Shown piece after piece: positions 1 through 64,000 of a DNA stretch of 64,000 nt. How positions within the stretch are numbered: position 1 is the stretch's first letter; each line of letters opens with the position of its first letter. Source of the DNA: Hydrolagus affinis (Eukaryota); the NCBI GenBank assembly GCA_012026655.1, contig JAAILG010000371.1:1-64000 (forward strand), written 5' to 3'. The notes beneath the pieces were generated by a model. It was not told the DNA's origin, ran no database searches, and was given only the letters and a program-made list of their open reading frames with translations. The position numbers and the translations under genes are program-made.

Positions 1-59
1 GGATATGTACTAAACCTGCCGTGATCCCAATTTCAGTTTGACTGAGCATAATCTTACCA

Positions 60-320
60 TCAATGATAGTTTATCACTATTACAGACTTTAAAAAATATT
101 AAACAAGGTCTTGGATATGTAATGGATGATCCTCCCAAATTCTTGAAAAATTGGGTTGGTTAAAAAAAGATACCATGGGAACCAGAGTTTATTCAACGAC
201 AGTAGGAGACAAAGAGTTTGGATAGGAGGGACATTGCAAGGTAATAAGTGGCATCCTTTAGGTTTGTGTATTGGAGCCTCTGTTTTTCACTGTATGTGTT
301 GAAGGCTTGTATGTAAATTG
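60..320 (+). mobile_element. Degraded CR1 LINE reverse-transcriptase fragment
   Basis: Remnant of the RRQRV...VTSGVPQGSVLGPLLF region (ggagacaaagagtt...aagtggcatccttt...tattggagcctctgtttttc). Confidence 0.55.
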
Positions 321-695
321 ATTGCCACAATCACTCTCAAATGCGAATAATTTTGCAATAAATCTTGTGTAGTGCTTTGAGAAGCTTCAACAACCTCATA
401 AAGTGCTATATGAAATGCAATGATTAGTACTATTATTATATCCTGATATTGTTAATATAATATCAACTAGCAGCGTGTGAAGCAGGACCCAGATGCTCAT
501 TCCAGGGTCAATTAGAAAGTGATACCGCTATTCAACATCATGGCCAAACAATTTTGAAGGTTCACAGATTTCACCCATCAATGATTCTATGCAAAGAGAA
601 TTGATTTCTAATTCAAAGTAGCTTTCAATGAAAATTAGATATTCTGGGTGATATGAGCTTGCAGTGGGATTATATGATTACATGTACTGACTCAC

Positions 696-924
696 TTCAG
701 TGGGCTTGCTGTTTGAACAGGACAATTTGTGGCACTTATTTGAAGGGAGGAATGGTGCGCAATTACTGAGAAAATTCTAAATGTGGTGCACTCGTGTGGA
801 ATTACCTCCAACCTTCGAATGACTGCAATCGTGGTCTTTTCCATATGTGAGAGAAGTAAAGTGGCAATTCTGCCTATTTTATTGTAAAGATTTCTGAGTC
901 TGAATCGAAAGCTATTGGGAACAT
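696..924 (-). other. Candidate internal coding exon of unknown identity
   Basis: Acceptor ttttctttcttgtgcag and donor GAA|gtgagt; 229 bp, open in one frame only (phase 1 to 2): VPNSFRFRLRNLYNKIGRIATLLLSHMEK...TASPL. Not a recognisable repeat or protein. Confidence 0.3.
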
Positions 925-974
925 CTGCACAAGAAAGAAAAATCTGACCAAGCATATTACCATCATTTAACTTC

Positions 975-2020
975 AGGGTTGTACTTTGGAATGGAGAGAT
1001 GTTGATATTGATGTTTCTCAGGGGTCAGTGTTAGGACCACTGCTTTCCTCAATTTATGTAAACAATCTAAATTCCCGTCGAAGGGGCACAATTTCTAACT
1101 TTGCAGATAATACAAAAATAGGGAATGTAGTAAATAATGAAGAAGACTGTAAGCAGCTTCAAGGAGGAGTAGACGGATTAGTTGATTGGGTAGAGAAATG
1201 GCAAATTAAATGTAAGACAAATGTGATGTTATACATTTTGGGAGGAAGAATAAGGGGAACAAGTATTTGTTGAATGGTAAAATAAAACAGGAGTGGAAGA
1301 GCAAAGGGACTTGGGGTTTAATGTGCATAAATTCTTAAAGGTGGGAGGGCAAAGCTGTCAAAGAAGCTAGTGCAATATGAGGTTTGATCATTAGGGGCAT
1401 AGAATATAGAAGCAAAGAGTTGATGCTAAACTTGCATAAATCAGACCACAGCTGGAACATTGTGTCCAGTACTTTTCTCCCCACTTTAGAAAAGACATCA
1501 AGGAGATAGACTTGGTGCAGAGGAGATTTACAAGGAAGATGCTGGTAATGAGTGGATTGGTCCAAGAACGGAGATGGGAGGAACTGGGATTTTTCCTTTG
1601 GAACAAAGAGGGTTGAGGAGGAGATGTGCTACAGGTCTTTAAAATTATGAAAGGTTTTAAAAGAGTCAATAGGGAGAAATTATTTCCACTGCTCAACAAC
1701 AACAACAACAACAAATTAAATTTATAGAGCGCCTTTCACGTCGGGAGGACATCCCAAGGCGCTGCACAGGGGGAGTGTGACCCGAGCTGGGAGGGGAGTG
1801 TTTGGGCGGGGGTGAAACACGAAGGGGAGGTTGAAAAATTCGGGGTGAGTGAGTCAGTGAGTCAGTAACATCAGTTTAAGATAGTCACACATATTGGGCT
1901 TCAGGACTGAGTCTGCTACAGGGGTTGGGGATAGGACAAGTAAATAGCATAAAAATGGTTGCTCTTGAGGAACCTGGCACTGAGACAGTGGGCCGAATGG
2001 CCTTCTTCTGTGCTGTAAAT
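975..2020 (+). mobile_element. 5'-truncated CR1 LINE (RT C-terminus and 3' UTR), interrupted by an L2 3' end
   Basis: SQGSVLGPLL and NFADNTKIG (FADDTK-like) in ORF 986-1273; frameshifted CR1 ORF2 end and 3' UTR ggccgaatggcc...ctgtgctgtaaatttcta. Confidence 0.85.
1695..1850 (-). mobile_element. L2 LINE 3' end with (GTT)n tail, inserted in CR1
   Basis: Reverse complement of gcgccttgggatgtcctcccgacgtgaaaggcgctctataaat...(gtt)n; near-identical to the copy at 40623-40829. Confidence 0.85.
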
Positions 2021-2104
2021 TTCTACGGTTCCTTATTTTTATTCACCAAAATGCCTATAGGGATTATAGGCATAGGAGCTGAACATTTGGCTTCTGGTGA
2101 TGAT

Positions 2105-3210
2105 ACAACAACAGCAACAGCAATTTTTATTTGTATAGCACCCTTTGATTAGGATAGCATCTCAGATTCTATACAGTGGAAGGGGTTGGATACCGAGCAA
2201 GAGAAAGTGGGAGATGATCGTAGGCACAGTCTTAGAAGAAGATGGAGGGATTTAAAGGGGCCTGAAGGGGATACTGAAGGGGCGAGGTGGAAAAATTGAG
2301 ACAAGGTATTCCAGAAGTTAAGGGTGCAATGGCTGAAGGCACAGCCTACATTGGTGGTGTGAATGGGTTTGAGCAAGCAGCAGGCCTGTGCCAACTGAGT
2401 GAAGGGTTGAGCAGAGGAGAACAATACAATCAGGTCAGAGAGGTGCTAAGGTATGAAAGTAATTACCAATCTATAAATGTAATTTTGTTGTTTGTTGTTG
2501 TATTTGCATGTGATGGTGAGAACCTTGAAAGTCATCCTTTTAGATACAGCACCAGTATATTAGTACATCCTGATTAGAATTGGGGTGAGGTGCTGTCGAG
2601 TTCTGCAGTTTGTGGAGGCTGGGGAGTAAGGCAATGGAAAAACTCATCGCTATTGGCAATCCCACTAGATATTACAACATAAATTTATATTTACACAGTG
2701 CCTTCACATTGGGAGGATGTTCCAAACCACTTAACAATTTTGTCTGGGCATCTACCCAGTTTCAGAATCATCCCAAGTCATCTAACTCATGTACTTAACA
2801 ACTAACCTGGGATTGTTTATTGCCAACAATTACTTGTAAAACTGAATCAAATTGTAATAGTTGTTATGCCATCACTGGTAACCAGAACATGCCTGAAAAA
2901 TAATAGAATCAAAACAATATGTGGAAAACCACGTTAAATGGTGATGGATAGGGGAGAGAGGATTCAGAGAGGACTGGGGACACAAAGCAAGCTTGAGTAT
3001 GCTGAGCGGAATGGGTGAGCCGAAGAGTGAGGAGAAGGTAACAGAGATAGAGAGGTGCTAGAGTGTGAAGGGATTTATAAGTGAGGCTGAGCACTTTGAA
3101 AATGATCCATTAGTTGACGGAGCCAGTGAATCCTGAACAGGGCTGGGTGATGGGTATGTTGAGTTTAGTGTGGGTGAGAATTCAGGCAGTGGGGTTTTGG
3201 ATCAGTTGGA
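2105..3210 (-). mobile_element. Degraded L2 fragments
   Basis: Purine-rich antisense L2 ORF2 end; ORF 2909-3094 reads YKSLHTLAPLYL (L2 C-terminal motif). Confidence 0.6.
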
Positions 3211-3723
3211 AAAGTGCTTCTGATTGTAACAATCTGATACATTCATTTATTATGTGATTGAAATTTTAGCCCCAGAGACAGTTGCAGAGATTCACAATTT
3301 CAGGAGCTTCTTTTTTTTTCAATCTAGAAAGACACCTCTGGCAAGGAGACCTTTTTCAGTGATTGAAAGATGGAGTCAATGGATTTCAATAATGCAGAGA
3401 TTGTGGAATGGTGGGATTTAAAACCAGACTGCTAGTCACTTGCTAGCTTATTGTAGTTTAGCTGCTCACAGATACGGTAACAGAATGAGCTCTCCAATAA
3501 TTTCAAGCAAATTGTTAAGAATAGACATGATCTATTACAACTAAACATACAGTCATACTGAGTACACTTTTCTCGCAAGCCCAATGCTAGGGAAATTGAC
3601 GTGACAGGTTTTTGATAAATCCCAGAGAGATAATAATTGAAGTAAATGAACAAAATCTAAAATGAAGACATTCGTTATTCTTTGGTGTTTGACCTTGCTA
3701 ACTCATGCAGTAACTGTGTCATT

Positions 3724-3860
3724 TTGGCTCAATTGGTAGCAATCTCGCCTCTGCTTCAGATGTCAGTGGGTTCAAAGATCACATCAAGGTTTGGGTTCAT
3801 TACGTAAATTGACACTCCATTGCAGTAATGAGAGAATGCTGCAATGTTGGTGTTTTTTGT
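3724..3860 (+). mobile_element. tRNA-derived Deu-type SINE, 5' part
   Basis: tggctcaattggtagc (A box), gggttcaaag (B box), gacactccattgcagtaatgag; same family as 23929-24322. Confidence 0.6.
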
Positions 3861-4389
3861 CTTTTTGTCTTAAATGCTAACCTCGAATCAGTAAATGTTT
3901 TCACTGATTCTGAAAAAAATCAACCAAAGTTTCTGCTCCTAATTACGATTGAGTTCTCTCTGCCAGAAAACTGCACATATGGAGGATCATGCCAGGATCT
4001 GGAGAGGATCAGGTGGATATGATGTCCCCCATTGTGCAAGCCCCACTCTCCGTAGTGTATTAAGAATGACCCCATTAGCAAAGCCTCAAAGGACTGCCAG
4101 TGTCAATAAATCTATAGCCAATATAGCGTAGTACAGCACTATCAACTTGCATTTATTTAAGCGCTCTTCACAGACTATTTTGGAGACTGGGACTGGATGT
4201 TGAGCAAAGGAGAGGGGCAAGGAGGAAGCAACCACAGGCATGATTGAAGAGATAGGTTTTTAGACATATACAGAGGGGAGAGAGGCAAAGGGGTAGAGGG
4301 AAAGAGTTCCAGAGGAAAGGCATAATATTGAATCAGAACAAGGGGGAATAAACATAATCAGAACAATGTGGCAAAATTGTATTAATATT

Positions 4390-4700
4390 AGAGTCCAGAA
4401 CAAGGGTACATAGTCTTAAGTTAGAGCTAGGCTAGTTAGGAGTAAAACCTGAAACCATTTTTTTACACAAAGAGTAGTGGAAATCTGGAATTCTTTCCCA
4501 CAAAACACTGTGGATGCTGGATCAATTTGAATTTTGAAGACTGAGATCGATGGATATTCGCTAGGAAGGGTATTAAAGAATATGAAGCAAAGGCAGGTTA
4601 TTGGAGTTGAGGTAGAGATAATCCATGATCTAATAGAATGGCATAACATGCTTGAGTGGCTAAAATAGTCTACTGCTGTTCCTATATACTTATGCTCCTA
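4390..4700 (+). mobile_element. CR1 LINE 3' end
   Basis: Encodes RTRVHSL...FFTQRVVEIWNSFPQ...FKTEID-like CR1 C-terminus, followed by CR1 3' UTR. Confidence 0.8.
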
Positions 4701-5516
4701 TATTAGAGTGGATGAGATGGTGGGGAGGGTTGAGGGAAATAATTAGATATTATAATTTTTTTTAAATGAACTATCACCTCTTAAAATGTACATTTAATTT
4801 AATTTAATTATTCAACCATATATTCACTTCAACAAGTCAAGTGAGATCAGAATGATATAGGTCAGATATTAACAGATAATTCACTGTTCCTTATTGATAG
4901 ACCCACCATAGAATTAATCTTTACAATAACAGTTAATATTGTTATTCAATAATAACAATTAATTTGAAACAGTAATTTAATATCAATGTATCTGTGAAAT
5001 ATTACACAACTCAGCTAATGAGAAGGAATTGTGGTGAAAAGCAAGGTCTCTAGTAACATATTGATTCTCATTGACTAACCATCGGCACTGAATTATCATG
5101 CACTTCATGGCACAAAAAGAGATTGGCCTGTGAATAAACAGATGGAAACAAAAAATCTTTGTAAACAACTTTGAGCCTTACTGACTCCATCCTTTCTGGT
5201 AACTTGTTCTAGTTCCTAATTACCTTGTTAGTAAAGAAAAACTTCCTGGCATCTGTCCTGATTTAGAAATTAATTTAATTTAGAATTACCCATTGCAATT
5301 CTCAACCCATGTCCTCTTGTTCTACCGTTTTGGTGCATTCCAAAGTATTCTGGTTTGACTTAATCAATTCCATTTAAAATGTTATAAGGTTCCCTCCTGA
5401 GACATCATCTTTCAAGACATTTTTTTCTTCGTTTTGGACCGAAAAGCCCTAGTTTGTCTAATTGTTACTCATATAGCTCATTCCTCTAACTGTGATCGTA
5501 TTTGTAGGTGAACATG

Positions 5517-5614
5517 CCCTTGTAAAAAAGTACCATGGTAGTGGTGGTAGTACCACCATAACTATGGTACTACCATGCTACTACCACCATTACCATGGTA
5601 CTTTTTTACAAGGG
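5517..5614. mobile_element. 98-bp non-autonomous DNA transposon (MITE), CMC/EnSpm-like ends
   Basis: Perfect 24-bp TIR CCCTTGTAAAAAAGTACCATGGTA (about 36 bp with one mismatch), flanked by TG on both sides (2-bp TSD). Confidence 0.8.
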
Positions 5615-5631
5615 TGCAAAGCAATTTGTGC

Positions 5632-5940
5632 TCAATAATGTCCCACAAACAGCCAGGAAATGAATGACCAATTTTATTTGGGGGATTGTCAGCCAGGACA
5701 TCAGAAGAAACTCCCTCGTCTGTGAATACGATCTGTGCCATGTGATCATCTTTAATGGCAACCTGTACAAGCAGACAGGACCTTGGTTTAATGTCTCATC
5801 TGAAAAATGGCACCTCCTACAATCAGCACATACAACAATAACAAAATTACATATATAGAGCGCCTTCCCATCGGAAGATGTCCCATAGTACTGCACTGGA
5901 GTATCATCTCTGTTGTGGTGCTTAAACCATAACCTTCTTA
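5632..5940 (-). mobile_element. Deu-type SINE remnant
   Basis: Reverse complement of the ttaaaccaaggtcc...aagatgatcacatggcac...gtcctggc core; carries a short L2-tail insertion. Confidence 0.6.
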
Positions 5941-7894
5941 GATTGTATTTTAATGGTCTTCATGCTAGAACCATCAAAAATGTCCTGCACTTGGTCAGGT
6001 GAATCTCCTTTGCTTGTGTTAGAGATTGAAGTGCTGTATTTAGATTAGTACTCATGTTAACTGATAATTGAAATAGATTTTTTTATCTTTTCTGAATATC
6101 GACAGTTAATATTGACTTTTTTTATTCTTTGACTGTTTTTATTGATTTGTTTTCAACCTGAATTTTCACACTTGGAGGAAACAGATTGAGACGCAAATTG
6201 ACAATCATAACAGTAATTAATGCACATTTATTGCCTGCATAAAAACGCTCGCCAGTGAATCACATTCATGACAACACAATGTTTGTAACATCAAACAACA
6301 ACAAATACTATATTTCCCTTCAGGCAGAATCATGTCTCAGAGTGCTTCACAATGACACTGAGCAAGGGATAAAGGAGAGAGGAAAGTGACCATAAGTGCG
6401 GTCGAAGAGCATGGTGCAAAAATAGATAGAGATGGGGAGGGGGAATAGGTTGTAAGTTCCATGGGTTAGATGTGTAATAAATGAAGTCTTAGCCACAACG
6501 GTGTTGTGAAGGGAGCAGGGGAAGTACAAAAAGGCTCTTATGCTCTTTTCATTCATTTTTACAGCAACATTTATAGCATGGTACTGTAGTTACAAACAAG
6601 CGTGGTAGGAATTATTTGTGAAGCACTTTGAGAATTATCTGCGGTCTCAAGAGCTCTACCTGACAATGTATCTACTTGATCCAGGGAAGTGGGGAAGGGC
6701 TTTTTTCTGGGGGTGCGGTAAGTGGTGTATCTGCTTGGGCTTGAGCTGATTCCTATGGAGACTAGTGCTTGGCCACTATATGTTGGAATTGAGTCAATCC
6801 TTTCTGGTGGACTCAGTAGTCTGTTGCCTGCGTTTCTGCATGTGTCAGTCATCTGGCTAACCAGAAAAAAATCTTATCGACCTATTCATCTTGGGCTGAT
6901 TCCAGTACTACTTTTGTGTATGGTAGCATCAGCACTGTACTTTTAGACCATTTATCATACTATCTGTACTTTACCATACATTTATCATGTATCTGTGAAT
7001 ATCATACTTATCATTTATCATGTGTCTGTGAATATTTCACCCACAAAATATACAGTCAATTCACTTTACAGTATATTCTGTGAAGCACTTTGAGAAGTTT
7101 CGAAGGGATGATAAGGCGCTATATCAAAAGCAAGGATTACTATTGTTTTATTATTATCTGTTCTAGTGGGAAGTGGATGTGGAGCACATGCTAACTCACT
7201 ACACTCTGTGCTTCATCCTTGTTTTCAAAAAAAAAGTAAAACAGCTTCTATCATATCAGATACAACAGTCCATGTACTGTTCAAAATTGACCTTTATCAG
7301 TTGTTGTGCAGCACTGACTATTTCTTGGCTCTCACTTCTATATGGTTCAGAGCAAGGTGTAAGACTAAGTTCACCTTGCTACCAACAGCGTGAACACCCT
7401 CGCATCTAGGCACAAATGTCGACCTTGATGTAAAATCACATCAGTCATCTTACTGTGCAACAAAGGGTGAAAGATTTTGCAGCTAGCGATGCTTTAATTT
7501 AAACAGGATACTTTTATAATGTCCCTGGTGCTCCTTTTCCATCTTTAACTGAGAGACAGATAAACATACGTTGTAAATATTCACACTTCTAATTCATTTC
7601 AAATGAAACCTTGATAATTTTTACTCCAGGTATCTCTTGTATCCCCTAAAAGTAGAGGTAGTTAGGAGTATCTTTACTAGATTGCCAAATTATGCAAGAT
7701 TCAGGCTCTGTCGAATTGTAAGGCATTGCTTGCTCCAGGTATCTGGGGACATTGGGTAAGATTTACTGAAACCATTCTGTTTGTCCTACCCTTTGGTGCT
7801 CAAAACTGAAAACATTATTCATTTTGGGCCACAGGGGGTTCTCTTCGGGAAACAACAGCCTAGAGCAGCTTTATTATAATACATTTGTTTTAGA

Positions 7895-8230
7895 TTCCAT
7901 CCTGTTTACCTAATTCTGGAGTAGGCACAGTTTGGCAGGAGCTAAGGCCTGGGGACCCCACAGTGTGAGTTAGGGAACTGCTGGAGTCTAACCAACTAAC
8001 ACCACATAACTTGTCATTGATAGCACTATCTGGGAAGCTTTCCTGCTGCTTGTCCACCCAGGACCCATTAGGGCTTTGGCTTAAAAGCTGAGTAGGAGGA
8101 TTCCCTGACCCCAGTCACTGGTCTGCCCTTCCTGCCTTGCCGATGAGCTGAGCTGCCTGTGATGTTATCAGCAGCGCCCTGGAATAATGTGGACCTTCAT
8201 GGCTCAGGAATCGGACTAGCAAGAACTCTA
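7895..8230 (-). mobile_element. 3' UTR fragment of the CCHC-knuckle LINE family (see 44890-46605)
   Basis: Shares tacctaattctgga...ctgctggagtctaacc...ccacata.cttg.cattga...cccattagggctttg with several other copies in the window. Confidence 0.7.
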
Positions 8231-9698
8231 CAGATTCAGAGTTTCGATTCAGCTAGTCCGTTGCCAAACATATCACCTTAGAGCTAGTTCAGCTCTAAGG
8301 AGTCCCCACTTACCTCTCCACCCAGGAGGATAGTGTTGGGATTTTGTAAACCCTGGTCATCCAGTAATAAGTCCCTCTTCCTCCAGAGAACAGATCAGCT
8401 GAGTCATCACCACTGAGCCCCACCAATATGATCTTTAGTCTTTAGACATGTAAAGTGGACTCTTTCAAATAGATTGTGGCAAAATACCTGAAGTTGCACT
8501 TTTTAGATAATCCTATTCTGTGAATGGTATAGTAAAAAGGAGAGATGTCTTTTAAATTTCTGCTTCTATGGCAGATAATAATAATCCTTGCATGTGACAT
8601 AGTGCCTTTCTAGAGGAAGTCTCAAAGTGATTCACTAGATATACTGTAATGTGCAGTGACTGTGTATTTTGTGATCAAATGACCACATTTCACACTTTTG
8701 GGGTAGAAGGTTTCAAATGGATTTAATCAGCCGCTTTCCTACCTGTACCAAATAATCTCTGGCTACTGATATTCTTTGATTTCAACTTTTTCTCTGTTAA
8801 ATAAATGCTCCATCAAGGGAATCATCCAATGTGTCCCAGAGTATTACAGTAGATAAGTAGCATGGTTCCAGAATGAAGCCAGAGAAAAAATTCTTACTAG
8901 GAGAAAATGTCCTCACATTTGTCCTCCCTGTGACATTTTCAAAGGACAATAGGCAGCACGTCGATATTTCCTGGATATGCTCAATTATTATATGAAATTA
9001 TGTAGAAATATTCATTCATATGGTTTTACAGTACAATAACACTTACAGTACAATGTAACAAACTATTATAGGGTTATTTGTGCAGCGATATTAAGCGTCA
9101 TGTAGCCTCATAAAGTGACAGAGTTTACTGGACATTACACTGTTAAGCCCTGAGCTTGGTAATAAAACCCTTCTTGTTTTAACCCCTAGTGATACAGTTC
9201 AGCTTCCTTCTTTCAAATTCTTTGGAATGCAAGGGGTATGGAACATCTATTTTGGATAATGTCAGTCGCCAAAGCCCATACACTGATACTTAGCCAGAAG
9301 CTGAATATCCCACAGCAGGATAATTATCCCATTGAGTGGATGCTATACATAAATGTTGCTGTTATGTTTGCCTACAAAATACAGTGTCACTAGGCTTAAA
9401 CTTTTGATGGTATATGGTATAATTTCAAATGTAAAGATTATTATTGTTCATTTTTTACCCCAGAGAACCAATGGCGGAGCCCAAAGCCGAGCCAGGTGGG
9501 ATGGGGGAGTGGGGAGGGGGCGGGTGGGGTTGGTTAAGATGACCATAAGCACAGTCAAAGAGAAAGGTCTTCAGACGCGACCTGAAGATGGGGCGTCCAA
9601 AGTTTCAGGGTGGAGTGGGTGAAAGTACGGCCGCCGATGGGGAGTGGAGGATTTGGGAGACAAGGAAGAGAGCAGGACCCAGTAGAGCAGAGGCAGCA

Positions 9699-10019
9699 CA
9701 GTAATAAAACCTCGATAATTCAACATTCCAAAAGCTGGCAACTCCCTAAAACCGACAAGATTTCAAAATAAAACAGCATTAGATTTTTTTCCGATGTCAG
9801 CAAATCTCCCAAAGTTCTTAAAAACTGCTTGTAGTTCACGGCATCACCACTCGATCATCTGGTGCTGTGGTTGGAGCTCGGGCATTGTTTGGCTTCAGTG
9901 CTGTGTTCACAGGGCAGCACTTCCCCAGCCATTTCTAGGGTAGGTTTCTAAACACCGGCAAACTCTGAAATTCAGGAAGTGCGTGGGACCAACTGTGCCG
10001 GATTATCGAGGTTTTACTG
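9699..10019. mobile_element. pogo/Tigger-like MITE inserted in an L2 remnant
   Basis: TIRs cagtaa(taa)aacctcgataat and attatcgaggttttactg, followed by TA on the right. Confidence 0.75.
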
Positions 10020-10664
10020 TACTGCTGTGAGGGAAGAGGAGGTTAGAGAGGTATGGAGTGATGAGGAGTGGAGGGATTTAAACACTAGAGTGTTTAAACA
10101 CAACAGTCTTGCAGATAAAATTGGTCAAACAGTACATGAGTATTTGTAGGACATTACTGTGCACAAATTGTTTGTCAGTCACTACAGTTAAAATATGTCC
10201 TGCGAAGCATTTTTAGATATCTTAATGTGTGATATCAAATATCAAGTTTGTTTTTTTTATTCGTTATTTTTATTTTTTTATTATTGTTATCCATTTTCAA
10301 TGTAGTTTGCAATCTTTCAACATATTGCACACTAAGTTTACTTTTATGTTCAGAATCTATGGTCAACCAATGTTTGTAAGACCACACAGTCTCGGTTTCA
10401 TACATCAATTTGATTCCTTCCGGTTGGAATGACATTGATTCATATTTCTGCTGAGCAGTTTGAGGAAAAGCAGTGACTTTGGAGGATAAAATGTACTTGT
10501 GATTCAGCCTTATCCTATCTATTTAGATATGCCTGTCACCATCAGAGCACATTCCTGTTGAATGGATTAAGACTAACATTACAGATAAGCAGCAGAGTGT
10601 AAAATTCTGTTTGTGTATTTCTTCTCACCATGCAAGGTTCTCATGATGCCTGAACTAATTTTTC

Positions 10665-11070
10665 TTTGGTGAGACGTGTGTCTGACACATGCAGAAACCC
10701 ATCAGTATGCTGAAGAGCATCCAAACCAGACTGAGAGTTCTACATGCCACTTACACATGGAAATTTAGCTGTGACTGGAATGGAATGTGCACTCTCTCCC
10801 TGGTGGGACGCATCCTGCTTATCTAATTCTGGAGAGTATTAGGCATGGGTTTGTAAGAGCCAAGACTTAGAGACTTCAGACTATGCGTTGTATACTGCTG
10901 GAGTTTAACTAACTAAAGCCACATAGCTTGCCATTGGAAGCACTGTCTGGCAAACTTCCCGCAGCTTGTCCAGCAAGGTTCATCTTACCCATTAGGGCTT
11001 TGGGTTGCAGGGTTAATATAATCTGAGTGGAAAGAAATTCTACCTCCAATGAATGGTCTACCCTTCTGTT
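10665..11070 (-). mobile_element. 3' UTR fragment of the CCHC-knuckle LINE family
   Basis: ctgacacatgcagaaacccatc...gcatcctgcttatctaattctggagagtattaggc...cccattagggctttg. Confidence 0.75.
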
Positions 11071-12378
11071 TCTTCTGGCCAAAAATCAATTAGATTAAAA
11101 GAAAACTCATTTGCATCATAGATGCAGGTGTGAAAATAGACTGCTGTCTTTGCTAAGAAATACACAGTTGATACCTTTAAAGTGTGAAACTCTGAGAAGC
11201 GCTTTGAAATGTTTCGACATGATCGGGCCTATATCAAAAGCAAGTATTATTAATTACTTATGATTTGAAGTTTGGTACATTTATGCCTTATTATTTATTG
11301 ATTCCTTTTAAAGATATTTTGCCTACAAAATACACAGTCAATTCATTTTAAAATGTACAGTATTCCATGAAGCACTTTGAGATGTCTCAATGAACGTGAT
11401 GAGGCGCTACATCAAATGCAAAGATTATTATTGTTATAGAAAGGGCAGATGAGGCAATAACTGGCCTCTTGTCTTTGATATTCAGTAAGCAGCTTGGGTA
11501 AATGTAGCTCCTAATTACACCTCTCTCCCTCTGGGAGAGATTTTGGACTCTATTTGACATATTCCTTCCGATGCTCGGCCAGGCAAAACTTGGTTCTTTA
11601 CTTGCCGTTACTAGGTTTAGGTCACATCTCTGAACCTTTAAATCTTCAAAGAAAATTTTATATAGACCTTACTTCAGCATGTGAGATCAGCATATCTATC
11701 ATTACTGCTTCTTAATACACAGCTTTCAGTCAACCTTGAACATAGAGGATGCAGATGTACTCGGAAGGCTCAATGGATTGGTTAATGGTTTGGAAATCGA
11801 ATGACACAATATTCATCATTCTCAACTCAGCGACTATTTCCTAGAAAATAACCATTTCAGTTACATTTTCATTTGTGCCACTTACAATACATTTTACTTG
11901 GGAGGATAAGTTGGGGTGAATTCTAAGGATTTCTACATGACTGTTAACAAAGTTCACTCAGTAATGAAGGAGAAAGTTATGCTCTTCCCTCAGGGCAATG
12001 TGGTGTAGGCTATTACCAGTCTTCCCTGCTTCCTGAGGTTAGAGACTCCTTTATTACATGACTAGCAACCTGTTTGAAACTGAAGAAAGTCCAATTTCCT
12101 GGATCTGTGGAGTCTCTCAGACACTACTGCCAGATTCTTAGAAAAGGCACAACAAACATATTGTAGTCTGATGGGTGATTTGTTGCTCACTGCTTGTATC
12201 CATATGGTCTCTCTTCACCGGAACTGGGTACATTCACAGGATATTTAGTGCATTACACATTTTGCCGTTTCATCCACAAAATATACAGTCAATTCACTTT
12301 CCTGTATATTCTGTGCAGCCCTTTAAGACATCTCAAAGACGTGATGAGGCGTTATATCAATTGCAAAGATTATTATCA

Positions 12379-12620
12379 AAAATGCAAAATACTGCAGATG
12401 CTGGAAATCTGAAACAAAACAGAAATCACTGGGAACACTCAGCAGGTCAGGGAGCATCTATGGAGAAAGGAAAGTGAGGCAACGTTTCGGGTCCACGACG
12501 AAGTCTGACGAAGGATTGTGGACCTGAAATGTTGACTCAGTTTCCTTTCTAGATAGATTCCTTTCTCCATAGATGCTGCCTGACCTGCTGAGTGTTTCCA
12601 GCGATTTCTGTTTTGTTTGT
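12379..12620. mobile_element. Penelope-type inverted-repeat element inserted in a SINE tail
   Basis: About 100-bp inverted arms (aacagaaatcactgggaacactcagcaggtcag... / ...ctgacctgctgagtgtttccagcgatttctgtt); CTGACGA...GAAA core at 12505-12529. Confidence 0.75.
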
Positions 12621-13194
12621 AAGGATGATTATTATTATTATTTCACATAACTGACAACCACTTGGCTGGTATGGGCAGTAGTTCCACCACCCTCACAGTT
12701 AATCCTTACGCAAGACACTGGAGATTTAAATCAGGGAGTTTCTCACAATTCACCAGATGAAATCCGTCACTCAATTCGCTGCTGTTTGAATGAGTTGCTG
12801 TGTTGGTGAATTGCTAGATTGGTGAGTTGCTGTCACAAACTGGCTGCTGCATTTGCCTAAAGATACACTAAACTTGACAAGAAATACTGTGAAGCGCTTT
12901 GAGGCATCTCGATGATGCAATAAGGTTTTATATCAAATGCAGTGATTATTATTATTATTATTATTATTAAACTACTTGAAATCAGGCTGCATGCTTTATC
13001 TATCTGACCCAAAGAGCCCTTTCATTGTGACTTGTTTGAACTAGATACCCTCAGTTTGCAGAATCATTTGGTCTGGAACGTTTTCCCACACAAAATCTAT
13101 CAATTGAACAATAAATGGGTTACTGGCTGCTCAAGTGACCTGCTGAACTAAACCCAGACCTTGCTTTAGAATTAGAAGTTGTGCATTTTCGAAA

Positions 13195-13252
13195 TCAGCT
13201 CCTTTTCAAATTTTGTTATCTGTTCAGCTCCTTTTCAAATTTTGTTATCTGT
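13195..13252 (+). repeat. Exact 29-bp tandem duplication
   Basis: tcagctccttttcaaattttgttatctgt twice. Confidence 0.95.
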
Positions 13253-13689
13253 TTAGTTATTTGCCTGCAGAATACGCAGTCATTACACCTGACAGTAAAT
13301 CCTGCAAAGCACTTTGAAACTACTTCTTGACATGAAAGATGCTATTTTAATCATAAGGTGTGTTATATTTGTTGCTTTGGGGCATCTTTCTTGACTAAGC
13401 AGTTTCTTTGCAATAGAAGCTGTATATTAAGCTGCACAATAACGTTTGCCCATTACTCATGGTATGATATATATGCATAATTTAGTTTGCTTGCAAAGAA
13501 TTAAATAATAGTTTTTAAAGCAGTATAAACACACTTTTTGGAAATGTAGTCAAATACGACAATAGACAATATTCAGAAGGCAATACAGTTAAGTGAACTG
13601 TGCGATATTATTGGTGAACTTACTCATTCCCTCACCCCATAGCTATCCTCAAAGGTTACATCCATGCGTAGAATTAGGCACTGTCTTAC

Positions 13690-13853
13690 CACCTTGTAAA
13701 TGGTAGCGTTTTACTGACTTCCTGTGAGATATTGGATAAACAAATAATGAGAGTAATCAGCAGACAAAAGCAGAAAAAGGTGAGTGAGAATATTCCGGAC
13801 TCAGGTTCACAGATGTTACCACTAATGACAGTTTTCGGGGTGGAAGAGTCCAT
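13690..13853 (-). other. Candidate exon encoding a single hydrophobic segment
   Basis: ttgtgttacag|ATG...AGGTG|gtaaga; open only in frame 0: MDSSTPKTVISGNICEPESGIFSLTFFCFCLLITLIICLSNISQEVSKTLPFTR. Confidence 0.3.
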
Positions 13854-14333
13854 CTGTAACACAATTGACATAATAAATATGGAACGTAACAGCATCCTAT
13901 TATCACTGTAACAATGGAGTCTATACACACACACACGCACACACATACACATAACACATATTTTCCAATGTGTCCAATAACATCTTGCATTTATATAATA
14001 CCCTTCATGCAGGATAATGTCTCAGAGCACAGCAAGAAACAAGATTGAGACAGTGTCATTTATGTTTTATTGTTCCCATCTCACTAATATCTAAATGGTT
14101 CTCTGGACAACGTAGAACAGTGGAAAACTAGACACACAAATAATGTAATCTAATGACCTTAGCATTTTACAAGAAAGTCTGTGAATCATCCAATGGGATA
14201 TGCATTGCATCAATCGTGAAGATCACAGCCTCTGGGCTTATTGAGCAACTCACCGCTTGAATCTTATTTATTCAGTACTCAGGAGCCATTTGATGCCATC
14301 ATCTCACGTAGTTGTCTTAGATCACTTAGATCT

Positions 14334-14400
14334 ATCACTCCTATGATAAAGGCTTTGTATCATGGTGATGATGATACAAAGCCTTTCTCATAAGAATGAT
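14334..14400 (-). repeat. Near-perfect 30-bp inverted repeat (hairpin)
   Basis: atcactcctatgataaaggctttgtatcat-ggtgatg-atgatacaaagcctttctcataagaatgat. Confidence 0.9.
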
Positions 14401-15530
14401 CAATGATTGATCTATGCTAACTCGTATTTCCAGCTAGCCTCAGCCTGAAAAAAACATTGAGAGGAGAAATCTCAGGAATCAAGGTTAGTGCTCCAGATAT
14501 AAATACAGAGTTCACAGGTGTAAATATAGAGGTCCTTAGGTAATATACAACTAGTCTTGGAGGGGCATGTGTTTATTTCCACTGGTGTAGTTTGTGTGGA
14601 GTGGAGTTTTCTCTGTTAATCCACTTGGGAAAAAGGTACTTTTATATTCAAGCATGTATGATCATCTTCATATTATTAGTCCATGTTGATTTCTTGCTTT
14701 CTTCTGGTAAGAAGGATGTTGTTATAATAATTCTTACATTTGATATATCATATGATATATGTGATGTCTCAAGGTCCTTTACAGAATATACTGTGAAGTG
14801 AATTGACTGCATATTTTTGAGCAAAACACCACAACTTTCTCCATAGAGAATTGCACACAGCAGGGTCCCACAAACAGTCGTGCATCGAGTGATCAAATTA
14901 TTAATAGACAATAGAGAATAGACAATAGACAGGGTAGAGTCTCAGAACACGTAATGGTGGCAGAATTTTGCGCTGAGCTGGGGGTAGAGGTGGGGAGGGG
15001 GAGTGGGAGGAGGTGAGGGGTGGCAGCGGAGGGATGGGTGGGAAAGGTGTGGGTGGGACCATAAACAAGGCTACGAGGAAGCTCTTCAACTATTATCTGG
15101 AGAAGGCAAGGTGATTGAAATCTTGTGGTGGATTTTGAAGGGAGGGGATGGGGGGCAGGATTACTGTAGAATGGAATTCCAGAGGGTGAGGGCGGAGTGG
15201 CATTGCATCGCCAATGATGGGGTGGGGGTGGGTTGGCAAGGCAGGGAACAAGATACAGGCTGGAGCCTGCTGAGCGGAGGGAGCAGGCAAGGTGGTAGGG
15301 GGTTAGGAGGTTGCAGAAATTTATGGGCATGAAGATTTTTTTTAAAAAAGAGAACAATGCTCTGCATTATAAGTTCTTCCCAATATTGAGATGCTTGGAT
15401 CTTCAAATGCAAGCTTTGAGAATGTTAGCACCAAATGTAACCGTCATAAATGTACTTGACTTAATACAGGCCTAATGGACACCGTTTGAAGAATAATGTT
15501 ATCATAGCCTGTAAAATAAGCAGGTAATGA

Positions 15531-15630
15531 NNNNNNNNNNNNNNNNNNNNNNNNNNNNNNNNNNNNNNNNNNNNNNNNNNNNNNNNNNNNNNNNNNNNNN
15601 NNNNNNNNNNNNNNNNNNNNNNNNNNNNNN
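15531..15630. other. Assembly gap (100 N)
   Basis: Run of N. Confidence 1.
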
Positions 15631-18600
15631 AGCATTCAGGGTATTCTGCCCCTGCTCGCTGGAATTCCATCTGCTTTACTCCCTCCTTCCCCACTTTTAA
15701 TCCTGTTTTAAGACGTATAATTAGGACACACTTTTCAGTCTTCTTTTCCCCACAACTACCCTCTGAAGCTAGGGTGCCCAATCAGCAATGTGAAGCACTT
15801 TGAAACATCCTCCCAACGCAAATGGCGCTACATAAATGGAAATTGTTATTGTTGCAATTATCACTGGTGGTAAGTCTCACGCCACACAAAAAAAATGACT
15901 TTGGTCATTAAAATGTTGAGAATTATCAGTGATGTAGATACAAGGAAGCTGTTTGACTTGTACTGTGAGAGCAAACCTGAAGGACACTGGTTTAAAATTA
16001 ACCTGCCTGAAGTGAGACTAGAGATTAGGAAGACTTTTTTCCCACAGTGTGCTGGGTAAATGAAGCAATCTCTGAACAAAATCAACTTATGCTGTGTTGA
16101 TTAACTCTCGGAAAAAGAAGCTGGATAAATATTTGTTTGGGTGTGGGATTGAAGGTTATCACCACAGGTGGACTGAGATGATCCAATACGTCACTGGTCC
16201 AGTATTTATTTGGTCAGATGGGTATCTGACACATGTGGAAACCTATCACTGTGCTTAAAGGGTCCTCACCAGACTGTTTGGAATGTAGTGCACATTCTCA
16301 TTTTTATTAGTGGAGATGTTGGGATAAATTGATATTTCACCTGATTTATTTCGGGGACCAGGGAATATATATCAAGAATTTTTCTCCAGAAGATTAAATT
16401 GGATGAAATTACAAATTGATAATGATAAAATAATAATCTTTGCAGTTGATGTAGAGCCACTTAGTTGGAAGGAAGTCTCGAATCCCTTCACAGGAGTTTT
16501 GCTAAAGCACATTGATTAGATATTTGCTGATGAAACATGGTAGTCAATTTGCACACAGCAATGTCCCACAAACTGCCATTACGTGAATGACCAATTTTAT
16601 TAGGAGGATTCTTGATCAGGCCACCAGGAGAAACTTCATTCTCATTTTCAATAGTGCCATGGGATCTTTAACACCCTCCTCAACAGGCAGACAGGACTCA
16701 GTTTAGTGGCTTACCTGAATTAAGTTGCGGAGTTAAGAATTCACAAACCCAATTGATTTTACAATTTGATATATTGAGTTCTGTGGTACTGTCAGGTTAA
16801 AAAAAGCAGTTTATTGATTTTTTTAAATGTCTCAGCATCTATTCATGTTTACATGATCTCAGTACATTACCTCACACTGACTTTATAACAGCTATGCGTA
16901 CGAGGACTTGTGTCACAGCTGGACAGGACAATCTAACACTCTTTTGCTGGGAATGATTAACCTTTTACTCATTCATTTTCTGCTGTTGGCCAGATGAAGA
17001 AAGCAAAGAATGTGCAATTTTAGAAGTCGATCATGTCAAAAGACAAATCATCAACTGTAGTAGCCATTTTTGTGAGCAAACGCTTCGACCAGTAATGCCC
17101 TATAAACAGCAAGGATCTCTTCCTCTCCCTGCTTTCAAACACTTTTTTGAAAACCCATCGTTTAACCATGCCTTTGGTCAACACCCTTGAATTCTCCTTT
17201 GTCTCCTCACTACTCTTTCCATCTCTGTGAAGCTGTTATAGATTTCTGTTTCTTTGACTTGAGTGCATGGTTTACGAAAGGTTACCATAAAGTGTGTACT
17301 TTGTAAAATATAAATGATGTTTCCACAGATCACCATCAGTTACTTTCTGCTCTCTGGACTCTTCCCTCTGGAAATCCCTGCAACTCGCACTCTGCTTTTA
17401 AAACCTTCTAAAAAACTACTTGTTTAACGGCACCTTAATAATAACAATAATAATAATCCTTGCATTTGATATAGTGCATATCACGTCTTTTAGACTTCTC
17501 AAAGAGCTTCCCAGAATATATTGTAAACTGAATTTTTTTTCTTAAATATAATTATTAGGACTGTAGATTCACTTCTTGTTCAAACACTCTATATTCCATC
17601 TTTGTCAAATTTTCTCATAAAGAACATTGAAATATGAAGCACGTTATATAAAGGCATGTTGATGTTGTTTGATGGGTGCCAATACAGCAAAAAGATTTGA
17701 TCCTGGAACCAATTTGTGCCCAGCTTTTATACCAGTCTGAGATTTCATTCCCTTCGAGTATTAGGGAATTGTGTCAGCCTAGCTCAGGGGTAACACTCTT
17801 GCCTCGTGGGCAGAAGATTGTTGATTCAAGCCCTACAATGGGACATTATGTAGCATGCTCCATGTGGGCAGAACATTCCAAAGTGAAACGTTGCCTCACG
17901 AGAAAGGTGCTATATCAATACAAGTTGTTTTTGTTGTTGGATTGGCACCCAAGCTGCAAGTGGTTGTTGACGGGGGTGGAGAGGGGGAAGATGACCAAAA
18001 GTGTGGTGAAAGAGGTATGTTTCTGACACAGACAAAAACCCCTTACCATGCTTAAGAGTATCAAAACCAAACTATTATCAGTTTCAGATATGTAGGGTTT
18101 CTGTTTGCCCAATAAGTGTTTGTCCAATGTGCATTCTTTTCTCAGAGGGATGCATTCTACTTATCTAATCCTAAAGAGTTTAGGTACGCACTGGTTGTCA
18201 AGAGCCAAAGCTTGAGGAACCCCAGAGCGTGTTCTTGGAGTTACTGCTGGTGTTTAACCAGCTAAAATCAGCCATTGCAAACACGGAGAACCCTTCTGTT
18301 GCCTGCCTAGCTAGGATCATTTGTGTTTGAATGACCAAAGTACAGATAATTGTAATTCCTATGTGATTATAGAAGACAAGCAAAACAAAGCAAGAGACAT
18401 ATGGCGACTATCTAATGATAGCACAGTGTGAGAAAAGTGAAAATATTCCACTCCTGTATTTTTTCTAGATGTGGTGCAGAATTGTTCTCATTGCAGCGGG
18501 TTGAGGTCAGCTGAACAATCATATATGATCAATGAAACAGCCATTAAGTCCTTCAGGTATGAAACATTGAAAAGCCAGAAACAGAGCAAACCCAACCACT

Positions 18601-21129
18601 ACATTTATTCTTTTAACAGCATTTCTTGTTGGGTCTTACTGACCTGTGTGAAATTCTGCTTTTTTTCATTGCTCCATAGAGATTTCTGTAAAGCAATCAC
18701 AGAGCCAATGTAGTTAGGGTGTAAAACTGCACCTTTCAAAGATAATGAAAAACATCAGCATACAGAACTTAGTTAAGTGTCTGGAAAATAATAGCACTGA
18801 GCACCTATTGTGAATGGGCAGAGAAAGCAAATGTGAACTGCAGGGGGTTGTTGAAATTCCCTGTAACATAGCAGAACTTTACATTCTGATTCTGTGAATT
18901 TGAAAGGTAAACCAGTTCTTGCTGCGAGCTATTCATTTCTCCAGTTAGAAATCAATGTTATCAACATAAAAGCAAAGTAAGTAATTACACTACTTGGGTA
19001 AATTCAAAGGTGCCTACTTGACAAAACTAAAATTCTGCAGGATCTGTTTAACATTAAGCAGTAAAAAATTCTTTCCAATTGCTGTATATTTTTATTATAG
19101 TGATTGGATACGGATATGTGGTCATATTCAGTAAATTGATGTCTGGCATTCTGCATAACTTCCAGGATCATAACAGCTAGTCCAAAACATGTCAGTTCTG
19201 GTTTGTGGAATATCAGCATAAACTCACCTATTTAAGTTAAATTAATTTGGCATTGAAAGGTGCTCTATCAACATCAACAAACTACATTTGTATAGTGCCT
19301 TTCTCATCGGGAGGATCTATGAATGTAAATTGTTGTCGTGTTCCACAAACTGCTAAAATTTGAGCGGTGGCAGGAACAATAATGGTTTTGGGTCAGATCT
19401 CATAAAAAATTGGACATTGAATAATCATCAACAACAACAACTTTGATTTATATAGCGCCCTCCATGCTGGATGGCATTTCAGAGCGTCTCAAGTAATGTT
19501 TAATAAATAATATTTGAAAAAATTAATACTAAAGGTAAATCACCAGTGACGATCGCAATATCGAATGCCGTTTATTTTTACCCCATTGTTCTTCATGTGG
19601 CTATATAATGATCAATTTAAGCTTCAAACAACTGGTTTCCATCTACAGACAAATGTTCTTTAGATGTATCAGAACAGGGATAGACAATTTGACACTAGCT
19701 ACACATTTACAAGATGCCATCAGGCAATCAATGGTAAATCATCACCTGAGATGTTTCCATATTTATCATTGGACGTCTTTTCATATTGTTTTCAGCTTTT
19801 CTGTTTCAAGGGGCATGTATCAGCATCAAAATCCATTCTTTAACGTATCAGGGTGAAAAATGTGACACGTGATTTTACCTCAATCATTTTTACATCAATC
19901 ATTTTACCTCATGCTGCACTTTTCCACATCCGCTTTATCAGTAAAGATACCTTTGAATGTTTCATTTTCCTTTATACTCGAACCTCAACAAATATTATAA
20001 TATTATCATAGTAATCCTTGCATAATCTTACAAAGTGCCATCTCCTGATCATCTTATAAATAGAGGGAACAGCGCACCCAGCACCTGAAGAACTGCTGTT
20101 CCCTGCTCAACCGAGTCACGTATCACTACTTTCTTTTACTTTGGTTTTAAATCCATTGAAACTAATTTGCTATTAATTGTAGGAGTCTTAATCCTTTCCT
20201 CAAATCTCATACATGCAATTTGATCAAGTCCCATCTGAAATTAAAATAAATTATTTCAGTTTTCTGCCCTCATTCTCTGGAGTGCAATCCAGGAGTCTTT
20301 TCGACCTGCTATCTCTCTTTCCTTCCCTCACTACATACAAAGGTGATAATGTTTATCTTTCCTCTCCTCATCCTCTCTGGCTCCGAGCTCCCAGCTTGGG
20401 TGTCCAGCCAGCGGTGACAAGCACGTTGAGGTGTGCCCCCCAATGTGAAAAGCACTATATAAATGTAAATTATATTGTATTATATTCACTGAGTTGCTTT
20501 CCTTCACCAATTTCAATAACTCTGTAAAGAATTCAATCAGTGTAGTGAGGCATGACCCTATTGCTTTTAAATCCGCACTGAATAAACTTTATGGTTTCCA
20601 CGCTTATTTGACAAACATTGATAGTATCTACTAAAAAGCTCTCCAGCAATTTCCCCACCACAGATGTTAAGGTTAACTGGTCTCTAATTCCCTAGATTCA
20701 AGTTTCACTCTTTTTGTTTAATATCAGAATAAGATTTGTGACCGCCTCGTCTCATGACAGCTCGTGACTTTATTGAACATCTGAAAATGTGGCAGACGCT
20801 CACCTCATTACTATTTAATTTCCTTATGGATCTATCCTATTTCTCCTTGGCATCCTGCAACATTTGTTACTGTCTGTGCATACACGTACAGACCTATCAT
20901 GGTGTTTGTGTGTGTGTGCACGCGCTTGTGTATGTTTATGGGCAACGTCAACGTATGAATTAAAATGATTGTTTGGATATTTTGTTTGTAATATTATTTT
21001 CAGAATATTAATGTGAAGAATTGGGAGGGGAAAGCTAAGCGATGAGGTCACACAGAGAGAAAACTCTACACTCACAGCCAGGAAGCCAGTCCAGGCTTGA
21101 GTATTTGAAAACAGCGCTACGTAAATGCT

Positions 21130-21640
21130 CACCAGACTCTCCAGCTCTGCCCTAACAAGCTGAACTGTACAATCTTCAACTCATGTCCTCTTCTACACCA
21201 GGCCCTATGAGCCTATCACCCATGTCCTCAAGGCACCACTGGTTCCCATTCCCAAGTGGGTCAAACTTGAAGATTCTTGTTATTACATTGAAATCCCTCA
21301 ATGGCTTCTGCACTCACTACCTCTGTGCTTTCCTGGAAACCCACCAACCTATCCTTCTTCCTTCTGCTGCTCAAAAAGCACCAGGTTGTTTTTTGTCCCC
21401 CACCCGATCCACTCAAACATCGATTGGAGAGCTTTCAGTCATTCTGCGCCACTCTCTGGACCTTCAATTCAGATACGCTGCCCCTCCCCACCCCCGGACA
21501 CACACACAGACACTTCCCTATCTCTATGCTTTTAAAGCCAACATTTAAAGATCTTTGACTGCACTTTTGGCTTCCCTCCCCACTCCCACTAGTCAACTGT
21601 GTGAAACACTTTGAGGCATCCGCCTGAAATTGAAAATCCC
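21130..21640 (+). mobile_element. Degraded L2 ORF2 3' end
   Basis: ORF 21183 HWFPFP...LKILVITLKSLNGFCTHYL resembles the L2 motif LHWLP...FKILLLTYKALNGLAPxYL. Confidence 0.75.
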
Positions 21641-22826
21641 TAAGGAAGAAACATTTCAATTTGGGGGAGGGGTGGTCAGTTCAATAGTCCAAACCTGACA
21701 TTAAGGACATTTTTAACAACACTCTATGCTGTTGTGAATATTATCATATCATAAACCTATTCTTGTTCCCCGCCTATCTCTCTGCAGTTATTAAAATTAT
21801 TGTTCTAGGTTTACCTTTAAATCTCATTTAAAATGTTGCAATTCTCTCGAACGTTCCATCTGAAAACTGACTATTGTCCAATTTTCACTGTGGGACATGA
21901 ATGAAAGGAACTGCTTACATTCACACTGAGTAAAGCAGTTTAGTAAGCAAGTGGAATGCTGCGTCTAAACACTCTTTAACATTCCTTGAGCATTAACATT
22001 TTATACCTCCAGCAAGGTGAAACTGGTTGGAAACTTCATTTGCTAATTACTCCAATGGGAACTGGAGCTATTATTTCTGCAAGCAAAGAAATAGCCGAGT
22101 AAAGACTGATCATCACAGCTGTCCATAAAATGCTCCATGCTAATTTCCGTCCCAGTAGGTATTGTATTTGTTGGTGTCTCGTCAGTTCCTGTTAGTTTGA
22201 GGGCATTGGAGTAGTGACATTTCAAAGACGTAACAGTATATGCTTCACGGTCACGGCCCTCCACGTTAGAGCAACTTCACTGCTGCTGAGAGCCTCTGAT
22301 AACAAGATGATCAAGTCAACCGTGGAATGTGGAGCTCAATGACTTGCCTTGCTTCAGTGTTAACATTTTCAAGATTCCATGTGGCTACTCCAAACACTGT
22401 TTTTTAGAGTATTAATTTCACGCTGTTCTGGAGTATTGAGTCAACTATTTATATTGTTGGATGTGAAGGAATTTAGGAAAGTTCTATTGCATCACAAACA
22501 ATGAGCTGTCCAGCCACAGGTTTCCAGATACTCTAATCCACTGCTGTCTATATTACCATCGGCAGCACAGTAAGCTTCTTAAGATTGCATTGATTTGAAT
22601 TATTCAAGTACAACTCTAATAAACATAACTGAGGCATATGAACTTGAGATGCCAAAGCAGATTGTGAAAGGTGTGATATATAAATGTAAATTATTGTTGC
22701 TTTTTCGGTAAATTTAACCAACATTATTCTACAGGGAACCTTTGATTTTCTGTTGCTCTGTGAATTTACCTTGGCAGTGATCTTATGTATAATGGAGTAC
22801 CATCAAGTTCAGTTACTTCATGGTAC

Positions 22827-23134
22827 AATAATAATAATCATAATCTTTGCTTTTGATATGGCCCTTTTCACATCTTCTGGAAGTCTCAAAGAGCTTCACA
22901 GAATATACTGTAAAGTGAATTGACTATATTTTGTGGGTGAAACGCGGCAGCCAATTCGCATAGCAGTGTCCCACAAAGAGCTGTGGATTGAAATGACCAA
23001 TTTATTTCTTTTGAGGGATTATTATTAGGTGTGTGGACTAAGGAAACTTGCCCAAGGTTTTGCCTTGCCTGGAATTGAACCCAGGTCTCTCGCTTGCAAG
23101 ACGAGTGCTCGAACCACTGAGCTAGAGGACTCCC
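22827..23134 (-). mobile_element. Full-length tRNA-derived SINE with (ATT)n tail
   Basis: Reverse complement begins ggagtcctctagctcagtggttcgagcactc...gggttcaattcc; central tgtgggacactgctatgcgaattggctgccg; L2-like 3' tail. Confidence 0.9.
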
Positions 23135-23928
23135 CTGTACAAGTGAAATAAGGTTCATCCTCCGATCTACTAGGGCCAGTAAATTTCTGTGCTGTACATT
23201 CCCCGTAAATCTATGTAATAGTTACCCTGGTAGTGATCTTATAATCGGAATGTCCCAGTAAAATTGGATACCATTGATCAGAGAATCATCCGCAAATGAA
23301 CTCAAGTTCCTATTGTTTCTGATCTTGCGGAAAGTTTTTTTTCCTTATGTCAGGTGCCAGGCAAGATGCTTTCAGCTGGCCCAGAGAAGCCATACTTTGG
23401 GGTCAATTTAATTGTACTGTACATGCAATATTCATCATATTAAACATATCCAGATGTTCATGAGGTAGAAGATTGCGGCTCTTGGCTTTTGACTGCGGTG
23501 AAGGGAATATGAGCCTCCTGTATTCTAAAAATGCCCAGCAACACGGGTATTTTCATCAAAAATCATATTGAAGGAGAGAAATCAGCTTCCTGCACACCAA
23601 ATAAATTTAAATGGTGGTAAACCACCAATTTCCCCTCATTCCTAAGTAATCAGCCTCTGCACCTCTGCTGACTTCTGCTGCCTCATCAGTATCCTAAACC
23701 ATACATCCTAAAACCTTTCCAGCGCCTTCGGACGTCCTCCTGACGTGAAAGGGGCTATACAAATGTAATTTTGTTGTTGTTGTTGTTTCTGCTGCTTCAT
23801 CAAGTCTGAAGAAGTTGTTCTCTGAGATTCTCCAATCTCCTCCTTGCTCCCATCCTATACTCTTCACAGCAAAATGGTTGCTACACCTCAACGTACCCCT
23901 CCCATCAAAGCACAGAGAAAGGATCAAT

Positions 23929-24322
23929 CTGGCTCAGTTGGAAGCACTCTCATCATAAACATGTGGATTTGAGCTCCAGAAGGAGCTTTGAACTCATATG
24001 ATCTATGTTGATAATTCAGTGCAGTGCTGGGTGTGTGCTGCATTGTTTGAGGTGCTGTCCTTTGGATGGTACGTTAAACTGAGGCCCCATCTGCCTGTTC
24101 AGGTGGACTGTAAAGATCCCATGGCATTATTTGAATGGAGGCAGAGTTGCCAACAAATAAAATTGGTTACTCTTCGTGGCTGCTTGTGGAATATTATTGT
24201 ATACAAATTGACTGCTGCAACATTCACCTACAAAATACCATATCAATAAATGCTGTGAAGTGCAATAAGACACCCTCCTGGCATGAAAGGCACGATATCA
24301 AATGCAAGCAATATTATTATTA
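23929..24322 (+). mobile_element. Deu-domain SINE (SacSINE-like), near full length
   Basis: ggctcagttggaagcactc head; gttaaactgaggccccatctgcctgttcaggtggactgtaaagatcccatggcattattt core; L2-type tail. Confidence 0.8.
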
Positions 24323-25789
24323 TTCTTATGACACGTGTGATTGCGACTGTAATTGTGACTACATCGGCAGTTGAGTGCTTCTCTTTCATCCAATTGACAA
24401 ACTCTAGTCTGAGACTTCAAAACAGAAAAGTTATCAGCATAAAACAGCAACATTGTGATGTGCTTCTCCTCTCATTGAGAAACATTCAACACACAACCTC
24501 ACCTTCACATCCCACGTGTGACTTTGTTCTTCATGGGTTACAAGGTTAGATTATTCGTTGAATAATTATGATGCTTAATGAGTCGTCATAAATACCCTTA
24601 ATAAAAGCACAGTAATAAATATGCATTTATGTCGATAAACTGATTAGTGCAAATAAGGCTTTCAGGATTGAATAAGTATTCCTTTACAATTCTCAAAACA
24701 AAAACAGGGCAAACTAATAAAACACATGAATAAAAGACATGAAAGGTCCATCCTTCCCCTGTACTGTAGGTATGTAGTAATTAAACCACACTGGCCTAAG
24801 TGTGCCAATTTGTCTTAATAAATTTCTGCATGAGCTTTCAAATAAAGGCTAGCATCAGCAGATGTATTAGCAATAGTACAGAAGTTAGGGTTGAAAGTTA
24901 ATTGCCTATTTAATCAGGTCACTGGAATCACATTGGTGCCACAGTATTGATCCATCCCTTTTTTGACTATTTGATTAAACACCAGGATCAATCTTTTCTT
25001 TTCCCTGTCTACATTGTAAATACAGTAAACTTTCTCTACTCCAACCTTTCTATTTGAGAGGAAAATAATGGTTACTCAATCCATGACTCTTTGTGGGACA
25101 CTGCTGTGCGTAATTGGCTTCCACATTTCAGCCACAAAATACAATCCAATATACAGTGTATTTTGTGCTTTATGTGCTTTAAGCTACATCGATGACACAA
25201 TAAGGCATTATAGCAAATACAAGAATTATTGTTATATTAGCAATAAAGGGAACTGGATCAATACCTGAGCAGTAAAACCAAATACGGGATTCGGGCAAAG
25301 AATTAAGAAAATAAGATGACAGAAAAGAGGGTGCTTACGAGGTAACACAGGAATGGCAAAGGCTCAATTGGTTTTCTTCTATCTGAAAGATCCTATGCTT
25401 TTCTTGATCTATTACTTATCTCCCAACAGAGCCTATAGATTCTTTTAACAGAGAATTAGGCAGATATTTGAAAACAGGAATATTAGGAGCAAGCAGGAAA
25501 TTATAATTAGATTGTCTCATGTGGGCAAAAAATCAGCAACATTCTACAGGGTTAAATCTGTAGTGTTTAATGATGATTGATCTCATTGAATGTATAATCC
25601 ATCACTGAAAATTAGCTAGTGTTTCCTATTCATTGCTGGCTCCCTTGCCCCACCTGAATATACATCAGGGTTTATCAAAAGCTAGATAGAAATAATAATA
25701 ATAATAATAATAATAATAATCCTTGTATTTGACATATTGCCTATCATGTCTCAAAGAGCTTCACAGAATATATTGTAAAGTGGAATGAT

Positions 25790-26100
25790 TGCATGTGAGA
25801 GTTAACAGGATTGATGCCCGCAGTATTTTCAGTATTTTCTTTCAGGACAATACTTTCAGATGTACCAAGAAAGTGGAACAACAGGACATGGGTTTTGTTT
25901 CACTATAGGTACCACTAAGTTTATTTTTACTCGGAGTGTAATTAATGATAGGAATATGTTGTCGGGAAACAAAGTTGATTTAAAAAGCAAATTAAAGGTT
26001 TCTATAATTACCAGGAAGCAAAGGTGGAGTTTATGATCTAGTGCAAAAAGTTTCAGGTGAGGAAAGCCATTTATCCCATTCGATCTTATCCCTCCAGAAT
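25790..26100 (+). mobile_element. Highly degraded CR1 3' end
   Basis: ggaacaacaggacatggg (RTxGH-like)...tttatttttactcggagtgtaatt; a SINE tail (AAT)10 lies just upstream at 25691-25720. Confidence 0.55.
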
Positions 26101-29100
26101 TCCCACCTACCATATAGCAGCTTCCCATCATGACATCCAACTGTTTTGTTGACTAAAATTAATTGGTGTCCTCTTTTGCTCCACTCAGTATAACCAACCT
26201 GGGTGGAAACTATTGTGCCGAGTCCCCAGGGGATAATGGTAATTATCACAATTACTATCGCATTTTCTCACAAATTTCTATAAGATGTGGAAGTCAACAC
26301 AACGGAACAATTGTTTAATCCAAAACTTAACATAAAACATTCCACCACCATCTTGGCAACCATTTATCAGGCCCAAATTTCTTCTCTCAGATCTGGAGCC
26401 AACATTTGAGTCCTGCTTAACGTGATACCAATCGAGTTAGGTGAGTATCATATATTAACCTGCAATTAAACTGGTCTCCGGTGATTGGGAGCATGAACAG
26501 AGAATGGAGGATTTTGTCAGGCCCAATCAATATGTTATCGTGAGAGGGGGCCTTCAATTCTCCATCTTTAGGAATGGAAAGGTGGGATTTTCTTGACAGA
26601 GTTGAAGTGATATTTAAAGCGTCGATTGGCACATAAATTCTGGTATAAAAATGTTGTATTTCGCCCCTGTATTTATTTCCAATAGCTAGTTTCTATGTTA
26701 AGAACAGGCATGCTTTTCATCATTTCCTGGATCCTCACTCATGTTCCTACACCTACACTTCACATAACAGTTCTCGTCTGTCTGTCCCACTCCTCCACAC
26801 TGTTGCCCATTGCGTTCTTTCCCACAAAATATACAGTCATTTCGCCTACATAATATGCAGTCAATTCACTTTACAGTATATTCTGTGAAGCACTTTGAGA
26901 CATCTCAATGATGTGATAGGCGCTATATCAAATGAAAGGATTATCATTATTTTCTTCGCCTCTCACTCAAAAGCCCACAACTCTCAATATTTCTTTCTTC
27001 ACGGCTGTCTCTCACTCTGTGGTTCATTTCTTTGTATGCTTCCACAATTGCACAGCTGCTTCAATATCAGAGTCTCAAACTTACATGTATGCCCTAACTC
27101 AACTTTAAATTACAACAGGACCGTGACTACAAACATTAACAGCAGCCTATGTAGAGTAGAATGGTACTACAGCATTCCCTGGAATTGAGGCTGACTGGCT
27201 CACACAGTCCCTTTGGATCCTTAAAAAAAATTGCAAAACTAAAGACTGTAAATAAAATAACATTTGCCTTTAAACCTCTTCATTCAATAAAACAAAACAT
27301 CGAAAAACAAATAAGATACATAACAGGAAGCAGTGTTTCACATGAAACACAAACCGCCTCTTATTGGATAATCTGCTCAGCCAGTAGGTTTGTGGGTTAT
27401 GGGGTTTAATGTCAATTCAATGGGAATTATTTATAGTAAATCACCACTCCCATTGCTGCCCCCACTATATGTGCAGTGCCTTGAATCCAGGCTGTGTTTC
27501 CAGGCATTGCCGTGCAACGCTTTTGGAAATAAAACCAAACATAAATATTGCCTGTGCTTCCTATTCTCAATAAAGTCAATAAACATAATCATTAACTGGC
27601 CCTTATATGTTGCCTTTCAGAGGAGGTATCCTCCTACATATGTGACTTGTCAACCAAGCTTGAGGAATGCCAACCTGAAAATCATACTCGGAACGCAAGA
27701 CCTCACTTGCAAATGGTGAGTGGTAGAATTCAGCAGAAGTAAAAAAATTCCCAGCTGGATCAGACATTAGAAAAAGTATATTCTCAGAGGGCAGTGGAAA
27801 TGTAGAATATAATAAAAATATAATAATTATCCTTGCTTTCAGGAGAACATCGATAGAGTAGACATCAATAAACATTAACAGGCATCAATAAGAGGCTACT
27901 TTTCCATTCATTTAGAAGAAGGAGAGAGTTTTCCTATTGTCCTGACTATTGATTCCAGATAGAAAAATGATCATTCACCACAATGCCTGCTTTAAGAAGC
28001 ATTGCTGTGCACAAATTTGCTGTCATGTTCGTCTATAAGCACACAGACTACGTTTTGAGACATTCTTGACTTCATAAGGCACTGTATCAATGCAACAACT
28101 ACAACAAAATTACATTTTAGAGTGCCTTTCACGTCAGGAGGATGTCCCAATGCGCTGAAAAGTCAGGGATCAGGACCTGAGCATGGAAGAGGGGCAGGGT
28201 AGGGGGAAATAAATGCAAGTATCAGTGTTATTATTACAAGATGACCAAAATGTTATCATTCTTAAACCCCTCCACCTGTTAAGACTTTTAATCAGGGATA
28301 TCTTCACACATACTGGGTGGGGGGGCAAAAAAACAATTTTGAATCTCTATTGACCTGTCTCCTCAGAGCCAATACAGCTCCCAGCAGTTTTCATCGATCC
28401 TTCAAAGAAGGATTTTATTGACCTCAGACTAGCAAAATGCTGAGTGGACCCACTAAGACTCAACCCATAACCTATGGTCCCAAGTCTAGCTCTCAATAGG
28501 CTATGCTTTCCCGGTGTTGAAAGCAAGGAGAAGAATAATTCATACAATTAAAAAATATTACTTACAGTGTATAGGAAGTAGAATTAGAATAATCTCCTTC
28601 ATGAGGCAATGGTGCACATTAGTTTACCTTTGTGCTTATTTAATTACATTAGGGGTTAACGCAGAGCACTATTCCAGGCTTGGAAGATCATTACTCAATT
28701 AATCTTCAAAATAGGATAGAGAATGTGTTTCCATTACATTATTGGTACAGCACTTTACACACTCCACTTGAAGGTTAGGAAACAAAGTGTTGTTCTTTTG
28801 TTTGAAATCGTTTTCCTTTACATGTAAATGGTCGATGGACTGTACAGAACTGCTGCAAAATGTTTGAATGATTAATTTATACAAAAGTAATTAAAACTGA
28901 GGTGCTCTATGTCGTTTCCTAGCTTGCTGAAAGTTGCAAAGAACGAGTTGATGAATGGATTTTCTTTGAAATACTTGATGTTGCTGCTGAAACCAAATAA
29001 GAGATAATTAGTTGTAACGTGAACCCTTGGGCCTTATTAGTATTCATAAGAATAACCACCGGTTAGCAAAGGGATGTTGCAGCCACACAACTAATGAATA

Positions 29101-31055
29101 ATCATTAGCTCTCTCACTTTTCCCATTTTAATGGGGGGATTTTACAGCAAAGAAAACAACAACTTTTTAAAAAGAATAATCATAATTGCATAAGTTTTTG
29201 CAGCATAACTGAACACTAGTGGTTTTATTTGCAGCAAAAATTTACGTATTTAACATTCACATGGTGAATTAATAAAGTAACTTTTTCTTCCTGAATTATC
29301 TTATCAATGCTTTGAACCACAGTTGCCATTAGCACTGGTTTGTATTCCTACAGATTTGCATTCTTGTTTATCTCTAGAAATAACACCAAAATATTCAGCA
29401 TAATAGAATTTGTTTTGCATTATGTAAATTAAGTCAATTGTAACAATGAATGGAATTATACAAAGAAAAAGCTTTCTGGCAGTCAAATTTCATTTCCAGG
29501 TGCTACTAGGAAGCATGGAATTATTCAATTTATTTTCTGTTTTGTCAAACCTTAACACTTTGTGTTATCATTAGCGGAATTAATTGCTGCGCTATTTGGT
29601 AAATAATACCACAAGGTTATGTATGTGGGCAAAATGCAACCACTTTGTGCTATGGGAGCATCAAAGCATTGTCTGCTGCATGTAGAATAATGTCTAGTTA
29701 TCTGAGGATGTACAATAGTAAAAGAAAATTGACATAGTACCTTTCGAGTCAGGAGGATGTCCCAAAATGCTTAACAATCCTGCTTGGCACCTGGTTATCT
29801 TACACATTGTGTTATTTGTCAACATTAATTCAATGCTATTTGGGATATTGGCAAAATGTGATAAAGTGCTATATTAAATACAAGGATTATTATTAGAAAC
29901 TGATCAGCTTGTGGAACAGTAACATATACTGACAGGGAAACATCCTATTGGATCATCCGGGCCATGTCTATTCCTTGGGAGAGTGGATTGAAGAGTATAA
30001 AGCTGTGAGCTGATCCCCCACTCCCACCTACCAACAGTTTTCCATCTCTCTTTGCTCTGGGGCTCGTGGAAGGAGGACCCCCAACCCAGGCAGGCGATTG
30101 AACCTTACACACATGGCTGGGTCAGGCAGTTGCAGAGAACATGGATTGTTACAGGGCGTGAGGGAACAGGAGGATTGTAAGACACTTCCCACACACTCAG
30201 CTACCTGTACCACTCTGGAACAATTGGAGGCAACGAGGCGTTTCATCAGCTAAACACGAGGCATTCTTTGTTCGGGCTTCTGAAATTTGGGTTAGTAAAC
30301 AGTGACTTGTGACCAAGTATGTGTCAGTATCTACCTGGCTCCAGTTACAATATTAATTATTTCATTTGATATAGTCCCTTATCATGTGATTGAAACATTT
30401 GAAAATGCTTTACAAAATTTTTACTGTAAAGTGTGGTGACTCTGTATTTTGTAGGCAGCCAATGTTGTACATAGCAATGTCCCACATACAGCCATGAAGG
30501 GAATGGCCAGTTTTAACTGGACGATAAATTGATACACTGATTTATTATCAAATAATCCTCCCCATGTAAGAAAATTGATTAAAACTACAAAACTTGTAGT
30601 GAGACCAGGTACAACATAATAAAACTTTGACTACTAACGATCACAGAGATAGTCAATAAATTATTACTTTAGACTGTTGGGAAGAAATTCCACCTGGGTC
30701 TAGACTTATTCTATTTATGTACCGTTTTATTTAGTTTTAGACTTTGAATTGGAGTACTGCTGGAATTTCATCAGCTAAACACAGACAAATGTGTTGCTGT
30801 TTCTTTTGATGTAATAAAACCATACAGCTTGCTATTGAAAGCACAATATACCATGCTTGCACCACCCTAGCCATTAGGGTTTTGGTTTGCTGAGTTAAAG
30901 GGATGGAAAGAATCCCTGCCCCAGTGATTCAAGTCTTTTCTGATGATCCAGGTTGGCTGGATCAGCAGTGCCTGGAATAATGCAGACCTATCAGACTGCA
31001 GAGACAAAGGGTTGACTCTATTCTGGCATTCTATTGCAAAACATGTCACCTTAAT

Positions 31056-31261
31056 AATAAAATAATGATCCTTGCATTTAATATAGCACTTTTTCACATC
31101 TTCTAGATGTAAAATAGTCATGGTTTTTTTGGGGACGGATTATTATTAGGCGTGTGGAGTAAGGAATCTTGCCCAAGGTTTCGCCCGGACCTGCCTGGAT
31201 TCGAAACACAGGTCTCATGCTTGTAAGGCGAGTATTCTAACCACTGAGTTACAGGACTCCA
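31056..31261 (-). mobile_element. tRNA-derived SINE with internal deletion
   Basis: Head ggagtcctgtaactcagtggttag joined almost directly to the tail gctatattaaatgcaagg. Confidence 0.8.
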
Positions 31262-31599
31262 CAACTGTTTCAGCTACAAGGAGATTACGCTTGCCACTCT
31301 TTCTCATGAGGACACCAACTACTGACTGTCTCCTTGGCGGGGAGATAAGGGTGGGTCATCTTACATTTGATATTATGCTTTCATGTCAGAAACACATCTC
31401 AAACCACTTCACAGGAAATACTGTATAGAACCGTGACTGTGTTTTATAATAGCATATAATTAAAAATAATTGTGCAGATTCAAATTGAATTATGCAAGGT
31501 AGTAAAGTTCTTAAATTGACATGAATGTTGATTCCAGTTTAGTAGGTATTTAGAAGGACAAATTAAAATATTTCAGGTAGATTTTGCTCCATTTCTTTT

Positions 31600-31958
31600 T
31601 TCTTGGTTTTAGTTTTTTTTTCTAAATCCTCACACTCGTGTTCAAATCCCTTCACCTCCCTACTTTTCCGACCTCCTCACTCACCATTCCACCATCCGGT
31701 GTCTCCACTCAACTGGCACCAGCTTCCTATTTCTCACTTGCACCCTCCACTCCACCATTGGAGGTGGCAAAACTGTGGAACACTCTCCCTCAATCTCTCC
31801 ACCTTGAACCCCCCTCTCCCCTTTCTCAAGACCCACCTGAAAACTTTCCTTCTCATCATTGCTTATGGTCAACGCCCCCCAGGTCAGAGTCAGGCTCAGC
31901 CATTTTTAAGCACTCTTGAGGCACATTGTATAAGTGCAAATTGTTGTTGTTGTTGTAC
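31600..31958 (+). mobile_element. L2 3' end
   Basis: FKSLH...LWNTLP and LKTHLKTFL motifs in shifted frames; (GTT)n tail. Confidence 0.8.
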
Positions 31959-34003
31959 ATGACCAGTTAAAAAGTGATCCAAAGTCTCATCACGCAGGTG
32001 GCCACTAACCAGCACACTGATGTGTATTTTATTCAGTGAATTTCAGTGAAAGAAGGTAATTGATAGATTATTAAAACTACTGGAAATAGTGACAAGTTCA
32101 AGTGTTTAATTTGTGGTATTTCTTAATGGGATTCATTAACCAGGAATTAGTCACACACATGTTGACCCCTTCCTTTAACTGGAAGTGGAGATGTCTGACC
32201 TGCTTTGCTTCGGGAAGTTTGTTGCACTTGGATTGATGGCAAAAGTAATATTTGGTCACTCGATCTACAAATGTTTGTTGGACACTGCTATGTTCAATTG
32301 GCCACTATGTTTTGCCCTCAAGATATACAGTCAAATCAATTTACAGTATTTCTTGTGAATCGCTTTGAGACATCTCGAAGACACGATAAGGCGCTACATC
32401 AAATGGGAAGGATTATTATTTATAATTCTAGGTCTCATCCCCTTTAAAGAATTCCATTAATAAATATTGCAAAGAATATTCAGAAGGGTATAATCATCAT
32501 ATAATCAAACTGATACTGTCAGATTTGACAATGAACTAACTAACCCCAAGTTTTGTGAAACTTTTGGGAGGGAGAGAGAGAGAAATGGAGGGTTAGTTAG
32601 ACATTGCAGACTTTGTATTATTAATGAATGGTTGTAGAAATATGGCAATCTCCGACTCATGGGAAGCAAACACGGGCAAACTCTCACGTGATTGGAGCTG
32701 ATTTAGTAACATGAGCAGGATGTTGTTTTGCAGGGTTAAAACTAAATCCTAGCTGAATGCCTGAAATTGGAAACCATAAGAATGATCCTGTCTTGTAGTT
32801 GCTCGCAGTCTACGGTGGGAATGTGACTGCAGGCGACTGATCCCGTCAGATGGGCACTGTGGCAATTTGGATCTAAAGTTAAATGTCAGAAGTTATAGAG
32901 AGATCTGCTCACAGCAAACAGCTTCAAAGCATTTCTTCCAACGAGTCACTCAAAGAGATGACTTTTAGGGATCAGGTTTTACAAGCAGAGTCTTCATCAT
33001 GCACGAATCACAGCACTGCTGATGCACTCGACAATGTGACAGTGTCTGCTGAATGTGATTGTGAAATATCATTGTTTGTTACTGACAGCTAATGACATCT
33101 TCCAGAGGTAAAGAAGTCATTGGTTCCAGTGACAAATTCCTTTTGGTGAGATGTTTCAGCTGCATTTGACAAGCCTGTGTTGACAAACAATGTGGTGAAT
33201 AATAAAATCACTGACTGCAGTCTTGACATTCGGTTCTTTCTGTTTTACAAACAAAATGTATATATAAATACATCTGTGTGTATTGGTGTGATGTTTACTG
33301 ATTAATATAATACTGCTGAGAAACATAGTTTGCTCTATGGAAGTTTTCTCATCAAGCACTCCCAGATGAGGCTTAACATGGGTCATCTATCAGGTCATGT
33401 TCTCTAAATAATGTGCCTAAATTGTAGCTCACTGCAGCACCTGTGACTGTACCAGTGTTCAATTTCCTACATCATCCTAGTGACCTCTCAAATCAAGAGT
33501 GTCCAATTAGCAGCAGATAGTTAGTAAATTATTCACAACTCTGAGTTCTGGACTGGCATCCACTCGACACTAGACTGAGGTTGCTGAAACTCATTTCACT
33601 AAGGATTCTTGACACATGCTAAGAAGAGAGAGCTTCTATTCCCATCAGCATGGACTTTCTTACATCCTGGAGAAAATGTAATGTTCTGAGTTACAGCACC
33701 ACCAAATTCAGATATTTAATAGAAGTGTGGAACTGGAGATGTTCAAAGGCATTGAAATTGATTCACATTTAAATTTAAGCAGTGGATTCACGTTACTCTG
33801 CACAACTATGGTTCTGAAGTCAAAGTGACCAATGTGGAGTGACAATACATTTGTTCCATTGAATTAATAGAAAGAGACTTGACATTACTGTCAAAAAAGT
33901 ACGATTCTACCAGTGTCGGTATAATTCTTGTAAATTGTATGATATCATGTGAAATGCACATTTCACTCCAACTTGTGCTAAAGATAGAATAATTGAACCA
34001 TGG

Positions 34004-34079
34004 AAATTTATAGCATGGTGAAGAAAGGAAATAGAAGTCCATGGACTTCTATTTCCTTTCTTCACCATGCTATAAATTT
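34004..34079. repeat. 76-bp perfect palindrome without spacer
   Basis: aaatttatagcatggtgaagaaaggaaatagaagtcca|tggacttctatttcctttcttcaccatgctataaattt. Confidence 0.97.
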
Positions 34080-37000
34080 GTCTGTGTTTGCTCTTTTAAA
34101 GAGTAATTCTTTCAGTCCCGTTTACCTGCCTTTTTTTCCCCTTACTCTGTATTTTATTCCCTTTTAAATATGAGAGATGATAAGAAGTAAAAAGTATTGG
34201 CTGCAGTTTTTACCTCTTTGACCCCATGTTTGGTCATTCCCCTTATCAATACCTCGGCTCCCACCATTGGGTCAAGCGCCAAGCCAGCATAAGCACTTTA
34301 AGACGTCTGAAAGATGTGATAAGGTGCTATATCAAATGCAAAGATTGTGATTATTATTAAGTGGCTTACATTTTTGTTAAAGGTTTTATATAAATGTAAA
34401 CTTGTTTTGTGTTGTTTTGCAAAAGTATGGCACCTAGAAAAATGGGATGCAGACCCAAGACCATTAATAATAATAATCATGCTTGCATTTAATATAGTGC
34501 TTTTCACATCTTCTAAGCTTCTCAAAGCACTGCATAGAATATATTGTAAAGTGAATTGACTATATGTGGGCAAAATGCGACAGCCAATTGCGTACAGCAG
34601 TGTCCCACAAACAGTCCTGGATTGAAATGACCAATTTATTATTTTTAAATAACGTAAAAGAAAGGGGGAACAAACAGTTTGGCATTACTTGTTTTACAAC
34701 CATGTCAACACACGCAAGTGAGAACCAGCCCTATGAGGAGTAGAATAGTGTAGGTTTAGTTAGCTGTTATTATTTTATATTTATGTAAAAACATTAATTT
34801 GGGCACTGGCCATTTGATCTGCAATGGTCCTACACATTCCTATATGTGTCATTGCTGTGTGCTATCTCAGCTTCAGTCAGAGTTTGGCTCACTCTAGAAA
34901 TGGGAAAGTGTTGAGTTCATCCTTTCCTATTATCCTGAGCTATTGTTACAATTGGTAAACTCGGATGAAAAAAGGAATAAGACAACAGCTCCAATAAATT
35001 AACAAATTATTTCAAAATGTAAGTAAAGTTATAAAGTAAATATTTCATATTCTCTTCACTATCGCCGGACTATTCCCTTTGGGAGAAGGTAAACAAAAAC
35101 CTTTCCTGTTTCACTGAGGAATAGTAAAGAATCTTTAAACTACAGTCTGTTTGGTAAACAGGAAAGGGCTTTAAATTTTGGCACTCTCATCAGGAAAAGT
35201 CTGTGTGTGCCAGCTCACACATAGATGTGAGAATCAGACAGTAATCTAACAAGCTGTTAACAAGACTAATAAGAGGCTGCCAACACATAAGATCAGATCT
35301 GAGATTTCAAGCATTGCAATTAGAATGTGTAAGAAAATTGCACAATTTTCTGACAAGGTGTTGTAGTTATTAGAAATACCATGTTCAGCTAATTCAGCAA
35401 ATTCTAGTCCTCCAATTACTCCCATTCTTCCTCCCCCACCACACACACACACACTGATGCACAAAGAATGGGATGATGGCCCATAGAACCATAAAATAGA
35501 GTCTAATTTTCTTTGTGGATGAATAGAATTCCATAATAATCAATGAAAGTTGTGTAAATGAGGTTCCTTCCCCATGATCGTGCCAAGGTGTGTGAATTAT
35601 GTGCTGATGCCCTGTATATTCGGAGTAGAATATACAGTTTGATGGGAATTCGAATGTGTTTCCCTTTTTAAATATTTTTCGCACTTCAGAGGCTTTCTGA
35701 AATTGCAATATTGCCATTTTGAGAATGTTGGAAATTAGTGAGCAAAACAGAAAAGCAGGTAACATGGGTGACATTTGCACAGCTTTATTACTGTGATATT
35801 AATGCTTATCTGAGCAAATGCAGTGAATGAGCAGAGAGATTCTTTACTTGAATCTGTCACCTGAGTTTGTATTCAATGTGACACCTAGCAGTTTTGTTGC
35901 ATAAATATGATATTTCCTGAATAGTTAAGAACTTTCTCAATGCAAAACATCAAACAACTTACAAGCTTTATATGTTAAATAGCCTGTTTTAGTTAGCAAA
36001 ACATGTGCTGCATTGCATATACAATACATTTCAAGGGTTAGTTTACTATATCTTTTATTATTTCTTACAACGCTATTGATTACATTGCATTTTCTGTTAC
36101 TTTCATAGGAACCTTCTTTTTACAAATGATCATCTTTATTAAAAAAGAAAGTTCTCAATAATTTCATATTTGGTCTTTTTTTTATTCATCAGCAACTTTT
36201 TTCTGTACATGGCTGCATGATAATTGCCACAATAATACTTTTAACCTGATGTGGATTAGTGCTGTTCTTCCTACAATCTCTTTGTAGATGTTTTCAACTT
36301 TTGTGTGAATTCAAAACCACAAAGATAGAATGGCTGGAAGGTAGAGTAATGTCTTTGATGGATGACTGCAATATAATCATGTAAAATAATGCTGAACAAA
36401 ATTCTGTTCCAGCCTCCAAGCTTCCTCTTAAGATATTGTTGTGAATTAAAACTAAACTCTACAGTGGTGGCACAGTTTGATTCAGTTCATTTGCAGTTAT
36501 TATAGGTTAACATTGATGGTAGTTTAAAATAAAACATGGTAGCCCAATCGTATTAAATAGTTTTATCTCAAGATAAAGAGGAAATTAGATGGATACGTTA
36601 TAAGAAGACAATAGAACAGGTGAGCAGAGTGGGATTAGATTGGACTCCAACCAATTTCAGTCTTACATGGATAATAATGAGACATTGCTTTGATATAACA
36701 TCTTATCCCTTGACCCCATCCCTATGTCTCTCCTTACCTCCCAGCTTCACCTCCTTGCCCTCTGAATCACAGACAACATTAACTCCTCCCAGTAAACTGG
36801 CATTGTTCCCGCACTTTTAAAAACTCCTCACTCCTATCCTTAAAAAACCCATTCTTGCTCTCCAATTTGCATTTCCAACCTTCCTTTCCAAGGCCCTGGA
36901 CAAGTCATTGTTTCAGTTTTTATTAAATGTTATATAAATGTAAGGTATTTGATTCGCTTATTAAAGTCTTCTAATACAACAACAACAAACAAATTGCAAT

Positions 37001-37289
37001 TATAGAGTGCATTTCACATCAGGAGCAAGTCCCAAGGTACGATACAGTTGGGGGTTGGAATCAAGAGAAGTGGAGAGTGGGTGGAGATGGGAGAGTGGGT
37101 GGCCATTTTGGCTGGATCTCTATTTGAGAAACATCCACGAGCCGCATAAGCAATATTTTCATGTTTCCCTTCCAGAAACAAAACATTTGCTGATTATGGA
37201 GGGAGTGGGTGTGCCAGATGAAATGGAGGAAGCGGGGAAGCCAGATGAAATCAGCCTACGCGCTGCCAGTTGGATCACCTTGACATAAG

Positions 37290-37810
37290 GCTCAGTCAAA
37301 GAGGAAGGTCTTGAGGTGGGCCTTGAAGCTGGCAAGGGAGAGGGTCAGGAGAAGGGAATCCAGGATGGAATGCCAGAGGGAGGTGGCAGAAAGGTTGAAG
37401 GCTCGACCACCAATGGTGGGGTGGATAGGACTGGGGATATGGAGCAGTCCAGTGGGCAGAAAAACAACAAGTTTCATTTAATTAGTGTCCTTCACACGGG
37501 GCAGCTTTTCGTTGTGCTTAAAGGAAGGTAACGATTTAGCAGGTTGCATATTTAGGGAGGAGCAAGATCATGGACGGCTTCAAAAGTAAGTACTAAGATT
37601 TTTAATTCAATCCTCTGTGGGATGGGGAGCAGTGAAGCTGGGTGAGGATAGGGGTGATCAGCCTGGTGAGGGAGAGGACAAGAGATGCAGAGTTCTGAGT
37701 AATTTGCAGCTTGTGAAGGGAAGTGTTGGTTAGTTTGGTGAGCAAAGAGTTAGCATAGTCAAGCCTGGGCATGATGAAAGCATGGATGAGGGTCTCAGAG
37801 GCATGCAGAA
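37290..37810 (-). mobile_element. L2 ORF2 C-terminal fragment
   Basis: ORFs read ETLIHAFIMPRLDYANSLL...LQITQNSA and GGRAF...LWHSI...FKAHLKTFLF. Confidence 0.9.
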
Positions 37811-38489
37811 ACAGTGGGATCACTTTTAGCAATTTAGCATTTCTCAAATTTCAGTACACCTGAGGAAATTCTGACTCCCAACACATCAGCTTCAAAATAT
37901 AGACACTTAGCAGATCTCGATGATTTCTTCTGCTGCCATTCATTTAATGGCATAGGCATCAACCTGTAAATATTTCTTGTTTTTTCGTGTGTAGATATGG
38001 CGTCTTAGATTTCAAAACAAAAATGGCCATTTAGATTTGTCTATCCTAGTTAACTGCTTACTCTCATGGTGTACCTTTCCTCTGAATATTCTGCTTCTTT
38101 ACACATCACAGCTTCATCACTAAGCTCACGTGTTCTGCTTCAAATATTTTTACTTAAAGAATATTGAGACCAGCAGGGTTCCCAAAATTAATCACAATGG
38201 TATGCTGTTCATCACGTTCAATTAGAACTGTTATCACTGATAGGTATTTTCTTGCTTCCTATTATCTCGTTATATGTTATGTCCAACATGAAAGGTCTTT
38301 ACTGCAATCACTGCCTACATTTTCAGTTTGAGAATTAAAGCTATTGCTGCTCAATTGACTACTTGCAACCAAACTGTTGAAAACAGTTCCTCAACCTCAT
38401 CTTTCATATCTCATTTCTAATAGATGTTCCCATATCCCAAAGCATTTGTTGGGGTCAGCCAGGTATCTGACACATGCAGAAACCCATCA

Positions 38490-38940
38490 CCTGCTTAGGC
38501 TGCTGAAACTCTCATTCATGCCTTCATCGTGTCCAGGCTTGATTACACCAACACCCTGCTTGTCAGCCTTCCCTATGCCTCCCTTCATGGGCTGCAGATC
38601 ATCCAGAACTCTGCAGCCCATGTCTTCTCTTGCACCAAGATCTGTGACCCTATTTCTCCCATTCTCACCCAACTCTAATGGCATCACATCATTCAGAGGA
38701 TTCAATTCAAGATCCTGATTCTCACCTTGAAAGCCCTCCATGCCTTTGCCCCACCTTCCTCTGCAACTTCCTAACCTCTTACCAACCCATCCACTCCTTC
38801 TGTTCAGAGGCACTAGAATTTTCCATGTCCCCTGACCCACCCCGCCACCAAAGATGGACTTTCAGCCATTTTGCCCCCAACCTCTGGAATTCCATACCGC
38901 AACCTCTCCGCCTCTCCCTCTCCCTAGCTTCCTAAAAACC
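38490..38940 (+). mobile_element. L2 ORF2 C-terminal fragment
   Basis: gctgaaactctcattcatgccttc (AETLIHAF), ctgcagatcatccagaactctgcagcc (LQIIQNSAA), FSHFAPNLWNSIP. Confidence 0.85.
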
Positions 38941-39149
38941 TCAATAAATTTGTGACTTTTCATGCACAATTCTGATGGGTAATGGTTGCTTTGTAGACAA
39001 ATACCGCAGCCATTGTGTGCACAGCAAAACCCCAGAAGTATCAGGAGATGAATCAATATGTATTCTAGAGGATTGTTGTCCAGGATTCTGGGTGAAATTC
39101 CCTTATTTTTTAAAAAGCAGGAACTTTAAAGTTGATTTGAAAAAACAGA

Positions 39150-39450
39150 AGACAACAACAACAAAATTACATTTATAGAGCGCCTTTCACGTCCGGAGGA
39201 CATGCCAAGGTGCTGAACAGTAAGGGGTCAGGACAAGGCGGAGGGGCAGGGTGGGGAAGAGGGAAGGGAGAGAGCTGGGAGGGTGGCTGAAGGCACAACC
39301 GTAAAGGAAGATCTTGAGACGGGCCTTGGACAAGGCAAGGGAGGAAGCGAGGTGAAGGTTCTGTGGAATGGAGTTCCAGAGTGTAGGGACAGTGAAGCTG
39401 AAAGCCCGGCCACTGATGGTAGGGCGGATCGGACAGAGTACATGAGACAG
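39150..39450 (-). mobile_element. L2 3' end
   Basis: SGRAFSFTVPTLWNSIP...KARLKIFL, plus (GTT)n tail. Confidence 0.85.
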
Positions 39451-40622
39451 AACCTCAACAACAACAATCACATTTATGTTCTGCCTTTCACATGGAGAGA
39501 ATATCTCAAAATACTTCACAAGACTGACTGGGAATCCTAGTTGGGGGGAAGAAGGTGACCAAATTGATTTCGGCGACGGTGACATGGCTTCGGTGTCTAG
39601 GAATTTGCTCTTAATATGAAATGCAATTTGTTGATGTTCTTGAAAGCATGGGTAGTTGAAGATATAGGTTTTAAGGTGTTAACAGGTGGGGAGGGAGAAG
39701 CAATTTTGGGATGGATTCTCATTCGAAGAACTCTAAAATAAATTTGCATTCCTCTTGAAAGTCATCAAAACCCATTAATACTGAGAAGCCATAATCCACA
39801 AACTAGATATCCAGTGCTGGGGAATGGGATTAAAATAAATAGCTGGTGTTAGGATTGAGTCTGACCCAATCATCCCCTGTGCTGTGAGCAGAATAATTCC
39901 ATGATCATTTTGGAAAAAAAACTCTGTTCTGTCAATTCCAGTTGAGCACAAGTTCCATTTTGTGATCAGAAATTCTTTAATCCATTTTCGGAGGCATTAA
40001 CAGGCGACACACGAAAAGACCTTAATCCATCCCATAGCTGGGAGACATTTGTACATACCACAAAGAAAATGAGCTGCAGACTAATGTTCTGTGCTCTTGC
40101 CTGGCATGTTCAAAGTGTCATTAAGTGAAATAATTCCATAGTCCCTTTTGTTGTACCACTGACAGCTCCAAAGGCTAATCTTGATGAATTTACTCAGGTG
40201 TGTCTTTCCACAAGCTTTAGTTCAAATTGTAAGTTACCATTTTTGTCTTGATAATTATATCACATATATGGATGGATGTAACTGTATCTTGGGCAACCTT
40301 GTTGACTTTTACACTGAGCTTTATTTCCAAAGTGTTCTACTGAAGAGTTACATTTTTTGCTGTGAGCTGAAAGTCTGTTCCACATATCTACTACTTGGCT
40401 AAAAGACAAAAGTATGTTTAATCTCAGGTCTTGCTTGAGGCGTATTAACTTATACTTGTGGTCTCTGCTTCTCCACTCAGTGTCCAAATAAACCAACAAA
40501 AATCAGATCCAAGGTGTACATTTCTCTGGGACATCATATCCAAAGTATTGTACGCAAAGGTCTCCACAACATAAGGAGGCTGTTGAAGTCTCAGAGGCAG
40601 TGCACATAATGGGAGCAACATC

Positions 40623-41080
40623 CAACAACAACAACAACAATAAATTACACTTATAAAGCGCCTTTCACGTCGGGAGGACGTCCCAAGGCGCTGCACAGGT
40701 GGCGTGTGACCTGAGCTGGGAGGGGAGTGTACGGGAAGGGGTGAAACACGTAGGGGAGGTTGAAAAATTCCGGGGGGAACAAAAGGCACGGTCGAAGAGG
40801 AAAGTCTTCAAACCGGCCTTGAAAGAGGANNNNNNNNNNNNNNNNNNNNNNNNNNNNNNNNNNNNNNNNNNNNNNNNNNNNNNNNNNNNNNNNNNNNNNN
40901 NNNNNNNNNNNNNNNNNNNNNNNNNNNNNTGGAGACGGGCGAGGGTGGGGGTTATATGGTCGCGGAGGCGGGTGCGGGATAATACACGGGCTGCAGAGTT
41001 TTGGATGACCTGCAGCCTGTGAATGGAGGAACTGGGGAGGCCGACGAGGAGAGAGTTTCCGAAGTCCAGCCTTGAGGTAA
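40623..41080 (-). mobile_element. Young, CpG-rich L2 3' portion spanning an assembly gap (N 40830-40929)
   Basis: L2 tail and ORF2 end lie in the same orientation on both sides of the gap. Confidence 0.85.
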
Positions 41081-41134
41081 TGTAAGCGTAATCTGTTGTT
41101 GTTCATGGCTGATTACATGCTGATTACATGATTA

Positions 41135-41556
41135 CATGCTGATCACAGCAGAGATAGCCTGGCCCATTGGCAGGACTTGGAAGACCAGTCAATGGTGCAG
41201 GGAATCATTCTACTTAGCTCCTGTTAACCTAGCAAGTCAAAGCCCTAACGGGCAGGGTGGTCCTAGCTGTACAAGCAGCAGGAAAGCTTGCCAGACAATG
41301 GCATCAATGGCAAGCTATGTGGTTTTGCTGGTTAGAATCAAGCAGTACTTCAATGTACACCCTGGGATCCCCAAACCTTGGTACTTGCCAACCTGCACCT
41401 AATACTTTCCAGAATTAGGGAAGCGGGATGTAAACCATTCCAATAATATGGAATTTCCATGTGTAGGTGGGTTGCGTGGAATTCTCAGTTTGGTTTGGGT
41501 ACTCTTTCGAATGGTGATGGGTTTCTGCATGTGTCAGGCACACAGCTGACCCCCAA
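41135..41556 (+). mobile_element. 3' UTR of the CCHC-knuckle LINE family with terminal stem-loop
   Basis: Homologous to 46080-46605; ends tttctgcatgtGTCAGgcacacagCTGACccccaaaaa. Confidence 0.75.
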
Positions 41557-43049
41557 AAATCTGTGGTTTAAAATATCAAGAATGCAATTGTAACATTTCA
41601 TTGAAATCTGAATATGTTCTCATGTCACTTCGACAAAACCTAGGATATATTTAAAAAAATCTACTTTGAAGTGAAATTCATAATATTTTTCAAATATTGA
41701 GAAGCATTAAAGAAAAAAGTTGGAAACAATTTTGGTAAATGGATATTTCATCTTCACATTTTGATTAAGACAAGTCTTATAAATAGGAATTATTGAGCAG
41801 TAATATGAATATGAAATATTAAAACAATTACTAGAATTCAGAATGAAAAATTACAACTGTTCATTTCTTTCCATTTGAATTACAAATGAGCTCCCTCTTG
41901 ACCTTCTATGTACAATTCTCTCAAATGAATTCTGGCATGATAATAGAAGTCAGGTTAAAATGTGAAGTCAGTACACTCAATGTCAAAATAATTATAATAT
42001 CCTAAAAGTAAAAACTTAGTAAACTATTACAACAACATTACTTTTGACAAGTAAAACACAAGCAGAAACATGCAGTGAATTATGTCACAAGACCCCAACT
42101 CAATTGAGGGGCTCAAGATCAAGTTATAAACACCAAGAGTAAAGTTACAAAACATCAGTAAAGCAGCCAAGATTGAATTGCAATACCACCGTATAACTTC
42201 TTGCATTATTTTGTACAATATATGCAAGCTACACTTCAGTCCATATAGTTCCTAAGTTGTGAATGTCAGTGATAAGCTGTATTGCTAGGACATTTTAAAA
42301 AAAACATACATTTAATGGAGATATGCACAAAATAATAAACATTTGCGGTCTTTATAGGACACTGTTCTACAGCTTTTTTCAACAGTGGCTTATGAGGCAA
42401 CTACGTCATTGATACAGATTATATACAGAACAGATAGTTGGCAGTGAGTTTCAAGTCTGTAATTCAAGAGTGCTTCTGATGAAGTCATGAGTAGACACAG
42501 CAACACTCAAATCTTGGATGAACATTTAACTAAAACCCCCCCAAAAAAAAAAGTTAACCGTAAAAGTGATAGCAGCAGTTTGAAAATACAAACAATGTGA
42601 ACTCCATTTTCGAAATCATAACGTATCTGGCTTCCTACTCGTCATCTCGACAAACATTGCGAGTTCTACATAAAAAATTTAAAATGGTATATTGCCTGGG
42701 GTGCCATTGCACACACGAAGGAACAGTACAATAGGATTAAAACCATGCGTTTCAGATAACAAAAAAGACACTAGTCCAACAACAATGTTCAGAGCTAAAC
42801 TCGCCCGGCTTTTAATCATTGCATTTTTTTTAAAAAAAGAGAAAACTTTTAGAGTGTAGTAAAGTAAGTTCCAGAACAGCTGTGGCCACATCTGCCTCTG
42901 GTAGATTTCAGTAACTTGAGCTTGCAATTGCAGCTGTTGTCACTTCATCGCATGACAGTACACTGCAAACGTTAAAATAAATACCACGCACCAAAACAAA
43001 ATGCTGAGCTGAATAAAGTTTAGCTCTGGATATTTCAGCTGCGATGGGA

Positions 43050-43990
43050 TTTTTGCGCGCGTGTGTGTGTGTGTCACCTGGAACGCGGGGTCAGACAAAA
43101 GTCACTGTGCAAAGAAAAAAAAACTGGCAGAACCGACTTTTAAACACGTTAACCACAAGCCTGTGGAGGGGCTCAGAACAGAGAGGATTGAGCTGCTGGA
43201 GACACTCACCGACATAGTGGATGTTGAGCGCCAGGTACTTGTACTGAAAGAGCAGGTTGTTGTTACTCCGGGCCTGGATCTGCTGGAAGAACGAGCTCAC
43301 GTCCCATCGGTACAACATCTCCAGCACCATAATGCTGGGCACCCGCAAGGCCACGTTCAGCACCGCCACCAGCTTCTCCTGCACCCCGCTCATAACGTCC
43401 CTGAGACCGGCCATGGGTGTGAGGTGAGGCCCCCGGGGAGGAGGCGGTGGGGTGGGGGCCTCTCCTCTCCTCGCGGCTTGAGGGAGGGAGGGGGGGGGTG
43501 GGGGGGGACGGTGGACGAGCGAGCGGGAAAGAAAACCTCTTAAAAAGACCGTTTGTTTGCACACTAAGGGAACGGGCCGCGTTTCTCACAAGACATAGTC
43601 CACCCCCGCTCCCCGACACACTCTCCCTATCGCTGGGCTCCCACTCCCCGCTCTGACGTTCCTCTCTCTCTCTGAGGAGCCTCCGAGTGCCTTCAGACCG
43701 CCGCCATTGCTCCGCGCGGCTCACAAAACACTGCGCAAGCGCGGGGGGGGGGGGGGAAAGGCGTCCAGGAATGGGGAGCCACTGCGCATGCGGGGAATCC
43801 AGGACCATCAGCAACCCTGCAACAATGTGTCTCAATGGGGGAGGGGGGGGGTCACGTCAAATTCAGGGGGTTTCACGCCTAATGGGGGGAGGGTGGGTTC
43901 ACACCCAATTGTGAGGGTTATGCCCAATGGGTGGGGGGGCTTGACACCCAATTCAGGGAGAGGGCGGGGGTTCATGTCCAATTTAACCTA
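43050..43990 (-). promoter_or_regulatory. RNF145: CpG island / promoter and 5' UTR of RNF145
   Basis: GC- and CpG-rich against a CpG-depleted background. NRF1-type TGCGCATGCG at 43783-43792 and CTGCGCAAGCGC at 43731-43742; YY1-type CCGCCATTG near 43701; CRE-like GTCACGTCA at 43851; four CCAAT at 43905, 43924, 43948, 43978. Confidence 0.8.
43210..43414 (-). CDS. RNF145: First coding exon of RING finger protein 145 (ER-membrane sterol-responsive E3 ubiquitin ligase, N-terminal TRC8-like region); partial gene
   Basis: Translates MAGLRDVMSGVQEKLVAVLNVALRVPSIMVLEMLYRWDVSSFFQQIQARSNNNLLFQYKYLALNIHYV+G, closely matching the recalled vertebrate RNF145 N-terminus (KEKLEAVLNVALRVPSIMLLDVLYRWDVSSFFQQIQ...FQYKYLALNMHYVG). 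205 bp = 68 codons + 1, ending at canonical donor G|gtgagt. Second in-frame ATG at 43393. Confidence 0.93.
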
Positions 43991-44224
43991 CAAAACTTTT
44001 TTACTTAGATTTTCTTGACATGGTTTCAGAAGTCAACCTAAACTGATGACTCTGCTGTTCATAGGAGGCAATTTTCGGCTACTTTTATGCAAGTAATTGA
44101 TTGACTTTGGGCTACAAATGTGTTTTTAATTTCCGGCATCTCTGGCTGCCATTGCCCCCAACAAGCACAGACCTGCCACTCAAACCTCACACTGGTGCTC
44201 ACTGCACTAAGGATGGAAAAACTC

Positions 44225-44670
44225 CAGTGCAGTACTGAAGATCCCACTAGCTCCCCATCTCGCACAGGATAGAATTCAAACTTCATGTCCTCACTTTCAA
44301 TACCCTCCATGGCCTTGCCCCCTCCTCCCTCTCTGACCTGCTTATCAACCTGTCCACTCCTACTGTTCAGCAGGTTCCTGACTGCTCCATGTCTCCCACC
44401 CAACCTGCCCTACCATCAGTGGCTGGGCTTTCAGCCTCTCTGCCCCCAACCTTTGGAACTCCATCTCATAGTCCCTTCGCTTTGCTCCTTCAAGGCCAGT
44501 CTTAAGACCCACCTTTTCGACCGTGCCTTCAGCCCTCCTACCTCTTTTCCCTCCCTCATCCTAACCCTGCCCCTCCATCCTGCATGCTCAGGTTCCTAAC
44601 CCTGACTGTTCAGCGCCTTGGGACGTCCTTCCAACATGAAAGGTACTCCACAAATGTAATTTTTGTTGGT
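44225..44670 (+). mobile_element. L2 3' end
   Basis: SFKASLKTHLFDRAF followed by tail gcgccttgggacgtcc...atgtaatttttgttgg. Confidence 0.85.
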
Positions 44671-44889
44671 TGGGGGAGCCATCCTTTGCATGAGATAAAA
44701 TTGAGGTCCCATCTGCCTCTTCGGAATGATGTTAAAACTGCCGTAACTCTATTTGAAAAGAGAAGAGAGTTTCCCCAGCAATTAGGGTTAGGCCGTTGGC
44801 TCACTTCAGCATAGACATTGTCTTGAAGGACTGCGCTGAGAAAAGGTGAAGGGCACACTGGTCATGCTCATCACTCTTCAAGGACAGCA

Positions 44890-46605
44890 AGGCTCCAATG
44901 CCGGTCAAGCTTGTGGCATACATGTCCTGTGTGCAAACAGTCGTCCTTTATGGACCTGAGCTCCTGGGGATGCAGTGGAGAAGTTTCTTCCGACCTATCT
45001 GCAAAATCCAGGATCAGGCAATAAGGTGGATTTGTGGTAAACACGGAAACAACAACAAAATTACATTTTTAGTGCGCCTTTCATGTCGGGAGGACATCCC
45101 AAGGATGACCACGGGAGGCTCTGGCTTAATAAGTAATTTATTTAATTTATTATCAAATAAATAATAATTGATCAATAAACAAGAATTTATTAATTTATTT
45201 TATTCAATAAATAATTTATTTAATTTATTAATAAATTATAAATAATTATGAATAGTTAAATAATAATAATGAGATAAAATTGAGGTCCCATCTGCCTCGT
45301 TGGAATGATGTTAAAACTGTCGTAACTCTACTTGAGAAGAGAGTTTCCCCAGCAATTAGGAGCTCATGGCTCATTGGACACCAACTTCAGCATAGACAGC
45401 ATAGACATTGTCTTGAAGGACCACAATAATAATAATAATTTATTATTTAACTGTTGCTAAGCACCCTAGAGGCAGGCAGATTCACAGTATCTGTTTGCCA
45501 AAGTCCCTAGCTTGAGGATCAGGATTGAGTACCTGATGCTGAGGAAGTTTGGTCTATGGCAGTGAACGTGGACCTCAAGAACTTCAAGGTGGCTGGCACA
45601 TCCCAATCTATCCGGTAAAGATCCTTACACCACTTTGAAGGCAGATGCCCTGCCAGATAGTTGATGAGAAAACTTATTATTAATATTATATAGAACTTGC
45701 GTATCTTGGGGCAACAGCCGCTGGAAAGCATTACTTGGAGTCTGAGTTTGTGAACATATGTTTGTACATCCAAAGTTTGGAATTCACCTTGATTGGCCTG
45801 CAGAGAGCAAGTGCTGCTGCTTAAACTCCGCACCTCCAACTGGTGGAACCATCACCCTATGAGAAGGGATGTGTGCCCAAGCTGCGGACAGATGATGGCA
45901 ATGCTCTCATACATTTCATGCTGAGATGTGATGCCTACTGGGAAGCTTGCAGGGAGTTCCTTGTACCTTCCATCCATCTAGTGAGGCTCAAATCTATGAT
46001 TGTTGGATGTCGAAAGACCAACTAGTGACTACCCTCCTTAGGAGAGGAGACCATGGAGCTCAAGAAGATCTTGGAGCTGAACTGGCTGCCAGTTGACATG
46101 CTTGCCAATGAAATGTCAGAATCGAACCAGCCCTCTGAGGCTCAGTAATCCAGTTAGTGAGCCAGGCAAATCCGCAGTATTCCAGGTCACTGCTGATGTC
46201 AGCACAGCCAGCCTGGCTCATTGGCAGGACCCGGAAGGGAGTTCACTTGAGGCAATGAGTCATCTCACTGAGCTCCTGTTAACTCTGCACATCAAAGCCT
46301 GAAAGTGTGAAGAGGTCTCAGCTGGACAAGTAGTGGGAAAGTTTGCCAGACAACAATATCAATGGCAAGCTATGCAGTATTAGCTGGTTAGATTCCAGCA
46401 GTACCCCAACGCACAAGCCTAGGCTCTTGCCGACCTGTGCATAATACTTTCTGGAATTAGGTAAGCAGGATGCGCCCCACCGGGGAGAGAGTGCGGACTC
46501 CATTCCAAGAATCTATATCTGGGATTTCCATGTGTGGATGGGATGCATGGATATCTCAGCTTGGTTTGGGTACTCTTTAGCACGGTGATGGGTTTCCACA
46601 CATGA
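44890..46605 (+). mobile_element. Degraded non-LTR retrotransposon: RT C-terminus, CCHC knuckle and long 3' UTR
   Basis: KLVAYMSCVQTVVLYGPEL...ICKIQDQAIRWICG (RT thumb-like); VCPSCGQ plus frameshifted HFMLRCDAY near 45870-45940; 3' part matches dispersed copies. Confidence 0.65.
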
Positions 46606-47514
46606 CTGTTTGTAGGACATTAATGTGAACCACCGACTGCTTTATTTGAAACTCATTGAGTCGTTTTGATGATGCAATAAAACACTATATCAAATTCAAG
46701 GATTATTTCGTTAATTTGAGGGAGAAGCTTGATGTGTCACTCAACCACATGGCACACGGAATCAGTGCGATGATGCATCACGGTATGATCTAGTACATTA
46801 CGGTGAGATCACATGGAACCCGATTTCTGGAAAGAGAAATTAATATGATTCTTTAATGGGTAGTTAGCTTAGCAGATGGTAGTTGGGACATAACAATTAT
46901 TACTATGAGCATGAAAGGGAAAGGAAATTAGGAAGATGTTTTCTTCCTGAAGGTTATTGAAATATTAAAATCTGGAATGATTTGCCAAGCGTGAATGCGG
47001 GAGCCGGTTGAGAGAGTTGAAGTGTGTGAAAGAGAATTTGATCAGCACATGTGAAGGAAAGGTAGAAAGGGTTTGGAGAAAGAGCAGGGAATTGCCATTA
47101 GGATAGGTGGCTTCACTGGTGGAGTACCCAGGGTCAATGACCTCCTATTATACTGTTGTTTTTTATGGTTCTGTGGAATTCAATGCTCCTGATATTTAAA
47201 GTTTTACATTATTGGGACATTAAAGCTAAATATGTGACATTTTAGATATTATTTAGTCTGGATATCTGCAGGTATGCAGATTGAAAAACTGTGAACAAAT
47301 TGAGGAGGAGATACTTTGAGGAGGTTGGAAGAAGTGTATCAAAAGTCTTCTATCTGATCTTGAAACAGATTGTAAATTGAACCACTTTCTTGTCTCTGAA
47401 TGCTGATCGTGTCCACTGGCTAGCTCCCAAACCAACAGTTTACTAAAGTAAATACTGGTTTTATGTCCAGTCAATTACACCACATGCTGTAATTACTAAG
47501 AGAAACATACTATT

Positions 47515-47980
47515 GAACTCATTTCCTAGGAACCTGGGCATCTTATTCGATCCCCAACCATCCTTTCTCCCCTATATCCATGCCATGACCTACAGTGCTT
47601 TCCCTCCACCTCCGCAACATTGCCCAACCCTACCACTGCCTCACCTCTCAGGCCCCAAAATCATCATATGCACATTCGTCATCTCAAGGCATGACTATGG
47701 AAACTCCCTCCTTATCAGCCTCCCCAACTCTTTCCCTCCACAAGCTGCAGATCATCCAGAAATCTGCAGCTCGCTCCAGGCTCCGTAACCCCATCATTAC
47801 CATCCATGCCCACCTCGGGACACTGCCTCACTAGAGTTCAAAATCCTCATCCGCCTGCTCCATGTTTCTCGCCCAATCCACCATACCCCCAGCAGTCGGG
47901 CTTTCAGCCTCACTGCTGTCAACCTTTGGAACTCCGTCAAGACCTGACTCAAGACCCTCCTTTTCAACTGTGCCTTCAGC
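47515..47980 (+). mobile_element. Degraded L2 ORF2 fragment
   Basis: RNLGILFDPQ...FVISRHDYGNSLL and LQIIQKSAA. Confidence 0.8.
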
Positions 47981-48147
47981 TATCTGCGCTCTTGAAAGAT
48001 TAATAATACCCTCGTCACAATCTGTTTGTCAGCGAGTTCTTCGGACTCAACTGAATGCTGCCTTGGGAAGGTAAAAGCTTGGCAGCAGATGCACCTGTAC
48101 CATTACTCTGGTGATCTTATGTAACTGTCCACCTGTACAGTAAGAAT

Positions 48148-48792
48148 GAATAATAATCCTTGCTTTTGATATAGCACTTTTTGCGTCTTCGAGATTTGTC
48201 ACAGCATTTGACAGATTACGATAAAGTGAATTGATTGTATATTTGTGGGCGAATCGCAACAGCCAGGTGTGCATAGCAGTGTCCCACAAACAGTCGTGGA
48301 TTGAATGACCAAATTAAAAAATAAAAAATTCTTGATGGATTATTATCAGGTGTGTGGAGTAAGGAAACTTGCCCACAGTTTCACCCTACCTGGAATCGAA
48401 CCCAGGTCTCTCGCTTTCGAAATGAGCACTCTAACCATTGAGCTACAGATTCTATATAGCAATGCAGCAATGTGGTTTTCATATAGTGATCTTGAGCAAA
48501 TAATAATAATAATCCTTGCATTTGATATAGTGCTTTTTACGTCTTTGAGACATCTCAAAGTGCTTCACAGAATATACTGTTAAGTGAATTGACTGTATAT
48601 TTGTGGGCGAAACATGGCAGCCAATCGTGCATAGCAGTGTTCCACGAACAGTCATGAATTGAAGTGACCAATTTATTATTTTTTTCTTGAGGAATTATTA
48701 TCAGATTTGGAGTAAGGAAACTTGCCCAAGGTTTTGCCCCAGTTCTCTCACTTGTGAGGCGAGTGCCCTAACCACTGAGCTGTAGAATTCCA
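48148..48792 (-). mobile_element. Two head-to-tail tRNA-derived SINE copies
   Basis: Copies at about 48148-48452 and 48498-48792, each with A/B-box head, central domain and (ATT)n tail. Confidence 0.9.
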
Positions 48793-50769
48793 CACTGAAA
48801 AACACGTTTTTGTGACTCTGTTGCCCCTGTGTAGAATTTGCTCAATAGTGTTAGCAGAAGGTCAAGTTATAACCTTCCCATGAGACCCTGCTCTCACCAT
48901 ATCTCAGTGAGCACATTGATGAAGAAAAGGTAAATGGTACAGATTACAGTTTAAAACAGAACAAAACAAGGGCCATACTTGTTCACTATTCACCACTATT
49001 CAATCCTAACCTCTTTGCTGCCTTGAACGAAATCCCCTTACCCGTGACTCTCAGCAGCACAGAAACATTTTGTCTTATGTACATCTCAGTCTGTGTCTAC
49101 TTCTATTTCCTCCAATAATATTCTATAACAGATCCCTATCCAGTTCTTGTTTGAAGGAGTTGCTTTGCTGGAAGTTTGGTCCACATATCAACCAGGCGGT
49201 GAAATAAATGATTTCTTCTCATTCCCAGTCCCTTAGAGGCTTTAATCTTCAAACTACATACTGTACACCACAAACACACTTGGAGAGATAGCCCACTTGG
49301 AAAAAAGATTTGTTTTAAAAACCGCAATAAGCATTCTTTTTAAATGTATGTGAAACTGGCAAGAAGATCGAGAAGGATTTAACTCCACAGCAAGCCCAAA
49401 AGGGTCACTGTTGTGGTTTTGTCTAAAGTGATCAGAATGGGTTGGATGTAGGTATTGGCGTGCTTTATCATGGATGCAAAATTTATATAAGGTAAGGCTC
49501 AATGCAAATTGGATAATAAGCAAATTTCTGACAAAATTTAGCACAGGGACATTGCAGGAAATATAGAAAACTTTCAATAAAAATTGGAAAGAGAAGTTGA
49601 CTTGATATGAAACCAAAACTGCATTCATGAGCAAAGTAAAAAGTACTGTACAGGAAGATGCCAATTTTAGATAGAAAATAAGGGGAAAATAATTAGAGGG
49701 GGCAGAAGAAATATTGAAGATCTGAACAGGAAAGGAAGCACTACAGTTTTGAAGAAGGAAGGAGAGAAAGAGTCCATTGAAGCAATCCAGTATGGAATAT
49801 GCTCTTATCGTGGCATTTTTTTTAAAAACCTATCATGTTGTTTCTAAAATCCCCAACAGCTCCTAGGAATTCCCCAGTTGTAATTTCAAAATTCCCATAT
49901 TAATAATCAAGTTAATGGCGATTTCATCGGCAGTCGGCAAGCCGTTACAATTTAGGCAGAGATGTATATCTGTAGAGCCCTCATCAAATGCATGAAGCAT
50001 TGCATTGCATTGCGGCATCTGTAGATATCTGTAGATATCTGCTTTTAGTGTTTCCGGATGTGGGATAAAGTTGCCTCTTTGAGTTCAGTCCCACCAGTGA
50101 CAATTCCTTAAAAAATGCCTAGGTTCCTAGGACTTCCAAGCTGCTTCTACAGGCCTGTCCTGTAAGATGATTAGAGTGCCCCATCTGGTGGCACAGAAAG
50201 TTCACCCAAAACATCGCAAATTATATATAAACTTTAAATTTGTGTCTGTCTCACTGGGGAGCCATCTCCACAATCCTTCCACTCTTATTGTTTTATGTCA
50301 CATAACTGAGCTTCAGAAGATTTTAAAAAATACCTTGAAGATGTAACCTATTTTAGACATGATTACCACATCCAGTAACATTCTAACTCACCACCACCAC
50401 ACACAACAAATAGAATAACTTTAAAAGTTTGGAACTGTGACATCAGATAGAAGACACAATCAGTTTTTTGGCACAGACTATTTAACTACTGACAATCTTT
50501 CAAAAATAGGTGGGACCTCAAAATGGTCTGTGAATTATTGAGTTATCATGATTTGCCCATGCAAGTATTCATAGAATGTAAAGCAGATTAAGAAGCCTGT
50601 GAGTCAATTTAGGAGTTTCACGGTAACCTTCACCAACATCTACTAGAGGTTGCTCTGCTGTGAAACAGTGGAGTTTAGCGAAGTGATAGGAACATGAAGA
50701 TTACAACAATAATAATAATCCTTGCATTTGATATAGCGCTTTTCACATCAACATCTCAAAGCGTACAAC

Positions 50770-51300
50770 AAGAATAACAACTTGCACTTATATATCGCCC
50801 TCTACACAGGGTGGCATCTTAGAGTGCTAAACAGTCAGGCGATGCCTGACTTCAAGCTGGGAGGAGGTGAACGTAAGCATTATCGAAAAGGAAGGTTTTC
50901 AGATGGGACTTGAAAATGGGGGGAGAGGGGGAAAGGCGGAGGGATTGAGGGGGAGTGTTCTAGAGTTTAGGGAAAAAGTGACTGAATTTGCAACCACCAA
51001 TGGGGTAGTGGAGGGTGTGAGAGATGAACAGAAGTCTGGTACCAGTTGAGTGAAGGTGGTGGAATGGGGATTGAGGAGGTCAGAGAGGTAGGGAGCTACC
51101 AGGGAGTGAAGAAAATTCAACACGAGTATGAGGATCTTGAAGTTGATCCATTCGGTGATGGGGAGCCAGTAAAGCCTGGCCAGAACTGGTGAGATGGGGG
51201 TACAGAGTTTGGTCTGGGTAAATATACGGGCAGCAGCATTCTGAATGAGCTGAATTTTTTGAATAGTGGAGCTGGGGAAACCGGCAAGTGGTGCGTTTGA
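50770..51300 (-). mobile_element. L2 ORF2 3' fragment
   Basis: IQLIQNAAARIFT...ISPVLARLYWLPITEWINFKILILV...APYLSDLL. Confidence 0.9.
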
Positions 51301-51471
51301 GATTAGCGACAGAAGAATGAGCTGGAGTTTGTGCATGATAGAGCTGGCGGAGATCAGCAATGATATTCTGGAGGTAACAAAGGGATATACATACTGTATA
51401 AGGGTTTTAGATACATTAGCCTTGTGATAAGGATGGAGTAATGTAATGTAGCAAAGATGAAGAAAAGTAAA

Positions 51472-51763
51472 CAAAACACAAAATACTACAGAGGCTGGGA
51501 ATCTGAATCAAAAACAAAAGTTGCTGGGGAAACTCAGCAGGTCAAGCAGCATCCATGGAGAAAGGAAAAAGAGTCAACGTTTCTGGTCTGCAACCCTTTG
51601 TCAGAACTGGGGCTTGTTTGGAGGGAGAGGTTTTTAAAGACGTTAAAAACAAACAAGCCCCATTTCTGACGAAGGGTTGTAGACCCGAAACGTTGACTCT
51701 TTTTCCTTTCTCCATGGATGCTGCCTGACCTGCTGAGTTTCCCCAGCAACTTTTGTTTCTGAT
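51472..51763. mobile_element. Penelope-type inverted-repeat element with hammerhead-like cores
   Basis: About 115-bp inverted arms around a short spacer; right arm contains CTGACGA-A-GGGT-tgtag-ACCC-GAAA-CGTT at 51666-51694. Confidence 0.8.
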
Positions 51764-51918
51764 GAAGACAAGTAAACTTGACCACAATTTAGATGTCAGA
51801 AGGGAAACAGCTGAGAGTTGAATAGATGAAAGGTAAATATGAGCCCATGGTGATCTCTGATCTCTGAAAACGCAGCAGCCAATTGTGCTAATTATAGTGT
51901 TTAAGTAATCACACCGTA

Positions 51919-52222
51919 GTGGAGTCCTGCAGCTCAGTGGTTAGAGCACTCATCTTGCAAGCAAGAGACCTGGATTGGCTTCCCGGCAAGGTGAAACCTT
52001 GGGCAAGTTTCCTTACTCCACGCCAAATAATAATCCCTCAAGAAAAAATAATAAATTTGTCACTACCACCCACAACTGTTTGTGGGACACTGTTGTGTGC
52101 AATTAGCTGCCGTGTTTTGTCCACAAACATACAGTCAATTTACTTTAAAGTATATTCTGAGAAATGCTTTGAGACGGCTAGAATACGTGAAAAGCACTAT
52201 ATCAAATGCAAGGATTATTATT
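51919..52222 (+). mobile_element. Full-length tRNA-derived SINE with (ATT)n tail
   Basis: ggagtcctgcagctcagtggttagagcactc head, tgtgggacactgttgtgtgcaattagctgccg core, gcactatatcaaatgcaaggattattatt tail. Confidence 0.9.
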
Positions 52223-52414
52223 TTAGTGCAAGTAAAGGGAGACAGGCCATCAGAGGAGAAGAAGAAAAAAATTGGGAGGTAAAACCCGGCAGAAAGAATA
52301 GATTTTTTTTCCCCATCAGTCCAGTTATAGCCTAATGATGCACTGAATCAGCCATACTAGCCTGCAATAATTGTTCTCTATATATCTGTTCCGTGGCCGT
52401 TATTGTTCTTATTA

Positions 52415-52606
52415 CAGGTAAACCCCGTTTAACGTTGCGACGTTCGCTAATAGGTCGTTCGCCAGCGGGTGGAAAGGGAACATGACAGCGCTAGGACCTG
52501 AGAATGAGCCGGGCCGGCAGAGAGTGAGTGAGCCGGGCAGGCAATCAGGGAGAAAGTTTGCACTGAAAAGCAAGTTCAGACATCACACTAACAAATTCAT
52601 CACACT
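52415..52606 (+). mobile_element. Left end of a Tigger/pogo-like DNA transposon, truncated by the gap (N 52607-52706)
   Basis: TA|CAGGTAAACCCCGTTTAACG terminus; CpG-rich interior. Confidence 0.6.
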
Positions 52607-55179
52607 NNNNNNNNNNNNNNNNNNNNNNNNNNNNNNNNNNNNNNNNNNNNNNNNNNNNNNNNNNNNNNNNNNNNNNNNNNNNNNNNNNNNNNNNNNNNNN
52701 NNNNNNGTGCGCAATGAAAACTTTGCTGAGTTAGGCGTGGTGCCGCTATTTATAGTTTGGAAGCCACTGCCTTATAGGGAAGGATGTGGGTAGGATGTTT
52801 GTATGTAAATGTGGTTGTCAAATTGCGCACAACAACGATAAACAGCACCTTTCACATGTACATTTTTTGTTTGAGACCGGTGGCCCTATGAATAGTGCCA
52901 TGAGATCTGTATTATCCACCTGAAAAGACAGGCAGAACATCAGTATAATGACACATAATAATCCTTGCATTTGATAATAATGCCACAATAATGACACATC
53001 TGAAGGATGGCATCCAGAAACACACAAATGCACCTAACCCCCCGATTCAGAGTCCTAACCTGAAGCTTGAACACACAACTGACTTCTGAATGCTACCAGC
53101 TGAGCCTGTCTGACGAATTCTGCCCAAATTCAAATGGCTGGGAATATTTCAAGCTGAGAAAGGTGGAGAATGCCAGAATACACATAGCTAGGAAAAAGCC
53201 TCAAGGTGTAAGACCTGTATATCTACTCAAACACGTTCAACCCGTAAGGTGATCAAAAAACAACTTATAAAGTGTATGTTCTACACAAATCTGAACAGAT
53301 CTGAACAGGGTAGAATCCCCAAGACACTCTGTCAAAGCAAATCTGTGCTCTAATCTATTTCACTTCAGCTGTGAGCTAAATGTAACATGTGAACTGCATT
53401 ACACAGACCCACAGAAATGCTGGCAACAGACATTCATCTTTTTAAATACAGATTTTTGAAACCTTGCAGACATCAGCAATTATTTTTGTTGTCTTGCAAA
53501 TAGGCTAATCAGTGATCAATCAGTCTTCTGAAAAGAGCCATCAATATTGCTCAAAATGTTATGTATTAACAGCCTTTAAACAGCCTTTAGAATTCATTTT
53601 ATTTTTCTTAACTGACCAAATCAAATTGCTTCTGGGTTCAATAACAGCTTGCATTTTTGCAGTGCCCTCCCATCTAAAAGCACTAAACAATGGCCTAATT
53701 TGACTCCAAGAAAGGTTCACATCAAAGTAACTGTTCAGCTGTAAATTCATGGTGACTATCTAGAAAAAAAACTAAAGGGTAAGATTACCAACAGTGAAAA
53801 TTATAGTGTCTCAGTGGGTATTTCAGAGAAACATCCTCTTTCACCTCTGTCATTGCTTTCTGAGTGTCTCAATCTGTATGCAATAAACACCTGCTCAATG
53901 TTCTTTACCTGGTGCAGTGGGAAATGATTATATATCAGTGAGCCTCGCCAAGGGGAGAATTGATATTCAGCTGTTGTCAGATTCCAGCGAGAGGGGAAGA
54001 TTCTGAAGTTTACCATTTGCCAGTTGACATTGGGGAGGACAAGGAGAATTTCAAAGACAATCTAATCAATGCAGACAACTTCCCCAACTTCATTACAGGC
54101 ACAAAGATGATGCTTCCTTTGAGGACTCTCGTTTACGTGTGCAAACTTGGAAAGAAACTGACTCCAATTTTATTTCACTGCTCGAGGGAGCCAACAGCAA
54201 TTTAAGCAAACTTTTGATGAGTTATACAATTTTCTGAGATCCTAACGGTTCCAGAGGTTGCACAGCTTCTAGCCTAGGGTGTACAAAAAGTTAAGTATAA
54301 CTTTGCTATCCTGGTAATAATATAGCTCAACTGGTCAAAACAAAACTCCAGAAACTATGCTGTTGAAATATAAGTTTTTGCAGAATTTGGGAAAATTGTT
54401 TCAATTCAGTTTCAATTTGGAAGTGAACTTTCAGCATATGTTTTAAAGAAATATTCTTCACTCAAAGGGTAAAAAAAAGATTGAATGTGTCACCAGAAAG
54501 GGCTAAGACAGGGTTATAATATTTATTTAAGATGCAGCATAATGCTGTAGTTGAAAGCAATTAAGATTCCAAGACACCATTTGAAAAGAGAAGGGGCCAA
54601 CATTCCTCCTGATTACTCGATCATTCCCTTCACAACTGTTTGTGGGACCTTGATCGCACAAATAATTGTTGTATTTGATAACTAAAAACATCACTGTACT
54701 TGACTTGCTGATATTTCAACATTATAAGTTGCATTAAAAACAGCAAGTTTATTTTTTCATCGAAACCTATTGTGATCTCGCAGTTGCTCAAGCTTGCAAA
54801 CTTCTGACTGTGAGTTAAGATTGGGAAACTCTTGACCTTCAGTAACTTTAATATTAGTTACAGACAACTTTTTGACAATAAGATCTTTGATCAATCATCA
54901 GTTACTAATAATAATAATCCTTGCATTTGATACAGTGCTTTATCAAATCATCTAGATATCCCAAAGCGCTTCCCAGAATATACTGTAAAGTACAGTTGAA
55001 GAATTCCCTCAGTTTAATTTCAGTGGCTGGATTCAATTTAGGGTAACATGGTGGCCCCTGGCACAACTTATTTATTGACTTTCCTACATTTGTGATGCTA
55101 TAGCTTGGAATACATTTGAGTGAATGTCATCATAAATCTCAAACACAGAGGGCCCATGAGAGCAGTGTCCATATTATAA

Positions 55180-56200
55180 TTATAGAATCATAGAATTATG
55201 CAGCCTAGAAGGAGGTCATTCAACCCATCTTGTCTGTGCCATCTCCTTGAACAGAGCCGTCCAAATCAATCTCACTCCCCATGCACTCTCCCCATAGGCC
55301 TGCAAACCTGTCCTCCCCAAATAACTATCTACTTCCCTAAAAGTCAAAGATAAAAAGATCAAATTTGCTATCGAATCGGCTTCCACCGCCTTTTCAGATA
55401 ATGCATTCCAGATCTGAACAACACCCTTGTGAAAAAATGTCTCCTCACCTCTCCTCTGTTTTAACAAATATTTTAAATTGTTGTCCTTGGGTTACCGACT
55501 CATTCACTAGTGGAAATAGTTTCTCCTATCGAATCCCCTCATAATTTTGTAAACTTCTATTAAACCTCCTCTTAATCTTCTCTACTCCATGGAGAATAAT
55601 CTTAGCTTCTCTAGTCTCTCCTAATAACTGAAGTCCCTCATTCCTGGTACCATCCGGGTAAATCTCCTTTGCACCCTCTCCAATGCCTTGACATCCTTCC
55701 TAAAGTGTGGTGACCATAACTAAACCCAGCTGAGGCCTAAACCAGTGCTTTATAAAGGTTCATTATAACTTCCAGACTTTTGTATTTTATGCTTCTATTT
55801 ATAAAGCCTAGTAACGCATCTGATTTTTTTTAACAGCTTTATCTACTGTCCTGCCACCTTCAAGATTTACTTAAAGGCAGGGTACACATCTCCCTGTTCC
55901 ATCCCTTCAGTGAGAATAACAACCGTTCACCACTACTTTCTGATTTCCGTCTCCCAGACAGTTTTGTATCCATGCTGCATCCGGCCCTTTAATACCTTGG
56001 ACTTCAATTTTGCTAATAAGTCTATTATGTGGCACTTTATCAAACGCCTTTTGAAAATTCATACATACTACATCAACTGCATAACCTTCATCCACCCTCT
56101 CCGTTACTTCATCAAATAATTCTATCAGGTTTGTCAGGTATGATTAGCCTTTAACAGATCTTACCGGCAAAAATCTTATTTAACAAATCTCTATTAACCC
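55180..56200 (-). mobile_element. CR1 LINE (RT motif and 3' end, internally deleted)
   Basis: DEGYAVDVVCMNFQKAFDKVPHNRLISKI; FFHKGVVQIWNALSEKAVEA; atagaatcatagaa 3' terminus in antisense. Confidence 0.9.
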
Positions 56201-56365
56201 ATTTGAAACTTTTGTTTAGAATTAAATATTGCAATTGATCCTGCTTAATCTGATGTCAATGTCAGATTGAGATGGTGAGCTTCAATTAAGATATTTGCAA
56301 AATCACTCAAAGATAGTAGGTTTGCCTTTTTATATTAAATTCACCAATTGGTTATTGCGTGTCAG

Positions 56366-56670
56366 CCTGGTTCAGTTGGTAGCGCTCTTTCAATTGATTC
56401 AGAAGGAAATCAAGACCCATGTCATCCTTTGGATAAAACGTTAATCCTGTCTGTCTATTTGTGTAGATGTTAAAGCTTCCATGGTACTATTGGAAAAAAG
56501 AGGAGTTTTCCAAGCCATGTCTAGGCCAATAATCTGCCAAATAAAATTCATTCATTTCATGGCTTGGGGCTGTTTGCTTTGGGCAAATTAGCTGCTACAC
56601 AAAATACGGTCACTCTGCTTTACAATACTTTGAGACAGCCTCTTAATGTGAAAAGGATTATTTGTTATTA
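56366..56670 (+). mobile_element. Deu-type SINE remnant
   Basis: cctggttcagttggtagcgctc head; gatgttaaagcttccatggtactatt core. Confidence 0.65.
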
Positions 56671-56685
56671 TCCTATATTGTATCC

Positions 56686-56940
56686 AACAACAACAAAATT
56701 ACATTTACAGAGCGCCTTTCACTTCGGGTGACATCCCAAGGCGCTGAACAGTCAGGTCGGGACCCGAGCAAGGGGGAGGGGCAGGGTAGGGGGGAGGGAG
56801 AGGGAGAGAGTTAGGAGGGGAGGGAGAGATTGGGAGGGCATCAGAAGGCACGGTCAAATAGGTGGGTCTTGAGACCGGCTTTGAAGGAGGCAAGGGAAGG
56901 AGCAAGGTGAAGGGACTGTGGGATGGAGTTCCAGAGGCTA
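56686..56940 (-). mobile_element. L2 3' end
   Basis: caacaacaacaaaattacatttacagagcgcctttcac...; same family as 39150 and 40623. Confidence 0.85.
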
Positions 56941-58449
56941 GTTTTGTAAAATATCAATATAGTTATTGTTGGCACATTTTATTCACATTTTTGCTCCAAA
57001 ATGTTAAATGAATAAACTACTTAGTGATTCAAGTGGGTTGATTATCTCTGGATTGGAACTAGAATTCTTAAGCAAGCCTTTCTTTAAATAGCCCATTACC
57101 TGTGAGGTGAGTATGGTGAAGTAAATAACCCCCCTTTCACTTTAAGAAGGTCCACTGGAGGAAGTACATTGATGATAAATTGTCAGCACCTTTTCCTCAG
57201 CAATTAATCTGTGAGCAGTAAATTAGGCCGTCAAATCAAATGTAAGTTAAAACCATGCAATGAATCGCCTTAATGACTTCAAATGAGCTATCTGACCTTT
57301 CTAAATGAGTCTGTCAGACATCTGTGTTATGTGGCTGAATAAGCGCCCTCGATATGGCCACAGAAATCAGCCATGATTCTTTATTGGCTGAGGATAAGGT
57401 GCTGCCAAGTTTCCAGTCACCAATAGACTTTGAACTCAAAGTGTTGCTCATTTCCATTTTATTTCCATCAGTTCTCAGTTGATGATAGACATTCGATGTG
57501 CAGATAAGTGAGCGTGTGGCCACACAAAAAAAGATGGTCACCGCATTTAACAGCATGTCCTATGAAATGCGATGTCTTCCTGTGACTATACTTTATCGGT
57601 GAACATACAGTCAGTTTGATTACAGTAATGTTCCACATACAGCCATGGAATTAATGACTAATACTGTATAATCTGGGGAGTTGTTGGCGGAATTTGAGAG
57701 CAACTTCCTTCCTGAGTAAGGATCCAATAATAGACAAAAAATAAATAGGAAGAGGCAAAAAAAAATCTTGTTTCATTTGTTTTATTGCAGTGATGTTGCA
57801 TGCAAACTATAATAGTAACAATAGTAATAATAATAAGCCTTGCATTTGATGTAGTGTTTTTCACATCTTCTAGACGTCTCAGATCATTTCACAGAATATA
57901 CTGTAAAGTGAATTGACTGTATTTTTGTGGGTGGAACACAGCAGCCAATTGTGAACAGTGGTGTCCCACAAACTGTTGTTTCTGGAGAGAGACTTTGTGA
58001 GAGGTTCAGAAAGGGAAGGGTGGAAGAGAGTGGTGAAAAAAAATTAAATGCTCCATCTTTAAAATTCAATCTTTCCCCTCTCCTCCACCCCCCCTGAAAA
58101 AATTGTGAGTCCCATAATCTCTTGAGTGTAAGGTGAGAGAGGGTTTGTTTTTTGGGGGGGTGGGGGGTGAGGGGAGAAAGGTTATATGAGCATATGTGAG
58201 TGAGTGAGTGTTGGGTGGGGGCTGGTGGGAGGGATGGAGAGAGGAGAGAGGGTTAAAGTGAAGCCTGAAGCCTGCTCAGCCTGCTCATCATGAGCTGAGA
58301 GAGATCCCAACACAGCTCACACACTGCACATGTATGTATGTGTGTGATTGACGTTATATACCTCAGTTATAGCTCAATGGAAATAGCTCAATGACACTTT
58401 CTTGGGGGAGTGTCATCAGCATTTTTTGGGTGGGACCTCCTATTGTTGA

Positions 58450-58462
58450 TGACCTATGACCT
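58450..58462 (-). promoter_or_regulatory. Perfect DR1 nuclear-receptor element (AGGTCA-T-AGGTCA)
   Basis: Plus strand reads TGACCTATGACCT; function untested. Confidence 0.35.
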
Positions 58463-60544
58463 AAACAAGTTAATCAGACATGTATGGCAGTTTTGCTTAG
58501 GGTGTATACACAATGTTTATGGCATGTTAAATGGTTTGTGAAAGGTATCACTGAAATTTACCAACCATATTGGATCCTTTGTTTTGCAAGCGTAGCTGCA
58601 ACCAGTATAGCTAGTGTACTATAAAGTGAATTAACTGTACATTTTACTGTACACTGTACACCACACTCAATTGCTCACAGGAATGTCCCACCAACTGTCA
58701 TGGATTAATGACATTGGGAGTAATGGATTTTGCAGATTGAAAAATACATTTTCTTAAAGGGTACCATTTACAGTCAAATCAATCTTTCAGTAAATTTAAA
58801 ATTGAACTTAAATGGAGTATGTGGTTGTGGTGTGACCACACCTGGGGTATTGTGATGGATTTTGGTCTTCCAACATCAAAAAATGCAATTTATTCTTTGG
58901 GGAACATATAGTGAAGGGCTACAAGATTCATTCCAGAATTTAAGGAAAAGAGCTGTAAGGAAAGGTGTGCTACCTTGGAACTTCTGTTTCATCCAAAAGA
59001 AACTGAAGCATATTTAATAGTGTTTCGAAATTTGAATTTGCTTTACAAGATCCACAGATTGGTCTGGATGAAGAAGGCCCTTCGACCCATCCAATCTCAT
59101 CCCACCAGAACACCCACCCTACCATTCCCTCATCAACACCTGTGCGCAATTGGTTGCCGCGTTTCACCCACAAATATACAAATATACAGTCAATTCACTT
59201 TACAGTATATTCTGTGAAGCACTTTGAGATGTTGATAAGATGTGGAAAGCGCTATATCAGATGGAAGGATTATTATTATTATTATCACTGTATCAACAGC
59301 TACAACAATAACTACAAATTGCATCACCTTGGGACGTCCTCCCGACATGAAAGGCACTCTATAAGTGTAATTTGTTGTTGTTATATAGCACCTTTCACAT
59401 TGAGATAAAGTCCTAAAGTGCTGGACAATGAGGGGTTCATATTCTGGCCTCCCGGTTGGGATCAGAATGGGGTGGAGGGCAATGGGAGTGAAGAAAGACA
59501 TGGTTGAAAAGGGAAGTTTTCAGATGAGCCTTGAAGAGACAAGGGAGAGGCGAGGCAGAGGGGCTCAGGGATGGAATTCCAGAGAGCAGGGGCAGAAAGG
59601 CTGAAGGCCCAATTGTCCATAGTGGAGCAGGAAGGGCGAGGAATATGGAGCAGGCCAGTGCCTGCAGTGAAGAGGGAGTGGAAAGGTTGGTGAAGTATTA
59701 GTAGATCACAGAGATAGGGTGGAGTAAGATCATAGAAGGCTTTAAAGAAAAGCTTTAAAGGTATCTCATGCCTGGCTTCAACTACCTTTCCTGTCTTTGC
59801 TTATCCTCTGAATAAAGAAAAACTTTCTGCTGCCATGAAATGTGTAACGTCTCAATCATCTTGTGTCAATGATTATTTTTGAGAAATTAATTTGCAGAAA
59901 TTAATTAATATGGGGAACTGGCAGATAAATGGGACTGATTTATTTTTGGTCATTCTGGTGTTTGACATATACAGAATCCCATAATGATGCTTAAGCATAT
60001 CAACCCGATTATTAGTCAATCGGTGGATCGTTTTTCCGGGGGTAATAATTCCTTTAAAAAAATTGGTCACTCATTCCTGCTGTGTGCAATCGGCTATGGT
60101 TTTTCACCCACAAAATATACAATCAATTCAATTGCAGTTTATTCTATGAAGCGCTTTGAGACATCTAAAAGACGTGATAAGGTGCAAATAAGGTGCAAAG
60201 ACGTGATATCAAATGCATGGATTATTATTAGTATCAAAACTCGACACATATGTATGCCACCTGCCCATGGGAATTTCCCTGATTTGGAATCGAATGCATA
60301 AGCCTCTCCCTCGAGGGACTTAGGGTTACCTAATTCTGGAGAGTATTAGGCACAATTTAGCAAGAGTCAAGGCTTGGATTTCTCAGAGGGTATTATTGGA
60401 ATTTAATCAACTAAAACCACATAGATTGCTATTGAGAACCTTTCAGAACATTATCTGACAAGTGTCCTGGAGCTTTGTCCAGCTGCAACCAAGACTATCA
60501 TAGAAGATTGATTTGATTCTTTGATTATGACATCCCATTGCCAA

Positions 60545-60970
60545 GTTATAGGCCTATATTCTCTAGAATATAGAAGAATTAGAGGTGATCTTATAGAAAC
60601 CTATAAGATTATTAAGGGGCAAGACAGAGTAGATAGTGGGAGAGTGTTTCCCCTGGTTGGAGTAACTGTAATCAGGGGTCACAGTCTGAAGATTAGGGGT
60701 CAACCCTTTCGCACTGATTTGAGAAAAAATGTCTTCACTCAGAGGCTAGTGAATTTATGGAATTCTCTACCCCAAAGGGCTGTGGATGCTCAGTCCTTGA
60801 ACATATTCAAGACTGAAATTGATAGATTTGTTATGGATAAAGGGATTAAGAGATATGGTGATAGGCGGGTAGATGGAGCTAGAATAGATCAGCCATGATC
60901 TTATTGAATGGCAGTGCAGGCTCAAGGGGCCAAATGGTCTACTCCTGCTCCTAATTTTTATGTTCTTATT
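60545..60970 (+). mobile_element. CR1 LINE 3' end with open ORF2 C-terminus
   Basis: GLYSLEYRRIRGDLIETYKII...RGHSLKIRG...FTQRLVNLWNSLPQRAVDA...FKTEIDRF, followed by CR1 3' UTR. Confidence 0.92.
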
Positions 60971-61059
60971 CAAAAAGCCATAATGGGTTGAATAGCATCA
61001 ACTCTGTGCTGTAGGTTTTTATGTTTCTAGCATAATACTTTGCCAGTGAAAAATTTGTC

Positions 61060-61470
61060 CTGCCATGTTGAAGTGCGCAGATCAATTTCAAGATCTTCTC
61101 AATTGTCTACAACTCCCTATATGCCCTGGCACCTCCATACCTTTCCAACCTGCTGTCTCCCCACTCCACTACTGCTGTCTCTGCTCAGTTGGCTCCGGCC
61201 TTCTGCTTGTCCCTCATCCCTTCCGTTCCACCATCAGTGGCTGCACTTTCAGCCACTAAGCTTTAAAGCTTTGGAAATCCCTTCTCCATGTCCCAGCCTT
61301 TCCCTTTTTTTAGATCATGACTACAGACCTTCCTCTTTCCTCATGCTTACGGTTACCTCTTCCCTCCCCCCACCAGGTTGGTGTCAGGTTCCGCCACTGT
61401 GAAACACACTGTGAGACACTGCCTTGCCTGAAGGGCACTATATAAATTAAAGTTGTTGTTATTGTTGTTG
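61060..61470 (+). mobile_element. L2 3' end, degraded
   Basis: atttcaagatctt (FKI)...cctggcacctccatacctt (LAPPYL); (GTT)n tail. Confidence 0.75.
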
Positions 61471-61797
61471 CATATCTACATTTCCAAGAGAATAACTTTT
61501 AGACATTTGATTCACCTAAAAAATGTCAAATTTGAATGGGGGCGTCTTGTGTTTCAAACCAAAAACCTTCCAGCCCCAAATCCAGTGCATGACCATTTGA
61601 GCTACTTGGAGAATATGTTGATGTTACTCAATAAATGAGGAAGAGTTAATCAAAAATATTGAAACAGTTTGGCAATCTGTCACCAGCTGCATTTATATTG
61701 AATTTGTCAGAATTTTTCACTGATTGTCCAACTATTCAAATAGTTGAGCAAATTACAGGATCAACATGTCAAATTTTGAAATAGATGTAATCTGGCA

Positions 61798-62262
61798 GCC
61801 TGGCTCAGTTGGTAACATTCTAGCCTTTGAATCAGAAGGACATGGGTTCAATCCCTATGTTGGCTCATGGTGTAGGCATTCCAATGCGCTTCTGGGGAAC
61901 TGCTACATTGCCAGAGTTCTGTCTTCTGGATGAGATCTTAAACTGAGCAGCGGCGGCTTGTCAGATGAAGCGAGGGAGACCTTCCTCATCCAGAATTACC
62001 ATGTCTCACAGCGAGTATGGCTGAAACCAAGGACCCATTTGCCTGTTCAACTACGCGTGGAGTTTGAAACGAGAAGACTTTCCCCTTGTGTGCTGGCAAA
62101 CAGTCCCCCAGATAAAATTCAAAGTGTGGCTGTCTGCGAGGCATTGCTGTGCGCAAATTGATTGCCACGATTGCCTATCACTTTAGGGCCACTTTACAGC
62201 AAATCCTGCGAAGCGCTTCTATACACGTTGTGATGCAGGGCTGCTGCATCAAATGCAAGGTT
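61798..62262 (+). mobile_element. Deu-type SINE
   Basis: cctggctcagttggtaacattc...gggttcaatccc head; gcattgctgtgcgcaaattgattgcc core; caaatgcaagg tail. Confidence 0.7.
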
Positions 62263-62479
62263 CGTTCCTGATAATGCATCTCGCTCTTTCGTCAGCAATA
62301 AAAATAGGGATGGGGGGGGCAATGAGTTTTAGTTTGTTATGGTTTCATAGGGAAGTGAGTGGAAAACTGCCCCCCCCCCCAACCCCCAAGCAAGAGAGCA
62401 AACAGCTGAGCTGTTATCACCAGAGAGTAACTGTGTTGGGGTGGGGGAGGGGAGCACAGCAGGCAGGACCCTGGAATCT

Positions 62480-63000
62480 GAATTGCGTGGCTTTCTGCGA
62501 TGCAACCAAACTCGCTTACAACGGCGAGGTGAGGGGGAGGGAGGTGGGGGTGACTGGCAGCGAGTGCCGCCGAACGGACCAATGAGAAACGAGAGTTGGA
62601 GGGAATAGGCGGGCGTTACGGGTGCAGGGCAGGCCAGCAGGTTAGGTTGCAGCAGCGTCCTCCAGCCAGTCTCTTCCCGCATCATGGCTGACGTCGGGCT
62701 GCTCATGCAGGATGGCGGCATGCTGCACCCGGGCCAGACGCAAGGCGACGGCGGGGCCGAGCAGGCCAAAGCTGGCGGAGACTCCGCCAACCAGGGACGG
62801 TAGGTGGAAACCACCAGAGGTGTGTGTGTGTGGGGAAACCCATATTCCCTCGGCTCTTCTTCCCAACCTCTCCTTTCGGGCCAGAAATCGAGCTCCAGGC
62901 TCTAGGCCTTGCATGGCCATCGCCGCCTGCAGCGACTCCCGGAGGGGAAACCCGGCCCCATCCCGCCCTCCCAACACCTGGGGCCTGCATCCCGGGCCTC
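62480..63000 (+). promoter_or_regulatory. CpG island promoter of the plus-strand gene
   Basis: High CpG density; GGACCAATGAG with CCAAT at 62579-62583; GGCGGG GC box near 62608; no TATA box seen. Confidence 0.7.
62684..62799 (+). CDS. Putative first coding exon of an unidentified gene (MADVGLLMQDGGMLHPGQTQGDGGAEQAKAGGDSANQG-R)
   Basis: Strong Kozak atcATGg, GC3-rich codons, phase-2 donor CG|gtaggt, inside a CpG island downstream of CCAAT and GC boxes. Peptide not recognised. Confidence 0.55.
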
Positions 63001-63167
63001 ACCACCCCCCCCCCCACCTCAAATAAAATCGTTCCCCTTGTGCTTCCCCTTCTGTTTTTCCCACAAGGAAAGCTTTGGCTCCCTCCACACACACACAACT
63101 CAAACTTTATTATTTACGACTTTAATAGAAACAAATAAAGTTATCACAATTTGGAAAACCCCAGGTT

Positions 63168-63267
63168 NNNNNNNNNNNNNNNNNNNNNNNNNNNNNNNNN
63201 NNNNNNNNNNNNNNNNNNNNNNNNNNNNNNNNNNNNNNNNNNNNNNNNNNNNNNNNNNNNNNNNNNN
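63168..63267. other. Assembly gap (100 N) next to a (CA)n microsatellite
   Basis: Run of N followed by acacacac. Confidence 1.
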
Positions 63268-63737
63268 ACACACACACACACACACACACGTATCCTAAAA
63301 TGCCATTTTACTTTCTGTCTTCTGAAGGTGCAAACTTCTGCTCCCAGGCACCAGTGCCCTGTGTGATGTAAATGTAAATGTAATTGATTCCTGTGCAGGG
63401 GTGTGGGTTCTGGGCAGCCTCTGCCGCTATAAATGTAATGTTGCTGTTGTTATAGACTCAAATCATCATGGTCTATCTAGCTGGTGAACTCAGACACAGA
63501 GTGTTGATAAGATATATAATGGGGGAGGTGTGGGAGTCACAATCCGTACTATCAAATCCCATTCAGTCCAATGCCTGTGCCGCTGCTATCTGTTTCTCTA
63601 AATCACCCCCTTTTGTTAACTCACTTCTAGCTCTCTGCCCCTATCCCACAATGTTTTTATCTATCAGATATTTTCACAGTTCCCTTTTGAAAGATTCTAT
63701 TCACCAGACTTCATTAGCCACTCAAGGTAGTAATGAC

Positions 63738-64000
63738 CCTAGAGCACTCTCTTTGCAAGTGAGATACTGTACCTGGATTTGATTTCAGGGCAGGACAAAA
63801 TGTTAGGTACATTTCCTTACACCACAAGTCTCTGTTTACACGCCACCGAGCAGTAAGTAGGAACCTGGTTATTAGTCAATTGGCGTATTTCTTTTCTGTG
63901 GGTAATAATTCCTTCAACAAATAATAATAATGATAATTGGTCAATCAATCCACATCTGTTTGTTGGACACTGCTGTGTGCAATTGACTGCCGCATTTTCT
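63738..64000 (+). mobile_element. tRNA-derived SINE, longer variant, running off the window
   Basis: tagagcactctctttgcaagtgaga head; extra internal segment (cagtaagtaggaacctggtt); tggacactgctgtgtgcaattgactgccgc core. Confidence 0.75.

Follow-up and report, generated by a model that had tools for sequence, protein, structure and literature searches.

Minimal hammerhead ribozymes (min-HHRs) are known from the pseudo-LTRs (pLTRs) of metazoan Penelope-like elements (PLEs), where they consist of the core boxes, a 4-bp helix I and the palindromic positions 15.2-16.2 without loop 3 (Cervera and de la Pena 2014, PMC4209133). The parts of that paper on which we draw also report that truncated PLEs have left copies by the thousands, solo or on opposite strands, and name fishes, the coelacanth and Xenopus as hosts, without cartilaginous fish; they do not mention copies that start at the 5' edge of the ribozyme. 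The endonuclease-bearing (EN+) PLEs, as portrayed in the relevant parts of two reports (Craig et al. 2021, PMC8557442; Arkhipova et al. 2013, PMC3846280), have a single RT ORF with a GIY-YIG endonuclease at its C-terminus, a CX2-5CxxC linker, the CCHH feature, pLTRs, 5' truncation, an adjacent inverted copy, and a tail of 30-40 bp on one end together with a target-site duplication. The role of their hammerheads was stated to be unclear (PMC8557442). PAc, a PLE of the Poseidon clade from the lizard Anolis carolinensis, nicks and extends both target strands in vitro, initiates RT at two internal sites that bound the tail, has its hammerhead upstream and cleaves it with the assistance of protein, while the inserted RNA is uncut (Frangieh et al. 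2024, PMC11167929). The two-start-site mechanism in vitro rests on this one lizard element (PMC11167929). Non-LTR retrozymes, too, carry a type-I hammerhead in a short animal repeat related to PLE pLTRs (PMC7229834; bioRxiv 10.64898/2026.07.22.740005). Published work thus already covers min-HHRs in the pLTRs of PLEs as well as opposite-strand pairs, tails and duplications, and it is against this background that a locus of Hydrolagus affinis is compared here.

The window, i.e. the whole stretch of 64,000 nt that was analysed, contains on its plus strand at 51666-51698 the sequence CUGACGA, A, GGGU-UGUAG-ACCC, GAAAC, GU, U, GACU. All the parts named by the sequence-only reading (both catalytic boxes, a 4-bp stem II, the ACGU palindrome and a GUH cleavage site) were read in this interval. 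The box pattern CTGANGAN{6,30}GAAACGT matched once within the window, with 0.01 matches expected by chance. A profile search with Rfam gave no hammerhead match at E<=1 for the whole window or at E<=10 for 51645-51720, so the basis of the identification is the motif together with the family to which it belongs. The features of the locus are the following:

51456-51472, plus strand: target-site duplication, left copy, 17 bp; its last 5 nt overlap the end of the left arm
51468-51647, minus strand: left arm, a 5'-truncated, tail-bearing pLTR, element positions -44 to +136; 95.6% identity to the family reference over 181 nt
51471-51506, minus strand: PLE tail of about 35 nt, in the left arm only
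51572-51608, minus strand: minimal hammerhead with intact stem I, G8 changed to A (51599) and the first stem II pair broken (51584)
51650-51761, plus strand: right arm, a 5'-truncated, tail-less pLTR, element positions -16 to +95
51660-51666, plus strand: CCATTTC, the counterpart of CCAGTTC in the family, which resembles an initiator; the 5' ends of the family pile up here, at a likely RNA start
51662-51698, plus strand: minimal type-I hammerhead with CUGACGA (51666-51672), extra A (51673), stem II (51674-51686), GAAAC (51687-51691), GUU (51692-51694), and stem I (51662-51665/51695-51698) with a U/C mismatch at 51663/51697
51761-51777, plus strand: target-site duplication, right copy, 17 bp, identical to the left copy at 16/17 positions

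Element positions are counted from the C of CUGA as 0 (51666 in the plus arm, 51604 in the minus arm), which places the predicted cut at +28/+29 and, judged from the motif, that of the plus-strand hammerhead between 51694 and 51695. In the plus copy H17 is U (GUU), the ACGU palindrome is present, and stem II can be drawn with 4 bp or alternatively with 5 bp, a U.G closing pair and a GUA loop. Stem I of this copy pairs as A-U, U/C mismatch, U-A and U.G, whereas the family has G at the mismatch place; the weak stem I that had been noted before is due to this mismatch. The opposite arm had been described as carrying a mutated core, and the minus-strand box is indeed CUGACAA (G8 to A), with G.A as the first stem II pair. 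As far as the sequence allows a prediction, the minus-strand hammerhead at 51572-51608 should be dead through loss of G8 and the plus-strand copy inactive through its broken stem I, in agreement with the suspected inactivity.

The locus is one head-to-head insertion of approximately 290 bp with a 17-bp target-site duplication. Since this duplication flanks the pair of arms, both arms arrived in one event. The arms form an inverted repeat (51502-51620/51650-51768) of 119 nt with 93% complementarity, and along 51650-51758 (109 nt) the right arm is 99.1% identical to the family reference. The span first proposed, 51640..51720, does contain the plus-strand hammerhead but only part of the right arm, and the insertion with its duplication extends over 51456-51777. 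Each arm is shorter than 200 nt and the insertion carries no ORF. The cores lie on opposite strands, so one transcript cannot contain a dimer; in addition, the RNA reading through the repeat is predicted to fold at -212.7 kcal/mol into a long hairpin whose stem includes the core, and together this excludes a dimer in cis at the locus. The two arms differ at two family-variable sites, +59 and +93, a minority pattern that fits either later mutation or two templates. We regard the locus as an ordinary insertion that was likely dead on arrival.

Several other features were observed in the window. A second head-to-head insertion (12379-12618) belongs to a sister subfamily with a GUGG loop, shows 83% and 73% identity to the element and contains an internal re-copy in its right arm. 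Just left of the insertion, 50899-51507 (minus strand) is an open frame with the look of a C-terminus and without a Pfam match, which we take to be a LINE (L2/CR1-like). A coding exon at 43094-43585 (minus strand) with a weak TRC8_N match (E 2.2e-5) resembles the start of RNF145; relative to this exon, the insertion is situated some 8 kb upstream. An abundant tRNA-derived SINE ending in (AAT)n is present at 51919-52222 (both orientations) and 48149-48793, with tRNA-like matches at 23060, 31186 and 48381, and we assume this SINE to be of the Deu-domain type. Finally, near-perfect short palindromes are found at 34006-34077, 5517-5614 and 58071-58178, and they draw low-score Rfam miRNA matches.

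In the genome assembly (1.11 Gb) the exact core has 1,078 matches (control 0), a 30-mer downstream of it 2,907 (control 0) and a loose box pattern 4,708 (control 197). The family therefore comprises at least 2,907 copies, in which at least two subfamilies are visible. Seven of the best 30 DNA matches extend upstream into the endonuclease region (L005, 007, 010, 016, 017, 026, 028), and two near-duplicate loci among these 30 reach the last codons of the endonuclease. Conversely, when loci were picked by protein, 18/20 had the hammerhead-region pLTR about 270 nt after the ORF, the other 2/20 ending at a contig edge. At loci containing the ORF start, leaders connect the hammerhead with the ORF's start, and two loci (L081, L099) display a partial pLTR with tail, then the ORF, then a pLTR. 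Because the repeat forms one continuous unit with an RT + GIY-YIG ORF, it represents the pLTR of a PLE of the autonomous type. An intact full-length element was not found among 19 long stretches, and the ORF copies seen were all broken.

The Pfam matches of the ORF, RVT_1 (E 1.5e-6) and GIY-YIG (E 2.2e-4), both lie just under the curated cut-offs. Its linker is CQRRRCNTC (CX4CxxC), two Cys lie inside the GIY-YIG motif, and the endonuclease contains YCIRCSRCGLLYIGE followed by two His-bearing motifs, which corresponds to the CCHH feature. Judged by these motifs, the element appears to be of the Neptune type, with a signature that is common to Nematis. The named relatives of highest identity to the ORF protein are shark and ray proteins (58-64%), which points to a cartilaginous fish as the likely host. 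All the EN+ PLE features listed at the beginning are shared by the family. The differences are that a strict rule of one tailed arm per pair and the number of variants pointing to a shared template are quantified here, that the insertion in the window is without an ORF, and that the Neptune placement is a tentative one by motifs. Taken together, the motif and a family with an RT + GIY-YIG ORF bear out the attribution to a Penelope-type minimal hammerhead: we are confident that the motif is a minimal type-I hammerhead in the pLTR of an abundant RT + GIY-YIG PLE, and that the locus is a short head-to-head insertion which is likely dead.

The region before the ORF shows some further peculiarities. 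The ORF likely starts at about +168, whereas in PAc the ORF starts inside stem II (PMC11167929, in the part cited). The leader from +48 to +168, the first part of which is present in the window from 51714 on, contains two upstream ORFs of 4 and 37 codons. It also contains a branch-point/pyrimidine/CAG acceptor ending at +101, which adjoins the first RT start site. At 10/30 ORF-start loci (L272-L300) the copy begins at +84..+107, so that the ORF is preceded by the tail alone; such leaders resemble the ancient Penelope copies flanked by 34 bp, as far as these are described in PMC2377424.

The ribozyme was also compared across the family. In the family consensus, stem I can pair over 4 bp and the cleavage site is of the NUH type (GUU). 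Stem I (A-U, G-C, U-A, U.G) pairs in 78/86 arms, the first pair being U.G in 74 and C-G in 10, and it is pairable in 38 of the 39 long copies. The core is intact in 41/86 family arms, with losses mostly at CpG sites. In 144 copies, which were found by their boxes, each of the five stem II pairs is kept in 137-139, and for the fifth, 96 copies have U.G and 39 have C-G; the extra A before stem II is present in all 144, H17 is U in 142 and ACGU occurs in 96. Among these closely related copies the stems show one-sided changes only, and no two-sided compensatory change was seen, so that the support which these changes lend to the stems is weak. For the monomer, the energy model predicts an off-pathway rod with mispaired boxes (-9.3 kcal/mol, vs -6.7 kcal/mol with stems I and II formed). 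A GUU site is cleaved more slowly than GUC. With the published min-HHR the family shares the boxes, the extra nucleotide before stem II, G10.1-C11.1, the ACGU palindrome without loop 3 and the 4-bp helix I, and it differs in that helix II has 4-5 bp as compared to 7-8 bp in Schistosoma and in that H17 is U (PMC4209133, in the passages cited).

The repeat had been taken for a small, non-autonomous and retrozyme-like family. As a separate retrozyme, its tandem hammerhead units would be cleaved into monomers, which would then form circles and insert anew. The short copies, which number in the thousands and have ends in common, do give the impression of a mini-family, since many copies are discrete units of about 100 or 135 nt, and animal retrozymes derive from PLE pLTRs and are known in a chondrichthyan (bioRxiv 10.64898/2026.07.22.740005, in part). 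This idea is nevertheless highly improbable: the ORF lies on both sides of the repeat, there are no tandem cores, and ends at the cut are rare. Specifically, no two same-strand cores within 1 kb of each other were detected in 60 three-kb loci (0/60), in an assembly of 245,464 contigs in which collapsed arrays are possible, and only 2/95 arms among the matches listed have their 5' end at +27..+31. The 3' ends of the copies are near +97 or +133 and not at the cut site, and the hammerhead is of the minimal PLE type as opposed to the canonical type of retrozymes (PMC7229834, as far as cited). Thus the family, in the copies sampled and unlike the non-LTR retrozymes, is without tandem units and cut-bounded monomers and is continuous with a coding element.

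A related explanation is that the unit from -4 to +133 is a SINE-like non-autonomous element, with solo copies that keep an internal promoter and the RT starts and are re-copied in trans. Promoters of PLEs are indeed internal to the pLTR (PMC2377424, in part), and solo copies have target-site duplications of their own, with scores >=8 in 10/24 tailed and 3/9 tail-less ones against 11/600 controls. We nonetheless consider a SINE-like unit improbable. The short (71) and the ORF-linked (36) copies share the same variants and have similar divergence (4.5% and 5.0%), which also speaks against a separate retrozyme. Further, the ORF-linked leaders stop at the same edge, and the lizard PLE depends on RNA past the second RT start, which is missing in the solos (PMC11167929, in the part consulted).

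For mapping of the ends, 95 arms were picked by a pattern outside the ribozyme from the top of the list of 2,907 matches. Their 3' ends are bimodal, 42 falling into +86..+108 and 53 into +129..+145; these two classes, separated by about 35 nt, correspond to the PLE tail. Of the 5' ends, 37 are located at -6..0, 14 at +1..+9, 17 at +10..+52 and 27 upstream of -6. This amounts to a stop rate per base of 0.083 at -6..0, vs 0.004-0.005 in +10..+52 and -60..-7. Genome-wide, the apparent ends of 4,594 copies with intact -3..+11 are at -3 (1,116), -4 (792), -5 (664), -6 (299) and <=-7 (1,723), where inspection by eye indicated that a substitution in a longer copy explains 5-13 per 100 listed at -3..-5 and about one third at -6, and where CAG microhomology at inverted junctions accounts for some of the apparent -5 ends. 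Six independent leaders at the 30 ORF-start loci reach the ribozyme (four loci with one shared flank were taken as one); four of them stop at -2..-6 and two continue upstream.

The base preceding the copies was counted by hand. Before A-4 it is G in 48/100, with 27-32% expected (p 5e-6 to 6e-4), while before G-3 it is G in 33/100, with 29-33% expected; in the arms starting at -4 (n=61) it is G in 31, A in 22 and T in 8. In full-length L1, an extra G at the 5' junction marks copying of the cap (PMC11702581, in part). A lone cap-derived G anchored by a duplication was found in none of 11 usable solos, six of which have fillers of 2-6 nt, three ending in G. The family sequence at -6..0 (CCAGTTC) fits what we take to be the initiator consensus, YYANWYY. 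In our judgement, the proposal that the 5' edge of the hammerhead is also the 5' end of the RNA has a little better than an even chance of being correct. Our literature search returned no account of a 5' pile-up at the hammerhead edge in the titles and abstract openings covered; Lunse et al. 2017 and Arkhipova et al. 2017 may bear on it.

RNA reads (polyA single-cell, three runs of one sample under another organism code) showed no pile-up of molecule ends at -4 or at the cut. Over the ORF the same reads lean towards the sense strand, and loose ends occur at -3..-5. Such ends mark the limits of genomic copies contained in host transcripts and are therefore not evidence of expression or of the RNA start. 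Run X1 may have supplied the assembly and is not independent. Splicing into the CAG at -5..-3 or into the strong acceptor at +99..+101 was also considered, and no such joint was present among the RNA-read joints listed. As a separate observation, in L220, L228, L262 and other copies the first 7-12 nt are re-copied and stacked before copies starting at -3/-4, as if RT had jumped back after the end of the template.

The inverted pairs give information on the insertion itself. One tailed and one tail-less arm were present in 62/62 pairs, and the 5' ends lay inside in all 37 pairs checked for geometry. Target-site duplications scored >=8 in 32/38 inverted insertions, against 11/600 shuffled pairs. 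The arms have 99/127 non-CpG minor alleles in common (15.5+/-4% in shuffled pairs), which indicates that one RNA or one source locus served as template for both; since only 6/38 CpG changes are common to both arms, they were not homogenised later. We had also considered two different RNAs in one dimeric particle; the arms share variants far above chance, and only RNAs from the same locus would fit.

The pairs could alternatively have arisen by self-priming, in which the same element would form its arms through fold-back, the 5' pile-up representing an RT stop or a splice acceptor (the CAG at -5..-3). For PLE repeats in head-to-head orientation, self-priming has been put forward before (PMC3846280), it predicts the shared template of the arms, the apparent 5' ends are spread over -6..0 and thus over more than one base, and in D. 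virilis helix I marks the end of an intron (PMC4209133; both papers in part). We find this explanation rather unlikely, although clearly less so than a retrozyme or a SINE-like unit. In 22/37 pairs (counted by hand) the tail-less arm reaches further 5', and a simple fold-back of the tailed cDNA is thereby excluded unless a deletion occurred. Copies starting at -2 have no common upstream exon (7/7 differ), an RT stall at the hairpin would be expected at its 3' side (+33) and not past it, and the G excess before A-4 is absent before G-3.

Priming on both strands is the mechanism that we favour. A wider reading, towards which we lean only slightly, is that the thousands of short copies represent leader cDNAs that ran off the template end. 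The capped RNA would begin with the first base of hammerhead stem I (A-4/C-5), and RT would start internally at +97 or +133 and fall off at the cap. The ribozyme, as the first 37 nt of the mRNA, would be copied uncut and could act only by cutting off a capped leader of about 33 nt, and the head-to-head pairs would record two-strand priming in vivo. In the mechanism of insertion, the endonuclease of the element would make a staggered cut at the target, and both target strands would prime RT on the element RNA at internal sites near +133 and +97. At the locus in the window both cDNAs would have stopped early (at -44 and -16) before they were joined. Both arms extend beyond -5, and hence the insertion here was copied from the pLTR located downstream in a longer transcript, which would be the ORF-bearing one. 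In the parent element, the 37-nt hammerhead would likely be located at the very 5' end of the RNA, where it could cut only as a dimer or with the help of the element protein. If the templates of insertion are mostly uncut, cutting would have its effect outside insertion, for instance in taking off the capped leader. We thus infer two-strand priming, an RNA start at -4/-5, uncut templates and a ribozyme that depends on a dimer or on protein.

Similar features are known from PAc and from L1. In PAc, likewise, two RT starts bound the tail, both strands are primed, the hammerhead lies upstream and uncut RNA is inserted (PMC11167929, in part). Twin priming of L1 likewise leads to inverted insertions with a clean duplication, and there is a G excess at the 5' junctions of copies extending to the RNA end; the L1 arms, in contrast, copy adjacent and nearly non-overlapping stretches, while the arms described here copy one stretch from two fixed starts (PMC11702581, in part).

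The genomic ends described here yield positions that can be tested, namely an RNA start at -4/-5, RT starts at about +97 and +133 and an unused cut at +28/+29. They concern a PLE clade other than that of the lizard element. If the proposed reading is true, the ribozyme would be a self-limiting switch of the element and not a step in the processing of its insertions.
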